DNA of 64,000 nt from Alphaproteobacteria bacterium (GTDB taxonomy: Bacteria; Pseudomonadota; Alphaproteobacteria; UBA828). Where the stretch lies: assembly GCA_965220745.1 (NCBI GenBank), contig CBDCQT010000013.1, positions 384,001-448,000 of the forward strand, read 5' to 3'. The notes beneath the pieces are model-generated. The model worked only from the letters and a program-made list of their open reading frames with translations, made no database searches and was not told the origin of the DNA. Shown here piece after piece: positions 1 through 64,000 of this stretch. Both the position numbers and the translations under genes were made by a program. How positions within the stretch are numbered: the first letter of the stretch is position 1; every line of letters begins with the position of its first letter.

Positions 1-813
1 TCCGAGCTTCATCAGCGCCGCGCCGTCGCCGTCCAGCACTAGTACCGGCCGCGTCGAGTTGAGCGCGACGCCGAGGCCCATTGCCGAGGCGCAGCCCATC
101 GAGCCCACCTGGTAGAGCTGCTGCGGACGATCTTCGAGAGTGAACAACTCTCGTCCGGTCTTGCCGGTGGTCGCGACCACCGCAGCTTCCGCCGGCACGA
201 GTGTCTGAACGCAGCGCAGGAGATCGATCCGCGTCGGACGCTCGCCGCCCTCGCGCAGGTCTTCGATCCGGCCGCGCGGGCGGATGGGCTGGTCCGGCTG
301 ATCGAGGCCGTCATCACGCACGCTGCCCTTCTCCATGATCAGCGCGAAGGGAAGCTCATCGCTTGCCATGGCCTGCTCGGCCCGGTCGAGCGTCGTCGTT
401 ACGTCGTCGGCCTTCCTGGGGAAGCCGGCATGGCCTATGGCGATGGTATCCAGGAGCGATCCCATCACCTCGCCCATGAGCTCATGCTGCGGTTCATCAC
501 TCAGCCCCGGCTGCCCCCGCCAGGTGACGATCAAGAGCGTCGGAATGCGGAAGGGATGGTTGAGCGAGGTCAGAGGGTTGACGGTGTTTCCGAGACCGGA
601 ATTCTGGCACATCACGACTGTTCGTTTGCCCGCGAGCCAGGCGCCTGCCGCCACCGCCACGGCCTCGCCCTCGCTCGTCGCGCCCACGTAGTTGAGTGCC
701 GGGTCGGAAATCACCCGGTTGATCAACGGGGTGAGGAATGAGCAAGGAACGCCGGTATAGAACGAAAACCCGCGTTCCTGCGCGGGCTCGAGAAAGGCGT
801 CGGCCGCGATCAT
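1..813 (-). CDS. aepY: Phosphonopyruvate decarboxylase (ThDP-dependent), 3' end runs off the window start
   Basis: Not in the ORF track; read by hand from ATG 813: MIAADAFLEPAQERGFSFYTGVPCSFLTPLIN...VMCQNSGLGNTVNPLTSL...WRGQPGLSDEPQHELMG...GSMGCASAMGLG...LDGDGAALMKLG. These are the Ppd/ComDE-type motifs plus the GDG ThDP motif in one chain. Confidence 0.88.
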   Translation of the reverse strand, partial: MIAADAFLEPAQERGFSFYTGVPCSFLTPLINRVISDPALNYVGATSEGEAVAVAAGAWLAGKRTVVMCQNSGLGNTVNPLTSLNHPFRIPTLLIVTWRGQPGLSDEPQHELMGEVMGSLLDTIAIGHAGFPRKADDVTTTLDRAEQAMASDELPFALIMEKGSVRDDGLDQPDQPIRPRGRIEDLREGGERPTRIDLLRCVQTLVPAEAAVVATTGKTGRELFTLEDRPQQLYQVGSMGCASAMGLGVALNSTRPVLVLDGDGAALMKLG

Positions 814-844
814 TCGGGTGTCTCCGGTCTCGAGCGATTGGGGG

Positions 845-913
845 ATGATAGACTCTCACGCTGCTCAGAGGCACAGGTTGGCGGCCTTTGGCGATTACGT
901 CGAATATCACTGA
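845..913 (+). pseudogene. Possible 3' relic of a HigB/RelE-type toxin gene
   Basis: 893-913 GATTACGTCGAATATCACTGA encodes DYVEYH*, similar to the (V)DYxDYH* C-terminus typical of HigB toxins. It lies directly before the higA RBS (GAGGAG). Confidence 0.5.
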
Positions 914-924
914 GGAGACGGGGC

Positions 925-1212
925 ATGGCGATGCACAATCCGCCGCATCCGGGAGGGATCGTGAAGCGGCAATGTCTGGAGCCACTGGGGCTAAGCGTGA
1001 CACGGGCTGCTCAGGGACTTGGGGTCACACGCCAAGCACTGTCCGAACTGATTAACGAGCGCACGGGCGTTTCAGTCGATATGGCAATACGGCTGTCGAA
1101 GGCGTTCGGCTCCACACCCGAGACCTGGCTTGGGATGCAAATGGCTTATGATCTTTGGCAGGCCCGCGACCGCGCTCAGCGAATTAATGTAGAGCGCTTT
1201 GCAGCGACCTGA
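925..1212 (+). CDS. higA: HigA-family antitoxin (XRE HTH)
   Basis: MHNPPHPG...LGLSVTRAAQGLGVTRQALSELIN...MAIRLSKAFGSTPETWLGMQMAYDLW is the HigA/VapI signature; GAGGAG RBS upstream. Confidence 0.92.
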   Translation: MAMHNPPHPGGIVKRQCLEPLGLSVTRAAQGLGVTRQALSELINERTGVSVDMAIRLSKAFGSTPETWLGMQMAYDLWQARDRAQRINVERFAAT

Positions 1213-1298
1213 TGGCCCGGCATCCTCCTTTAGCATCGTCTGTAGGACAGGGACGCCACCATTGACAGGCGCCTACGTTCGATAGACGGTCGGGAGCG

Positions 1299-1949
1299 TT
1301 GGTCTGGGCGCGTTGCGCCCGCGCGGGCCGCCGCCACGACCCAGGAGTCGACCGGTTGCGCCGCTATCTGCTCCTCTACCGATTCCTGATCGTCAACATC
1401 GTGGGCGCGGCGCTGCTCGGGCTCGCGGGCGCCCAAGGCTGGATCGCGCGCATTGCCGAGGCAGACCCCACCGGCCTCGTCTTTGTGATCTTCGGCGTCT
1501 TCGCGGTCGGCCTCGCGCTCTGTGGTTACCGTCTGTTCAAGACAAGCGCAGTCCTCAACAGGCTGGAAGAAGGCGAAACGGTCGACCTTCCCGCCGACTG
1601 GACCAGTCCGTCCGTCCGCCCGGAGCTGATGGCCGAGGCGCTCAAGGCGCGGCTCTTCAGCCGTATCGCGGTGGTGCGGCAGATCGCGGCCGCGCTGGTG
1701 GTGCTCGGGCTGATCGGCACGGTGGCGGGCTTCATCATCGCGCTCTCCGGTGTCTCGGCGGAGGAAGCCGGCACCCTCGCCGCCGTGCAGCCGATGATCT
1801 CGACCCTCATCAGCGGCATGTCGGTCGCGCTCTACACGACCCTCGAAGGCGCCGTTCTGGGCCTCTGGCTCACCGTCAACTACCGTATGCTGGCAACCGG
1901 CACCTCCACCCTCTACAGCGAGCTCCTTGCGGCCAATGGACGAGTTTGA
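1299..1949 (+). CDS. MotA/TolQ/ExbB proton-channel family membrane protein
   Basis: Four hydrophobic segments; LGLIGTVAGFIIAL and GMSVALYTTLEG match the GLxGTVxG and ALxTTxxG family motifs. Start codon uncertain. Confidence 0.8.
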   Translation: MVWARCARAGRRHDPGVDRLRRYLLLYRFLIVNIVGAALLGLAGAQGWIARIAEADPTGLVFVIFGVFAVGLALCGYRLFKTSAVLNRLEEGETVDLPADWTSPSVRPELMAEALKARLFSRIAVVRQIAAALVVLGLIGTVAGFIIALSGVSAEEAGTLAAVQPMISTLISGMSVALYTTLEGAVLGLWLTVNYRMLATGTSTLYSELLAANGRV

Positions 1950-2580
1950 CGACGACAGCGGCACGATCTTTCGCGACGTCACGCTGCTCGCGCTCGCCGC
2001 TTTCGTTGCGATGGTGCTCATGCTGTTGCCGTTCCTCAACACAGGTGCGGAGGTCGAGAGCGAGACCGATGGGATCAGCGATCCGGGCAACGTAATCATC
2101 GAGCTCCTGTGGGCGTCGGACCGAGACGCCGACATCGATCTTTGGGTCAAGGCGCCGGAGCGGGCGCCGGTGGGCTTCCCCAACAAGGGCAACGAGGTGG
2201 TCAACCTATTGCGCGACGATCTCGGCCTGTTTCAAGACCTTACCGACATCAATTACGAGATTGTCTACAGTCGCGGCATCGTGGCAGGCGAATGGATCGT
2301 CAACGTTCAGGCCTACCGGCTTGAGGACCCGATCCAGCCGACGCCGGTCGCAGTTCAGGTGGTCGTTAGCGTCAAGCGCGAGGGTGAGGACAGGCCGACT
2401 CCGATCTTGAAGAAGGAGGTCGAGCTGCGCTTCCTCCGCCACGAGCTGACCGTGTTCCGCTTCGCACTGACCGGCAAGGGTGCGCTCGTGCACGGCAGCG
2501 TCAACGACGTCAAACACTCCCTCATTATGGAGTACGCTCGGGCCCACAACCGTCTGCTCGAGGGGCGGCCGGGTGGATAG
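1936..2580 (+). CDS. Single-TM protein with ExbD/TolR/MotB-like TM aspartate and a YfaP/DUF2135-like soluble domain
   Basis: N-terminal FRDVTLLALAAFVAMVLMLL, then W...DADIDLWV, LRDDLG, NYEIV, GEWIVNV..Y. Overlaps the upstream gene. Confidence 0.65.
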   Translation: MDEFDDDSGTIFRDVTLLALAAFVAMVLMLLPFLNTGAEVESETDGISDPGNVIIELLWASDRDADIDLWVKAPERAPVGFPNKGNEVVNLLRDDLGLFQDLTDINYEIVYSRGIVAGEWIVNVQAYRLEDPIQPTPVAVQVVVSVKREGEDRPTPILKKEVELRFLRHELTVFRFALTGKGALVHGSVNDVKHSLIMEYARAHNRLLEGRPGG

Positions 2581-3085
2581 TTTCGCCTATCTCTATGTCG
2601 CCCTTGCGCTGGTGGGAGCCGCGCTCGCCAGCATCGCGGTCTGGTCCAGGCGCAGGGCGCAGTGGAAGGCCGTTGCCGTCGGCCTGCTCGCCGCCCTCGT
2701 CGTGATCGGTTATTTCAGCTATTCCATGCTGCTCTCACGGCCGAAGCCGCTTTCTCTGGACATGATGGACGTGTCCGGAGCGCATGTGCTTTCGGCCGCA
2801 CTGCGCGAGGACGAGGCGATCTATCTCTGGCTTTCCGTCGAGGGGACGCCCCGCTTCTATGCGTTGCCGTGGGACCAGGCGGCGGCCCAGCGGCTCCAGT
2901 CGGTCATGCGCGAGACGCGGCGCTCTGGTCACGATGTGGTAATCCAGAGGGCGGAAGAGGGCAGCGACGTGGACGCACCGGAGGAGGAAGCGACGGGGGC
3001 CAACAACTTCTACGCGGTGCCCCCGCCACTCCTGCTGCCGACGAAGCGGCTCCACGCCATCCGCGGTCCTGCGGGCGAGATGTGA
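2573..3085 (+). CDS. Hypothetical membrane protein (two N-terminal TM helices, Pro-rich C-terminus)
   Basis: GTG at 2573 overlaps the upstream stop; two hydrophobic helices, then LSRPKP...AIYLWL...PRFYALPW...PPPLLLPTK. Confidence 0.7.
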   Translation: MDSFAYLYVALALVGAALASIAVWSRRRAQWKAVAVGLLAALVVIGYFSYSMLLSRPKPLSLDMMDVSGAHVLSAALREDEAIYLWLSVEGTPRFYALPWDQAAAQRLQSVMRETRRSGHDVVIQRAEEGSDVDAPEEEATGANNFYAVPPPLLLPTKRLHAIRGPAGEM

Positions 3086-4278
3086 ACGTGAGCACCAGCA
3101 ACGCTACTGCGCCGGCCATGCCCCGCGCAGCCGCGCCCTACGCCTCGTTTCCCCAGAGGAGCCGCGGGCGTCTCTACCCAGAACCGGAAAGCCGCACGCG
3201 GACGGCCTTCCAACGCGACCGCGACCGCATCATCCATTGCGCGGCCTTCCGCCGGCTTCAGCACAAGACGCAAGTCTTCGTCTATCACGAGGGAGATCAC
3301 TACCGCACGCGCCTCACCCACAGCCTGGAGGTGGCGCAGATCGCGCGCTCGATCAGCCGTGTTCTCAGGGTGGACGAGGATCTCGCCGAGGTGCTGGCGC
3401 TTGCGCACGATCTCGGGCACCCGCCCTTCGGCCATGCGGGCGAGAGCGCGCTCGACCAGGCGATGAAACCCTACGGCGGTTTCGATCACAACGCGCAGAC
3501 CATGCGCATCCTTACCGCGCTGGAGCAGCGCTATAACGACTTCGACGGTCTGAACCTCACCTGGGAGACCCTGGAAGGGGTGGCGAAGCACAATGGTCCG
3601 CGCCTGGAGGAAGCGACCCCCGGTGCCATCGAGGCCTATTCGGCCCGGCACGACCTTGAGCTTCGCACCCACGCCGGCCTGGAGGCTCAGATCGCGGCGC
3701 TGGCAGACGACATCGCCTACAACAATCACGACGTGGACGACGGGCTGCGCGCGGGCCTCTTCACCGTCGAGGATCTGAAGGACGTCCCCCTGGTCGGCGA
3801 AATACTGGATGAGGTCGCCACCGATCACCCGTGCGGCGAGGAGAGCCGCCGGATTCACGAGACGGTTCGGCGCATGATCGGCGCCATGGTCGAAGACGTG
3901 ATTGATGCCAGCCGGCAACGCCTGGAGGAGGTCGGGCCGGCCAATGTCGAGGCCGTGCGCAGCCACGGTGCCCCGCTGATCGCTTTTTCCGACACCATGC
4001 AAGCCCACGGCGAGGGGTTGAAGGCGTTCCTGCGCGAGCGCATGTATCGACATCACAGGGTCAACCGGATGGCCAGCAAGGCACGCAGGACGGTGGGCGA
4101 GCTGTTCGAGCTCTTCATCGACGAGCCGCAATGCCTGCCTGAGGAGTGGCGGGCCCGCTGCGACGGACCGCGAACGCTGAGCACGGCGCGCGTGGTTGCC
4201 GACTACGTCGCGGGGATGACGGATCGCTTCGCCATTCAGGAACATCGCAATCTCTTCGATACGGTGCTGTGGAGATGA
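3082..4278 (+). CDS. dgt: Deoxyguanosinetriphosphate triphosphohydrolase (HD domain)
   Basis: [60 protein letters not shown]. Start is GTG 3082 (GTGA overlap) or ATG 3118. Confidence 0.95.
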
Positions 4279-6029
4279 ATGTTTTCAGTCACTTGTCAGA
4301 GATGATTCATAAAGAAATAGAGGAGTTGTGCGATGCCGGCGCGTTGCCCGCCGGGATCGATCTCTCGGCAGTCCAGGTGGAGCCGCCGCGCGAGGCGGAG
4401 CACGGCGACGCGGCCTGCAACGCGGCGCTGGTGCTGGCCAAGCAGGCGCGACGAAAGCCGCGCGAGATCGCAGAGCATCTGGCGGAGCGGTTGCAAGAGC
4501 ACGTGGAAGTTCGCTCGGTCGAGATTGCCGGTCCCGGCTTCGTCAATCTGCGGCTGACGGACGATTTCTGGTGGGCGCGGTTGGCCGAGCTTCTCGCCAC
4601 TGGGCCTGGGTACGGCGCCAATGACCTGGGTCAAGGGCAGCGCATCAACGTGGAATATGTTTCCGCCAACCCCACCGGGCCGCTCCACGTCGGCCATGCC
4701 AGAGGGGCGGTGGTGGGCGACGCGCTTGCCAATCTGCTCGCCCATATGGGCTTTTCCGTGACGCGGGAATACTACGTGAACGATGCCGGTGCGCAGGTAG
4801 ACACCCTCGCTCGCTCCGTCCATGCCCGCTACCGCGAGGCATGCGGGGAGGCAATCGGGAAAATCCCCGAAGGGCTCTATCCGGGGGACTATCTGGTGCC
4901 TGTGGGCGAGACGCTTGCGGCCCGCGACGGCCGGCGTTGGCTGGCGGAGCCGGAGGCGGTCTGGCTGCCGGAGGTTCGCAGCTTCGCCATCAAGGCTATG
5001 ATGGACCTCGTGCGCGAAGACCTCGACGCACTCGGGGTGCGGCATGATCTCTTCCGCTCGGAGCGCGCGCTGGTCGGTGAGGGTCGGGTCGACGACTCGT
5101 ACGCGGCACTGGAGGGCGCCGGGCTCATTTACAGTGGCGTGCTGGAGCCGCCCAAGGGCAAACGTGACGAGGATTGGGAGCCGCGCGAGCAGAGCCTTTT
5201 CCGTGCTACCAAATTCGGCGATGACACGGACCGGCCGCTCAAGAAATCGGACGGCACCTGGACCTATTTCGCCACCGATATCGCCTATCACCGCGACAAG
5301 ATCGAGCGGGGCTTCGCCGACCTGATCGACGTGTGGGGGGCCGACCACGGCGGCTACGTCAAGCGGATGAAGGCCGCCGTTGCGGCGATTTCCGACGATT
5401 CGGCGACTCTCGACGTCAAGATCTGCCAGATGGTGAAGCTGCTCGACGACGGTGAGCCCGTGGCGATGTCGAAGCGCGCCGGGCGCTTCGTGACGCTGCG
5501 CGATGTCGTCGACGAGGTCGGTCGCGATGTCGTTCGCTTCATCATGCTCACCCGCCGCAACGACGCCCCGCTTGAGTTCGACCTTCGCAAGGTCCTGGAG
5601 CAGTCGCGCGACAACCCGGTTTTCTACGTCCAGTACGCCCACGCCAGGGCGTGTTCGGCATTGCGACGCGGGGCCGAGGTCGTGCCGGAGAACGAGCTCA
5701 CGCCTGCCGCGCTCGCTTCCGCCGATCTTACGTGCCTGGACGACCCGGCCGAGCTTGATCTGATCCGGCGGCTCTGCCAGTGGCCTCGGGTGTTGGCGAG
5801 CGCCGCTATAGCGCATGAACCGCACCGGATCGCCTATCATCTGCAAGAGCTTGCGGGCGCCTTCCATCTGCTCTGGACCAGAGGGAAGGACGACGCGCGG
5901 CTGCGCTTCGTCGATGCGGAGCGACCGTCGGAGACGCGCGCGCGCCTTGCGTTGATCAGCGGCGTCAGGATCGTTATTGCGGAGGGGCTGGCGCTGTTCG
6001 GAGTCGAGCCGGTACAGGAGATGCGATGA
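4275..6029 (+). CDS. argS: Arginine--tRNA ligase
   Basis: [24 protein letters not shown] (HIGH-like), [22 protein letters not shown]; ATGA overlap with dgt. Confidence 0.97.
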
Positions 6030-7297
6030 GCGGCGGCGAAGACGGCTCGGAGACCCCGCCGGCGTCCGAGACTCCGCCCGCGCCCGAGTCGCCGGAAGCG
6101 GAGACGCCGGCGGCACCTCAGGAGCCAGCCGAGCAAGCCGACGAGGGGCGGGCGGAAAGTCGGCGCCCGCGGCTGCTTCCGGTGTGGATACTCTTGGGCG
6201 CTGCCGCGCTTGCAGGCGGCGCCTGGGCGGTGACCGAGCGTATGGGGGGCGGTGGAGGGCCGCCTCCTGACGAGGCTTCGGTGCCGCTCATCACCGCCTC
6301 AGCGGAGCCCTGGAAGGTGCGTCCCGACGATCCGGGCGGATTGAAAATCCCGAACCAGGGCACGCTGATCTACGAGACGCTGACGACTGACGAGCCCGAG
6401 GAAGCGCCCGAGCGAGTTCTGCCGCCGCCGGAGGCGCCGCTGGCTCCGCCAAAGCCGGAGCCCGATAGCGCCGAAGCGCTCGCGGTAGCAGGGTCCGGCG
6501 CAGATACCGCGGTGGCAGCGCTAGAGCCAGATACAGGCGGCGTCGAAGAACCTGCGCTCTCCCCAACGACTGGAGAGGCGACATCCCCAGAACTCGAGGC
6601 ACCGGCGGAGCCCGTCTCGCTCGAAGAGGCACCCCCGCTTGAGCCTGACGGACCTCCGGAGTTCGCGGCGGTCGAGGAAGCGCGCCCCCTCGAACCCAAG
6701 ATTTCGGAAATCGACGGAGTTCTGCTGCCGCCGCCGCCCAAGCCCGGAACACTTGCGGCCATACTGGCCGAGGAGGCACGACTGTCCGAGCTCGATGAGC
6801 CGGCCACGGTCGAAGTCCCCACGCGGGAAACCGCGCCACCGTCAGCAGTCGAGAATTTGCCAGAGCTGGAGGCTGATACGCTGGCTCTGGTCGAAGAAGT
6901 GCTGCAGCGAGACTCTGGGACGCCTCCCGCGTCCCCCCAGGCTGAAGAGGCAGACCCGGTGCCTCTGCCCCCTTACAAACCGCGCCGCCTGGTGCGGGCC
7001 GAGCCGGCTCGCGAAGCGCCCGCTTCATCGGCAACGGATCAACCCCGCGCTTGGCGTTACGTTCAGCTCGGCACCGCGAACGCCAGAGGCCCATTGGAGA
7101 CGCTCTGGGAGACGCTCCGCCGCCGCAACGACGATGCGCTCACCGGCCTCAGCCCGTTGATCATGCCGGTCGATCGCGGCGACAACGGCATCTTCTATCG
7201 GCTGCGCGCCGGTCCTCTGACGGACGTGGCTGCCGCGCAGAGGGTCTGCGAGCGGCTGAAGGCGCGCGGGCGCGAGTGCTTCGTGGCGCGAGACTGA
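6026..7297 (+). CDS. SPOR-domain cell division protein (FtsN-like)
   Basis: One TM helix, long Pro/Glu-rich linker, C-terminal YVQLG...FYRLRAGPL...[13 protein letters not shown]; usual position after argS. Confidence 0.85.
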
Positions 7298-7304
7298 GGA
7301 CGGC

Positions 7305-8339
7305 GTGACGCAGCACGCAGCGCCGCAGGCGGTGATTCTCGGCTGCGCGGGCCCGGTTCTTGACGCGGACGAGCGCCGCTTCATCGCCGATGCCGTTCCG
7401 GCAGGCTTCATCCTGTTCAAGCGCAACTGCGAGACTCCGGAACAATTACGGGCGCTAATCACGGTACTGCGCGAGGCTATCGCTCGACCCGATGCGCCGG
7501 TGTTGATCGACCAGGAGGGCGGTCGCGTGGCCCGTCTCGGCTCGCCGCATTGGCGCGTGCCGCCGGCGCCGGCGCTGCTCGGCGCCTTGACCAAGATCGA
7601 TGAAACCGACGGCGCGCGCGCGGCCTGGCTCAATGCCCGCCTGGTGGCGGCCGACCTGCATCCGCTCGGAATTACGGTCAACTGCGCGCCGGTACTGGAC
7701 CTCCACTTCGGCCATGCCGGTAACGCCATCGGCGACCGCTCGCTCGGCGCCGATCCAAATCTGGTGGCGCGTTTGGGCCGGGCAGTCTGTGACGGCCTCG
7801 CCGCGGGCGGCATCGTGCCAGCAATCAAGCACTTGCCTGGGCACGGACGCGCGGCTGCCGACAGCCACGCGGTGTTGCCGCGTGTCGACGCCTCTCTCGA
7901 CGCACTGCAGGACCGCGATTTTGTGCCTTTTCGCGCGCTTCGCGACGTGCCGGCGGGACTGACGGCCCATGTATGCTATGAGGCGCTCGATCCCGAGCGG
8001 CCCGGTACACTGTCCAGGACCGTGATCGAGGAGGCTGTGCGGGGCGCAATTGGCTTCGACGGCCTGTTGGTAAGCGACGATCTCTCCATGGGCGCCCTGA
8101 CCGGGCCGATCGGCGAACGAGCCCGTGCCGCGCTCACGGCCGGCTGCGATGTGGCCCTTCACTGCAACGGAAACCGCGACGAAATGGAGGATGTCGCTGC
8201 GGCTGTGCCCCGGCTCGACGGCCGCGCGCGGGAGAGATTCGAGCTCATGCTGGCGTCGCGGCGCAAACCCGACCCCTTCGATCAAGCCGCCGGCCGACGT
8301 GAACTGGACGCCCTGCTGGCTCGAGTGACTCCCCCGTGA
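7305..8339 (+). CDS. nagZ: Beta-N-acetylhexosaminidase (GH3)
   Basis: ILFKRN, IDQEGGRV, KHLPGHGRAAADSH, SDDLSM motifs. Confidence 0.93.
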   Translation: MTQHAAPQAVILGCAGPVLDADERRFIADAVPAGFILFKRNCETPEQLRALITVLREAIARPDAPVLIDQEGGRVARLGSPHWRVPPAPALLGALTKIDETDGARAAWLNARLVAADLHPLGITVNCAPVLDLHFGHAGNAIGDRSLGADPNLVARLGRAVCDGLAAGGIVPAIKHLPGHGRAAADSHAVLPRVDASLDALQDRDFVPFRALRDVPAGLTAHVCYEALDPERPGTLSRTVIEEAVRGAIGFDGLLVSDDLSMGALTGPIGERARAALTAGCDVALHCNGNRDEMEDVAAAVPRLDGRARERFELMLASRRKPDPFDQAAGRRELDALLARVTPP

Positions 8340-9040
8340 TCGAGGCGTGGCTCCTCGCCGCATCGGTCTGGGTGATACCGGTGCTGTTCGCCATCACCCT
8401 GCACGAGGCTGCGCACGGCTGGGCGGCGCTCAAGCTCGGCGACGACACGGCGAAGAGGCTCGGCCGCGTCACAATCAATCCGATCAAGCACGTTCATCCG
8501 GTGGGCACGATCCTGTTGCCGGGCGCGCTCATCGCCGTCGGCGCGCCCTTCGTCTTCGGCTTCGCGAAACCGGTGCCGGTCAACCCGGCGCGGCTGCGCA
8601 ACCCCAGGGGCGGCATGGTCCTGGTGGCGCTCGCGGGGCCGGGGATGAACATCCTGCTGGCCTGCGTCTCGGCGTTGCTGCTCCACGTGGCGACGGCCCT
8701 CCCGGCATCGCTGGCGGAGTGGTGGCAGGCGACGTTCACCCTCGGCATCGTCATCAATCTGGTGCTGGCCATCTTCAACATGCTGCCGGTGCCGCCGCTC
8801 GACGGCGGCCGCGTGGTGCACGGCCTGCTGCCGCCGCGCCATGCCGAGCGTTTCGCGCGACTCGAGCGCTTCGGTATAATTGCCGTGCTGGTCGCGTTCT
8901 TTCTCGTGCCGCTGGCCGCGGCCGAGTTCGGCAGCGCGTTCAACCCGCTGGCGGCGATCATCCTGCCGCCGACGGCAGCGGCCTTCGAGTTGATCGTCGG
9001 CCTGTTCGGGGTGGAGGCACTGGTGTCATGGCTGATCTGA
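8336..9040 (+). CDS. Site-2 protease family (M50) membrane metalloprotease
   Basis: HEAAH (HExxH) and FNMLPVPPLDGG motifs. Confidence 0.92.
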   Translation: MIEAWLLAASVWVIPVLFAITLHEAAHGWAALKLGDDTAKRLGRVTINPIKHVHPVGTILLPGALIAVGAPFVFGFAKPVPVNPARLRNPRGGMVLVALAGPGMNILLACVSALLLHVATALPASLAEWWQATFTLGIVINLVLAIFNMLPVPPLDGGRVVHGLLPPRHAERFARLERFGIIAVLVAFFLVPLAAAEFGSAFNPLAAIILPPTAAAFELIVGLFGVEALVSWLI

Positions 9041-9849
9041 CACCGTTTGAAGATGACGCGAGCGCGGAGGGTTCGCCCGCGCGCGACCCATGCGCGGCCG
9101 GCGACGAGCCTACGCTGATCGTCAATCTCGACGGGTTCGAGGGGCCGCTCGACCTGTTGCTCACGCTGGCCCGCAACCAGAAGGTCGACCTCGCCCGCAT
9201 CTCGATACTGGCGCTGGCCGAGCAGTATCTGGACTACGTCGCCCAGGCGCGCCGGCTTCGCTTGGAGCTTGCGGCCAACTATCTGGTCATGGCGGCGTGG
9301 CTCGCCTACCTCAAGTCGCGCCTGCTTCTGCCCGACGAGGGGGAGGACGCCGAGGAGCCGAGCGGCCCCGAGATGGCCGCCGCGCTCGCCCTCAGGCTGC
9401 GGCGCCTGGCCGCGATGCGCGACGCCGCTGCGATCCTGATGGACCGACCGCAGCTCGGGCGGGACGTCTTCGCCGCCGGCGCTGCCGAGGGCCTGCCCGT
9501 GCATGAGGAAGCGCTGCACGAGGGCACGCTCGTCGAGCTGTTGCGGGCCTACGCCGCCCACCGCATCCGCCGCAAGCCTCGCGGCCTGCTGATCGAGCTC
9601 AGCGCCTATCACTCGATGGAAGACGCCTACAAGCGGTTGACCCAGTTGCTGGGCAGCACGCCGGACTGGGAAATCCTGGAGCGCTTCCTGCCGAGCGGCC
9701 CTGGCCCCGAGAGCGATGCAGCCGCGCGCTCGGGCGTGGCGAGCACATTGGCTGCGTCGCTGGAGCTTGCGCGCGAGGGCCAGTTGCAGCTTCGCCAGTT
9801 GGAACCGTTCGGCCCGATCTACCTCCGCCGGAGGCGGAAAGAGACATGA
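9028..9849 (+). CDS. scpA: Segregation and condensation protein A
   Basis: FEGPLDLLL, YLVMAAWLAYLKSRLLLP, LELAREG...QLEPFGPIY. Confidence 0.93.
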   Translation: MADLTPFEDDASAEGSPARDPCAAGDEPTLIVNLDGFEGPLDLLLTLARNQKVDLARISILALAEQYLDYVAQARRLRLELAANYLVMAAWLAYLKSRLLLPDEGEDAEEPSGPEMAAALALRLRRLAAMRDAAAILMDRPQLGRDVFAAGAAEGLPVHEEALHEGTLVELLRAYAAHRIRRKPRGLLIELSAYHSMEDAYKRLTQLLGSTPDWEILERFLPSGPGPESDAAARSGVASTLAASLELAREGQLQLRQLEPFGPIYLRRRRKET

Positions 9850-10583
9850 CTGATTCGCCCGAGTTGTCACTGTCCGCAGAGCCCACCGAAGACGAGGAGC
9901 GTGCGGCCCGTGCGCGCCGCATCATGGAGGCCATGATTTTCGCGGCCGGCCGGCCGGTCGATGCCGCGACGCTCGCGGCGCAAGTGCCGGAGGGCATCGA
10001 TGTCGAGGGGGAGCTCGCCGCACTCGCCGCATTCTACGACCACCGCGGCATCCATCTCGTGAAGGTCGCCGGCGGCTGGACCTTCCGCACCGCCCAGGAT
10101 TTGGCCGATCACTTGGCCGTACACCGGGTCGTCCGCCGGCGTTTGTCGCGCGCGGCCCTGGAGACGCTTGCGATCATCGCCTACCACCAGCCGGTGACGC
10201 GGGCGGAGGTGGAGGAGATTCGCGGCGTCCACCTGGGGCGGGGCACCCTCGATATCCTGCTGGAAGCCGGCTGGATCGCGCCGAAAGGCCGCCGGCGCAC
10301 ACCGGGCCGCCCTGTGACCTGGGTGACCACGCCGGCATTCATGGAGCATTTCGGGCTGGAAAGCCTCGACGACCTTCCCGGCGTCGACGAGCTGGAGGCT
10401 GCGGGCCTGCTCGACACCCCCGATCCGGCGGCGGAAGGACAAGACGAGGCGCCCGCGCAGATGTCGTCGGAGGAGGAGAGCGGGTGTGCGCCCGATGACG
10501 CCGACGATGCCGAAGAGGATGATCCCGCCGAGGCGGTCTCCACGACGGTCGTGCCTCTCTCCGGCCGGGGCGGGTCGCCGTAA
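9846..10583 (+). CDS. scpB: Segregation and condensation protein B
   Basis: LSRAALETLAIIAYHQPVTRAEVEEIRGV, PGRP..W.TT..F..HFGL; acidic tail. Confidence 0.95.
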   Translation: MTDSPELSLSAEPTEDEERAARARRIMEAMIFAAGRPVDAATLAAQVPEGIDVEGELAALAAFYDHRGIHLVKVAGGWTFRTAQDLADHLAVHRVVRRRLSRAALETLAIIAYHQPVTRAEVEEIRGVHLGRGTLDILLEAGWIAPKGRRRTPGRPVTWVTTPAFMEHFGLESLDDLPGVDELEAAGLLDTPDPAAEGQDEAPAQMSSEEESGCAPDDADDAEEDDPAEAVSTTVVPLSGRGGSP

Positions 10584-10770
10584 GCGCGCCGGAAAGCGCA
10601 GAACCGCCACTACCCCCGACCCAAAGTTCCACCGCGAACGCGGCCTGCTCCGCGCGCTTATGCACCTGCAAGGCGTAAGTTGCGCGACGCAACTTGCCTG
10701 TTCCGGCTCATCCCCGTGACCCGTCCTCGTGAAGGGATGAATCTGGGATATGTTCAAAGACTAATTTATT

Positions 10771-10899
10771 GCGGCCTATTCCGGCCTACGCCGGCCCAAA
10801 GTGGCTCAAAGTGACCCAAGGTGGTCCAGGGCGGCCTCTCTCGAAGCGGCTCATTCCGGCCCAAAGTGGCCCAAGGTGGCTCAAGACGGCGTCTCTCGA
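10771..10899. repeat. Degenerate 10-bp-period tandem array arranged as two larger copies
   Basis: Copy 1 (10771-10844): GCGGCCTATT CCGGCCTACG CCGGCCCAAA GTGGCTCAAA GTGACCCAAG GTGGTCCAGG GCGGCCTCTC TCGA. Copy 2 (10846-10899): GCGGCTCATT CCGGCCCAAA GTGGCCCAAG GTGGCTCAAG ACGGCGTCTC TCGA. Confidence 0.85.
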
Positions 10900-11130
10900 T
10901 CCAGAGCCGCGCCCGACGCCCATAACGGTGGCGACTGTCCCGCACGCATGAAGGGTCGTGCGCGTAGAGATCAGTCTCGTGGCCCAGCCCGCCGTGCCTG
11001 CCGCGACCTGTTTGCTCTCGCTCAGCATGGCGCGATCTTGACGCAGCCGCCGCGCGCCGTGCACCGCACGATAGTGCGGGGCGTTAAATCGGTCGGGTTG
11101 GCGGTGGAGCGAAAAAGCGCTCTGTAAGCG

Positions 11131-13887
11131 CTACTCGGCCGCTTCGGCCGGGGCTTCCACCGGAGTGACACGGGCGGCGCAGTACTTGAACTCCGGAATC
11201 TTGCCGAAGGGGTCGAGGGCCGGATTGGTCAGCATGTTGCTGGCGGCTTCGGCAAAGCAGAACGGGACGAAGACCACGCCGGCGGGAACACCTGCATCGG
11301 CGCGGGCGCGAAGGCCGATGGCGCCGCGCCGGGTCTCCACAGTGATCGGCGCACCCGGCGCGATGTCCATGCGCTCGAGCTCGGCCGGTGCGAGGTGGGC
11401 GACCGCTTCGGGCTCGAGGTGGTCGAGCACCGTGGCGCGCCGGGTCATGGCGCCCGTGTGCCAATGCTCCAGCATGCGGCCCGTGGTCAGCACCATGGGA
11501 AACTCGTCGTCGGGCGACTCGTCAGGCGGCACGATGCCGGCGGGCACGAGCTTGCCGCGCTTGCTCGGAGTCGGATAGCCGTCCTCGAAGATCACGTCGC
11601 GGCCGGGCTCTTCCTCGCCCTCGCATGGGTAGGTCACGCCGCCCTCGCGGCGGAGCCGCTCCCACGTGATGTTGTCGAGCGAGGGCATGCAGCCCTTCAT
11701 CTCGGCGAAGACATCGGCCGGCCCGCCATAATTCCAGTCGAGCCCGATACGGCGGGCGATTTCCTGGATGATCCACCAGTCCTGCTTCACGCCGTCGGGC
11801 GCGGTGAGCGCGACGCGCCCCATCTGAACCTGGCGGTTGGTGTTGGTGACCGTGCCGTCCTTCTCCGGCCATGCGGAGGCCGGCAGCACCACGTCGGCGT
11901 GCCAGGCGGTCTCGGTGAGGAAAAGCTCCTGGACGACGAAATGATCGAGAGAGGCGAGCGCTTCGCGCACATGGTGCAGGTTGGGGTCCGACATCGCCGG
12001 GTTCTCGCCCATGATGTACATGCCCCTGACCTGGCCTTCGTGGGCGGCGTTCATCACCTCGACCACGGTGAGGCCGGCGTTGGGGTCGAGCTCGGTGCCC
12101 CAGAACTCCGTGAATTTCGCCTGCGGCTCAGGGTCCGACACCCGCTGGTAATCCGGGTACATCATCGGGATGAGCCCGGCGTCGGAGGCCCCCTGCACGT
12201 TGTTCTGGCCGCGCAGCGGGTGCAAGCCGGTACCGGGGCGGCCAACCTGACCCGCGATCAGCGCCAGCGAGATCAGGCAGCGCGCATTGTCGGTGCCGTG
12301 GATGTGCTGAGAGATCCCCATGCCCCAGAAGATGATCGCCGCCTCGGCACGCCCGTAGAGGCGCGCGACCTCGCGCAGCACGTCGGGCTCGATGCCGCAG
12401 ACCGGCCCCATCTCCTCCGGTGCGTAGTCCTTGAGATGGTTGCGGAGCTGCTCGAACCCTTCCGTGTGGGCCGAGACGTACTGACGGTCGTAAAGCTCTT
12501 CCTCGACGATGACGTGCATCAGCGCGTTGAGTAGCGCCACGTCCGTGCCGGGCTTGAATTGCATGAAGTGGCTTGCGTGGCGGGAGAGCGCCGAGCCGCG
12601 CGGGTCGATCACGATCAGCTTCGCCCCGCGTTTCGCCGCGTTCTTGAAGAAGGTCGCGGCCACCGGATGGTTCGCGGTGGGCTGGGCGCCGATCACGATG
12701 ATGACGTCGGAATGCTCGACCTGGTTGAAGCTCGCGGTGACCGCGCCGGAGCCGATGCATTCCAGCAGCGCCGCCACCGACGAGGCATGGCAGAGCCGGG
12801 TGCAGTGATCGACGTTGTTGGTGCCGAAGCCTGCGCGGACGAGCTTCTGGAAAAGATAGGCTTCCTCGTTCGATCCCTTGGCGGAGCCGAAGCCGGCGAG
12901 CGCGCCGGGGCCGTGCTCATCCCGAATTCGCTTGAGGCCCGCCGCCGCCACGTCGAGCGCTTCGTCCCAGGTGGCCTCCCGGAAGTGGGTGAAGGGGTTT
13001 GCCGGGTCGATATCGATATCGGCCGATTTCGGCGCGTCCTCCCGGCGGATCAGCGGCGTCGTCAGCCGGTGCCGGTGATTCACGTAGTCGAAGCCGAAGC
13101 GCCCCTTGACGCAGAGCCTGCCGTGGTTCGCCGGGCCGTCCCTGCCGTCCACCCACAGGATCTTGTTGTCCTTGACGTTGAAGGTGAGCTGGCAGCCGAC
13201 ACCGCAATAGGGGCAGACGCTGTCGACCTGCTTGGCCGGTATCTCCTTGCCGACCTCCTTGGCCGGCATCAGCGCGCCGGTGGGGCAGGCCTGCACGCAT
13301 TCGCCGCAGGCGACGCAGGTGCTCTCGCCCATCGGGTCGTCGAAGTCGAAGACGATCTTGTTGCGCGCGCCACGGCCCGCCATGCCGATCACGTCGTTGA
13401 CCTGCACCTCGCGGCAGGCACGCACGCAGCGCGTGCAATGGATGCAGGCGTCCAGGTTGACAGCCATCGCCGTGTGAGTGAGGTCGGGGGCAGGCGACTG
13501 CCGCGGTTCGAAACGGCTGGCGGAGAGACCCATAGTCCCCGCCCAGTCCCAGAGCTCGCAGGACGGATCGTGGCTGGACTCGGGCGGGGGCTGATCGGCG
13601 AGCAGCAGCTCCATCACCATGTCGCGGGAGCGCACCGCGCGCTCCGCATCGACGCGCACCACCATACCGTCGGCCGGCTTGCGGATGCAGGAAGCCGCGA
13701 GCACCCGCTCGCCCTCGATCTCCACCATGCAGACCCGGCAGTTGCCGTCCGGCCGGTAGCCGGGCTCAGGCGAATAGCAGAGGTGGGGAATGTCGGTCCC
13801 GGTCCGCTTGGCGACCTGCCAGATGGTCTCGTCCGGCTGCGCGGTGACGGCGCGGCCGTCGAGGGTGAAGCGGATGACGTCGCTCAT
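11131..13887 (-). CDS. fdhF: NAD-dependent formate dehydrogenase alpha subunit (Mo/W-bisPGD, Cys-type)
   Basis: N-terminal 2Fe-2S and 4Fe-4S motifs (CIHCTRCVRAC, CVACGECVQACP), CPYCGVGC, NNVDHCTRLCHASS, LRGQNNVQG, TGRMLEHWH. Confidence 0.95.
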   Translation of the reverse strand: MSDVIRFTLDGRAVTAQPDETIWQVAKRTGTDIPHLCYSPEPGYRPDGNCRVCMVEIEGERVLAASCIRKPADGMVVRVDAERAVRSRDMVMELLLADQPPPESSHDPSCELWDWAGTMGLSASRFEPRQSPAPDLTHTAMAVNLDACIHCTRCVRACREVQVNDVIGMAGRGARNKIVFDFDDPMGESTCVACGECVQACPTGALMPAKEVGKEIPAKQVDSVCPYCGVGCQLTFNVKDNKILWVDGRDGPANHGRLCVKGRFGFDYVNHRHRLTTPLIRREDAPKSADIDIDPANPFTHFREATWDEALDVAAAGLKRIRDEHGPGALAGFGSAKGSNEEAYLFQKLVRAGFGTNNVDHCTRLCHASSVAALLECIGSGAVTASFNQVEHSDVIIVIGAQPTANHPVAATFFKNAAKRGAKLIVIDPRGSALSRHASHFMQFKPGTDVALLNALMHVIVEEELYDRQYVSAHTEGFEQLRNHLKDYAPEEMGPVCGIEPDVLREVARLYGRAEAAIIFWGMGISQHIHGTDNARCLISLALIAGQVGRPGTGLHPLRGQNNVQGASDAGLIPMMYPDYQRVSDPEPQAKFTEFWGTELDPNAGLTVVEVMNAAHEGQVRGMYIMGENPAMSDPNLHHVREALASLDHFVVQELFLTETAWHADVVLPASAWPEKDGTVTNTNRQVQMGRVALTAPDGVKQDWWIIQEIARRIGLDWNYGGPADVFAEMKGCMPSLDNITWERLRREGGVTYPCEGEEEPGRDVIFEDGYPTPSKRGKLVPAGIVPPDESPDDEFPMVLTTGRMLEHWHTGAMTRRATVLDHLEPEAVAHLAPAELERMDIAPGAPITVETRRGAIGLRARADAGVPAGVVFVPFCFAEAASNMLTNPALDPFGKIPEFKYCAARVTPVEAPAEAAE

Positions 13888-15584
13888 GCGAGCTCCTCCG
13901 GGAAGTAGCGCAAGATGGAGAGCAGCGGGTTCGGCGCGGCCTGTCCGAGCCCGCAGATCGAGGCGTCGGCCATCGCAGCACTTAGCTCGCGCAAGAGCGG
14001 CGCGTCCCAGTGGCCGTTACTCATCATGACGGCCGCCTTCTCGCAGCCGACCCGGCAAGGCGTGCATTGCCCGCAGCTCTCGTCTTCAAAGAACCGCATC
14101 AGGTTGAGGGCCGCGCCCTTCAAGTCGTCCTGGTCGGAAAGCACCATGACCGCAGCCGAGCCAATGAAGCAGCCGTGCTCCTCGAGGGTGCCGAAATCGA
14201 GCGGGAGGTCGGCCATTGAGGCTGGCAGGATGCCGCCCGACGCGCCGCCGGGCAGGTAGGCGCGGAAGGTGTGGCCGTCCGCCATGCCGCCGCAATACTC
14301 GGCCAGCAGCTCGTTCATGGTGATGCCTGCGGGCGCCAGCTTGACGCCAGGCTCCTTTACCCGGCCCGACACCGAGAAGCTGTGGAAGCCGGAGCGCCCG
14401 TTGCGCCCTTCGTCGGCGAACCAGCTCGGCCCGCGCTCCAGGATGTCGCGCACCCAGTGCAGCGTCTCGACATTGTTAATGAGCGTGGGTTGTCCCCAGA
14501 GACCGACCTGGGACGGGAAGGGGGGCTTGTGCCGGGGCTCGCCCCGCTTGCCCTCGATGCTCTCCAGCATCGCCGACTCTTCACCGCAGATATAGGCACC
14601 CGCGCCCCGGCGGAGGATGAGCTTGGTCTGGGCCGTAAGGCCCGCGGCGTCGAGCTTCGCGATCTCCTCCAGCAGCACCTCACGGATGCCCGGATACTCG
14701 TCGCGCAGGTAGATGTAACACTCGGCGGCTTCCACAGCCCAACCAGCGATCAGCGAGCCTTCGAGGAAGCGATGCGGATCCTGCTCCATGTAGACCCGGT
14801 CCTTGATCGTGCCGGGTTCGCCCTCGTCCGCGTTTACCGCCATCAGCCGGGGGCCGGTCTCGGCGCGGACGAAGCGCCATTTGCGACCGGTGGGGAAGCC
14901 CGCGCCGCCCTTGCCCTTGAGGCCACTCTCCTCCAGCGCCGTAATTACGTCGCCGACGGACCGCGCGCCCGAGAGGCATTCCTTGAGCACGGTGTAGCCG
15001 CCAGCAGCGACATAGGCGTCGAAATCAACGTAAGGCGGATTGACCGGAGAATGGTCCGCCCCCTCGACGCACGCGAGGATCGAATCGACCGTCGCCTCGG
15101 TCACGTGGCGATGGCCCACCTCGGCCACCGGCGCTTCCTCGCAGCGCCCCATGCAGGGCGCTCGCACGACTCGCACGTTGTCGCCCACCGCCTCGGGTAG
15201 AGCCTTCAATAGCGTGGGCGCGCCGAGACATTCGCAGGTGAGGCTATCGCAAACCCGGACAGTCAGCGGCGGCGGCGGGCTCTCGCCCTCTATCACCACG
15301 TCGAAGTGCGCGTAGAAGGTCGCGACCTCGTAGACCTCAGCCATGGCGAGGCGCATCTCGGCCGCGAGCGCCGCAAGGTGCCTCGCGGAAAGGCAGCCGT
15401 AATGGTCCTGGATCTTGTGGAGGTGCTCGATCAGCAGGTCTTGGCGTCTGGGCTCGTCTCCCAGCAGCGCGCGGATCTCGGCCTGCGCCGCAGGTTCGAC
15501 CTGCCGGCCCTTCTCGGTGTAGCGCGCCCTGCGCCTCCCGCTTCCGGGGTGTCTGGGCGCCTGATTTCCGGCCGATAGGGCCAC
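13884..15584 (-). CDS. Formate dehydrogenase beta (diaphorase) subunit, NuoE+NuoF fusion
   Basis: VATFYAHF, CDSLTC, CMGRC, GKGGAGFPTG, NADEGEPG, GAGAYICGEE, ESCGQCTPCR. GTG 15584 has a GGAGA RBS. Confidence 0.92.
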   Translation of the reverse strand: MALSAGNQAPRHPGSGRRRARYTEKGRQVEPAAQAEIRALLGDEPRRQDLLIEHLHKIQDHYGCLSARHLAALAAEMRLAMAEVYEVATFYAHFDVVIEGESPPPPLTVRVCDSLTCECLGAPTLLKALPEAVGDNVRVVRAPCMGRCEEAPVAEVGHRHVTEATVDSILACVEGADHSPVNPPYVDFDAYVAAGGYTVLKECLSGARSVGDVITALEESGLKGKGGAGFPTGRKWRFVRAETGPRLMAVNADEGEPGTIKDRVYMEQDPHRFLEGSLIAGWAVEAAECYIYLRDEYPGIREVLLEEIAKLDAAGLTAQTKLILRRGAGAYICGEESAMLESIEGKRGEPRHKPPFPSQVGLWGQPTLINNVETLHWVRDILERGPSWFADEGRNGRSGFHSFSVSGRVKEPGVKLAPAGITMNELLAEYCGGMADGHTFRAYLPGGASGGILPASMADLPLDFGTLEEHGCFIGSAAVMVLSDQDDLKGAALNLMRFFEDESCGQCTPCRVGCEKAAVMMSNGHWDAPLLRELSAAMADASICGLGQAAPNPLLSILRYFPEELA

Positions 15585-15732
15585 TCGCGGTCTCCGACGA
15601 TTGTTGTTCCACCGAGTTCGGCGGGCGGTATGACAAACTGCCCCGATGCCTAACACCTAGCCGGTCGACGGTCGAGAATTAGTTTGAATGTCGGTCCAGG
15701 TGCACCGCGTCGCGAGGCAGTGATCGGGCTAC

Positions 15733-15930
15733 TCAAAACGGGTCCTCGTCGAGCGGCGCGGGCGAATCGACCTTCGTGAGGCTGACCACGGCGGCGTTGA
15801 TCAGACGTTTGCCCGCATTTTCGAAATTCGCCGTCACCCGCTCGCCGATCACAGACTGCACCTGCCCGAGGCCCCATTCCGGTGCGTGCGGGTTCGTGAC
15901 CCAGTCGCCTGGCGCGAGGCCCTCGACCAT
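15733..15930 (-). CDS. DUF3553-like small protein
   Basis: PGDWV..P..PEWGLGQVQSV...VTANFENAGK pattern; GAGGA RBS. Confidence 0.8.
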   Translation of the reverse strand: MVEGLAPGDWVTNPHAPEWGLGQVQSVIGERVTANFENAGKRLINAAVVSLTKVDSPAPLDEDPF

Positions 15931-16191
15931 CTCTTTCCTCTCTCAAACCGGCAGGCTGCGAGGTCCTGCTCGCCCCCGGCCATGATAGCCGTGCGATGCT
16001 CCGTCGGCCATTTCCGGGCGTCCCGATACTCCTCACGATCTCAAGAGTTTCAGGCAATTCGTTGAATTGTAACGAAATACTCGCTAAGACGAATTCTCTA
16101 ACACGAGCGGGGAAGGGCGTCGGAATGGCTTGCCGAGGCGCCGGTGCATTCTTATACTCCGCGCCCATTTCAAGGGGGACGCGGCAAGACA

Positions 16192-16617
16192 GTGGCGCAG
16201 AAGCAAATTAAGCTCCCGAACAAGTACCGGCCAACGAGCCGGGAGGAGTTTATGTCGCCGCGGATGCGGGAGTATTTCCGGCGCAAGCTGGAAATGTGGC
16301 GGCAGGATATCCTCGACGAAACCGACGCAACCCTCGAGAAGCTCAGGCTCGATACCGCGCAGGAGCCCGATCTGGCGGATCGCGCCGCCGTCGAATCGGA
16401 ACGCTCGGTCCAGCTTCGCACTCGGGACCGGGCCCGCAAGCTCGTTTCGAAGATCGAAGCTGCGCTGCAGCGGATCGACGACGGCTCCTACGGCTATTGC
16501 GAGGAGACCGCCGAGCCCATCAGCATCCGCCGCCTAGAGGCTCGCCCCATCGCGACCCTCAGTGTCGAGGCGCAGGAGCGTCACGAGCGCCACGAGCGCA
16601 CCCACCGCGACGGCTGA
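16192..16617 (+). CDS. dksA: RNA polymerase-binding protein DksA (single-Cys alphaproteobacterial type)
   Basis: FMSPRMREYFRRKL, PDLADRA coiled-coil tip, YGYCEETAEPISIRRLEARPIA. Confidence 0.95.
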   Translation: MAQKQIKLPNKYRPTSREEFMSPRMREYFRRKLEMWRQDILDETDATLEKLRLDTAQEPDLADRAAVESERSVQLRTRDRARKLVSKIEAALQRIDDGSYGYCEETAEPISIRRLEARPIATLSVEAQERHERHERTHRDG

Positions 16618-16645
16618 CCCGGTAGCACAGAGTTGGCGAGCGGGC

Positions 16646-16726
16646 TCGCGCGGCCCGCTCCAGCCATTTGACGGCCTCCGTATGGTCGTGAACCATTCCG
16701 ACACCCTCGGGGTGCATGAGCCCCCA
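16646..16726 (-). pseudogene. Isolated degenerate Sel1-like repeat fragment
   Basis: Intergenic minus frame reads WGLMHPEGVGMVHDHTEAVKWLERAAR, matching the Sel1 consensus LGxMYxxGxGVxxDxxEAVKWYxxAA, with no surrounding gene. Confidence 0.6.
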
Positions 16727-16760
16727 GCGGGTATCGGGGCGACGCGTGAAGGGGCCCACC

Positions 16761-18485
16761 ATGAGTGAGCGGCCGACCGAGGATGTCGTGGCGATGAGCA
16801 TCCTCGAGGGCACGATGCTCTCCATCTGTCGGGAAATGGGCATCACCCTGATGAAGACGTCGTACTCGACGATCTTCAACGAGGCCCTCGACTTCACTTG
16901 TGTCCTCGCTGATGCGAAGGGCGACATGATCGCGGCGGCGGATTTCTGCCCGGCTCATATCGGCGGCATGCCAGTCGTCATCAAGAGCTGTGTGCGCGAG
17001 ATGGCGCGCGAGGGGCTCGCCGAGGGCGATGTCATCATGCACAACGACCCCTACCGGGGCGGCCTGCACACGCCTGACCACACCTTCTTCATGCCGTTCT
17101 TCGTGGACGGCGAGTTGATGGGCTACGCCGTCTCCATCGGTCATGTGGCAGAGATCGGCGGCATGGTGCCCGGCAGCTTTGCCAGCGAAGGCACGGAAAT
17201 CTTTCACGAAGGCATGCGTGTGCCGCCGGTCCACATCAAGCGGCGCGGCGAGGATGTCGAGGAAGTCTGGAAGCTCGTCCTCGCGAATGTGCGCACGCCG
17301 CGTCACAACTACGGCGACTACCGCGCAATGATCAGCGCCTGCGAGATCGGCGCAAGCCGCATGAGCGCGCTGATCGAGAAATACGGCAAGGCGCGCTTCT
17401 CCGCGCTGACCGACGCGCTCATCCGCTATTCCGAAGGCCGCATGCGCGCGGAGATCGCGGCTATCCCGGACGGGCGCTACAGCTTCGAGGACCACATGGA
17501 GGACGACGGCATCGAGGACCGGCCGCGCAGGGTCGCGGTCGATGTCTTCGTGCAGGGAGACGAGCTGGTCGCCGATTTCGCACGCAGCGACCCGCAAGCG
17601 CGCGGTGCGATCAACGCCACCCTCGGAGTCACCTGGTCGGCCACCTTCAACGCCATGCTCCACGTCACCGACCCGTCGATCCCGCGCAATGCCGGGTGCT
17701 ATCGCCCCATCCGCGTTCTCGCGCGCCCCGGCAGCGTCGCCAATGTGGACTATCCCGCGCCAGAGGTCGGCGGCAACACCGAGACCCATCTCAGGCTCTG
17801 CTACGCCGTCATCGCCGCGCTATCGGAGCGCGTGCCAGAGCGGACGTTTGCCCCCGACGCGGGCACCCATTGCAATTTCCTGTTCGGCGGTCAGCACCCT
17901 GCGACCAGCGAATACTACGTATGCTACGACTTCATGATCGGCGGCTGGGGCGGGCGCCCGTTCGCCGACGGCCACGACACCTGCAATTGCATCAACGGCA
18001 ACTGCCGCACCGTACCCGTCGAGGTCTACGAGACGCGCTTTCCGTGGCTGGTGGAGACCCTTTCCCTGGTTGAAGATTCCGGCGGTCCCGGCCGTTACAG
18101 AGGCGGCCTCGGCAGCACCAAGACCCTCGTCTGCCAGGCCGACGAGATCACGATCAGCCACATGGGGGACCGCCATCGGACCGGGCCGTGGGGGCTGCTG
18201 GGCGGAGGAGAGGGAGGAGCCGCCTCGCTCCTCGTCCGGCGAGCGAATTCAGAGAGCTGGCAGGACGCGTGCGCGGCCTGGGGCAAAGTCTCGCCGTCGA
18301 AGTTCGCCAATGTGGCGATCCGGCGCGGCGACCGGGTGCGACTCACGACCTGCGGCGGCGGCGGGTACGGCAAGCCGGGTACGAGAGCGCCCGAAATGGT
18401 CGCGGAGGATCTCCGTGAGGGCTATGTCTCCGCTGCAGCTGCGGCGCGCTACGACTACGACCCAGAGAAGAGCGGGGCAGAGTAG
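16761..18485 (+). CDS. Hydantoinase B / 5-oxoprolinase family subunit
   Basis: TSYSTIFNEALDF, NDPYRGGLHTPD, HVAEIGG..PGS, DSGGPGRYRGGLG, GGGGYG. Confidence 0.92.
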   Translation: MSERPTEDVVAMSILEGTMLSICREMGITLMKTSYSTIFNEALDFTCVLADAKGDMIAAADFCPAHIGGMPVVIKSCVREMAREGLAEGDVIMHNDPYRGGLHTPDHTFFMPFFVDGELMGYAVSIGHVAEIGGMVPGSFASEGTEIFHEGMRVPPVHIKRRGEDVEEVWKLVLANVRTPRHNYGDYRAMISACEIGASRMSALIEKYGKARFSALTDALIRYSEGRMRAEIAAIPDGRYSFEDHMEDDGIEDRPRRVAVDVFVQGDELVADFARSDPQARGAINATLGVTWSATFNAMLHVTDPSIPRNAGCYRPIRVLARPGSVANVDYPAPEVGGNTETHLRLCYAVIAALSERVPERTFAPDAGTHCNFLFGGQHPATSEYYVCYDFMIGGWGGRPFADGHDTCNCINGNCRTVPVEVYETRFPWLVETLSLVEDSGGPGRYRGGLGSTKTLVCQADEITISHMGDRHRTGPWGLLGGGEGGAASLLVRRANSESWQDACAAWGKVSPSKFANVAIRRGDRVRLTTCGGGGYGKPGTRAPEMVAEDLREGYVSAAAAARYDYDPEKSGAE

Positions 18486-19183
18486 GGGGGAGGGCCGCCC
18501 TCGTCCGCCGCGCGCTCCAGGCACCGGCGGTCTCGGATGATGACGCCGGCGAAGGGGCGCACGATCTCGATGGTGCCATCCCGCACCAGCTCGGCGAGAG
18601 TCCGGCTCACCGTCTCGGAGGCGAGACCCAGATAATCGCCGATCTCGAGCTGGCTCATCGGCAGCGGAACGATCCGCCGCCCGTCCTTGTCGTGCAGCCC
18701 GACGCGGCCGTCGCATTCCAGGAGGAAGCCAGCGAGTCGCTCTCGCGCCGTCTTGCGCCCGAGCCACAAGAGCCGCTCCTGTGCGGCCGAGAGTTCCCGG
18801 TGCAAGGCGTCGAGCAGGCTCTCGCGCAGAGCCGGCGCCGATGCCGCGAGCTCTCTCAGCCGGGCTTGCGGGACGGAACGGACGCTGGCCCGATCGATCG
18901 CCTCGGCGCTGTAGGCATAACGTTCGCCCACCGTGAGCCCCACCAGATCACCGGGGAAGAAGAACGTGATGATCTGCCGTCTCCCGTCCGCCGTCGCCTT
19001 GTAGCCGGCGATGGTGCCTCTCAGCACCCGATGGAAGCGATCGGCGGAATCGCCTTCGAGCGCCAGCGATTCATGCGGCACCAGATGCTTGATGACGCCA
19101 ATTCCATCGAGCCGGTCGAACCCGGCGGGCGGCTCCCCGGCAGCGGCCGGATGCACCGCCCGATTCCTAGCGGCAACGCTCAT
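18455..19183 (-). CDS. fixK: Crp/Fnr-family transcriptional regulator, FixK-like
   Basis: DGRRQI..FFFPGD, ARERLAGFL, IGDYLGLASETVSR recognition helix; no N-terminal Cys cluster; directly downstream of fixLJ. Confidence 0.8.
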   Translation of the reverse strand: MSVAARNRAVHPAAAGEPPAGFDRLDGIGVIKHLVPHESLALEGDSADRFHRVLRGTIAGYKATADGRRQIITFFFPGDLVGLTVGERYAYSAEAIDRASVRSVPQARLRELAASAPALRESLLDALHRELSAAQERLLWLGRKTARERLAGFLLECDGRVGLHDKDGRRIVPLPMSQLEIGDYLGLASETVSRTLAELVRDGTIEIVRPFAGVIIRDRRCLERAADEGGPPPYSAPLFSGS

Positions 19184-19268
19184 GGTGATCTTCCCTTCCC
19201 GCAGCAGTTGCGGGCTTCCCGGATGGGTATTTCGTGGTTTTCGCGTGTCCACGCAATTGGGGTGGTTG

Positions 19269-19288
19269 CGTAAGGAATTCTCCCTACG
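19269..19288. promoter_or_regulatory. Imperfect palindrome upstream of fixK, candidate FixJ-binding site
   Basis: CGTAAGGAATTCTCCCTACG (CGTAAGG / CCCTACG arms), about 90 bp upstream of the fixK start; resembles recalled TAAG..TxCCC FixJ sites. Confidence 0.45.
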
Positions 19289-19347
19289 GGGCAGCACGAA
19301 TGGCATCCGGTGGCGGCGGGCGGCGCGCCGTTATGCGCCGCGGGCGA

Positions 19348-19974
19348 TCAGATGTCGCCCATATCCACCTGCGCGATCATGGCCATACGGACCAGGTGCG
19401 AGAGGCTCGGCGCCTGCAATTTCTCCATGACCCGCGCGCGATGCACCTCGACGGTGCGCGGACTGATGCCGAGTTCGCGAGCGATGACCTTGTTGGCGCT
19501 GCCTCGGGCGAGCCGCTCGAAGACCTCACGCTCCCGCGCGGTGAGCCGATCCAGCCGCCGGTCCACGTCGAGGCGTCGCGCCTCGCGGCTCAGCGTCTCC
19601 TCCCGCAATGCCAGAGCCTGCGCGATGCCGTCGAGGATGGTGCGGTCCGTAAACGGCTTTTCGACGAAATCGACGGCACCCGCCTTGATCGTTTTCACTG
19701 CCATCGCGATGTCGCCGTGGCCGGTGATGATGATGACTGGTAGCGCCGGCGCGACGTCCGTCAGACGCTGCTGCAGCTCCAGCCCGTCCATTTCCGGCAT
19801 CCGCACGTCGACGAGAGCGCAGGCAGGCAAGGCCTGGGGCAGGGCGTTCAGGAAAGCCCGCCCCGAGTCATAGGTGTCGACGTCGTAGCCGGCGGCCTCC
19901 AGCAGCGCACTCAGGGAATCGCGCACCGCATCGTCGTCGTCGATGACGGCGACGGCCTCGGCCCGGTCATTCAT
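19348..19974 (-). CDS. fixJ: Two-component response regulator FixJ
   Basis: DVRMPEMDG, TGHGDIAMAV, GAVDFVEKPF, LuxR HTH LTAREREV...SPRTVEVHRARVMEKL. Confidence 0.93.
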   Translation of the reverse strand: MNDRAEAVAVIDDDDAVRDSLSALLEAAGYDVDTYDSGRAFLNALPQALPACALVDVRMPEMDGLELQQRLTDVAPALPVIIITGHGDIAMAVKTIKAGAVDFVEKPFTDRTILDGIAQALALREETLSREARRLDVDRRLDRLTAREREVFERLARGSANKVIARELGISPRTVEVHRARVMEKLQAPSLSHLVRMAMIAQVDMGDI

Positions 19975-21115
19975 TGGCCCCGTCCCCGACCGGCAGCAGG
20001 AAGTGGAAGGCGGCGCCGCCCTCCGGCGCGTTCTCGGCCCAGAGCCGCCCGCCGTGGGCATCGATGATCGTGCGGCTGATGGCGAGGCCGATCCCCAGGC
20101 CATCCGCCTTGGTGGTCTGGAAGGGGCGGAACGGATTGTCCTCGACGCCCGGCGCAAGGCCAGGGCCGTTGTCCTTGATATCGACTTGGATTTGCCGGGG
20201 GCTGGCTGCCCAGGTCGCGATGCGAATCTTTCGCTCCCCCGGCCCCTCGAACGCCTCGATCGCGTTGCGCAGGATGTTGAGCACGACCTGCTGAACTTCG
20301 ATGCGGTCGATCAGGACGGACGGCAGCGTATCATCCAAGGAGAAGATCAACTCGATGTCGCGGTCGCTCGCGCCGATCAGGGCCAGCGCCGCCGCCTCCT
20401 CGACGATCGCATTGATCGGCTCCAGGCGGCGCACGCTCTCATCCTTCTTGATGAAGCCTCGCAGCCGCTTGATGATCTCTGCAGCTCGCTCGGCCTGCTG
20501 CCCGGCCTTGTCCACGAGATCGGCGATGGGCGTGGGATCCACTTCATCGCGATCAAGTCGCCTTCGCGCCGCCCGTGTGTAGTTCATGACAGCCGTGAGC
20601 GGCTGGTTCAGCTCATGCGCGATGCCCGACGCCATTTCCCCCATGGCGGAAAGCCGCGAGGCATGCATGAGTTCCTGCTGGAGGATGCCGGCGCGGCGCT
20701 GAATGTTCTCCCGCTCGGTGACGTCGTGGAGAAACCCGGTGAAGAGCCGCCCCTGATCGAGCTCGATTTCGCCGATCGCGAGGCGCGCCGGGAACGTGGT
20801 ACCGTCCTTGCGCCTGCCGACCACGACGCGACCAATGCCGATCACGCGCTTCTCGCTGGTCTCGCGGTAGCGCGCCAGGTGGGAGTCGTGGGCTTCCCGA
20901 TGAGGCGAGGGCATCAGCATCTTGACGTTCTGGCCGACGAGCTCGGCGCTGGAATAACCGAAGAGGCGTTCCGCCGCCGGGTTGACCGTATCGATGACGC
21001 CGCTCTCGTCGATGATGACAATGGCGTCCGGGGCGGTCCGGGTGATCGAGCGCAGGCGTTCTTCGCGTTCCCGCGCTGCGGCGATAGCGGAGGCGCTGCT
21101 CCCCGAATCCGCCAT
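19967..21115 (-). CDS. fixL: Heme-PAS oxygen sensor histidine kinase FixL (cytoplasmic)
   Basis: LMPSPHREAHDSHLARY...RVIGIGRVVVGRRKDGTTFP heme-PAS motif; AHELNQPL H-box; GLGIGL G2 box; no TM segment. Confidence 0.92.
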   Translation of the reverse strand: MADSGSSASAIAAAREREERLRSITRTAPDAIVIIDESGVIDTVNPAAERLFGYSSAELVGQNVKMLMPSPHREAHDSHLARYRETSEKRVIGIGRVVVGRRKDGTTFPARLAIGEIELDQGRLFTGFLHDVTERENIQRRAGILQQELMHASRLSAMGEMASGIAHELNQPLTAVMNYTRAARRRLDRDEVDPTPIADLVDKAGQQAERAAEIIKRLRGFIKKDESVRRLEPINAIVEEAAALALIGASDRDIELIFSLDDTLPSVLIDRIEVQQVVLNILRNAIEAFEGPGERKIRIATWAASPRQIQVDIKDNGPGLAPGVEDNPFRPFQTTKADGLGIGLAISRTIIDAHGGRLWAENAPEGGAAFHFLLPVGDGANE

Positions 21116-21137
21116 TCGCCCGCCTGGTCCCGCCCGC

Positions 21138-21704
21138 TCAATCCAGGTGCTTGCGGATGATCTCCGCCATCTTTTCCGGCCCCTGGCCGAAAACGAAGTG
21201 GGTCAGATAGTCGCCGTCGGGGTCCATGAAATAGATGTAGGACGTGTGATCGACCAGATAGGCGCCGTCTTCGTCCGGCTCGTTGAGCCGATAGAAGACG
21301 CGGTAGGCCTTGGCCGCGGCGTGGATTTGCTCGTCGCTGCCCGTCAACCCGACCATGCGCGGGTGGAACGAGGGCACGTAGTCGGCCAGGTATTCGACCG
21401 TATCGCGCGCCGGATCGACCGTGACGAAGAGTGGCTGGACCTCGTCGCCGAGTTCGCCGAGCTCGTCCACGGCCTGGCCCATGATGAGCAGCTCCGTCGG
21501 GCAGATGTCCGGGCAGTAGGCGTAGCCGAAATAGACCAGCAGGTAGCGGTCGTCGAAGCTCTCTTCGGTGACCGTCTGCCCAGTGTGGTCGACGAGCTCG
21601 AAGGGACCCCCGATGGAGGCGGCTTGCGCGGCCGGCACTCCGATCCACAAGGTTGCGCCGATGACGGCAGTAGCGGCGACAATCGTGCGGAACATGCGGT
21701 GCAT
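21138..21704 (-). CDS. SCO1/SenC-family copper chaperone
   Basis: IGGPFELVDH, FGYAYCPDICP (CxxxC), TVDPARD, YLVDH. Confidence 0.93.
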   Translation of the reverse strand: MHRMFRTIVAATAVIGATLWIGVPAAQAASIGGPFELVDHTGQTVTEESFDDRYLLVYFGYAYCPDICPTELLIMGQAVDELGELGDEVQPLFVTVDPARDTVEYLADYVPSFHPRMVGLTGSDEQIHAAAKAYRVFYRLNEPDEDGAYLVDHTSYIYFMDPDGDYLTHFVFGQGPEKMAEIIRKHLD

Positions 21705-21822
21705 GGGCGTGCCCCTCTCGCTTCACTCGCCGTCCCCGTAATGTAGTGCGCCGCACCGCTTCGGTCGATGGCCGGGACGGAATACGGCTACACTCGCGAG
21801 AGGCAGTTATTGGGAGAGCCGG

Positions 21823-22698
21823 ATGAGCGGGGAGGCGATCTATCGAGGCTACGATCGGGCGGCGCTGGACGCGCAGTACAACAACCGCGCGCGCATCCCC
21901 GAGTACGTCGACTACTTCGACCGCTGGCTGGCGTGGAGCGCGGAGACCCGCGCGGCGCTGCCAGGCGGGCGGGACATCGCTTACGGCGATCTTCCGGTCG
22001 AGACCCTCGATATCTTTCCGGCGGAGCGGCATGACGCTCCGATCCTCATCATGATCCACGGCGGCTACTGGTATTCGCTCGACAAGCATCACGACAGCTT
22101 CGTGGCCGAGGGGTGCCGGCCCCACGGCGTGGCCACCGTCGTCATCAACTACGGCCTCGCCCCCGACTACCGCATGGACGAAATCGTGCGGCAGAACCGC
22201 GCCGCAGCCGCCTGGGTATGGCGCAATGCCGCGTCGATCGGGGGCGATCCGAGGCGCATCCACGCGCTCGGCCAGTCGGCAGGGGGACACCTCGCCGCCA
22301 TGCTGCTGGCGACAGACTGGCCTGCCTTCGGCGCCGGCCTGCCGGCCGATCTCGTCAAGAGCGCGGTCTCGATCTCGGGCATCTATGACCTGGAGCCCAT
22401 CCGCCTCTGCTACCTCAATGACAAGGTCGGCATGGACGACGCCGAGGCGCGGCGCAACAGCCCGGTGGCGCAGCGCTATCCGGTGGCGGCGCCGCTGATG
22501 CTGGTCTCGGGCGACATCGAATCGAAGGAATACGAGCGCCAGGCCGCCGATATGGCAACGGTGTGGGAGAAGAACGGCTACCCGCTGAGCCGGCTGGAGC
22601 TACCCGGCTACAACCACTTCACCATGGCCGACCAGCTTCGAGAGCCCGACAGCGATCTGACGCGGGCGACGATGGCGCAGATGGGCGTGCCCTCCTGA
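21823..22698 (+). CDS. Alpha/beta hydrolase (arylformamidase / kynurenine formamidase-like)
   Basis: LDAQYN, HGGYW, GQSAGGHL, SGIYDLEP, NHF. Confidence 0.85.
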   Translation: MSGEAIYRGYDRAALDAQYNNRARIPEYVDYFDRWLAWSAETRAALPGGRDIAYGDLPVETLDIFPAERHDAPILIMIHGGYWYSLDKHHDSFVAEGCRPHGVATVVINYGLAPDYRMDEIVRQNRAAAAWVWRNAASIGGDPRRIHALGQSAGGHLAAMLLATDWPAFGAGLPADLVKSAVSISGIYDLEPIRLCYLNDKVGMDDAEARRNSPVAQRYPVAAPLMLVSGDIESKEYERQAADMATVWEKNGYPLSRLELPGYNHFTMADQLREPDSDLTRATMAQMGVPS

Positions 22699-22701
22699 AC
22701 C

Positions 22702-23688
22702 TCAGTCCATCGTGAGCACGGCGGCGCCCTGAAGCTGGCCCGCGCGCAGGCGATCCAGGGCGGTGTTGGCCTCGGCAAGCGGCATGGGCTCGATGTGCAT
22801 CTCGATCGCTGTCTTCGCGGCGAGCGTCAAAAAATCCTCGCCGTCGCGTCGCGTGAGGTTGGCGACCGAGACGATGCGCCGTTCCCGCCACAGAAGCTCG
22901 TAGGGGAACGAGGGAATGTCGCTCATGTGGATGCCGGCGCTCACCACGGTGCCGCCTGGCGCGATGGCGCGGAGCGCAGCCGGCACCAGGGCGCCCACGG
23001 GTGCGAAGAGCAGTGCGGCGTCCAACTCCTCCGGCGGTGCCTCGTCCGATGCACCGGCCCATTCGGCGCCGAGGCCGCGGGCGAAGTCGATTGCCGCCCG
23101 ATCGCCCGGCCGGACGAAGGCGAACACGCGGCGGCCCTGAGACCTTGCCACCTGGGCGATGATGTGCGCCGCCGCGCCGAAGCCGTAGAGGCCGAGGCGC
23201 TCGGCATCGCCTGCCATCGCGAGCGCGCGGTAGCCGATCAGTCCGGCGCAGAGCAGCGGCGCCGAGTGCGCGTCGTCGCGCTCGCTCGGCAGGGGGAAGC
23301 AGTAGCGCTCGTCGGCGATGCAGTAGTCGCCGTAGCCGCCGTCCAGGGTGTAGCCGGTGAAGCGCGCGTCCGGGCACAGGTTCTCCCGGCGGCTCCGGCA
23401 ATAGCGACAGGTGCCGCAGGTCCAGCCGAGCCACGGGATGCCGACGCGCTCCCCCTCGGCGAAGCGATCGACGCCCGCGCCGAGCGCCGCGATCCGGCCC
23501 ACGATTTCATGCCCCGGCACGACCGGCAGGCGGGGCTCGGTCAGGTCGCCGTCCACCACGTGGAGATCGGTGCGGCAGACCCCGCAGGCCGAAACCCGGA
23601 CCAAAACCTCGCCCGCGCCGGGCTCGGGCACTGGCCGCTCTTCCAGGCTGAGCGCGGGGCTATTGCCGTGATAAACCATGGCGCGCAT
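22702..23688 (-). CDS. Zinc-dependent alcohol dehydrogenase family protein
   Basis: [23 protein letters not shown]...[15 protein letters not shown]. Confidence 0.92.
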
Positions 23689-23713
23689 GGCAGCAGCCCC
23701 GGTCACCGCCGGT

Positions 23714-25753
23714 TCATGCCTCGGTGATTCTGAGGAAGCCCAGATCGTCCACCCGGACGCGCTGGCCGGGACAGACCAGGGTCGTCGACGACGGCTCTTC
23801 GACGATGACCGGGCCATCCGCCTCGAAGCCCGGCGGCAGCAGGTCGCGGTCGTAGACGCGGGTCTCGTGCCGGCCGTCCTCACCGAAATCGACCGTGCGC
23901 CCAATCCGCGCCCCCGCGTCCGCCGAGCGACCCTCCGCAGTCCAGGGTGTGAGCTCGGGCCGGGCGACATCGGCCGTTGCGGTGAGACGGAACGTGACCA
24001 GCTCGACCGGCGTCTCCGCGAGGCGGAAGGTGTAGGCGCGCTCGTGTGCGGCGTGGAACGCGTCGAGGATCGATTCGCGGCCCGCCCCATCGAGGTCGAT
24101 CGGGATTGTCACCGCGTGCTCCTGCCCGAAATAGCGCATGTCGAGATGGCAGGCGGTGGTGAACGTACCGCGCCCGCCTTCTGACCTGAAATAGCGCTCC
24201 GCTTCCTCGTGCAGCTCTGCAAAGAGCGCGCGCACATCCGCGATCTCGAGCGTATCCACACGCTGGAGCGCGGTGCGCAAGAAATCCCGGCGGGGCGCCG
24301 TCGCCAGCATGCCCCAGGCCGAGAAGAGGCCGGGATAGCGCGGTACCACGATCTCATTCACGCCGAGTTCGCGGCCGAGGCTCGCGCCGTGCATGGCGCC
24401 GCCGCCGCCACCCACCATCAGCGCGAAATCGTTGGGATCGTGGCCGCGCTGGATCGAGACCAGCTTGAGCGCGTTGATCATGTTGGCATCGACCAGGCGA
24501 ATCACGGCGACCGCCGCCTCGTCGACGCTGCAGCCCAGCCCGTCGGCGATCTTGCCCATGGCAGTCCGCGCCAGCCCAACATCGAGGGAGAATTGCCCGC
24601 CGGCGAAGTTTGCCGGGTTGAGCACGCCGGTGATGAGCTTGGCGTCGGTCACGGTGGGCTCGGTTCCGCCGCGACCGTAGCAGGCGGGCCCCGGATCGGC
24701 GCCGGCGCTGCGGGGGCCCACGCAGAGCGTGCCGCCTTCGTCGAACCAGGCGATGGAGCCGCCGCCCGCGCCGATCTCCACGATGTCGATCACCGGCACC
24801 CGCACCGGATAGCCGTAGCGGATGCGCGTCGCCTCCAGCCGGTAGTCGGTGGTGACCTTGGGCTCGCCGCCCTCGATGGTGGAGCACTTGGCGGTGGTGC
24901 CGCCGATGTCGAGATAGATCACGTCGGGCTCGTCGCAGAGCCGGCCGATCAGCGCGGCGCCGTTGACGCCCGCCGCCGGCCCGGATTCGAGCAGCGTGAT
25001 CGGGTGCTCCCTAGCCCAGCCGAAGCTCGTGGTCCCGCCGTTCGACTGCATCGCCATCATCGGGCAGTCGAGCCCGAGCCTGTCGATGCCGGCCTCCAGG
25101 GTGTCGAAGTAGCGCTGCACGATCGGCTGCACGTAGGCGTTGAGCACGGCTGTGTTGGCGCGTTCGTACTCGCGCCACTCCCGCGTGATCTCGTGGGAGG
25201 CGGTGATCGCGACACCGTTGAGACGCTCGCGCAAGTAGGCCGCCGTTTCCTCCTCGTGCGCGGGCGCGGCGTAGGAGTGGAGGAACTGGATGGCGATGGC
25301 CTCCACGCCCTGGGACCGGCACACCTCGACCACGCGGTCCAGGTCTTCGACATGCAGCGGCACGCGGACCCGCCCCTTGGCGTCGACCCGCTCGCGCACT
25401 TCGAAGCGCAGCCGGCGCGGCACGAAGGGGACCTCCTTGCGGTAGCGCAGGTTGTAGAGGTCGGGCCGGTTGCCGCGCGCGATCTCCAGCACGTCGCGAA
25501 AGCCCTCGGTGGTGACCAGCGCGGTCTTGGCGCCGGTCCGCTCGGTGATGGCGTTGATGACGGTCGTCCCGCCGTGAACGAAATAGTCCACAGCGTCGGC
25601 GTCGAGCTGCGCCTGGTCGATGGTGTCGAGCACGCCTCGCGTCAGGTCGTCCGGCGTGCTGAGCGACTTGGCGACGCTGAGCGCGCCGGTCTCCTCGTCG
25701 AAGTAGACGAGATCGGTGAAGGTCCCGCCGATGTCGGTCGCCAGTCGGCCCAC
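23714..25753 (-). CDS. Hydantoinase A / 5-oxoprolinase family ATP-dependent subunit
   Basis: DIGGTFTD, HGGTTVINA, EYERANT, SGPAAG, DIGGTT, EIGAGGGS, SAGADPGPACY. Confidence 0.93.
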   Translation of the reverse strand: MGRLATDIGGTFTDLVYFDEETGALSVAKSLSTPDDLTRGVLDTIDQAQLDADAVDYFVHGGTTVINAITERTGAKTALVTTEGFRDVLEIARGNRPDLYNLRYRKEVPFVPRRLRFEVRERVDAKGRVRVPLHVEDLDRVVEVCRSQGVEAIAIQFLHSYAAPAHEEETAAYLRERLNGVAITASHEITREWREYERANTAVLNAYVQPIVQRYFDTLEAGIDRLGLDCPMMAMQSNGGTTSFGWAREHPITLLESGPAAGVNGAALIGRLCDEPDVIYLDIGGTTAKCSTIEGGEPKVTTDYRLEATRIRYGYPVRVPVIDIVEIGAGGGSIAWFDEGGTLCVGPRSAGADPGPACYGRGGTEPTVTDAKLITGVLNPANFAGGQFSLDVGLARTAMGKIADGLGCSVDEAAVAVIRLVDANMINALKLVSIQRGHDPNDFALMVGGGGGAMHGASLGRELGVNEIVVPRYPGLFSAWGMLATAPRRDFLRTALQRVDTLEIADVRALFAELHEEAERYFRSEGGRGTFTTACHLDMRYFGQEHAVTIPIDLDGAGRESILDAFHAAHERAYTFRLAETPVELVTFRLTATADVARPELTPWTAEGRSADAGARIGRTVDFGEDGRHETRVYDRDLLPPGFEADGPVIVEEPSSTTLVCPGQRVRVDDLGFLRITEA

Positions 25754-26200
25754 TGCGTTCTCCCTGCCTCGCGTCGGCGCCGATTATTCACCGCCGCAGG
25801 CGGGGGTCAAACGGGGCGACCCGCGGCGCCGGAACACCGTCTGTCATGCAACTGCAACACAGATGTCACAATTGACTCTCGGCGTTTCGGGAAGAATCGA
25901 CGTGTGAGTATGGCCGATGACCGGGAACCAGCTTGCGCGTGTCTCGACGCAATTCGATGCCAAACCGGCGGCTGCGGGAGATTGGGTTCGTTCTGTCGTT
26001 TCGCAAATCCATCATCTCGCCTTTCCGTCCTGATCCGATCGACAGGGTTCGCAGGTGTCTAACCCGGATTGCCCACGCTGTGCTCCGGTCCATGGTGCGG
26101 TCGCCGGATCTGCCGGGGGCAGGCCGGAATGTGCCGTGCAGGCCATGACATCGGGGAAGGTTCCGGGTTAAGCGCTGAACGAACGAGTCCGGGGGAGGGG

Positions 26201-26896
26201 ATGGAACGGTTCGATCTTGGGCGGCGGCTCTTCGCGGAGTGGCTGGGGACGCTGCTGCTGCTCGCCGTGGTCGTCGGCTCCGGCATCATGGGCGAGACGC
26301 TCTCGGGCGGAAACGTCGCGCTCGCGTTGCTCGGCAACACGATCCCCACCGGCGCCATCCTGGTGGTGCTCATCGTGATCTTCGGCCCCATCTCCGGCGC
26401 GCACTTCAACCCCGCCGTCACGCTCAGCTTCCTGATACGCCGCGAGATCGGCCTGCGCGACGCCGGGCTCTACCTGCTGGCGCAGATCGCAGGCGGCATC
26501 TGCGGCGCGATGCTGGCGCACGGCATGTTCGAGGAGCCAATCGTCGCCGCGTCCCTGAAGGAGCGCACCGGCTTCTCCCAATGGCTCGGCGAGTTCACCG
26601 CGACCTTCGGGCTGGTGGCGACGATCCTGGGTTGCCTGCGTTTCAGGCCCGAGCTGGTGCCCTATGGCGTCGGCCTCTTCATTACCGCCGGCTACTGGTT
26701 CACGTCGTCCACGTCGTTCGCGAACCCGGCGGTGACCATCGCCCGCTCGCTCACTGACACGTTCTCCGGGATCATGCCTCTGCACATGCCGGCCTTCATC
26801 GTCGCCCAGCTGATCGGCGCCGTGGTGGCGACGTTGCTGCTCGGCTGGCTGGTCAAGGCCCGCCGGCCGGCGGCAGCCGAGCCTGACCCGAGCTAG
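26201..26896 (+). CDS. MIP/aquaporin family protein, AqpS-like (arsenic-associated subtype)
   Basis: VVGSGIM, SGAHFNPAVT and YWFTSSTSFANPAVT (two NPA boxes); GGAGG RBS. Confidence 0.88.
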   Translation: MERFDLGRRLFAEWLGTLLLLAVVVGSGIMGETLSGGNVALALLGNTIPTGAILVVLIVIFGPISGAHFNPAVTLSFLIRREIGLRDAGLYLLAQIAGGICGAMLAHGMFEEPIVAASLKERTGFSQWLGEFTATFGLVATILGCLRFRPELVPYGVGLFITAGYWFTSSTSFANPAVTIARSLTDTFSGIMPLHMPAFIVAQLIGAVVATLLLGWLVKARRPAAAEPDPS

Positions 26897-27684
26897 AACG
26901 AGGCCAGCGCCACCTCGACCGCGCCGAGCGCCCCGAAATCCGCGCGCACGTGCTTCTTGTGCGCGATCGGCGCCGGCACGATGCAGGTGCCGGTGATGAC
27001 CACGTCGCCGGCCGCGAGCGGTACGCCGTGGCGGACCCGGTCGTTCGCCAGCCAGGTGAGCGCGATGCGCGGGTCGCCCAGCGCGTTCGCGCCCTTGCCT
27101 GTCGCCGCCTCTTCGTCATCGATGGAGACGACGACCGGATGGGCGGCGAGATCGACCTCGCGCCAGCCTTCCGGCGCCTCTGGCCCCAGCACGCAGTACT
27201 CTGTGCAGCCGTTGTCGGCGATGAGCTGGGCGGCGCCCACGACGGTGAAGTCCCTGAAGCGCGAATCCGGAATCTCGATCGCCGGGTGCAGCGCCGCCAC
27301 CGCGTCCATCACTGCGTCCACCGTGTAGTCGCCGTCCCCGCCGGGCAGGTCCGCACCTAAGCGGAACGCGAACTCCGCCTCGACCACCGCCATGTGCAGG
27401 TGGCCGGCCGGCAGCTTGGTGCCGCTCTGGTGGAGCTTGCTCTCCCACAGGCGCCCGGCGAGGGGGCCGTCCACGCCGATGTGCTTCTGGCCGGCCTCGC
27501 TGGTGGCCGCGATCTTCCAGCCCACGGGCGTGGCGCCGGCGAGGCGTGCGAGCGCGGCCTGCACCGCGTAGCCCTCGGCGGTCGTGCTCGGGCGGCACTC
27601 TTCGGGCAGGCCGTCGATCAGGTGATGGCCGCTCCAGGCCGTCCAGATGGCCTGCGCCGCCGCGTCGCTCTTCGTGTCAGTCAT
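26893..27684 (-). CDS. 2-keto-4-pentenoate hydratase / FAA hydrolase family
   Basis: GWKIAAT, EAEFAF, AIEIPDSRF, IADN, GDP...L.WLAN, ITGT. Confidence 0.88.
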   Translation of the reverse strand: MTDTKSDAAAQAIWTAWSGHHLIDGLPEECRPSTTAEGYAVQAALARLAGATPVGWKIAATSEAGQKHIGVDGPLAGRLWESKLHQSGTKLPAGHLHMAVVEAEFAFRLGADLPGGDGDYTVDAVMDAVAALHPAIEIPDSRFRDFTVVGAAQLIADNGCTEYCVLGPEAPEGWREVDLAAHPVVVSIDDEEAATGKGANALGDPRIALTWLANDRVRHGVPLAAGDVVITGTCIVPAPIAHKKHVRADFGALGAVEVALASF

Positions 27685-27730
27685 GGGCTCAATCTAGCGA
27701 GTGGGAGCATGAAGCAACAAGCGCCCCCGG

Positions 27731-28336
27731 TCAGCCATTGGCAGGGGCGGCCAGGGGGACGTGGGGCGCGGTATCCATCGGCAGCAGGCCGATGAGGCGG
27801 GGATCATCGACGATATCGACCTCGCTGTGGGTGATGGCGAAACCATGCTTCTGGTAGAAGGCGAGAGCGCCGGGGTGGTCCAGGGTGCAGGTATTGAGGA
27901 TCATGCGGCGGGGTCGGTGACGCCCGACGGCGGCGAGCGCATGGGCGAGCAGCCAGCCGCCAAGCCCCTTGCCGATCCACGTCGGAATCAGGCCGAAATA
28001 ACGCAGCTCGATATCCGGCGCCGGCCGCAGGTTCAGCTCGATCAGGCCGATCTCTGCGCCGGCGACCGCCGCCACATAGACCTCGGTCTCCTCCTCCGCG
28101 AGATGGGCCGCGAGCCTCGCCTCGTCCCACGTCAGCCGGCTCCACCAGAGCCAGTCGTCGCCGATGGCGTGATAGAGGCGCAGGTAATCGGCGACCGGCA
28201 TGGCCTGCCGCTGCTCGAGGGTAACGCCGGGCGCGGGCGCCGGCGGCGGCGCCTCTGGCGGCGCTTCCATCGCGAGGTGGGTAATCACCGTGTAGAGCTT
28301 GCCGGCCGGAACGGCCTCCGCCGCAGTCGCGCTCAT
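27731..28336 (-). CDS. GNAT family N-acetyltransferase
   Basis: YFGLIP..IGKGLG acetyl-CoA motif; TCTLDHPGALAFYQKHGF. Confidence 0.85.
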   Translation of the reverse strand: MSATAAEAVPAGKLYTVITHLAMEAPPEAPPPAPAPGVTLEQRQAMPVADYLRLYHAIGDDWLWWSRLTWDEARLAAHLAEEETEVYVAAVAGAEIGLIELNLRPAPDIELRYFGLIPTWIGKGLGGWLLAHALAAVGRHRPRRMILNTCTLDHPGALAFYQKHGFAITHSEVDIVDDPRLIGLLPMDTAPHVPLAAPANG

Positions 28337-28346
28337 GCCCCGGCGC

Positions 28347-29114
28347 TCACAGGCCGCAAGAGATGCCCTCGTCCAGTAGCATGAGCGAGCCGTGGGCGGC
28401 GCGCCCGTCCTCGGAGCAGAGGAAGAGCGCGGCGGACGCCATGTCGTCGGCCTCGGAATAGGTGCGGTTGCTCGGCGTCACCGCGGTCATGCCCTCCAGC
28501 ATCTCCTTGAACTGCGGCTCGGTGCGGATCTTCACGTTCATCGGCGTCGCCGTGTTGCCGGGCAGGATCGCGTTCACCGCGATGTTGTGCGGGCTCAGCT
28601 CCAGCGCCAGCGCGCGGGTGAGGTAGTTGACCGCCGCCTTCGACGCGCAATAGACCGAGAAGCTCTTGAACCCCATCACCCCCGTCACCGACGAGAGGTT
28701 GACGATCTTGCCGCCGCCCTGCGCGATCATCACCGGCGCCACCTCGTTGATCGCGAAGAAAGTGCCTTTCACGTTGATGTCCATGGTCGCGTCGTACTCG
28801 GCCTCGCTGGTCTCGCCGATGGGCGTCGGCTCGAAGATGCCGGCCGAGTTGACCAGGATGTCGATGCGCCCGAAGGCATCCTTCACGGCGCCGACCAGCG
28901 CCTTGACCGCATCCACGTCGCGCACGTCGGCGACGAAGGCCTGGGCCGCGCCGCCCGCCGCCTCGATTCTCTCCACGACCTGCTGCGCCTTGGCCAGATC
29001 GGAGGAGCCGACGACAGCGACGCGCGCGCCCTCGGCCGCGAACCTGACCGCGATCGCCTCGCCGATGCCCGAGGACCCTCCGGTGACCAGCGCCGTCTTT
29101 CCCTCCAGTTTCAC
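28347..29114 (-). CDS. Short-chain dehydrogenase/reductase
   Basis: TGGSSGIG, VNSAG, YCASK, PGNTAT; GTG start with GAGGAG RBS. Confidence 0.92.
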   Translation of the reverse strand: MKLEGKTALVTGGSSGIGEAIAVRFAAEGARVAVVGSSDLAKAQQVVERIEAAGGAAQAFVADVRDVDAVKALVGAVKDAFGRIDILVNSAGIFEPTPIGETSEAEYDATMDINVKGTFFAINEVAPVMIAQGGGKIVNLSSVTGVMGFKSFSVYCASKAAVNYLTRALALELSPHNIAVNAILPGNTATPMNVKIRTEPQFKEMLEGMTAVTPSNRTYSEADDMASAALFLCSEDGRAAHGSLMLLDEGISCGL

Positions 29115-29280
29115 GATCCTCTCCTCCCCGGTCTCTCGTTGCGCAGTGTGAACACGTGCCGCTCCCTGCAAGGGCGGCGAGAATATCAGCGACGCACGGG
29201 AAAGTCTTTCGACCGGCGGGGCGGCAGCCGATAATGGCGCGGGGCGCGCGGCCCCGGCCGACCGAACGAGGGGAGGAGCC

Positions 29281-30909
29281 ATGCACGGCCTGATGCAGGA
29301 GATTCCGCTGATGATCTCGTCGTTGATTCGTTACGCAGCCGAGTATCACGGTGACCGCCAGGTGGTTTCGCGCACCGTCGAAGGCCCGATCCACCGCTAC
29401 GGCTACGCCGAGTGCGAGCGCCGCGCGCGGCGCGTCGCCAACCTCATGGCCCGGCTCGGCATCAAGCACGGCGACCGGGTCGGCACGCTGGCCTGGAACG
29501 GCTACCGCCATCAGGAGCTCTTCTACGGCGTCTCCGGCATGGGCGCCGTGCTGCACACGGTGAACCCGCGCCTCTTTACCGAGCAGATCGTCTACATCAT
29601 CAACCACGCCGAGGACCGGGTGCTGTTCGTGGACCTCACCTTCGTCGAGCTGGTGGAGCGGATCGTGGACCAGCTCACCACGGTCGAGCAGGTCGTGGTG
29701 ATGACCGACGAAGAGCACATGCCGGAGACCGCGCTTCCCAACGTCCTCTGCTACGAGACCCTGCTCGCGGGCGAGAGCGAGGACTACGACTGGCCGATCT
29801 TCGACGAGCGCGCTGCGTCCTCGCTCTGCTACACCTCGGGCACGACCGGTAACCCCAAGGGCGTGCTCTACAGCCACCGCTCAACCCTGCTGCACGCCAT
29901 GGCCGCCTGCCAGAACAGCGCCATGGGCATCTCCGCCCACGACGTGCTGATGCCGATCGCGCCGATGTACCACGGCAACGCCTGGTCGCTGCCCTATCTC
30001 GGCTGCCTCTCCGGCGCGGGCCTGGTGCTGCCCGGCACCAAGATGGACGGCCAGAGCCTGCAGGAGCTGATCGAAGGGGAGGGGGTGACCTTCGCCTTGG
30101 GCGTGCCCACGGTCTTCACCATGCTGATCGACCATCTCGACGAGAGCGGCAAGACGGTCGAAAGCCTGGAGCGCGTCGCCATCGGCGGCTCGGCGGTGCC
30201 GCGCGCGATGATCGAGCGGCTGGCCGACCCCTACGGCGTGACCGTGCACCAGCTCTGGGGCATGACCGAGACCTCGCCGCTCGGCACCATGGCGACGGCG
30301 ACTCCTGCGATCGACGCGCTCGCTGCCGAGGAGCGCCAGGCGGTGCTGAGCCAGCAGGGCCGCGTACAGTTCGGCCTGGAGCTCCAGATCACCGATGCCG
30401 ACGGCGCGCCGGTGCCCCGCGACGGCAAGACTTTTGGCGACATGTGGGTGCGCGGCAATTGGGCCGCCAGCGGCTACTTTAAGGGCGAGGGCGGGGACAA
30501 GCTCGACGACGACGGCTGGTTCCCCACCGGCGACGTCGCCACCCTCGACGAGCACGGCTTCATGCGCATCACCGACCGCACCAAGGACGTGATCAAGTCG
30601 GGCGGCGAGTGGATCAGCTCCATCGACCTGGAGAATGCGGCGGTGGGTCATCCCGACGTGAAGCAGGCCGCCGTCATCGGCGTCTTCCATCCCAAGTGGG
30701 AGGAACGGCCGCTCATGGTGGTGGTGCCGCGGGACGGCTGCGCGCCCGACAAGGACACCATCAACGCCTACCTCGCCGCCAGGGTCGCGAAGTGGTGGCT
30801 GCCCGACGACGTGGTGCTGGTCGACGAGCTGCCGCTGACCGCCACCGGCAAGATCCAGAAGTCGCGCCTGCGCGAGATGTTTCAAGATTACCGTCTGCCG
30901 GACGCCTGA
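29281..30909 (+). CDS. Acyl-CoA ligase (DmdB/AlkK-like long-chain-fatty-acid--CoA ligase)
   Basis: [43 protein letters not shown]. Confidence 0.92.
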
Positions 30910-30941
30910 ACGGCTTTTCCCGCCACACTCCCGCCTGCGCC

Positions 30942-31706
30942 TCACTCCGGCCCGAGGGACAGGATCGATGTGGGGCTGGTGCGATACACGCGCGGAGCGA
31001 TTTCCGTCCAGGATTCATAGCGATTATCCGGGCTCAAGTGGGATTCGTCGGGATTAGCCGGGATTGAGTGAGATTCGCCGGGATTGACCGGGACTGCGGG
31101 GAACTCTGCGGGGTTCCACGGGTCCACCGGCACCGATGTGACGGTGCGGGGAGCAGGCGGGGGCCTGCCCTCCACCTCCGCGCGGATGATGGCGACGGCC
31201 TCCGGCGAGAGCCCGCCCTGGCCCTTGGCCTGGCCGGCGCCCTGCGCCGCCTTCTTCGCCGCCTGCTCCCGGTCTTTGCGCAGCTTGTCGGTGCCTTCGA
31301 TGCGCTTGAGGGTGAGGGCGAGGCGGGCGAGCTCCTCCGTCGACACGGGCTCTTCCCGCGCGCTGAGACGAGCCATGGTGGCGAGCGCCATGGTCCGCAG
31401 GGTCTCGATCAGGATGAGCCCCGCCTGGCCCTCCGGGCGCTCGCCCAGCGCGTCCACCCACGCCTTGATGGTGCGGTCGGTCTCCTGCTGCTGGCGGATC
31501 AGGTCGCGCATGTTCTTGGCGTAGCGGCCGACGGCCGAGCGCGAGCATGTCTCGCCCTCGGCCCGGATGCGGGCGGTGATCTCGTCAATGGTGGCGCCGT
31601 CCGCGATGGCCGCGTCCACGGCCTCGCGCAGCTTGGCCGGCAGGCGGTCGACAGAGGAGCGCCCGAACGTCCCGGCCGTTGTGCTCTTGGGGGGTTCGTT
31701 TTGCAT
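30942..31706 (-). CDS. DUF3486 / Mu gp27-like phage protein with repetitive C-terminal tail
   Basis: GRSSVDRLP...ATIDEI...SRSAVGRY and a late GLSPE motif, characteristic of the Mu gp27 family. Alternative start at 31742. Confidence 0.75.
31011..31120. repeat. Degenerate 10-bp-period tandem array in the 3' part of the DUF3486-like gene
   Basis: Eleven units: GGATTCATAG CGATTATCCG GGCTCAAGTG GGATTCGTCG GGATTAGCCG GGATTGAGTG AGATTCGCCG GGATTGACCG GGACTGCGGG GAACTCTGCG GGGTTCCACG. Confidence 0.85.
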
Positions 31707-31975
31707 GGCGTGGCTGTGCCCGCGGGATGTTTCCTGGCTCATCCCGCGATGCTGCCCCACGCCGCCCCTCCCTGTGCACCGCACCATGGTCCGGTTTCTC
31801 CCCCCGGCAGCCAACGAGGCGTTTGCCATCGATGCGAACCGGGCCGCAGGCCCGGACGGCGCGACAGCGCCGCGCGCGAAGCGCGGAGCCAAGCGAACGG
31901 AGTTCGCGCCCGGCGATTGAGGGAAATGAAAGAGTCAGGAGGGGACAGAGGGAGGTGGGGTCGCGAAGGCCCCGC

Positions 31976-34195
31976 CTAATGCGCCGACATCGTCTCGATG
32001 AGGTAACGGTCGAGTTCGACGACGAGTGCCAGGTCGTCCCGCTCCAGGGCCTCGCGGGCGGTGGGTGTCATCAGGAGGGCGCTGCACGGCACCTCTGCAA
32101 TCACCGGCGTCCGCGACACATGCGGCGCGAGCGCCGCGCCGGCGACAAGCGCATCGCCAGGGCCGTACTCCTCCACCCTAGAGCCGGTGTCGTCCTCGCG
32201 GGCGACGGCCCGGCCCTCGGTCACGAGGAGCATGCCGTCCATCACCTCGTCACGTGCCACCATGGTCTCGCCGGCCTCAAAGCTGCGGGTCTCCAGCCAG
32301 GGCGTGAGCCGATCCACGAGCGCCTCGAAGCGGGACTGCCTGTCGAGGTCGCGCATGGCGTGATCGACGGAAAGTCCGAACAGCTTCTCCCGCGCCTCGT
32401 CCGAGCCGCCGTGCTGCCGATCCCACTCGGCGATGACGAGGTCCTCGCAGCGTTCCAGCGCACGGTCGAGGTCCTCGACCAGGATCAGCGAATCCCGCAA
32501 GGGCGCAGGCAGGCCGCGATGGAGGATGGAGCGGACGTGCTCGGCTGCGGCGCTGAGCACGATCCGCGTGCCCCGCGCGTGCGCAGCCCGGACCGCGCGG
32601 CCCATGACGTTCGCGGCCGAGCTGTCGAAGCCCGAGACCTGGGCGAAGTCCAGCAACACGCACAGGGGAGGCGGGTCGGTCTTGAAAACCCGGTTCAGAC
32701 GGTCGCCGATGGCGGCGGCGTTGCCGAAGATGACATAGCCGCGCAGCCGATAGACCTGCACCCGCTCGCCCCAATGGCGGAGAATGGCGCCATGGGTGGC
32801 GGAACGGGTCCTCTTGCTGCGCTGCTCGCGCAGGGTGAAGGCGACCTCGACGACGCTCACCTTGCTGAAGCGCACGACGAAGAAGACCACGGCCGCCGCG
32901 AGCCCCACGGCCACGCCCTCCAGAAACCCGACGAAGACGATGACGAGCGAGACCGCGAGGACGATGCCGTAATCCAGCCACGGCAGCGTCTTGCGGTTGG
33001 AGACCAGCACTTCGTAGGGCAGGTTGAGTCCGACGAACAGCACAAGACCGCCGAGCACCGGCGTCGGAATCAGCGCCAGGACGTCGCCGCCGACGAACAG
33101 AATCAGGCCGACGATGACCGCGACCGTGATCCCCGTCAGCCGGGTCTCGGCCCCGGTTGCGTGGCTGACCGCGGAGTTGGGGATCGAGTTGCAGCCGGGG
33201 GCGCTGCCGCCGAGCCCGGCCAACAGGCTGGAGACGCCTTCCGCGCGGAACTCCCTATTCAGGTCGATCTGGACGCCGCTGATCAGCTCCAGCCCGCCCG
33301 CACAGAACACGAGGCTGATCAAGGCGACCAGCATCACGGCCAGGATTCCGGGAAGCTGAGACGTCACGACACCCCAGTCCACGAGAGCGAGATCGCCCAG
33401 CCCGATTGGGGGCCAGGCGGAGCCCGCCGGAATACCCACGAACAGGATGCCCGCCGCAGTGGCTTCCGCGAGCGAAATGTCGAGTGCGAAAAGCGTGGCG
33501 TGGCAGACCCCGATCGCGACCACTGCCGATCCGGGCAGGATGAGATAGTGGGGCCGGACCTTGGCGACGACGAGCAGCAGGACACCATAGAACACGGCCG
33601 GCGCCCACTTCTGGATCGTGTCGATCTCGGCCAGCGTGGGCAGCGTCTCCCACGTCATCGTGATTCCGCTCGCCACCGCGACGCTGCTCTTGACCAGGAA
33701 CCAGCCGAGCCCCGCAAGAAACCCGCCAACCAGGGGGTAGGGCATGAAGCGGAACAGACGGGCGAGCCCGAACCAGCCTATGAGCAGGTAGCAGATCGCC
33801 GTCGCCACGGTCGACAGGCCGACAATGACGATCATCGTCGCAAACACCGCCTCGCCGCTGGCGGAAACCATGACGGCGGCGACCGCAGCGCCGATCGTCA
33901 GCAGCACCGCAGCCGGCGCGAAGTGGGGGACGGAGATCGTGCCCTTGTAGGTGCACGCGAGCGCCGTGAGAAAGCACATGACGAGCGTGCCGAACAGGAT
34001 CGCACCCGTGCCCTGGGGGACGAGCGGGGAGAGTGGGCCCGAGAAGATGATGGAGGCGATGGCGGCTTCGCCGACCAGCACGATCACAGCGATGATGAGG
34101 CCCGTGGAGAGCGCAGTCGGCAGCATGGCCGAGCCGGCATCGGCCCGCAGCTCCGATGCGAGTGCGCGAACCGCGAGCGCGATTCGTGTCGTCAT
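31976..34195 (-). CDS. SulP-family anion transporter with STAS and cNMP-binding domains
   Basis: Many TM helices, RFMPYPLVGGFLAG, STAS region (LRGYVIFGNA...LDFAQVSGFDSSA), C-terminal cNMP-like domain. Confidence 0.88.
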   Translation of the reverse strand: MTTRIALAVRALASELRADAGSAMLPTALSTGLIIAVIVLVGEAAIASIIFSGPLSPLVPQGTGAILFGTLVMCFLTALACTYKGTISVPHFAPAAVLLTIGAAVAAVMVSASGEAVFATMIVIVGLSTVATAICYLLIGWFGLARLFRFMPYPLVGGFLAGLGWFLVKSSVAVASGITMTWETLPTLAEIDTIQKWAPAVFYGVLLLVVAKVRPHYLILPGSAVVAIGVCHATLFALDISLAEATAAGILFVGIPAGSAWPPIGLGDLALVDWGVVTSQLPGILAVMLVALISLVFCAGGLELISGVQIDLNREFRAEGVSSLLAGLGGSAPGCNSIPNSAVSHATGAETRLTGITVAVIVGLILFVGGDVLALIPTPVLGGLVLFVGLNLPYEVLVSNRKTLPWLDYGIVLAVSLVIVFVGFLEGVAVGLAAAVVFFVVRFSKVSVVEVAFTLREQRSKRTRSATHGAILRHWGERVQVYRLRGYVIFGNAAAIGDRLNRVFKTDPPPLCVLLDFAQVSGFDSSAANVMGRAVRAAHARGTRIVLSAAAEHVRSILHRGLPAPLRDSLILVEDLDRALERCEDLVIAEWDRQHGGSDEAREKLFGLSVDHAMRDLDRQSRFEALVDRLTPWLETRSFEAGETMVARDEVMDGMLLVTEGRAVAREDDTGSRVEEYGPGDALVAGAALAPHVSRTPVIAEVPCSALLMTPTAREALERDDLALVVELDRYLIETMSAH

Positions 34196-34245
34196 CGGAC
34201 CATTGTGGCGGAATACGAGCCGGGTGCCGAACGGGAAAGAGGCGC

Positions 34246-35064
34246 TCAGCTATACCAGGCGGGCGCGGTGTCGTAGCCGGCGAACGCCTCGCCGTCATGG
34301 CCGACGAAGATTTCCGCGTCGCGCTCCAGCGCGACATCCTTGAGGCGCTTCATCGAGGCGACCGCCTTCACCGGGTCCAGGTGGAAGCTCGGGATGATCT
34401 CCTGCTCCAGTCCCTTGCGGGTGTAGGCGGCGTCGGCGGTGAACAGCATGGGCCGCCTGCCCGCGAGCTCCACCAGCAGGCTGTAGTGCCCGGCGGTGTG
34501 GCCCGGCGTCTCGATCAGGTGGAGGCCCTTGGCGATCTCCTGATCGCCGCTGATGAGCTCGAACCTGGGCGTCCAGATGTCGCTCTCGGGATCCTCCGGC
34601 ACGTCGCGTCCCTCTTTCGCGAGCCGTTCGCGGTAGAGATCGGCGTGGAAGCTCATGTCGGAGTAGCCCAGCATCTCGAACGGCGCCGGGGACGCGCACT
34701 GGGCGAATTCGAGCGCGTGGCAGACCGTGCAGGCCTCACGCAGGTGGCGGTTTCCGCCGCAGTGGTCGAAGTGGTAGTGCGAGTTGACGACGTAGTCCAC
34801 GTCCTCCGACCGGTAGCCGGCGAGCACCAGCGCGCCGACCAGGGTCTGCGTCTCCGACTGGATCGGCTTCTCGAAGGGCAGCACGGCATTGACGTGGTCG
34901 CAGTCGAAGCCGGTATCGAAGAGATAGAGTCCGTCGGCGTGGTCGATCAGCACGCTGTAGACCGGGAAGCGCACCTCACCGGCCGGCCCGCGGTTCCAGT
35001 AGATGTGGAAGCCGTCGATCACCAGCGTGCCGCCGTCCAGGATGAAGACCCGTGTCTGTTTCAT
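34246..35064 (-). CDS. pldA: 4-pyridoxolactonase-like metallo-beta-lactamase (AHL-lactonase family)
   Basis: HYHFDH metal motif and TPGHTAGH. LDGG.LV.DG.H..WNRGP.GEVRFPVYS, VLPFEKPIQ and PFE.LGYSD match my recollection of Mesorhizobium 4-pyridoxolactonase. Confidence 0.8.
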   Translation of the reverse strand: MKQTRVFILDGGTLVIDGFHIYWNRGPAGEVRFPVYSVLIDHADGLYLFDTGFDCDHVNAVLPFEKPIQSETQTLVGALVLAGYRSEDVDYVVNSHYHFDHCGGNRHLREACTVCHALEFAQCASPAPFEMLGYSDMSFHADLYRERLAKEGRDVPEDPESDIWTPRFELISGDQEIAKGLHLIETPGHTAGHYSLLVELAGRRPMLFTADAAYTRKGLEQEIIPSFHLDPVKAVASMKRLKDVALERDAEIFVGHDGEAFAGYDTAPAWYS

Positions 35065-35096
35065 CGCGTCGTCCTCCGTCCCTGTCGCGCTCCAAT

Positions 35097-36035
35097 CTAC
35101 CGCTGCCCGCGCACGTAGGGCAGGCCGAGTGCGGCGGGCAGGCTCGCGCGCCGTGCGAACAGCACCAGCACGATCATCACCATGAGGAAGGGCAGCATCT
35201 GCACCACATCCGTGGGCACGTTGACGCCGCCCACCTGGAGCGCCGTGGTGAGCGAGAGGCTCGCGCCGAAGAGGAAGGCGCCGATCAGCACCCAGATCGG
35301 CCGCCCGCGCGCCAGCATCGCGAGCACGATGGCGATGAAGCCGGCGCCCCCGGTCATGAAGGGGACGAAGATGCCGGCACCGATCATCGCCATGTAGGCG
35401 CCGCCCATACCGGCCATCGCGCCAGTGAAGAGCACCGACCAGGTGCGCGTTGCGGTCACGCTGATGCCGGCGGCGTCGAGCGCATCGGGCTTGTCGCCGG
35501 CGGCCTGCAGGTTGAGCCCGACGTGGGTGTTGCGGAAGAGGTAGGCGAGGACCAGCACGAGGAAGACCGCGATGTAGACCATCGGATGCCGGGCGAAGAG
35601 GCTCGGCCCGATGATCGGAATCTCGCTCAATCCCGGAATATCCAGGGTTTCGACCCGCGGCAGGCGCGGGTAGGTGCGGCTGAACTGCACGTGGTGGAGG
35701 AGGGCGGTGATCCCATCCGCGCCGAGGGTGAGCGCGATTCCGATCACGATCTGGTTCAGCCCCAAGCGCACGCAGAAGAGCGCCATCAGCATCGCCATCA
35801 CGAGGCCCGCGGCGGCGCCCGCGAGGAAGCCGAGCCAGAGCGAGTTCGTGCCGAAGGCGGTGGCGAAGCCGGCGTAGGCGCCGAACAGCATCATCCCCTC
35901 GATGCCGATATTGAGGACGCCGGCCTTCTCCGAGACCTGCTCACCGAGCCCCGCCAGCAGCAGCGGCACGCCGGCCGCGACCGCGCCCGCGATCAGCGAG
36001 ATCAGGAAGGCATCGCTGAGCAGGCCCTGCGACAT
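35097..36035 (-). CDS. ABC transporter permease (BMP/nucleoside type)
   Basis: LGEQVSEKAGVLNIGIEGMM, GAGFIAIV, MLPF, PAALGLPY. Confidence 0.9.
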   Translation of the reverse strand: MSQGLLSDAFLISLIAGAVAAGVPLLLAGLGEQVSEKAGVLNIGIEGMMLFGAYAGFATAFGTNSLWLGFLAGAAAGLVMAMLMALFCVRLGLNQIVIGIALTLGADGITALLHHVQFSRTYPRLPRVETLDIPGLSEIPIIGPSLFARHPMVYIAVFLVLVLAYLFRNTHVGLNLQAAGDKPDALDAAGISVTATRTWSVLFTGAMAGMGGAYMAMIGAGIFVPFMTGGAGFIAIVLAMLARGRPIWVLIGAFLFGASLSLTTALQVGGVNVPTDVVQMLPFLMVMIVLVLFARRASLPAALGLPYVRGQR

Positions 36036-36041
36036 GGCCGG

Positions 36042-37127
36042 TCAGTCCCGTGCCGCCATCTGGCGGCGCTGGCCGAGCCACTCGGTGAGCGCGAGGAAGA
36101 TCAACATGAGCGCTACCAGCACCAGGATGAAGTAGTTGGGCAGCCCCGCCTTGCGCGAGGCGGTCTCGCCGCCGATGGAGAGCACGGCGAAGAAGAAGAC
36201 GAAGCCGATCACGGCGATGCCGTTGAAGCGGGCGAGGAAGACCAGGGGGATGATCATCAGGCCGTAGGCCGGGTTCCAGTCGGCCCGCACGTTGCCCCAG
36301 ACACCGAGGATCTCGACCGAGCCGGCGAGTCCGGCGAGGCCTGCGCTCAGCGCGAACACGGCGACCATCAGCGCGCCGAGCGGGAGCCCAACGTGCACCG
36401 CAGCGCGGGGGTTCGCGCCCACGAGACGCAGACGCAGGCCGAACGATGTCCGCGTCATCAGCCAGTGGATGAACAGGATCACCGCGAGGCCGACGATCAC
36501 GCCCACGTTGATCGTGCTGCCGAAGAGGCGCGGCAGGCGGTCGTCAGTCGCCAGCGTCTCGGTCTGCGGCACTGTGGTGGTGGGGTCGTCGAAGGGGAGC
36601 TTGATGAGCACGTTCGCCGCGCTGATCCCCAAAAAACTCATCATCAGCGTGGTCACGATCTCGTTGACCCCGTAGTAGGCCTTGAGCAGCGCCGGCAGCA
36701 GCGACCAGACGGCGCCAACGGCCATTGCCACCACCATTACCAGCGGCAGCACCAGCCAGACCGGCAGCACCGTGACCAGCGCCGGCGCGAGCGCGGCCGA
36801 AATCACCGCAGCCAGCAGGAACTGCCCGTCGACGCCCAGGTTCCAGAGGCCGGCCCGGAAGGCGACGATCAGGCTCGCGCCGAGCAGCAGTAATGGCGCG
36901 CAGCGGGTGATCGTGTCCTGCAGCCCGATCCAGCTCAGCAGGCCGCGTCGGACGATGTGGTAGTAGAAGGCGCCGGGGTCCGCGCCGAGCACCAGCAGGA
37001 TCAGCGCGCCGACGCCAAGCGCGAGCACGATAGGCAGCAGCGCCGCCGCAACCGGCACGGCCCAGCGGCGCAACGCGGTCGCGCCGGAGGCGAGCCGCTC
37101 CTCATGTGCGGTCGGCGCGTGTGTCAT
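36042..37127 (-). CDS. ABC transporter permease (BMP/nucleoside type)
   Basis: AFRAGLWNLGVDGQ, NEIVTTLM, GANPRAA. Confidence 0.9.
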   Translation of the reverse strand: MTHAPTAHEERLASGATALRRWAVPVAAALLPIVLALGVGALILLVLGADPGAFYYHIVRRGLLSWIGLQDTITRCAPLLLLGASLIVAFRAGLWNLGVDGQFLLAAVISAALAPALVTVLPVWLVLPLVMVVAMAVGAVWSLLPALLKAYYGVNEIVTTLMMSFLGISAANVLIKLPFDDPTTTVPQTETLATDDRLPRLFGSTINVGVIVGLAVILFIHWLMTRTSFGLRLRLVGANPRAAVHVGLPLGALMVAVFALSAGLAGLAGSVEILGVWGNVRADWNPAYGLMIIPLVFLARFNGIAVIGFVFFFAVLSIGGETASRKAGLPNYFILVLVALMLIFLALTEWLGQRRQMAARD

Positions 37128-37134
37128 CGCGCGA

Positions 37135-38718
37135 TCACGCCTGGGCGCCGACCCCGATCATGAGCTCGCCGACCCGGCGCGCCGCGTCGCCGTCGTTCTC
37201 CACGATGCCGACCATACGGCCGTCGAGCATGACCCCGATGCGGTCCGAGAGCTCCAGAATTTCGTCGAGGTCGGTCGAGATCAGAATCGTCGCGACGCCC
37301 GCATCGGCGTTCTCGCAGATCGCACGGCGGGCGCGGCGGATGTTGTTCAGGTCGAGCCCATACGTGGGCTTGTTGTAGATCACTGCCATCGGCTGGGCAT
37401 CGAGCTCGCGGGCGAGCAGCGCCTTCTGCACGTTGCCGCCGGAGAGATGCCCGAGCGGGGTCTCGGGGCCAGGCACGCGCACGTCGTGCTCGGCGATGAG
37501 CGTGCGCGCGTGGCGCTCCACCTCGGCGTTACGGATGATGCCGTGGCGCCAGAAGGGCTCGTCGCCGATCCGCTTCAGCAGCAGGTTGAGGCCGACGGGG
37601 AAGGCGGAGACGGTGCCTTCGCCGAGCCGGTCGTCGGTGACGTAGCGGAGCCCCGCGTGCTGGCGCTGGCGCACGCTCAGCCCCTCGATGGCCGTGCCGT
37701 CGAGCACGATGCGGCCCGCGTCCGCGTGGCGCTGCCCGGCGATCGCCTCGGCGAGCTGCTTCTGGCCGTTGCCGTCGACGCCCGCGATCCCGAAGACTTC
37801 GCGCTCCCGCACCGCGAAGCTCACACCCGCGTCGCCCGCCGCCGCCGGGCTGCCAGTCGGTCGGAGGTCGTCCACCTCGATCACCACTCGCTCGCCCGGC
37901 GCGGCCTCGCGCTGGGCGCGGCTCCGTTCGGGCACCGTCCCATCGGCAGCGGTGCCGAACATCAGGTCGACGATGTGGTCGATGGCCTCTTGCGGCGCGA
38001 GCTCAGCGAGGGTTTCCGGCGGAAGCTCGCCCACCTTGCGGCCTTGTCTCAGCACCGAGACCCGGTCGCCGAAGCGCACCGCCTCGTGCAGCTTGTGGGT
38101 GATGAAGAGCACCGCGATGCCGGCGTCCCGCAGCCGACCGATCACCCGCCCCAGGTCCTCGACACCCTGCGGCGTCAGCATCGAGGTCGCCTCGTCGAGG
38201 ATCAGCACGCTCTCGCCCCGCCACAGCGCCTTGACGATCTCGACGAGCTGCTGCTGACCGAGCGAAAGCGAGCCGAGCGGCGCGTCCTCCGGCAGCGCGA
38301 TGCCGAGCAGGCCGGCGATCTCGCTCAGCCTCGCGCGGGTCGCGGCGCGGTTCATGGGCGCGCGCCAGGAGGACCCCAGCATCAGGTTCTCAAGCACGGT
38401 GAGCGTCGGCACCAGGGTCGGGTGCTGGTAGACGGTGCCGATGCCGAGGTCGAGCGCGGTGCGCGGGCTCGCAATCCGGGTCTCGCGTCCGCGAATCTCG
38501 ACGGTGCCGGAATCGGGACGCTGCATCCCCGAGAGGATCGAGATCAGCGTCGACTTGCCGGCGCCATTCTCGCCCAGCAGTGCGTGAACCTCCGCCGGGT
38601 AGACGGCGAGCGAGACCGCGTCGTTGGCGACGACTCCGGGGAAACGCTTAGTGATGTCCCGCAGCACGACGATCGGCTCGGCCGTACTCGCGGCGGGATC
38701 AAGGGAGCGGGAGGCCAT
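37135..38718 (-). CDS. ABC transporter ATP-binding protein (CUT2, tandem domains)
   Basis: GENGAGKST, ILDEAT, LSGGNVQK, ISTDLDEI. Confidence 0.93.
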   Translation of the reverse strand: MASRSLDPAASTAEPIVVLRDITKRFPGVVANDAVSLAVYPAEVHALLGENGAGKSTLISILSGMQRPDSGTVEIRGRETRIASPRTALDLGIGTVYQHPTLVPTLTVLENLMLGSSWRAPMNRAATRARLSEIAGLLGIALPEDAPLGSLSLGQQQLVEIVKALWRGESVLILDEATSMLTPQGVEDLGRVIGRLRDAGIAVLFITHKLHEAVRFGDRVSVLRQGRKVGELPPETLAELAPQEAIDHIVDLMFGTAADGTVPERSRAQREAAPGERVVIEVDDLRPTGSPAAAGDAGVSFAVREREVFGIAGVDGNGQKQLAEAIAGQRHADAGRIVLDGTAIEGLSVRQRQHAGLRYVTDDRLGEGTVSAFPVGLNLLLKRIGDEPFWRHGIIRNAEVERHARTLIAEHDVRVPGPETPLGHLSGGNVQKALLARELDAQPMAVIYNKPTYGLDLNNIRRARRAICENADAGVATILISTDLDEILELSDRIGVMLDGRMVGIVENDGDAARRVGELMIGVGAQA

Positions 38719-38841
38719 GGTCAGGCCACCTTGCTACCGGTCAGGTCGGGCGGCACTGAGTCGGCCGCCGGGAAAGGGCAGGCGGTGCCCGGCGCGCGGT
38801 GCTCTTGCGCCGCCGGGCGTCGCCTGCGTTCTCTGCGTGCG

Positions 38842-39885
38842 CTACTCAGCCGCGTCCACCGACGACATCAGAGCGCGTACCTCCGTGGCCTCCCAGATCG
38901 CGGGCACGTCGATCTCGCCCGCGATGATTTGGGCCCGGACGTCCATCAGCCCCGCCCACATCTCGTCGGAGATGTGCGCCGTCCGCAGCAGCTGCACCGA
39001 ATCGTCGGCGAGCTGGATGGCATAGCCGACGGTGCCGAACGTGCCGCTCTTCAGGTCTTCGACCATCGCGGAGTAGACCGGCACCATGTTCCAGACCACG
39101 GATGAGAGCAGGTGGCCCTTGTCGATCTCGCTCTTGTCGCCGATCACGTCGATGAACAGCACCTTGCCGCCATCGGCCGCAGGCACCGTCTCCACCGCCT
39201 GAAGCATGCCGAAGGTGGAGCCGTCGCCCTGGCCGAACACGATGTCGGCACCGGCCGCGATCACCGATTCCGTGACCCGCTTGCCGCCCGCCGCATCGGC
39301 GTAGGCCGCGGGCCCGATCACGGCGTAGAGCAGGTCCACGTCGGGATTGGCGGCGCGCGCGCCCATGGCGAAGCCGGCGGACTGCGAGTTCCAGGACGGC
39401 GGCTCGCCCGAGACGACGATGCCGAGCGTGCCGGTGCGCGAAAGCTGCGCCGCCAGCATGCCGGCCATGTAGGCGCCGTCATGCCCGCTCAGCGTGTAGT
39501 CGGCCACAAGACCCGGCACCATGTCTTCAGGCCTGTCCACGATCGCCACCGCAACCCCGGTTTCGGCGGCGATCTCGGGCGCTGCGGTGTTGTAGCCGCT
39601 GGCGTGGGCGATCATCAGGTCGGCCCCTTCGGCCGCGAGCTCGCGCAGCGTCGGCCGCACGTCGCCGTAGCCGAGGCCTTCGGCCGAGATGACCTCGAGC
39701 CCCATGGCCTCGCCGACCGCCCGTGTCGCGTCGACGCCCTGCTGGTTCCAGCCGAAGTCGGTGCCCTGCTCAGGCACCAGGACCGCAATCGTGTCGATCT
39801 CCTGCGCCTGCGCACCGGTGATCACCGCGGCCAGACCGATCGCTGCGAGCGCCGATACGGCCATTCTGTGCAACTTGGGTGTCAT
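38842..39885 (-). CDS. BMP-family ABC transporter substrate-binding protein
   Basis: Signal peptide MTPKLHRMAVSALAA...AQA; DFGWNQQG, AYMAGMLAA, GADIVF. True start is ATG 39885 (GGAG RBS), inside the 1097-aa track ORF. Confidence 0.88.
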   Translation of the reverse strand: MTPKLHRMAVSALAAIGLAAVITGAQAQEIDTIAVLVPEQGTDFGWNQQGVDATRAVGEAMGLEVISAEGLGYGDVRPTLRELAAEGADLMIAHASGYNTAAPEIAAETGVAVAIVDRPEDMVPGLVADYTLSGHDGAYMAGMLAAQLSRTGTLGIVVSGEPPSWNSQSAGFAMGARAANPDVDLLYAVIGPAAYADAAGGKRVTESVIAAGADIVFGQGDGSTFGMLQAVETVPAADGGKVLFIDVIGDKSEIDKGHLLSSVVWNMVPVYSAMVEDLKSGTFGTVGYAIQLADDSVQLLRTAHISDEMWAGLMDVRAQIIAGEIDVPAIWEATEVRALMSSVDAAE

Positions 39886-39998
39886 GGTCGGTTCTCCCCT
39901 TGCTACGGTGATTTGGGCCTCCGCCGCGCCAAACTGCGACGGAGGCCCGTTCGTTCCCGGCACCGGGCGGGCGACCGCGCGCCCGGCCCTGGATACGG

Positions 39999-40979
39999 TT
40001 ACAGAAGCTCCATATCGCTCAGCAGCTTCTGGATCGCCGGCTCGTTCATGTTCTCCAGCGTCACCACCGCCGCCGGAATGGCCACGACGCGCGGCTCGAT
40101 CGTCTCGCCCTTGATGATCTTGTCCAAGGTGTAGACGCCGTCGTATCCCATCTTGAACGGGTCCTGCAGGACGAGCGCGTCGATATAGCCCTCCTTGAAC
40201 AGCTCGAACTCTTCGGCCGAGCTGTCGAAGGCGACGATGCGGAGATCGAGTTCCCTCTGCTTGGAAAGCTGACCCGCGCCGGTGCCGGCGCCGTCGCACG
40301 CACCATAGAAGCCGACGAGGTCGGGATTGCCGGTGTGCATGTCGGTGGCGATGTTCAGTGCCTTGGCCGGCTTGCATTCCGAGTACTGCACCGGCAGCAC
40401 CTCGATGTCGGGATAGTTCTTCATCTCCTCGACGAAGCCGTTCTCGCGCTCGTACCCGGTCTGGGAGCCGGCGGTGATGCCGATGTCGCCGACCTTGCCC
40501 TTGCCGCCGATCAGCCCCGCCAGGTGCTTGGCTGCGGCCCTGGCGGCGCCGATGTTGTCGGTGGCGATGTAGGCGAGCGAGGTGTCGGGGTCGATGCCGG
40601 AATCCACCGTGATCACCGGCACGCCGGCCTCGATGGCCTTGGTCACCGGGTCGGACAGCGCCTTGGCGTCGGTTGCGGCGATGAGGATGCCGTCGATCCT
40701 GCGCGTCACCATGTCGTTGACCAGGTTGATCTGGCCCGCGATCTGTGTCTGGTCCTGGGTGCCGACATAGAGGACCTCGTAGCCGAGCTCCGCGCCGGCC
40801 TTCTCCGCGCCCCGCTTGATGGCAAGCCAGAACGACGAATCGGTCGATTTCGGGATCCACGCCAAGGTCTTGTCCGCCGCGAACGCGTCGGAGCCGAACC
40901 CTGCCGCCGACACTGCGGCGATAACGGCGGCCGCGGCCACCGCGCGTAAAGACCTGATGATGGAAACGCGCAATTTCAT
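39999..40979 (-). CDS. Sugar ABC transporter substrate-binding protein (RbsB-like)
   Basis: Signal peptide, PKSTDSSFW, IATDN, RENGF, VAFD, QDPFKMGY; GGAGGAG RBS. Confidence 0.9.
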   Translation of the reverse strand: MKLRVSIIRSLRAVAAAAVIAAVSAAGFGSDAFAADKTLAWIPKSTDSSFWLAIKRGAEKAGAELGYEVLYVGTQDQTQIAGQINLVNDMVTRRIDGILIAATDAKALSDPVTKAIEAGVPVITVDSGIDPDTSLAYIATDNIGAARAAAKHLAGLIGGKGKVGDIGITAGSQTGYERENGFVEEMKNYPDIEVLPVQYSECKPAKALNIATDMHTGNPDLVGFYGACDGAGTGAGQLSKQRELDLRIVAFDSSAEEFELFKEGYIDALVLQDPFKMGYDGVYTLDKIIKGETIEPRVVAIPAAVVTLENMNEPAIQKLLSDMELL

Positions 40980-41030
40980 GGTTTCTCCTCCCATTACGGC
41001 ACACGCGCCGATTACCGGCGCGTGGCCTCG

Positions 41031-42056
41031 TTATTGTTCTCCACCGCGCCTCAGACGCCGCCAATTGTCGATGTAGACGGCGGCGATGAGGATAGCACCG
41101 ATGGCCACTAGCTGCCAGAAGGCGTACACGCCGAGCACGTTCAGCCCATTGCGCAGCGTGGCGATGATGAGCGCCCCGATCCACGACGCGATCAGGCTGC
41201 CCTGGCCGCCGAAGAGGCTGGTTCCGCCGATCACCACGGCGGCGATCGAGTCGAGTTCGTAGCCCACCCCGCCCGCCGGCTGGCCGCTGCCGATGCGCGA
41301 GGCTTCGGTGAGGCCGGCGATGCCGGCGGTAACGCCGCTCAGGCCGTAGATCAGGATCAGGTAGAGCGGGACGTTGACGCCCGAGACCTTGGTCGCCTGC
41401 TCGTTGCTCCCGATCGAGACGGTGTAGCGGCCGAGCCGGGTGCGCAGCAGCACGAACACGCCGATCGCGTAGAGCCCCAGCGTGGCGATTGTCGGCACCG
41501 GCACCACCCCCCAGACGCGGCCCTGGCCCAGAATCTCGAAGCCGTCCGCCACCCTGAAGATGGGAATGCCTTCGGTGATGATCAGCGCGTAGCCGCGGGC
41601 GATCCCCATCATGCCGAGGGTCGCGACGAAGGGCGGGATGCGGAGATAGCCGACCGCGACGCCGTTGGCCGCGCCGAAGAAGGCGCCGACGACGATTCCG
41701 GCGATGACGCCGGCGCCGAGGCCGTATCCCGCGTCCATCACCATGGTGGACGTGACCGCGGAGGCGGCGAGGATCGCGCCGACCGAGAGGTCGATGCCCT
41801 TGGAGAGGATGACGAAGGTCTGCCCCACCGCGATCAGCGCGATCACGGCGGCCTGGACGGTGATCTCGAACAGGTTGCTGACGGTGAAGAAGTAGGGCGA
41901 GAGCTGCGACAGGATCAGCCACAGCAGGAGCAGGATGCCGGCGGTGAAGACCGTGGGGTTCTCGATGATCGCGCGTTCCACCGCGCCAAGGAGACGCCCG
42001 GCAGGCGATTTCGGGTCCAAGCCCAGGAAGCGGGTCGTCAGGTCGGGACGAGCCAA
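41031..42056 (-). CDS. Sugar ABC transporter permease (RbsC-like)
   Basis: GIDLSVG, IPPFVATLG, GSNEQATKVSGV, YELDSIAAVVIGGTSL.GG; TTG start. Confidence 0.9.
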   Translation of the reverse strand: MARPDLTTRFLGLDPKSPAGRLLGAVERAIIENPTVFTAGILLLLWLILSQLSPYFFTVSNLFEITVQAAVIALIAVGQTFVILSKGIDLSVGAILAASAVTSTMVMDAGYGLGAGVIAGIVVGAFFGAANGVAVGYLRIPPFVATLGMMGIARGYALIITEGIPIFRVADGFEILGQGRVWGVVPVPTIATLGLYAIGVFVLLRTRLGRYTVSIGSNEQATKVSGVNVPLYLILIYGLSGVTAGIAGLTEASRIGSGQPAGGVGYELDSIAAVVIGGTSLFGGQGSLIASWIGALIIATLRNGLNVLGVYAFWQLVAIGAILIAAVYIDNWRRLRRGGEQ

Positions 42057-42228
42057 ACCATGCCCTCGCGCAACGTACCGGGCTCGACTCTAGGCAAGTG
42101 CGCGGAGGCGCGCAATTTCGCGCCCTGCCACACACGACTGCGCGCTGCGGCGGTAACGACGTGGAGTGAACGGGAGAAACCGGATTGTGAGCCCCGACAG
42201 GCAGTCGGGTGCCGGGGGAAGATACTGC

Positions 42229-42714
42229 CTACAGCGTCGCGCTCAGCGCCTTCGCCGCCTCAATCTCTTCGGCGGTCATCAGCGCCGCGACCGACTCGAG
42301 GATCAGCTGGGCGTTCGGGCTCTTCTTCTCGGCTGCCCGGTGAAGCCAGGCGTAGGCGCGCACGAGGTCGCGGGGCACCTCGCTGCCGCGCGCATACATC
42401 GTGCCGAGCAGGATCTGCGCCTCGGTGAGCCCGGCGCTGGCCGCCTGCTCGTACCAGGGCACTGCGTCAGCGGGCTCGCCCTTGATCTGATAGGCCATGC
42501 CGAGCGCGTATGCCGCCTGAAAATTGCCGGCCTCGGCGAGTGGCTGCCATTCGCCGATTGCCGTCTCGTAGTCGCCGGCCGTGTACGCCTGCCAGCCCGC
42601 CTGCATGTCCGCCCGCGCGGGGACGGACGCGTGCACGAACGCCAGCGACAGAAGCAGACCTGCCGCGACCGCCAGCATCCCGCCGGTGCGCCGGCGGTGC
42701 AGCCCGGAAGACAT
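42229..42714 (-). CDS. Secreted Sel1-repeat protein
   Basis: Signal peptide; AYTAGDYETA...PLAEAG..AAYALG, AQILLGTMYARG..VPRDLVRAYAW. Confidence 0.85.
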   Translation of the reverse strand: MSSGLHRRRTGGMLAVAAGLLLSLAFVHASVPARADMQAGWQAYTAGDYETAIGEWQPLAEAGNFQAAYALGMAYQIKGEPADAVPWYEQAASAGLTEAQILLGTMYARGSEVPRDLVRAYAWLHRAAEKKSPNAQLILESVAALMTAEEIEAAKALSATL

Positions 42715-42731
42715 GCAGAATCCTGCGGGTT

Positions 42732-42899
42732 CTATTTGATCTTCGCTTCCTTGAAGACCACGTGCTTGCGGGCGACGGGGTCGAACTTGCGGAGCGAAAG
42801 CTTCTCGGTCTGAGTGCGCGGGTTCTTGCGTGTCGTGTAGTAGAACCCCGTACCCGCCGAGCTGACGAGCTTGATCAGGATGCTGTTGGCCTTGGCCAT
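42732..42899 (-). CDS. rpmG: 50S ribosomal protein L33 (Cys-free type)
   Basis: Too short for the track; read by hand: [55 protein letters not shown]. Confidence 0.97.
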
Positions 42900-43003
42900 T
42901 GGTTATGCTCGGCTATTTGGTGTCGCGGACGCGGCGACATTACCGCGCGGTTACAAACTGTCAAGCGGCGGAACGAAGAGGCCGCCCCGCCGCCAGATCA
43001 GAA

Positions 43004-43555
43004 TCACTCTGCCGCTTGAGAACCCTCGAGCAGCACGAGGTCGCCGTGCTCGTCGAGGCCGATGCCGTGGCGTCGCCCTTCCTCGATGGTCTCCTCGGGC
43101 CAGTGCACTTTGCCCGGATCGGTGCCGCCGACCACCGCCAGCATGAGCGCCGTTTCGTCGCCCGCGTTGCGGAAGCCCCGGCTTGCGCCGATGGGGACCG
43201 ACACGGTGTCGTAAGGCTCCAGCACCACCTCGTGGCGCTGGCCGTCGCTGTTCTGCCAGTAGATGCCCCACTTGCCGGTCAGCGGAATGAACACCTCGTT
43301 GGTCTCGTGAATGTGCAACGAGGCGCCCTTGCCGGGATCGGCCTTGATCAGGCCGACATTGAAGTCGCGGTTGTCGGTGATCGGGGGCTTGAGCTCTTTG
43401 TCCTCGACCACGCCGCGGCCGATGATGTTGAAGATGTCGCGCTCGTAGCCCGGAATCAGCGCATCGACGAACGCATGGGCGCTCGACTTCAGGTCCTTGT
43501 AGCGGGCGACTCGCTCGCTCTCCATGTACTCGGGGCTGACATCGATCCGTTCCAT
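43004..43555 (-). CDS. Cupin-domain protein
   Basis: PGKGASLHIHETNEVF and SVPIG..RGFRN cupin motifs; AGGAG RBS before ATG 43555. Confidence 0.85.
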   Translation of the reverse strand: MERIDVSPEYMESERVARYKDLKSSAHAFVDALIPGYERDIFNIIGRGVVEDKELKPPITDNRDFNVGLIKADPGKGASLHIHETNEVFIPLTGKWGIYWQNSDGQRHEVVLEPYDTVSVPIGASRGFRNAGDETALMLAVVGGTDPGKVHWPEETIEEGRRHGIGLDEHGDLVLLEGSQAAE

Positions 43556-43654
43556 GGCGAAGCTCCTGCTGCTGTCATGCACCTCTAGAGGCCGGCTCGG
43601 CCGGCGTCCCGGCTCCCGTGGCGGGTCGTCGTAAACGGGTGTGTGCCCGCCTCC

Positions 43655-44305
43655 TCAGTAAAGTTCGGTGCGATAGTTCTCCTCGACGAACTCGTCGGTT
43701 TCCTTGACCGTTTCCTCCGAAGGCGGCTCCTCCGGCGGCGCCGTCTGCTCTAGGATGATCCGGCCCAGCGACGGCATTTCGCGGCGGTTCTGCCTGCTCT
43801 CCTCGTCCCAAAGCCGCGAGCGCTTGAACGCCTTGGCGCAGTGCAGGAAGGCTTCCTGGACCTCGACCTTGATGCCGACCTTCGGCTCCTTGCCTTTGAC
43901 CACGGCGGCCTGGGCCAGCGCCTCGTCGCGGATGATCGTCGCCTTGCCGTTCACCCGCAGCGTGTCGTCGAAGCCGGGGACCAGAAACAGCAGGCCGACG
44001 TTCGGGTTCTCGATGATGTTGGTCATCGTATCGAGCCGGTTGTTGCCGGGCCTGTCCGGGATGAAGAGCGTGTTGTCGTCGAGCACCTGAACGAAGCCCG
44101 GCGGGTCGCCGCGCGGCGAGACGTCGGCGCGGCCGCTTTCGCCGCTGGTGCCGATGCAGAGAAACGGCGAGCGGCTGATGAAATCCTTGCAGTGCTTGTC
44201 CAACGAGGGGATGCACTTCTTCACCGAGATTTCCATGGTCTCGCCCATGGTCTCGCGCAGGTCGTCTTCCTGCTCGAAAACGCGTGTCTCTCCGGTGTCG
44301 TCCAT
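43655..44305 (-). CDS. FMN-binding pyridoxamine 5'-phosphate oxidase-fold protein (MSMEG_1061-like)
   Basis: DVSPRGDPPGF, IPDRPGNNRLD, LRVNG, HCAKAFKRSRLW. Confidence 0.88.
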   Translation of the reverse strand: MDDTGETRVFEQEDDLRETMGETMEISVKKCIPSLDKHCKDFISRSPFLCIGTSGESGRADVSPRGDPPGFVQVLDDNTLFIPDRPGNNRLDTMTNIIENPNVGLLFLVPGFDDTLRVNGKATIIRDEALAQAAVVKGKEPKVGIKVEVQEAFLHCAKAFKRSRLWDEESRQNRREMPSLGRIILEQTAPPEEPPSEETVKETDEFVEENYRTELY

Positions 44306-44479
44306 CGCGCCCGGCTCCCAGTCCTTTCGCTATAATCCTCGGAGTCTAGCAAAGTGCGCCCCGTCGGGCCATCGCTCGCTGTCCCGCCGTCCCCGCATGG
44401 CCGCAGCGCGTGACCGCGGCGGCGCCCTGTGGCATCTATCGAGTGTTCGCGCTGTCCATCGATTCGTTAGGACCCTGCC

Positions 44480-47400
44480 ATGAGCCACGCCGATTTCGTC
44501 CACCTCAGGGTCCGCACCGCCTATTCGCTGCTGGAGGGCGCGATCAGGCTCGACGAGCTGGTCGAGACCTGCCGCGACTGGCGGATGCCCGCTTGCGCCA
44601 TCGCCGATCGCGGCAACATGTTCGGCGCCTTGGCCTTCTCGGAGGCTTGCACCGGGGCCGGTGTGCAGCCCATCGTCGGCTGCGACCTCGCGATCGGCAC
44701 GCGCACGGAGCAGCCCGGCCAGCAGGGCCGCGCAGCATCGTGGCTCCTGCTACTCGCCCAGGACGAGACCGGCTATCGAAACCTGACCGCGCTGACCAGC
44801 GACGCCTACCTGCAGGACGGCGCCGGCGGGCAACCTCTCGTCACCCTGGACGAGCTGGCGGCGCGGGCGGAGGGTCTGCTCGCGCTCACGGGCGGCCCCG
44901 CCGGGCCGGTCGGGCGTCTCCTCATCGACGGTCAGGTCAATGCCGCGCGCGCGCTGCTGGTGCAGCTCGGCGAGATCTTTCCCGGCCGGCTCTATGTCGA
45001 GCTCATGCGCCACGGTTTGCCGGAGGAGGAGCAGATCGAGGCGCAGCTGATCGCGCTCGCCGATGAGCTCGACCTGCCGCTGGTCGCGACTAACGACGCC
45101 TATTTCCTGCGTGCGGAGACCTACGAGGCCCATGACGCGCTTCTCTGCATCGCCCAGAACAGCCATGTCGAGGACGAGAACCGGCGCCGGCTCACCCCGC
45201 AGCACCGCTTCCGCCCGGCAGACGAGATGCGAGCGCTCTTCGCCGACCTGCCGGAGGCCGTCGACAACACCCTGGTCGTCGCCCGGCGCTGCGCCGTCAT
45301 GGCACCGACGCGGAAGCCGATCCTGCCGGTCTTCCCCACCGCTGGCGAGGCGAGCGAGGCCGACGCCTTGCGCGCCCAGGCGGAAGAGGGATTGGAGCGC
45401 CGCCTGCAAGCGCAGGTCTACAGCGCGGACATGGACGATGCGGCACGCGAGGCGGCAGCGGCGCCCTATCGCGAGCGCCTCGCCTACGAGCTCGGCGTCA
45501 TCATCGAGATGCAATTCGCGGGCTACTTCCTCATCGTCGCCGACATTGTGCGCTGGGCGCGGGGCGAGGGGATTCCGGTGGGCCCCGGCCGAGGCTCGGG
45601 CGCGGGCTCCGTGGTGGCCTGGTCGCTCACCATCACCGATCTCGACCCGCTCCGCTTCGGCCTTCTGTTCGAGCGTTTTCTCAATCCCGAGCGGGTGTCG
45701 ATGCCGGATTTCGACATCGACTTCTGCCCCGAGCGCCGCGACGAGGTGATCGACTACGTCTGCCGGCGCTACGGCAAGGACCGCGTCGCCCAGATCATCA
45801 CCTTCGGCAAGCTCCAGGCCCGCGCGGTGCTGCGCGATGTCGGCCGCGTGCTCGGCCTCGGCTACGGCCGGGTCGATCGGCTCTGCAAGCTGGTCCCCTA
45901 TAACCCCGCCAACCCGGTGACCCTGCAGCAGGCGCTGGACAACGAACCCCGGCTCAAGGCCGAGCGCGACGACGATGTGACGGTCGCGCGCCTGATCGAG
46001 ATATCGCTCCAGCTCGAAGGGCTGTACCGCCACGCCTCGACTCACGCCGCAGGTATCGTGATTGGCGACCGGCCCCTCAGCGAGCTCGTGCCGCTTTATC
46101 GCGACCCGCGCTCGGAGATGCCGGCGACCCAGTTCTCGATGAAGTACGCCGAGATGTCCGGGCTGGTGAAGTTCGACCTGCTGGGTCTCAAGACCCTCAC
46201 GGTGCTCGATCATGCGAGCGCAATGCTGCACGAGGCCGACGTCGAGATCGATATCGATGCGCTCCCGCTCGACGATCAGAAGACCTACAAGATGCTGGGC
46301 AGCGGCGCCGCAATGGGGGTGTTCCAGCTGGAGAGCGCGGGCATGCGGGACGCGCTGCGCAGCCTCAAGCCGGACTGCATCGAGGACATCATCGCCCTCG
46401 TCGCGCTCTACCGCCCAGGCCCGATGGACAACATTCCCCGCTACATCGCCTGCAAGCACGGCAAGGAGAAGCCGGACTATCTGCACCCGATGCTGACCGG
46501 CCTCCTGGAGGAGACCTTTGGCGTCATCATCTACCAGGAGCAGGTGATGGAGATCGCCAAAGTTCTCGCCGGCTATAGCCTGGGCTCCGCCGACCTGCTG
46601 CGCCGCGCCATGGGCAAGAAGATCAAGGCGGAGATGGATGCCCAGCGGGAGACCTTCGTGAATGGCGCGCTCGCCAACGACGTCGCCCGCAATGATGCGA
46701 CCCGCATCTTCGAGCTGGTGGCGAAGTTCGCCGGCTACGGCTTCAACAAGTCCCACGCCGCGGCCTACGCGCTGGTCGCCTACCAGACCGCGTACCTCAA
46801 GGCCAACCACCCGGTCGAATTCATGGCGGCTTCCATGAGCCTGGAGATCAACAACACCGACCGGCTGGAATTGTTCCGCCGGGAGCTGGAGCGGCTCGGG
46901 ATTCCCCTGCTGCCGCCCGACATCAACGCCTCGCGGGCGACCTTCTCGGTCGAGGGCCAGGCCGATGGCACCAAGGCAATCCGCTATGCGCTTGGCGCGA
47001 TCAGGAACGTCGGCGTGCAGGCGATGACGGCACTCGCAGAAGAGCGCGAGGCGAATGGGCCGTTTGCCGATCCCTTCGATTTCGCCGGCCGGGTCGATCC
47101 GCATCAGATTAACCGCCGCCAGATCGAGAATCTGGCGAAGGCCGGCGCCTTCGACAGCCTCACGCCGAACCGCAAGCAGATGGCGGAGGGCGCCGAGGTG
47201 CTTCTCGCCTATTCGGGACAGGCCAAGCTTTCGCGCTCCCAGGCCTCGCTCTTCGACGAGTCCGACGCGTCGCTCGCGCCGAGGCCGCGCCTGCCGGAGC
47301 AGGAGGACTGGGACCAGAACGAGAAGCTGGCGGCGGAGCACGAGGCGGTCGGCTTCTATCTCTCCGCCCATCCCCTCGATTCCTACGAGGACGCGCTGAA

Positions 47401-47953
47401 GGGCCTCTCGGTCACGCCTGCCGCCGAGGTGGCGCAGCAGGTGGCGCGAGGCATCACGCGCTTCCGCTTGGCTGGGATGGTGCTGAACGTCAGGGAGCGC
47501 GGGCCGGGCTCGCGGCGCTACGCCTTCATCCAGCTTTCCGACCCGAGCGGCAGCTTCGAGGTGGCGGCTTTCCGCGAGACCTACGGCGAGGGCCGCGACG
47601 TGCTGGAGCCCGGCAAGCCGGTTCTGGTGACCGCGCAGGCCCGCATCGAGGGCGAGGAGGTCAAGCTCTCCGCTCAGAGCTTCGACGACCTGGACGCCCG
47701 GCTCGCGCGCAATCTCACCGGCCTCGCGGTGCATGTGAACGACCCGGATGCGGTGACGCCGCTCGGTGACCTTCTTGCAAGCCAGCGGCAGGGCAGCGGC
47801 CGCATCGTGCTCTTCGTCGAGACCGGCGGCGAGGGCACGGTCGAGATCGAGCTGCCCACGGCGTATCCGCTGAGCCCCGCTCTCAGGAACGAGATCGGCG
47901 CGCTCGCCGGAGTCACGACCGTCCAGGAACTTTCGGCGGCACGGGCCGGCTAA
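44480..47953 (+). CDS. dnaE: DNA polymerase III alpha subunit
   Basis: FVHLRV..AYSLLEG, GPGRGSGAGS, RVSMPDFDIDF, STHAAG, YGFNKSHA. Confidence 0.97.
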   Translation: MSHADFVHLRVRTAYSLLEGAIRLDELVETCRDWRMPACAIADRGNMFGALAFSEACTGAGVQPIVGCDLAIGTRTEQPGQQGRAASWLLLLAQDETGYRNLTALTSDAYLQDGAGGQPLVTLDELAARAEGLLALTGGPAGPVGRLLIDGQVNAARALLVQLGEIFPGRLYVELMRHGLPEEEQIEAQLIALADELDLPLVATNDAYFLRAETYEAHDALLCIAQNSHVEDENRRRLTPQHRFRPADEMRALFADLPEAVDNTLVVARRCAVMAPTRKPILPVFPTAGEASEADALRAQAEEGLERRLQAQVYSADMDDAAREAAAAPYRERLAYELGVIIEMQFAGYFLIVADIVRWARGEGIPVGPGRGSGAGSVVAWSLTITDLDPLRFGLLFERFLNPERVSMPDFDIDFCPERRDEVIDYVCRRYGKDRVAQIITFGKLQARAVLRDVGRVLGLGYGRVDRLCKLVPYNPANPVTLQQALDNEPRLKAERDDDVTVARLIEISLQLEGLYRHASTHAAGIVIGDRPLSELVPLYRDPRSEMPATQFSMKYAEMSGLVKFDLLGLKTLTVLDHASAMLHEADVEIDIDALPLDDQKTYKMLGSGAAMGVFQLESAGMRDALRSLKPDCIEDIIALVALYRPGPMDNIPRYIACKHGKEKPDYLHPMLTGLLEETFGVIIYQEQVMEIAKVLAGYSLGSADLLRRAMGKKIKAEMDAQRETFVNGALANDVARNDATRIFELVAKFAGYGFNKSHAAAYALVAYQTAYLKANHPVEFMAASMSLEINNTDRLELFRRELERLGIPLLPPDINASRATFSVEGQADGTKAIRYALGAIRNVGVQAMTALAEEREANGPFADPFDFAGRVDPHQINRRQIENLAKAGAFDSLTPNRKQMAEGAEVLLAYSGQAKLSRSQASLFDESDASLAPRPRLPEQEDWDQNEKLAAEHEAVGFYLSAHPLDSYEDALKGLSVTPAAEVAQQVARGITRFRLAGMVLNVRERGPGSRRYAFIQLSDPSGSFEVAAFRETYGEGRDVLEPGKPVLVTAQARIEGEEVKLSAQSFDDLDARLARNLTGLAVHVNDPDAVTPLGDLLASQRQGSGRIVLFVETGGEGTVEIELPTAYPLSPALRNEIGALAGVTTVQELSAARAG

Positions 47954-47968
47954 AGACCGGTTCAGGCC

Positions 47969-47997
47969 TTGCGCGCCCGGGGCGCCGGCGCTATCAA
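47969..47997 (+). promoter_or_regulatory. Candidate sigma70 promoter for rpsB-tsf
   Basis: TTGCGC-N17-TATCAA, followed by a GC-rich structured leader before rpsB. Confidence 0.5.
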
Positions 47998-48120
47998 GCG
48001 CCCACCTGCGTAGAGCAGGAATTCACACGCGGAAGACGGCACCCCGGAGGGCGTGCCGATCCGGTGCCCGGCCCAGCCGGGGCATGATCCGCGGAGGAGG
48101 AACCGGAGAAAGGACGGCCA

Positions 48121-49101
48121 ATGGCTTTGCCAGAATTCACCATGCGCCAGCTTCTAGAAGCCGGCGTGCATTTCGGGCACCAGACCAGGCGTTGGAACCC
48201 GAAGATGCGCCCCTATCTGTTCGGCGCGCGCAACGGCGTTCACGTCATCGATCTCGAACAGACCGTGCCGCTGCTTCATCAGGCGCTGGTTTCCCTGCGC
48301 GACGTGGCCGCCGGCGGCGGGCGCATCCTCTTCGTCGGCACCAAGCGGCAGGCGTCTCGGCCGATCGCGGAGACCGCCAAGCGTTGCGGCCAGTACTACG
48401 TCAACCACCGCTGGCTGGGCGGCATGCTGACCAACTGGAAGGCGATCTCGGGCTCGATCAAGACCCTCGCCGACCTCGAAGCGACGCTTGCCGACGAGTC
48501 CGCAGGCCTGACCAAAAAGGAAATGCTGCAGCTGGTCCGGCGCCGCAACAAGCTCGACCTCGCACTCGGCGGCATCCGCGACATGGGCGGCGTGCCGGAC
48601 ATGCTCGTGGTCATCGACACCAACAAGGAAGACATCGCGATCCTGGAGGCGCGCAAGCTGGGCATCCCGGTGGTCGCGATCATCGACAGCAATTGCGATC
48701 CCGACCTCATCACCCACCCGGTTCCCGGTAACGACGACGCGATCCGCGCGATCAACCTCTATTGCGACCTGTTCGCCCGCGCGGTCATCGACGGCTTGCA
48801 GGAGGAGCTTGCCGCTTCCGGCGCCGACATCGGCGCTGCCGAGGAAGGGCTGGCCGAGGACCTGCCGCCGGCCGATGCCGAGGCAACCGCCGACGCTCCC
48901 GCCGAAGCGGCTGCGGAGGCCGAGAAGTCACCGGCCGATGGCGATGCGGCGCCGGAAGCCCCTGCGGAGGCCGCCGCGACACCGGAGGCGGCCGAGGCAT
49001 CGGACGCGCCGGCTGCGCCGGAAGCTCCGGAAGCGGCTCAGGCGGCCGAAGCGAACGCAGCGCCGGAAGGCGGAGAGGCAGAGCAGGCGGCAGGCGCGTG
49101 A
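48121..49101 (+). CDS. rpsB: 30S ribosomal protein S2 (with Ala/Glu/Pro-rich C-terminal extension)
   Basis: [37 protein letters not shown]. Confidence 0.98.
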
Positions 49102-49130
49102 TCGCACCGCGCATTCAGGAGTAGCGAACG

Positions 49131-50057
49131 ATGGCTCAGATCACGGCCGCGCTGGTCAAGCAACTGCGCGACAAGACCGGCGCCGGCATGATGGATTGTA
49201 AGAAGGCGCTGACCGAGACCGACGGCGAGTTGGAAGCGGCGGTCGATTGGCTGCGCAAGAGCGGCCTCGCCCAAGCCCAGCGCAAGGCCGGCCGCACCGC
49301 AGCCGAAGGGCTGATCGGGCTGGCGACGGCGCCGGGCAGGGCGGCGATGGTCGAGATCAACGCCGAGACCGACTTCGTCGCGCGCAACGGTGACTTTCAG
49401 GCGGTGGTGCGCGAGGTCGCGACATTGGCGCTGGATTGCGAGGGCGATGTCGAGCGCTTGTCTGCCGCGTCCTATCCGGGGACCGGCCGCACGGTCGCCG
49501 AGGAAATCACCAATCTCGTCGCCACCATCGGCGAGAACATTCAGCTGCGGCGGACAGCGGTCCTCTCCACGCCCTCGGGCGCGGTCGGCGACTACATCCA
49601 CATGCCGGCAACGCCGGGGCTCGGCCGGCTCGGCGTGATCGTCGCGGTCGAATCGGACGCGTCCGCCGACAGCCTTGCTCGTCCTGCCCATGAGTTCGCC
49701 ATGCACATCGCGGCCGCCAGCCCGCACGCGGTCTCGCGCGACTCCCTCGATCAGGCGATGGTCGAGCGCGAGCGCGCGGTGCTCGCGGAGCAGGCCCGCG
49801 CCGAGGGCAAGCCCGAGAAGATCATCGAGAAGATGATCGAGGGCAGGCTGCGCAAGTTCTTCGAGGAGGTCGTGCTGCTCGAGCAGACCTGGATCCTCGA
49901 TGGCGAGAGCCGGGTTAAGGCGGTGCTGGAGCGGCTTACCGCCGATCTCGGCACCTCGGTCTCCGTGAGCGGCTTCGTCCGCTACCAGCTGGGCGAGGGG
50001 ATCGAGCGGGAAAGCAAGGACTTCGCCGCCGAGGTCGCCGAGCAGCTCGGTTCTTGA
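49131..50057 (+). CDS. tsf: Elongation factor Ts
   Basis: [36 protein letters not shown]. Confidence 0.98.
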
Positions 50058-50085
50058 GTATCAGCCTTCAGCCCCGGAGCCGGCG

Positions 50086-50805
50086 ATGACCGCTTCTCCC
50101 CGCTTCAAGCGCATCCTCCTGAAGATATCCGGCGAGGCGCTGCGGGGAAACGAGCCTTACGGCATCAATGGCGACGCGGTGGACCGCCTCGCGGGCGAGA
50201 TCGCCGAGGTCCATGAGAGGGGCGTCGAGGTCTGCGCCGTGGTCGGCGGCGGCAACATCTTTCGCGGCTCCTCCCACGAGGCCGCCGGCATGGAACGCGC
50301 CACCGCCGATTACATCGGCATGCTGGCCACGGTGATGAATGCGGTCGCCATGCAGCACGCGCTGGAGCGTATGGGCAAGGCCACCCGGGTGCTCTCTGCG
50401 CTCCCCATCGCGCCGGTCTGCGAGCCCTACATTCGCCGGCGCGGGCAGCGCCATCTGGAGAAGGGGCGGATCGTGCTCTTCGCCGGCGGCACCGGCAATC
50501 CCTTCTTCACTACCGATACGGCAGCGGCGCTGCGGGCGGCGGAGATGGGCTGCGACGCCCTGCTCAAAGGCACCAAGGTCGACGGAGTCTACGCCGCCGA
50601 TCCCGAGGTCGACGCTGCCGCGACGCGCTTCGAGCGGCTCTCCTACATGGACGTGCTCTCCAAGGACCTGAAGGCCATGGACGCGTCGGCGATCTCGCTG
50701 GCGCGGGAAAACGACATTCCGATTGTGGTATTCTCCATTCAGAAGAAGGGCGGGCTCGCCGCCGTACTGGACGGGAACGGACCCTTCACCGTCATCTCTG
50801 ACTAG
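50086..50805 (+). CDS. pyrH: UMP kinase
   Basis: [33 protein letters not shown]. Confidence 0.97.
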
Positions 50806-50815
50806 GGCTGCCGCG

Positions 50816-51373
50816 ATGGCCGATCCTGATCTCGACGACCTGGAACGCCGGATGAACGGCGCCGTCGAGGCGCTCCGGAAGGAGTTGGGCGGTCTCCGCA
50901 CCGGGCGGGCGTCCTTGAGCCTGCTGGAGCCCATCGTGGTCGAGGCCTACGAGACGGAGATGCCCCTCAACCAGGTCGCGACCATCAACGTCCCCGAGCC
51001 GCGCATGCTCTCGGTCCAGGTCTGGGACAAGACGCAGGTGAAGGCGGTGGAGAAGGCAATCCGCTCCTCCGATCTCGGGCTCAATCCCATCGTCGACGGC
51101 CAGTCTCTCCGCATCCCGATCCCGGAGCTGAACGAGGAACGCCGCCACGAACTCGCCAAAGTTGCCGGCAAGTATGCGGAGCAAGCCAAGGTGGCGGTGC
51201 GCAACGTCCGGCGCGACGGCATGGACCAGCTCAAGAAGATGGAGCGCGCGGGCGAGCTCGGTGAGGACGAATCGCGGCTGTGGGCGGGCGAAATTCAGGA
51301 GATGACCGACGGGTTCGTCAAGAAGATGACCGAGATGTTCGAGGCCAAGGAACAGGAGATTTTGCAGGTCTGA
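50816..51373 (+). CDS. frr: Ribosome recycling factor
   Basis: [29 protein letters not shown]. Confidence 0.97.
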
Positions 51374-51375
51374 AC

Positions 51376-52110
51376 ATGGCGCTCGCGCGATCATTCGCCG
51401 ACCGGCAGGATTCCGGCCTGCACGTCGGCATCATTCTGGACGGAAACGGACGCTGGGCACGGGCGCGGGGTTTGCCGAGAGCGGCGGGGCACCGGCGCGG
51501 CGCCGAGGTCGTGAAGAGAATTTTGCGGGGTTGCCCCGACCGGGGCATCCGCTACCTCACCATCTACGCGTTCTCGTCGGAAAACTGGAAGCGGCCCGAG
51601 GGCGAGGTTGCGGACCTCATGGGGCTGCTGCGGCTCTACCTGCGCCGCGAGGTCGCCGATCTGCATACGAATGGGGTCCAGATCGCCTTCATCGGCGACC
51701 GCTCGCGGCTGAGCAGGGAGATCAACGCCCTCATCGACGAGGCCGAGGAAAGCACCCGGCACAACGCCACGATTACCCTCACCGTCGCCGTCAACTACGG
51801 CGGGCGGCAGGAGATCGTGGATTCGGTGCGCCGGATCGCCGAGCAGGTCCGCGACGGGGCGCTCGATACCGACCAGATTTCCGAGGAGACGGTTCAGCGC
51901 CACCTCCAGACCCGCGACCTGCCGGACCTCGATCTGGTGATCCGCACCAGTGGCGAGCAGCGCCTCAGCAACTTCCTGCTGTGGCAGTCGGCCTATACCG
52001 AGCTCGTGTTCGTGCCGACGCTCTGGCCCGACTTCACCCTGGAGCACCTCGATCAGGCGATCGGCGAGTTCCAGAGCCGCGAGCGGCGCTACGGCGGCGC
52101 CCGGAGCTAG
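51376..52110 (+). CDS. uppS: Undecaprenyl diphosphate synthase (isoprenyl transferase)
   Basis: ILDGNGRWA, YAFSSENWKRP, NYGGR, IRTSGEQRLSNFLLWQ. Confidence 0.96.
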   Translation: MALARSFADRQDSGLHVGIILDGNGRWARARGLPRAAGHRRGAEVVKRILRGCPDRGIRYLTIYAFSSENWKRPEGEVADLMGLLRLYLRREVADLHTNGVQIAFIGDRSRLSREINALIDEAEESTRHNATITLTVAVNYGGRQEIVDSVRRIAEQVRDGALDTDQISEETVQRHLQTRDLPDLDLVIRTSGEQRLSNFLLWQSAYTELVFVPTLWPDFTLEHLDQAIGEFQSRERRYGGARS

Positions 52111-52150
52111 TCGGCGGGCCGGGGCAGCGGGGCAGGGCCGGGAGAAGAGA

Positions 52151-53572
52151 ATGACCTTGTCCGCGCGAGAGCTCTGCACCCTGACCGCCACCGAGGCGAT
52201 TGCCGCGTTCAAGGCCGGGACGCTCTCGCCGGTCGCGCTCATGGAAGCGACGCTGGCGCGGATCGAGGCCGTCAACCCCGCGCTCAATGCCTTCACCGAG
52301 GTCCATGCCGAGCGCGCGCTCGACCAAGCCCGCGCGGCGGAGGCCGCCTACGCGCGCGGGGAGGTGCGACCGCTGGAGGGGATACCGGTCGCGATCAAGG
52401 ACTTTCACCCGGTCGCCGGCGAGCTCACCACCTTCGGCTCCAAGGCGTTCGCCGACCACAGGCCCGAGCGCTCCGCGCCGACCGTTTCCCGCCTGCTCGA
52501 CGCCGGCGGCATCATGCACGCGCGCACGACCACGCCGGAATTCGCCTACGCGCCGATCACCGCGAGCCCGCTCTGGGGCGTCACCCGCAACCCCTGGAGC
52601 CTGGAGCACGCCCCCGGCGGCTCGTCGGGCGGCGCCGGCGCCGCGCTCGCCGCCGGCATGACGATGCTGGCGGATGGCACCGATGCGGGCGGCTCCGTCC
52701 GCATCCCGGCCGCCGCCTGCCATATCGTCGGCTACAAGCCGCCGTTCGGACGCAATCCGCTGGACCGGGATCATCCCATCGAATCGCTGCTCCACTACGG
52801 GCCGATGACGCGGAGCGTCGGCGACGCCGCGCTGATGCAGAACGTGATGTCGGGCGCCCACGGCGACGACATGTGCTCGCTCAAGGAGCGCATCGTTCTG
52901 CCCGAGAGCTATGCGCCGATCGAGGGCTGGACCGTCGGCTTCTCCATGGACCTCGGCATGTTCGAGATCGATCCCGAGGTGGCCCGCAACACGGAGGCCG
53001 CGGTGGAGGTGTTTCGTCGCCTCGGCTGCACCATCCGCGAGGTGACGCCGGACTGGGGCGGGTTCGACCTGCCCCATCCCTACCTCCGCTATTGGGAGGG
53101 CATGGCGGCGTCGAGTCTCGGCGGCATGGTCGACGAGTGGCGCGACGATATGGACCCCTACATGGTCGGCATCATCGAGAACGGCCGCGCGCACTCGGCG
53201 GAGACGATCTACCGCTGCAACATCGTGCGCGGTGCGATGTTCCGCTCGCTGGCGCCGATCCTGGAGGACTGCAACATCCTGGTCTGCCCGTCGCTCGCCG
53301 TGCCGACGGTGGCGGCGGCGCACGATTGCGGCGACGAGGATTTCCGGGTCAACGGCAAGCCGGTTCACGCCTATCTGGGCTGGAACCTCTGCTACCCCTT
53401 CAACATGGTGAGCCAATGCCCGGTGATCGCGGTGCCGAGCGGGCTCAGCTCTGACGGCCTGCCCACCGGCATTCAGATCGTCGGGCGGACCTACGACGAC
53501 CCGAGCGTCTTCCAGGCCGCGGCGGCCTACGAGGCGGCCAATCCGTGGCGGGACGTGCTCCCGCCAATCTGA
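52151..53572 (+). CDS. Amidase-signature family amidase
   Basis: PVAIKD, GGSSGG, GTDAGGSVRIPA (Ser-cisSer-Lys triad). Confidence 0.93.
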   Translation: MTLSARELCTLTATEAIAAFKAGTLSPVALMEATLARIEAVNPALNAFTEVHAERALDQARAAEAAYARGEVRPLEGIPVAIKDFHPVAGELTTFGSKAFADHRPERSAPTVSRLLDAGGIMHARTTTPEFAYAPITASPLWGVTRNPWSLEHAPGGSSGGAGAALAAGMTMLADGTDAGGSVRIPAAACHIVGYKPPFGRNPLDRDHPIESLLHYGPMTRSVGDAALMQNVMSGAHGDDMCSLKERIVLPESYAPIEGWTVGFSMDLGMFEIDPEVARNTEAAVEVFRRLGCTIREVTPDWGGFDLPHPYLRYWEGMAASSLGGMVDEWRDDMDPYMVGIIENGRAHSAETIYRCNIVRGAMFRSLAPILEDCNILVCPSLAVPTVAAAHDCGDEDFRVNGKPVHAYLGWNLCYPFNMVSQCPVIAVPSGLSSDGLPTGIQIVGRTYDDPSVFQAAAAYEAANPWRDVLPPI

Positions 53573-53618
53573 CCAGCCGCAGCTATCGCGCCGCGACTAT
53601 CGAAGCAGAGACCGAGCC

Positions 53619-54938
53619 ATGACCGACGATCTGCTGACCCGCGATGGGCGCACCATCGCCGACATCGAGCGGATTCGCTTCTTTCCGGCGACCACCGTGG
53701 GGGGCGAGGGCTCCTACGTGATCGAGGAGGGCGGCCGGCGCGTGCTCGACTTCAGCGCGTCGTGGGGCGCGGCGTGTCTGGGCTACGGCCACCCGGCGCT
53801 GGCCGAGGCGGTGAGCGAGGCCGTGGGCAACATGGGCGCGGTCAGCCTCGCCTCGTGCGCGGTCGGGCACGCGGTCGGGCTGGCGGAGGACCTGCTGGCG
53901 CGCCTGCCCGGCGATCGCGAGCGGCGGGTCTGGTTCGGCCATGCCGGCTCCGACGCCAACGACGCGGTGGTGCGCCTGCTTGAGGCGGCGACACCGCGCC
54001 GCGGCATCCTCTCCTTCGTCGGCGCCTATCACGGCGGCAGCGCCGCCTCGATGTCGGTCTCGGGCCACAGCTCCCAGAGCCACGCGCCGGCGCGGGACGG
54101 CCTCACGCGGCTGCCGTATCCCGACCCATACCGCCCGCAGTTCACGCCCGATCTGGTCCAAGGCGCCCTCGACGACCTCGATCGACGCTTCGAGAGCGAG
54201 CTTCCGCCAGAGGAGATCGCCGCCGTCTTCATCGAGCCGATCCAGTCGGACGGCGGCCTCATCGTGCCGCCCGCCGGCTTCCTCAAGGGGCTGGAGGAGC
54301 GCTGCCGCGCCCACGGCATCCTCATCGTGGTGGACGAGGTCAAGGTGGGAATGGGCCGCACCGGTCTTTTCCATGCCTTCGAGGCCGAGGGCCTGAGCCC
54401 GGACATCGTGGTCTACGGCAAGGGCCTGGGCGGCGGTCTGCCGATCTCGGCCGTGGTCGGGCCGGCGGAGCTGATGAACCTTCAGCCTGCCTTCGCCATC
54501 ATGACGGCCGCCGGCAATCCGGTCTGCGCCGCTGCCGGCCGCGCCGTCCTGCGCACCATCGAGGAGGAGGACCTGATGGCGAGGGCAGCGCTCAGGGGAG
54601 AGCACCTGCTGGCGGGGCTGGCGCGGCTCGCCCAGCGCCATGCGCTGATCGGCCATGTGCGCGGGCGGGGCCTGACGTGCGGTGTTGAGCTGGTCCGCGA
54701 CCCGGTGAGCAAGGGGCCCGCGCGCGCCGAGACGGCGAAGGTCGCCTTCCGCGCCCACCAGCTCGGGCTGATCTTCTATTACGTCGGCATGGAGTCGAAC
54801 GTGCTCGAGCTCACTCCGCCGCTGACCATCTCCGAGGACGAGATCGACGAGGGCCTCGCCATCCTCGACCGGGCGCTGGAGGACGTGGCAGCGGGCCGCG
54901 TCTCGGACGCAGACATTGCCGCCTTCGCCGGGTGGTAG
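53619..54938 (+). CDS. Alpha-amino-epsilon-caprolactam racemase-like PLP enzyme (class III aminotransferase fold)
   Basis: RFFP, WGAACLGYGHP, EPIQSDGGLIVPP (Asp where GABA aminotransferases usually have Glu), DEVKVG, GKGLGGG, YYVGM..NVLE.TPPL and C-terminal FAGW all agree with my recollection of Achromobacter ACL racemase. Confidence 0.78.
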   Translation: MTDDLLTRDGRTIADIERIRFFPATTVGGEGSYVIEEGGRRVLDFSASWGAACLGYGHPALAEAVSEAVGNMGAVSLASCAVGHAVGLAEDLLARLPGDRERRVWFGHAGSDANDAVVRLLEAATPRRGILSFVGAYHGGSAASMSVSGHSSQSHAPARDGLTRLPYPDPYRPQFTPDLVQGALDDLDRRFESELPPEEIAAVFIEPIQSDGGLIVPPAGFLKGLEERCRAHGILIVVDEVKVGMGRTGLFHAFEAEGLSPDIVVYGKGLGGGLPISAVVGPAELMNLQPAFAIMTAAGNPVCAAAGRAVLRTIEEEDLMARAALRGEHLLAGLARLAQRHALIGHVRGRGLTCGVELVRDPVSKGPARAETAKVAFRAHQLGLIFYYVGMESNVLELTPPLTISEDEIDEGLAILDRALEDVAAGRVSDADIAAFAGW

Positions 54939-54965
54939 CGGCCCCACGCATGGCGCGGGGCCGCT
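54937..54965. terminator. GC-rich hairpin between convergent genes
   Basis: AGCGGCCCC...GGGGCCGCT inverted repeat between the racemase-like gene and dctP; no clear U tract. Confidence 0.45.
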
Positions 54966-54974
54966 GATCGCGGA

Positions 54975-56018
54975 TCAACCGTAACGGTAGGGGCGTCCCG
55001 CCCTCTCCATGTCCGCGTTGTACTGCTTGAAGACCTCGACCACCTTGGCCTTGGTCTCCGATTCGGCCGCGATCTCGTCCCAGAACGTGCGCGCGGCGGC
55101 CTCCACTTGCGCCCATTCGTCGTCCGGGATCGAGGTCAGCTGCATCTTGGTCCCGTGCACGCGCAGGCTGGCCTCGCCGCCCCAGTACCACCACTGACGG
55201 TAGTAGTGGGACTGGTCGCAGATGACGCGGAGCAGCGTCTGCAGGTCTTCGGGAACCTCGTTCCAGCGCTCCATGTTCGCGTAGAAGTGGCCGATCCAGG
55301 CGCCCGAGATGTTGTTGGTGAGGAAGTAATTGGTCACGTCGGCCCAGCCCACCGTGTAATCCTCGGTGATGCCGGACCAGGCGACGCCGTCGAGCTCACC
55401 GGTCTGCACCGCGACCTCGATGTCCTCCCACGGGAGCGTCACCGGCACCACGCCGAACTGGGTCAGGAAGCGCCCGGCGGTGGGGAAGGTGAACACCCGC
55501 TTGCCCTCCAGGTCGGCGAGCGAGTGGATCGGGTCCTTGGTCGCGAAGTGGCAGGGGTCCCAGGCGCCCGCCGAGATGTGCTTGACGCCGACCTTCTCGT
55601 ACTCCGCGCCCCAGATCTCGTTGAGGCCGTACTGGTTGAAGAGCACGGGCACGTCGAGCGAGTAGCGCGATGCGAACGGGAAGTAGCCGCCGAAGACGGT
55701 GACCTCGGTCGGCGAGGCCATGGAATCGTCGTCGGACTGCACCGCGTCGATGGTGCCGCGCTGCATGGCGCGGAAGAGCTCGCCCGTCGGCACGATCTGA
55801 TCGGAAAAGAACAGCTCGATCTGCATGCGCTCGCCCGCGATCTTGTTGAACATTTCGATCGCGGGCACCACCACGTGCTCGGCCAGGGCGGGGCCGGCAT
55901 AGGTCTGCATCCGCCAGGTGATCTGCGCCTGCGCAACCGAAGGCTTCACGATGGCAGCGGCTGCGGCAGCGGCCGGCACTGCGGCGGCGGCCTTGAGAAG
56001 ATTACGCCGTGTTGTCAT
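54975..56018 (-). CDS. dctP: TRAP transporter substrate-binding protein with Tat signal
   Basis: MTTRRNLLK twin-arginine signal, WRMQT, DLEGKR; AAGGAG RBS. Confidence 0.88.
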   Translation of the reverse strand: MTTRRNLLKAAAAVPAAAAAAAIVKPSVAQAQITWRMQTYAGPALAEHVVVPAIEMFNKIAGERMQIELFFSDQIVPTGELFRAMQRGTIDAVQSDDDSMASPTEVTVFGGYFPFASRYSLDVPVLFNQYGLNEIWGAEYEKVGVKHISAGAWDPCHFATKDPIHSLADLEGKRVFTFPTAGRFLTQFGVVPVTLPWEDIEVAVQTGELDGVAWSGITEDYTVGWADVTNYFLTNNISGAWIGHFYANMERWNEVPEDLQTLLRVICDQSHYYRQWWYWGGEASLRVHGTKMQLTSIPDDEWAQVEAAARTFWDEIAAESETKAKVVEVFKQYNADMERAGRPYRYG

Positions 56019-56065
56019 GGGTCTTTCTCCTTCCAGGTTGATGTGACATTGAACCGGGTAATCGA

Positions 56066-57391
56066 TCAGTTGCCGTAAACGTAAGCCGGGAACCACAGGG
56101 CGATTTCCGGGAAGATCATGATGATGGCAAGTGCAACGATCATCACGCCCACGAAGGGAATGATTGATCGATAAATGTCGCGCAAGGTGATTTCGGGCGG
56201 GGCCATGGCCCGCATCAGGAACAGATTGTAGCCGAATGGCGGCGTCATGTACGCGATCTGGGTGGTGATGGTGTAGAGGATGCCGTACCAGATCAGGTTG
56301 AAGCCCAGCGCGTCGACCAGCGGCACGTAAAGAGGCGCCACGATCACCAGCATTGCCGTGTCGTCGAGGAACGTTCCCATCACGAGGAACGAGAGCTGCA
56401 TGAGAATGAGGACCATCCAGGGCGAAAGCCCCATCTGCTCGGTGAACAGGTTCTCGATCGCGTGCGCGGCCCCGAGACCGTCGAACACCGAGCCGAAGGC
56501 CAATGCCGCCATGATGATCCACATGAACATGCAGGTGATGCGGAGCGTGTTGCGCACCGAGTTCTCGAAGACCTGCCGGGTCATGCGCCGTCTGACCACG
56601 GCGGCGAGAAAGGCGGCGAGCGCGCCGATGGCCGAGGATTCGACGAGCGAGGTGGACCCGGTGACGAAGGGCACGATCATCACCGCGTAGATGAACAGCG
56701 GCAGGAGGCCGGCGCGGAGGAGCTTTAGCTTTTCGACTCGGGGAATGTCGCGGTCCGCCTTGGGAAGAACCGGACCGAGGTTCGGCGTGATCCGGCAGCG
56801 CAGCCAGATATAGAGGACGAAGAGCGCGGCCATCATGAGGCCGGGGAAGAGCCCCGCGAGCCAGAGCTGCCCCACGGGCTGGCGCGCGATCATCGCGTAG
56901 AGCACGAGCACCACGGATGGGGGCACAAGGATGCCGAGCGAGCTTCCGGCCTGGATAACCCCGGTCACCATGCGCTTGTCGTAGTTGCGCCTGAGCAGCT
57001 CCGGCAGCGCGATGGTGGCGCCGATGGCCATGCCCGCGACGCTGAGCCCGTTCATCGCCGAGACCAGCACCATGAGGCCGATGGTGCCCATGGCGAGCCC
57101 GCCGGCCATACCGCCGGTCCAGACGTGGAACATGCGGTAAAGATCGTCCGCGATTCTCGATTCCGAGAGGACGTAGCCCATGAAAATGAACATCGGCAAC
57201 GTGAGCAGCGGATACCATTTCATGAGCTTCATGGCGGCGGAGAAGCCCAGGTCGAAACCGCCGCGATCGCCCCAGAGCAGGAGCGCGGACAGAACGGCGA
57301 CGAAACCGATGGCGGCGAAGACGCGCTGGCCGGTCGCCAGCATGAGCATCATCAGCGCGAACATCAGGACGGTGATGAGCTCGTAGGACAT
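56066..57391 (-). CDS. dctM: TRAP transporter large permease
   Basis: LPMFIFMG, LGILVPPSVVL, YMTPPFG. Confidence 0.9.
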   Translation of the reverse strand: MSYELITVLMFALMMLMLATGQRVFAAIGFVAVLSALLLWGDRGGFDLGFSAAMKLMKWYPLLTLPMFIFMGYVLSESRIADDLYRMFHVWTGGMAGGLAMGTIGLMVLVSAMNGLSVAGMAIGATIALPELLRRNYDKRMVTGVIQAGSSLGILVPPSVVLVLYAMIARQPVGQLWLAGLFPGLMMAALFVLYIWLRCRITPNLGPVLPKADRDIPRVEKLKLLRAGLLPLFIYAVMIVPFVTGSTSLVESSAIGALAAFLAAVVRRRMTRQVFENSVRNTLRITCMFMWIIMAALAFGSVFDGLGAAHAIENLFTEQMGLSPWMVLILMQLSFLVMGTFLDDTAMLVIVAPLYVPLVDALGFNLIWYGILYTITTQIAYMTPPFGYNLFLMRAMAPPEITLRDIYRSIIPFVGVMIVALAIIMIFPEIALWFPAYVYGN

Positions 57392-57900
57392 CAAAATTCC
57401 TCGCGCCGGAGTCGCAAGATGTCCTTGAAAAACTCGGAAACCGCCTGGAAAACCATCAAGACGATGCCGGTGACCATGACCACCTTGATGGGCCAAAGAT
57501 AAGGCCGCCAGGCACTGGGGCTCCGCTCGCCGCCGTATTGAAAACTGTAGATCGTGGAGTCGATTCCGCCCCAGAGAAGAACCGCCAGATAGAAGAGCAG
57601 AAAGAACACCGTAAAGACGTCGAACCACGCCTTTCGGCGGGCGGACCACGAACCATAGAACAGGTCCATCCGCACGTTCGCGTCCGTTTGAACCGCATAA
57701 GGACCGCCCAGAATGTAATAGCCCACCATCGCGAATTGGGCCATTTCGAGCGTCCACAATGAGGGATTGAAAAACGTCTTCGAGAGCGACGACCAGAGCA
57801 AAATCGCCATGATCGCGAACATGCCGTACATGATGATGCGCCCGACGCGGCGGTTGACCGTGTCCACGACCAGAATGTAGCCGCGCATCGCGCCGGTCAC
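57391..57900 (-). CDS. dctQ: TRAP transporter small permease
   Basis: Four TM helices, WTLE and NVRMDLFY motifs. Confidence 0.88.
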   Translation of the reverse strand: MTGAMRGYILVVDTVNRRVGRIIMYGMFAIMAILLWSSLSKTFFNPSLWTLEMAQFAMVGYYILGGPYAVQTDANVRMDLFYGSWSARRKAWFDVFTVFFLLFYLAVLLWGGIDSTIYSFQYGGERSPSAWRPYLWPIKVVMVTGIVLMVFQAVSEFFKDILRLRREEF

Positions 57901-57957
57901 GTCCGCGCCTCCCGCGATGGAACCCTCAGATGCTCGGGCAGCGGCACGACGACCCTC

Positions 57958-58953
57958 TCAACGCGGGGCGCAGGCCCTGATGGTGCCTTCGGCAATCGCT
58001 TTGGCGTTAGGGCCGCCAGCCATGGGTGCGATCATCGGCAGGTCGATGCCCGAGGCGCGATAGGCCTCGATCCGCTCGCGGCAGCGCTCGGGCGTCCCGG
58101 CGATGCAGACCGTGTCGATGTGCGCGTCGCTCACCACCCGGGTGGCCGCCTCGCGCTCGCCGCGTCCCCATAGCTTGGCGATCTTCGCTGCTTCCTCGCC
58201 GAAGCCCTGGTCCTGCGCCATCCGGTTGTAGCGGGGGAAGAAGCCCGTATACATGGCGACGCCGGGTCTCAGCGCATCGTAGGCGTCGGCAGGATCATCG
58301 GCGGCTGCGGTCGGGACCAGTGTGGTGACGTCGACCGCGCCGGGGTCGCGCCCCGCCGCCTTCGCCCCGGCGGCAATGTACTCGCGCGCCTCCGCGCCGA
58401 CATCGAGCGTGGTGCGGGTCAGGATCAAGCCGTCTGCTTCCTCACCGCATATCCCGATCATCTTGGGAAAGACCGCGGCGTAGTAGATGGGCAGGCTGGG
58501 GCGGAACGGCTGAAACCAGAGCTCGTAGTTCTCGATGGTGACGGTCTCGCCCTGGTAGGAAACCTGGCCGTCGCGCAACAGGCGGCGCACGACCTCCGCG
58601 GTCTCCCGCACTCGGGTCACCGGCTTGCTGTAGACGAGGCCGTGCTCAGGCTCGACCTGGACCTTGTGGCTGGAGCCCAGGCCGAGAATGAACCGACCCT
58701 CGGAAAGCTGATCGACCACCGCCGCCGACATCGCGATGGTCGGCGCCGAGCGCACGAAGACGCTGGAGATGCAGGTGCCGAGCTTGACCCGACTGGTCTG
58801 CGCCGCGACTGCCGAGAGCACCGCGAACTGGTCGCCGCCGTGCCCCTCCGCCATCCACACCGAGTCATAGCCGAGCGATTCGGCGAGTTGCGCGCACTCG
58901 ACGGTTTCGGACGCGTTCAACCCAGCCGAGAACGCGACTCCCACTCTGCTCAT
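57958..58953 (-). CDS. LLM-class flavin/F420-dependent oxidoreductase
   Basis: AESLGYDSVWMAE, SEGRFILGLG, ADG, CIAGTPE. Confidence 0.9.
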   Translation of the reverse strand: MSRVGVAFSAGLNASETVECAQLAESLGYDSVWMAEGHGGDQFAVLSAVAAQTSRVKLGTCISSVFVRSAPTIAMSAAVVDQLSEGRFILGLGSSHKVQVEPEHGLVYSKPVTRVRETAEVVRRLLRDGQVSYQGETVTIENYELWFQPFRPSLPIYYAAVFPKMIGICGEEADGLILTRTTLDVGAEAREYIAAGAKAAGRDPGAVDVTTLVPTAAADDPADAYDALRPGVAMYTGFFPRYNRMAQDQGFGEEAAKIAKLWGRGEREAATRVVSDAHIDTVCIAGTPERCRERIEAYRASGIDLPMIAPMAGGPNAKAIAEGTIRACAPR

Positions 58954-59098
58954 GCCCTGCCTCCCCGGCTATTCGGTTGCCTCACGTTGCCCTGGATCGT
59001 ACAGAGGGCGAAAGGCGAATCCAAACCCGCCTCCATGCGTGGGCCGGCCCCGTTGGGCGCGGCGCCGAGGAGTGCGGGTACGCGGGGAGGGCAGTGAT

Positions 59099-59610
59099 AT
59101 GGGCGGATATCTGATCACCGGCGGCCGGCTGCTCGACGCCACCGGCGCGTCACCGCAGGACAGTGTTTCGGTGCTGGTGGAGGGCAACCGCATCCGCAAG
59201 ATCGGCCCGGACCGGGAGGTCGCGGCCGCAGCCGAAACCCTGGGCGGTTACCGGACCATCGATGCCGCCGGCCACACCGTCATGCCGGGCATGATCGACG
59301 CCCACTGCCATATCTCCTACGGCGACATCCTCTCGTTCGAGGAGCTCGACCTCTACGCGGGCGTGGAGTACCGCACGCTGCGCGCCGCCAACAACGCGCG
59401 CAAGGTGCTGCGCGCGGGCGTTACCGCGTTCTCCGATCCTGGCTCCACATGGAACATCTCGGTGGCGGTCCGCGACGCCATCAACGCCGGCCTGATCGAG
59501 GGGCCGCGCATGGCCTCGGCCGGGCGCTACATCACCACCTTCAACGCCATCGGCTCGCCCTGGCCGTCGTGGATGGAGCACCCCAAGTCGTCGTTCGCCG
59601 TGCTCTGCAA
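59099..59610 (+). pseudogene. Amidohydrolase (prolidase-like metal-dependent hydrolase), 5' part, interrupted by the IS
   Basis: VMPGMIDAHCH, LRAGVT, GPRM. The frame runs into the IS at ...SSFAVLC. Confidence 0.9.
59603..59610 (+). repeat. 8-bp target site duplication, left copy (CTCTGCAA)
   Basis: Identical to 62283-62290 and abuts the left IR. Confidence 0.95.
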
Positions 59611-59634
59611 GGGGATTACAAAGGCTGGTTGACA
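59611..59634 (+). repeat. Left terminal inverted repeat
   Basis: GGGGATTACAAAGGCTGGTTGACA. Confidence 0.95.
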
Positions 59635-59657
59635 TTCCGGCCCGGACTCGCTAAGTT
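59629..59657 (+). promoter_or_regulatory. Candidate transposase promoter with its -35 inside IRL
   Basis: TTGACA (59629-59634)-N17-TAAGTT (59652-59657). Confidence 0.65.
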
Positions 59658-59693
59658 CTATCAACCTATCCGTATCGGAAATGGAGACAGGAC

Positions 59694-60680
59694 ATGGCCC
59701 GCAAGGCGCCCGGCAAATCTCACCGCGAGGGACTGACCATCGTCGAGTTAGTGGACATGTTCCCGACCGAAGAGGCCGCCACGACATGGTTTGAGGATAC
59801 GATCTGGCCCGACGGCCGGCATTGCCCCAAGTGTGGCTCCGAGCGCACAGGCAAGGCGAGCCATGCCAGGATGCCCTATTGGTGCACGGACTGCCGGAGC
59901 TACTTCAGCGTCCGTACGAACACCCCCATGGCCCGGTCGAACGTGCCCCTGCGCAAGTGGGCCATTGCGATTTACCTGTGCCTGACGAGCCTCAAGAGCG
60001 TCTCCAGCATGAAGCTCAAGCGTGACATCGGAGTGTCGCAGCCCACCGCGTGGTTCATGCTCCAGCGTATCCGGGAGGCTTGGGCGGAAGACGACGATGA
60101 CGAGCTCGATGGCCCGGTAGAGGTCGATGAGACCTACATGGGAGGCGAGCGCAAGAACATGTCGATCGCCCGGCGCAAGGCACTCCGCGAGGCGAACACG
60201 GGGCGTGGTTCTGTCGGCAAGACGGCCGTTGTGGGCATCAAGGACCGCGAGAGCGGGGAAGTCCGTGTCGAGGTCGTATCGAGTGTCGACGGCAAGACCT
60301 TGCAGGGTTTCGTCCGCGAGAACACAGAGGCCGGCGCCAAGGTCTATACGGACGAAGCATCGGCTTACAAGGGACTGGCGCGGGACTTTGACCATGAGGG
60401 CGTGCGCCACAGCGTCAGTCAGTACGTCCGGGGGCAAGCCCACATCAACGGCATGGAATCGTTCTGGTCAATGCTCAAGAGGGCGCATGACGGCACGTTT
60501 CACAAGATCAGTCCCAAGCACCTGCAACGCTACGTTTCGGAGTTTGCAGGCAAGCACAATATCCGGGACTCAGGAACGCTTGCGCAGATGCGGGACACTG
60601 TCGCCCGTATGGTTGGCAGGAACCTTTTCTACCGGGACTTGACCGCCGACAACGGACTGTCGAACGCGGGCCGGTCGTAA
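59694..60680 (+). CDS. IS1595-family transposase
   Basis: Zn ribbon CPKC...CTDC, HTH (SSMKLKRDIGVSQPTAW), VEVDETY, YTDE..AY, HINGMESFW, KHLQRYVSEF; GGAG RBS. Confidence 0.96.
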   Translation: MARKAPGKSHREGLTIVELVDMFPTEEAATTWFEDTIWPDGRHCPKCGSERTGKASHARMPYWCTDCRSYFSVRTNTPMARSNVPLRKWAIAIYLCLTSLKSVSSMKLKRDIGVSQPTAWFMLQRIREAWAEDDDDELDGPVEVDETYMGGERKNMSIARRKALREANTGRGSVGKTAVVGIKDRESGEVRVEVVSSVDGKTLQGFVRENTEAGAKVYTDEASAYKGLARDFDHEGVRHSVSQYVRGQAHINGMESFWSMLKRAHDGTFHKISPKHLQRYVSEFAGKHNIRDSGTLAQMRDTVARMVGRNLFYRDLTADNGLSNAGRS

Positions 60681-60776
60681 AGGTTCAACCCGGCGAAAAA
60701 GGGCTTTGGCCAGCTTTTCCGGGGTTGCTCCGACAAGGTGAACTTTCGGGTCTAGCATCGGAACGCCACGGGTCAT
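60570..60776 (-). CDS. Small hypothetical protein (68 aa) overlapping the transposase 3' end in antisense
   Basis: AAGGAG RBS 8 nt before ATG 60776; MTRGVPMLDPKVHLVGATPEKLAKALFRR... Confidence 0.55.
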   Translation of the reverse strand: MTRGVPMLDPKVHLVGATPEKLAKALFRRVEPLRPARVRQSVVGGQVPVEKVPANHTGDSVPHLRKRS

Positions 60777-60792
60777 CGATTCGACTCCTTGC

Positions 60793-60820
60793 TTGACGAA
60801 AGGAAGGAACACGGTAATTT
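60793..60820 (+). promoter_or_regulatory. Candidate promoter for the leader plus micropeptide transcript
   Basis: TTGACG-N16-TAATTT. Confidence 0.45.
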
Positions 60821-60854
60821 CGCCCAAGTGGCCGCGACGAATCGCGGTGACCCG

Positions 60855-60888
60855 AACGAAAGAGCCCCCCGCTGGAGGCGGGAGGCTC
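60855..60888 (-). terminator. Rho-independent terminator
   Basis: 11-bp stem (60862-60872 / 60878-60888), 5-nt loop, U-rich tail on the minus strand. Confidence 0.7.
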
Positions 60889-60942
60889 GATCAAAAGGGT
60901 CTGGTGTTGACCTGGAGAGGCGCACCAAACGGGCGTCAGAAC
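60855..60942 (-). ncRNA. Candidate antisense small RNA of about 85-90 nt
   Basis: Promoter TTGACA (60976-60971)-N16-TAGGAT (60954-60949); hairpin UUUGGUG/CACCAGA with a CUCC loop; terminator GAGCCUCCCGC-CUCCA-GCGGGGGGCUC-UUUCGUU. The stem irregularities are G-U wobbles only on the minus strand. Confidence 0.6.
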
Positions 60943-61006
60943 GCGGGTATCCTACCGACTCCCGCGAGCCTGTCAAGTGCGCTCTCCGAACGAAAGGAGA
61001 GCCAAC

Positions 61007-61081
61007 ATGGCTATCCCCTATCCTGTTCCAAAACAACCGAAACCTCCACATGTCCCGTGGCCGCCAGAGCCATGGTGTTAG
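61007..61081 (+). CDS. Candidate 24-aa proline-rich micropeptide MAIPYPVPKQPKPPHVPWPPEPWC
   Basis: AAAGGAGAG RBS shortly before ATG 61007, sequestered in a GCTCTCC/GGAGAGC hairpin; followed by a strong hairpin at 61091-61121. Too short for the ORF track. Confidence 0.55.
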   Translation: MAIPYPVPKQPKPPHVPWPPEPWC

Positions 61082-61089
61082 TCGATCTT

Positions 61090-61130
61090 GCCCCCGGTGG
61101 GTCTGCATGACTCGCCGGGGGGGGGGGGGC
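61090..61130. terminator. GC-rich hairpin with a G13 run between convergent cargo ORFs
   Basis: CCCCCGGTGGGTC-TGCAT-GACTCGCCGGGGG; G run at 61117-61129. Confidence 0.55.
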
Positions 61131-61360
61131 TACCAAGCTTTGGTGCTTATGGTGGGAGACGTAGAGCGCTCTTCAGGCCAAGAGGCGGTCACAGTCTCTT
61201 GGTCTGTATCCACGTTCTCACGGACGAGCTCGCTTCCGTCCGGGAAACGATACGTAAGGGTCTTTGTGACATACTCTGCCTTGCGGGCAACGCCAAGCCA
61301 GAACAGCACGCCGCGCGCGCCGTTCGCGACCCTCAGTTGCAATCGCTCGGCAATGCTCAC
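61130..61360 (-). CDS. Hypothetical cargo protein (76 aa)
   Basis: GTG start; TLTYRFPDGSELV resembles TTTYREQPDGSRIV in the 61898-62230 ORF. Confidence 0.5.
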   Translation of the reverse strand: MSIAERLQLRVANGARGVLFWLGVARKAEYVTKTLTYRFPDGSELVRENVDTDQETVTASWPEERSTSPTISTKAW

Positions 61361-61361
61361 G

Positions 61362-61443
61362 ATCCATCAACCTATCCGTATCGAATCCATCAACCTATCC
61401 GTATCGAAAAAGCTATCCGTATCGAAAAAGCTATCCGTATCGA
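61362..61443 (+). repeat. Four-copy tandem array with core CTATCCGTATCGA (2 x 23 bp plus 2 x 18 bp)
   Basis: ATCCATCAACCTATCCGTATCGA at 61362-61384 and 61385-61407; AAAAGCTATCCGTATCGA at 61408-61425 and 61426-61443. ATCAACCTATCCGTATCG also occurs at 59660-59677. Confidence 0.95.
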
Positions 61444-61579
61444 ATTGTTGCACAGATACTCCGACAAGGCTACCCTCCTTCCCTGCGTGCGGTTCGGCGA
61501 GGGCGGGCAGGAGCGCCCCACGCCTTGATTACCGGGCGCTCCAGGCGGGGTGCTGTCCCTGTACACGGCACCCCGCCGT

Positions 61580-61879
61580 TCATTCCTTGTCGGTGCCTGT
61601 TCCGGCCGCGTGCATTCTGCCGGCAATGCGGACCGGCGTGGGAGAGACGACCTCCGCCCCGCCGTCTATGTGGATGTGGAACACTCCGCCTGGGGCGCGA
61701 AAGTCCTGATAGGTTGCGCCAGGCGCCAAGTTGATTTGTACCTGCGGCGGCGACTCTCGTTGCTCCCGCAGCTCGGCAAGCTCTTTCTCCAATTGGGCAA
61801 TTCGCTTGGGCGCGGTAAGCATAGCGCTCACCCTTCCCCACCCAACGCGGAGCAACTCGACAGAAAACCACGATTCCAT
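61580..61879 (-). CDS. Hypothetical cargo protein (99 aa) with a short coiled coil and conserved C-terminal motif
   Basis: RIAQLEKELAELREQ; ends PVRIAGRMHAAGTGTDKE. Followed by hairpin GGCGGGGTGCTGT/ACGGCACCCCGCC at about 61544-61577. Confidence 0.65.
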   Translation of the reverse strand: MESWFSVELLRVGWGRVSAMLTAPKRIAQLEKELAELREQRESPPQVQINLAPGATYQDFRAPGGVFHIHIDGGAEVVSPTPVRIAGRMHAAGTGTDKE

Positions 61880-61897
61880 CCACGCATCATACTCTTC

Positions 61898-62230
61898 CTA
61901 CTCCTTGTCAGAAACCTTGTCAGTACCCGTGCCGGTCACATGCATTCTGCCGGCAAGACGCATAGGCTTGGCGAGCGTGGTCTGAGTGACGATCCGCGAG
62001 CCGTCCGGTTGCTCCCGGTAGGTGGTCGTGTCGTTCAAGCGGACCTCGGGGCCGAGGACCGACTTGGGTTTTCTCTTGCGGTCTATCCAGACACATACGC
62101 CCATGCCCACAAGGGCCAAGACGATGACGGCTATCCATATCCCTACGGACCAATGGGCCGTGAAGATATCCATCATTGCGCCGGCCCCCAGATCGAGGGC
62201 GAAAAAGCAGACTGCGAAATACCTAGCCAT
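61898..62230 (-). CDS. Hypothetical membrane cargo protein (110 aa), probably leaderless, with conserved C-terminal motif
   Basis: Hydrophobic N-terminal half then RKRKPK; ends PMRLAGRMHVTGTGTDKVSDKE. ATG lies 6 nt after the predicted -10 box. Confidence 0.65.
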   Translation of the reverse strand: MARYFAVCFFALDLGAGAMMDIFTAHWSVGIWIAVIVLALVGMGVCVWIDRKRKPKSVLGPEVRLNDTTTYREQPDGSRIVTQTTLAKPMRLAGRMHVTGTGTDKVSDKE

Positions 62231-62236
62231 TCTGCG

Positions 62237-62264
62237 ATCATATCGATTCCCCCGGTCGTGTCAA
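62237..62264 (-). promoter_or_regulatory. Candidate inward-facing promoter with its -35 inside IRR
   Basis: TTGACA (62264-62259)-N16-TATGAT (62242-62237). Confidence 0.65.
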
Positions 62265-62282
62265 CTACTCTTTGTAATCCCC
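62259..62282 (-). repeat. Right terminal inverted repeat
   Basis: TGTCAACTACTCTTTGTAATCCCC. Confidence 0.95.
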
Positions 62283-63179
62283 CTCTGCAACACGCGCGAG
62301 GAGATGGTCACGGAGGCGCGCCGCGAGATCAAGGACGGCGTCGACATCGTGAAGGTGGCCGGCGACGGCGACGTGCTCACCGGCGAGGCGGAGCTTGCCG
62401 GCAGCATCGGGCTCGACGACCTGCGCGCCATCGCCGAAGTCACCCACCGTCTCGGTAAGGTCTGCACCATCCACGCGCGCTCGGGCCGCGCGGCGGCCGA
62501 TGCCATCCGCGCCGGCTTCGACTGGATCATCCACGGCTCCTACATGTCCGACAACGATCTTGACGTGCTCTTCCGCAACCCGACGCCGCTGATCCCGACC
62601 TTCTCGCTGCTGGCGAACACCCTCGAATGGGGCCCGGACCTCGGCTGCTCGGGCTTCATCCTCGACGCCTACAAGGATGAGGTCGAGCGCCTTGCCAGCG
62701 TCGTCTCGCGAGCCCATGCCGAGGGAATCACTATCATCGCCGGCACCGACAGCGGCCAGGGCTCGGTGCCCTACGGCGAATGGCACGCGCGCGAGATGGA
62801 GCACCTGATGACCTATGGCGGCCTGAGCGCGGTGGAGGCGATCCGCGCGGGTACCGCTAACGCGGCGCTGACGCTCGGCATGGAGGACGAGATCGGTACC
62901 TTGGAGGAAGGCAAGCTCGCCGACATTCTGGTGGTGGATGGCGACCCGCTCGCCGATATCGCCGTGCTGCAGGACCGGGAGCGCCTCGCGGTCGTGATGA
63001 AGGACGGCGCAGTGGTCGACACAGAGGCGCCGATCCCCGAGCCCGCGCGCTACAACTGGGAAAAGCCCATGCTCTACTGGGAGGATCCGCGGATGCCGAC
63101 CCAGAGCTTCGTGCGCGAGCACGCGACCAGCAAGCCGCGCTGGATGCAGCAGGAACGCCGTCTCGACGCAGCGGAGTAG
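62283..63179 (+). pseudogene. Amidohydrolase, 3' part (begins with the right TSD copy)
   Basis: LCNTREEMV...VDIVKV, TIHA, WIIHGS, AGTDSG, GKLADILVVDGDPL. Removing the IS plus one TSD restores one 1401-nt frame (466 aa). Confidence 0.9.
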
Positions 63180-63188
63180 GGGCGTCCC

Positions 63189-64000
63189 TTACCGCCGCAT
63201 GGTCGGGGCTGAGCCCGGCGGGAACTTGGGAACCGGGCAGTCGGGCGGCTCGGCGGCATCGTCGCGGTAGTCAAAATAGCCCCACACCGCCCAGTGGTCC
63301 GAGAGATCGCAGTAGCCTTGCCCGCGCACGGCCGAGAACAGCGTGCGGTCCTCGAAGTCGAAGAGGCTGCGGAAGACCATCGGGCAGTTGTGGTGGTAGC
63401 GCGGCTCGCGCCAGCCCCTCTTGGCGAGGACGTAATCGACATAGCCGTTGCCGCGCCGCGCCCAGTCGCTACGCGACTCGCGGGTGAAGCGGTGCCCCCG
63501 AAACGACGGCTCCAGGACACCAAGCGGCTCGTCGTCGAGCAGGCTGTCGAACGCGTGGCTGAGCACGTTGAAGTCGCCGCCGACGATGATCGGCTCCGAG
63601 CGCGGGATCCCCGAGTGCTCTTCGATGAACCGCCGGATGGCGCGGAACTGCGCCGCCTTGGCCGTGCGCTGCTCCCTGCTCCAGCCGAATTGCGCGTGCG
63701 TGCCGATGACGTGGTAGCGCGCGCCGCCCTTGTCGATGCGGGCATAGACGAAGCCCTTGGCGGCGTTGCAGTCCGGCTCCACGCAGTCGGCGTAGACCAA
63801 CTCCTTGGCGACACCGATGGGATGCCTGCTGGCGATCAGCACGCCGCCGTCCTCGCCGAACCAGGTATCGCCCTCGCCGCCGCGCGGCGCGTCCTCGGTG
63901 AGAGCCTGTTCGTAGACTGCGCCTTTTTCGCAGCTTGAGGCGGCGCGGCAGGCGGTGCCCAGGATGCGGGTCGAATAGCGAAAGCCCTGCGCCCTCAGTC
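63189..64000 (-). CDS. Sphingomyelinase C-like endonuclease/exonuclease/phosphatase (EEP) protein, 5' end outside the window
   Basis: Frame open to the window end; EDGGVLIASRHPI, AKGFVYARI, IGTHAQ, GGDFNV, VDYVL, DLSDHWAV. Confidence 0.8.
   Translation of the reverse strand, partial: LRAQGFRYSTRILGTACRAASSCEKGAVYEQALTEDAPRGGEGDTWFGEDGGVLIASRHPIGVAKELVYADCVEPDCNAAKGFVYARIDKGGARYHVIGTHAQFGWSREQRTAKAAQFRAIRRFIEEHSGIPRSEPIIVGGDFNVLSHAFDSLLDDEPLGVLEPSFRGHRFTRESRSDWARRGNGYVDYVLAKRGWREPRYHHNCPMVFRSLFDFEDRTLFSAVRGQGYCDLSDHWAVWGYFDYRDDAAEPPDCPVPKFPPGSAPTMRR

Follow-up and report, generated by a model that had tools for sequence, protein, structure and literature searches.

A four-copy direct-repeat array in the cargo of an IS1595-family element was at first thought to reproduce the 5' leader of the transposase (tnp) transcript. 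Sequence comparison now indicates that the array is not built from the transposase leader, but is part of a rare module in which a small protein gene is associated with direct repeats. The element lies in a window of 64,000 nt, which is the whole stretch of alphaproteobacterial DNA that we analysed. We consider it quite possible, if still tentative, that the array provides operator-like sites for small76, the predicted dimeric protein of the module, that the copy found in the leader is such a site captured at the tnp start, and that an isolated copy at 62131 is a third target. Judged by its sequence, the carrier is an ordinary IS1595 transporter IS (tIS), and what is new is the pairing of a rare, unnamed small protein with an array.

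The element spans 2,672 bp (59611-62282). Its insertion splits an amidohydrolase gene, the two halves of which match positions 1-89 and 99-345 of the Amidohydro_1 profile, and its G+C content is 0.55-0.64, as against 0.67-0.69 for the flanks. It shows the attributes of a tIS: an IS1595-type DDE transposase with an N-terminal zinc ribbon, terminal inverted repeats between 8-bp direct target duplications, and three minus-strand ORFs together with the array between tnp and the right inverted repeat. The transposase is recognized by Pfam (DDE_Tnp_IS1595, PF12762, 2.4e-42; Zn_ribbon_IS1595, PF12760, 3.5e-08) and by NCBIfam (transpos_IS1595, NF033547, 3.5e-58, with 197 bits vs a cut-off of 75). The features to which we refer below are the following.

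59603-59610, no strand: left copy of the target-site duplication, CTCTGCAA, 8 bp; the same 8 nt stand at 62283-62290
59611-59634, plus strand: left inverted repeat (IRL), GGGGATTACAAAGGCTGGTTGACA, 24 nt, 88% complementary to 62259-62282
59629-59657, plus strand: predicted tnp promoter, TTGACA at 59629-59634, 17-nt spacer, TAAGTT at 59652-59657, a layout common to IS1595 left ends
59656-59678, plus strand: leader copy of the repeat unit, with the 18-mer at 59660-59677 and the core at 59666-59677
59694-60680, plus strand: IS1595-family transposase, 328 aa
60855-60976, minus strand: candidate small RNA gene, with promoter-like TTGACA-16-TAGGAT (60976-60949) and terminator-like hairpin (60888-60862)
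61130-61360, minus strand: small76, 76 aa, GTG start 1 nt from the array
61362-61443, plus strand: four-copy direct-repeat array, cores at 61372, 61395, 61413 and 61431, spacing 23, 18 and 18
61390-61480, minus strand: short frame, AAGGAGG (61480-61474) plus TTG (61467), 25 codons across three repeat units, stop at 61390
61509-61578, minus strand: two consecutive GC-rich hairpins 3' of orfB99, 87% identical to C3:222002-222070
61580-61879, minus strand: orfB99, its C-terminus paralogous to that of orfA110
61898-62230, minus strand: orfA110, predicted membrane protein, with a homologue in the related element L057 (53% over 78 aa)
62131-62141, plus strand: sixth motif copy, CTATCCATATC, within orfA110, some 90 nt into the gene and into the cargo operon
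62237-62264, minus strand: predicted cargo promoter TTGACA-16-TATGAT (11/12 matches), within the right inverted repeat and facing inward
62259-62282, minus strand: right inverted repeat (IRR), pairs with IRL
62283-62290, no strand: right copy of the target-site duplication, CTCTGCAA, 8 bp

The cargo genes all read on the minus strand (orfA110, orfB99 and small76), in agreement with the original prediction, and the order of the cargo is orfA110, orfB99, the two hairpins, the array and small76. The predicted cargo promoter ends 6 nt ahead of the orfA110 ATG, which is a leaderless layout. The cargo ORFs match no family in Pfam, NCBIfam or PHROGs, and the homologue in L057 is the one homologue that was found for orfA110. 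OrfA110 and orfB99 share the C-terminal motif R(L/I)AGRMH(V/A)(T/A)GTGTDK, and the DNA of the two ends (61585-61641 and 61915-61971) is 77% identical over 57 nt. The hairpins at 61509-61578 have a counterpart in a third IS1595 element of the same genome (C3:219932-222070), where they close the cargo operon at its 3' end; the cargo of that element is different and on the plus strand, and one of its ORFs is DUF1232-like by eye.

The 18-mer ATCAACCTATCCGTATCG is found exactly at 59660-59677, 61366-61383 and 61389-61406, and with three mismatches at 61407-61424 and 61425-61442; shuffling leads to an expectation of 0.01 matches, and 0/100 shuffles reach five. Five exact copies of its 12-mer core, CTATCCGTATCG, are present in the window (59666, 61372, 61395, 61413 and 61431), a number again attained in 0/100 shuffles (mean 0.17). 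The array was thus correctly described beforehand, both in coordinates and in sequence, as two 18-mers (61366-61406) followed by two further cores up to 61443. Tandem Repeats Finder (TRF) resolves it into 61362-61408 (period 23, 2.0 copies, 100%) and 61395-61444 (period 18, 2.8 copies, 100%), and the leader copy (59656-59678) is identical to the 23-bp array unit at 20/23 positions (87%). The 11-mer of the sixth copy, CTATCCATATC at 62131-62141, has no other exact occurrence in the 4.82 Mb of the genome, and its reversed control has 0. All six motif copies of the element have the same strand orientation. As for the copy number in reads, both 23-bp units are present without differences in Logan contigs (three runs of one sample), whereas the contigs end at 61415-61424, inside the 18-bp units, where a 31-mer repeats; the number of 18-bp units is therefore taken from the assembly only. 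Pieces of the element are also present at 100% identity in a run from another study. The sequencing runs listed for the organism include none of RNA. A CRISPR array was rejected, as had been anticipated, since the units adjoin one another, with 5-11 nt of filler that is itself repeated, and lack unique spacers. The short frame that starts at the TTG at 61467 behind AAGGAGG does yield the peptide that had been foreseen; it is probably fortuitous, and the C5 and L078 arrays described below have no counterpart of it.

The leader copy sits between the −10 box TAAGTT (59652-59657) and GGAGAC/ATG (59683/59694), exactly where the original prediction had placed its 18-mer. The tnp promoter was not called by a stricter promoter scan. 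From the positions of the predicted −35 and −10 boxes, tnp would start near 59664, so that the 23-nt copy would span about −8 to +15, which, with a start deduced from the consensus, is a typical position for a repressor site. We compared this region with 24 other IS1595 left ends, four from the same genome and 20 from relatives whose transposases are 59-79% identical. The TTGAC-17 nt-TATATT layout, beginning inside the left repeat, is found in 19 of them. In the window element, the −10 box lies 36 nt from the ATG. For the 13 rows that have the ATG as anchor, this distance is 23-26 nt; the leader of the window element is thus about 10 nt longer than that of its relatives, and the extra sequence is the motif. 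The core is absent from all 24 left ends when fewer than four mismatches are allowed, neither small76 nor the array is present in any of the 20 related loci fetched, and the leader of a second array-bearing element (on contig C5) has no copy of the core, although that element bears an array. The leader copy hence appears to be a derived feature, peculiar to the window element. The expectation that internal repeats would co-vary with the tnp leader of their own element, and that leader-matching internal copies would be general among related elements, is contradicted by the same left ends and by C5. The leader of the third IS1595 element, on contig C3, reads CATCAACCCCTATCTTATAG and is loosely similar to the 18-mer.

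Of the 14 exact copies of the 12-mer in the genome, five lie in the window element and nine in the array of the second IS1595 element (C5:22953-25475). This element has its own inverted repeats and 8-bp duplication (CGTTGTTC), its transposase is 52% identical to that of the window, and it encodes a small76 homologue that is 54% identical over 63 residues. Its array consists of 10 units with a 17-bp period and a core identical to that of the window, one outer copy carrying a mismatch; it lies upstream of a promoter-like TTGACA-17-CATAAT that would serve the orf84-small78 operon, its core reads in the sense direction, and 8 nt separate its end from the right inverted repeat. The same element contains a tRNA-like gene (C5:24291-24389, equal to L005:2249-2347 on the minus strand), which scores 60.9 bits over the full Rfam tRNA model, has a 28-nt extra arm and the anticodon loop CUUGGAA, and was not called by ARAGORN.

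The third locus is a metagenome contig, L078 (the same as L077, at 99.6% identity), which encodes a member of the small76 family. At about 660 bp from the small gene, it has five units of about 34 bp with AACCTATCCATATC(G/A)AAAA, and its core is CTATCCATATC, the same variant as the sixth copy of the window. No IS1595 transposase lies within 5 kb. The passenger module therefore exists independently of the transposase, which contradicts the idea that the array reproduces the tnp leader, and the contig, which is unrelated to the two elements, is probably mobile. A GC-rich array of 8-nt-based units (CGGCAGCC / CGGCAACTCGCGAGCC) occupies L078:5515-5712, where it separates the motif array from the small gene. 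The three loci have in common the small gene and the arrays, and nothing else. Arrays are found at all three loci with small76 homologues that are at least 45% identical; the link between protein and array is drawn from these loci, of which two belong to the same genome. In the congeneric genome G003, no array lies within 6 kb of a more distant homologue, which is 32% identical and contains an internal TGA. The array and the small gene are arranged differently, in order and in orientation, in each of the three loci: in the window, the array abuts the small76 start codon and the core is antisense to small76, in C5 it precedes the operon promoter, and in L078 it is downstream of the small gene, between convergent genes.

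These comparisons also bear on what the copies do. One alternative is that the array serves the passenger module only, or is a neutral minisatellite, and that the leader copy arose by chance, through repair or gene conversion, and regulates nothing. Slippage alone predicts the identity of tandem units, the leader copy is present in one of the two array-bearing IS1595 elements and in 0/24 other left ends, and the leaders of the relatives contain a GT(G/C)TCGG stretch that could have seeded a conversion patch. However, the copy was placed between the −10 box and the ribosome-binding site with neither damaged, it keeps its 20/23 identity to the 23-bp unit, and a second isolated copy, unique genome-wide, stands in the cargo operon. 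Moreover, the core has been kept at loci where protein identity is down to 45-54%, which argues against a neutral array. We regard an inert leader copy as unlikely.

It has also to be considered whether the sites are accessory, subterminal binding sites of the transposase. The C5 array ends next to the right inverted repeat, as noted above, and the window leader copy is about 45 nt inside the left one. Nevertheless, the motif is unlike the inverted repeats of either element; the core is identical while the two transposases are 52% identical and the ends differ; the array occurs without a transposase in L078 and is missing from the 20 related loci; and in the window some 820 nt separate the array from the right end of the element. 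Such a role is, in our opinion, highly improbable.

The protein that accompanies the arrays has few relatives. Small76 belongs to no Pfam, NCBIfam or PHROG family, and a word-based search retrieved no homologue. A full HMMER scan of 1.84 billion representatives, with a profile built from two small proteins (small76 and its C5 homologue), gave 10 proteins at E <= 0.001. Five of these, with 65-102 aa, are short relatives that match over their full length, and the remaining five are proteins of 592-1,987 aa that align in short stretches. Homologues are present in two of 49 genomes of the order and one of 401 genomes of the class, and none was found in plasmids, phages or viral contigs. The N-terminus M-x-x-A-E-R-L is conserved across the family, which designates the GTG at 61360 as the true start; as a consequence, the array ends one base ahead of small76. 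The AlphaFold2 model, obtained with a seven-row alignment, has a pLDDT of 84 and a pTM of 0.52, and consists of two helices followed by three strands (H3-12, H18-27, E34-38, E44-48, E56-60). Comparison with solved folds, DNA-binding folds among them, gave no match (Foldseek E-value 0.36 at best, VIA-align Z 2.6 at best), and the ESM Atlas returned hypothetical clusters only. A symmetric homodimer was predicted with an ipSAE of 0.53, vs 0.07 for the best of three controls. That value is reached by 20 of 30 solved one-chain pairs and by one of 23 solved single chains, counts that apply only roughly here because the seven-row alignment was built by us. The dimer runs agreed on at least 98% of the contacts, with a partner pLDDT of at least 72, and in the predicted interface the first strand pairs with itself in an antiparallel manner, residue 34 facing residue 34. 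Small76 is therefore predicted to self-associate, and the model is silent on DNA binding. Its first 34 residues include six basic and two acidic ones, and the charge of the whole protein is about neutral.

We then asked how such a module could act on its carrier. The core is conserved while the proteins are 45-54% identical, its orientation and position are free, and it is confined to the elements; all this points to a DNA site read by a protein that the module encodes. As small76 is the only candidate shared by the loci, we propose it as the reader of the motif. The array would be a cluster of protein-binding sites in direct repeat, operator- or iteron-like, and small76 together with repeats of the core AACCTATCC(G/A)TATCGAA forms the passenger module, carried as cargo by a tIS of the IS1595 family. 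The binder would be small76 itself, as a dimer, and we infer that its binding represses. In the window element only, the leader has changed by about 10 nt, which has brought a copy of the site onto the tnp promoter. A protein bound there, from just past the −10 box to about +15, would block initiation or promoter escape. The same factor would see three places, namely tnp, the cargo operon through its early copy, and the small76 gene itself. The four-copy array would be an operator for autoregulation and, as a sink, would also draw the factor away from the single tnp site, and the 10-copy C5 array may act in trans on the same factor. Against this reading, the small76 model matches no DNA-binding fold and the protein is about neutral in charge, a symmetric dimer would more naturally read a palindrome than a direct repeat, and the C5 element works without a site in its own tnp leader. 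In addition, the L078 array lies between convergent genes and not at a promoter, so that the word operator is not apt for every instance. A more elaborate version can be drawn, in which a small76 dimer of new fold reads one 11-12-nt site at the tnp start, in the early cargo operon and four times before its own gene, transposition being conditional on the cargo, the C5 array acting as a sponge that couples two unrelated transposons, and the minus-strand transcript of the array perhaps adding an antisense layer. We find this version doubtful.

The antisense idea has to be weighed on its own. In that case, a minus-strand transcript of the array, either the small76 5' untranslated region or read-through from the cargo operon, would pair with the tnp mRNA; its four copies of CGAUACGGAUAG would anneal to the first 15 nt or so, lowering translation or stability. 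The array adjoins the small76 GTG with 1 nt between them, which implies that the small76 promoter lies in the array or upstream of it and that part of the array should be transcribed; transcription of the array on the minus strand is thus probable. All six copies of the element are antisense to the tnp leader on cargo transcripts, two units are perfectly complementary to it over 18 nt, and the copy at 62131 pairs with one G-U wobble. Against this, the predicted duplex between leader and array RNA does not stand apart from those of shuffled arrays: it reaches −46.5, vs a mean of −38.3 (sd 4.2), a difference of only about 2 sd, and the most stable shuffle reaches −50.4. No sigma-70-like promoter was found on the minus strand between 61444 and 61510. 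The match ends at 59678, 5 nt short of GGAGAC, leaving the ribosome-binding site and the start codon uncovered, and a tnp mRNA starting near 59664 would have no more than its first 15 nt or so covered. The array of C5 is opposite in orientation to the small-gene operon and upstream of its promoter, and that of L078 is downstream of the gene, on a locus that has no IS1595 transposase; given these arrangements, an RNA role cannot explain the conservation of the motif. The absence of the motif from the 24 other left ends counts in the same direction. The variable orientation and position of the array in the three loci suit a DNA site better than an RNA, and control by multivalent antisense pairing seems to us an unlikely explanation. 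The original prediction had offered both possibilities, and its operator- or iteron-like option is the one that fits better (position at the tnp start, conservation at the DNA level, free orientation), except that the Rep initiator that an iteron would call for is absent.

A further question is whether the DNA site belongs to small76 or to the host. The copies might bind a host factor (DnaA-like, IHF-like or another nucleoid protein), small76 being a bystander. By eye, CTATCCATA and CTATCCGTA share 7/9 and 6/9 positions with TTATCCACA, which we take to be the DnaA-box consensus, and the TATCAA of the leader resembles what is presumably the IHF core. However, one-mismatch cores outside the arrays number 10 genome-wide, vs nine in the reversed control, and exact sites are confined to the two elements, so that no host regulon is visible. 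The motif also accompanies small76 into an unrelated metagenome organism, and the periods of 17, 18, 23 and about 34 bp keep no helical phase. A host binder is accordingly improbable, and small76 remains the reader that we favour.

Scans beyond this genome gave few candidates. Two exact cores 4-12 nt apart were found at nine loci in 185,579 species genomes. We rejected seven because they appear by eye to be coding repeats of the Asp/Ser/Thr type, with periods of 6, 12 or 21 nt, and the two others (L016 and L019) as two-copy non-coding repeats beside unrelated genes. Three scans of viral contigs yielded nine, six and seven loci, which are single sites or unrelated repeats and were set aside. 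No small76-family protein or IS1595 transposase was found at 31 scan loci at E <= 1e-3. When 400 other genomes of the class were scanned with the pattern, two matched, one through a coding-type repeat and the other being G286. Two related phages carry 22-bp direct repeats, GGCTATCCGTATCCAGCCCATT, that include most of the core (viral contigs L096:8789-8821 and L097:3622-3654); neither contig has a small76 homologue, and these repeats are probably unrelated to the module.

Several known systems resemble parts of this arrangement. With the other tIS of the IS1595 family, the element shares the zinc-ribbon DDE transposase, the short inverted repeats, the 8-bp duplication and the passenger genes inside. 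According to the TnCentral preprint (10.1101/2021.05.26.445724), tIS have so far been restricted to the IS1595 and IS66 families. In the accessible portions of the literature, we found nothing on the regulation of IS1595 transposases or on their control by passenger genes. Nor did we find, in those portions, any passenger-borne array or passenger-linked site in an IS1595 tnp promoter. The article of Siguier et al. from 2009 is said to be the founding paper of the family.

Arrays of repeated operators read by small dimeric proteins are familiar from omega of pSM19035, ParG of TP228 and ParR of R1. The module resembles them in the combination of a small protein, predicted to dimerize, with 4-10 nearby short direct repeats of variable number and spacing, in the position of the array at or beside promoters in two of the three loci, and in the use of one site at several transcription units of one element. 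It differs from them in that the small76 model runs helix-helix-strand-strand-strand and is not a ribbon-helix-helix (a strand, then two helices), that a ParA- or ParM-type partner is absent, and that the repeat measures 11-12 nt, vs 4-7 nt or 10-11 nt. Because the model failed the ribbon-helix-helix test and there is no partition ATPase, we did not file the module with the ribbon-helix-helix or type Ib centromere-binding proteins. In IS10/Tn10, RNA-OUT is reportedly an antisense RNA made from the opposite strand of the same DNA and covering the tnp start codon. In both cases the transposon encodes a sequence complementary to the 5' end of the tnp mRNA; in the present element, however, the copies stand in tandem 1.7 kb away, their complementarity ends before the ribosome-binding site, and their module is found also without a transposase. 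Plasmid iterons are likewise tandem direct repeats of 17-23 bp with the same core and different copy numbers, whereas here the repeats lie in a chromosomal transposon that has no Rep-type initiator. An iteron origin was rejected on the grounds that no cargo ORF matches Pfam, NCBIfam or PHROGs and that there is no adjacent Rep gene. In type III toxin-antitoxin systems of the ToxIN type, repeats stand upstream of the toxin gene and are transcribed in the same direction, and the window also has tandem repeats directly upstream of a small gene. This kinship was rejected because the repeats of C5 have the reverse orientation, the array of L078 is downstream, and small76 matches no solved fold.

So far, tIS have been treated as insertion sequences that merely carry genes. 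If our proposal is right, a passenger would control the transposase of its carrier through one short captured site, and two different elements of one genome would share a regulatory currency. If, on the other hand, the leader copy is inert, the window element amounts to no more than a tIS that carries an unusual minisatellite. In either case, the pairing itself is found on transposons as well as on the unrelated metagenome contig.

Some minor features lie between tnp and small76 or overlap their ends. The candidate small RNA, 3' of tnp, has a predicted transcript of about 90 nt that ends in an 11-bp GC hairpin and a U-rich tail. The fold of 60945-60855 has an energy of −43.4 kcal/mol (z −4.66), and 0/200 shuffles are equally stable; a search of Rfam with 60855-60976 gave no match, and the region is 74% identical to L065:3430-3588, from another IS1595 element. 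A 24-codon proline-rich frame (MAIPYPVPKQPKPPHVPWPPEPWC) stands behind AAAGGAGAG on the plus strand (61008-61082). Beyond small76, close to its 3' end, there is a short hairpin and then a stretch of about 13-14 G (61116-61130), which could be prone to slippage or be a weak point of the assembly. Finally, a minus-strand frame (MTRGVPMLDPKVHLVGATPEKLAKALFRR...) overlaps the 3' end of tnp (60570-60827); its DNA is conserved in the related element L057, and a similar TPENVARAIM motif is found in a 54-aa ORF of the C5 element.
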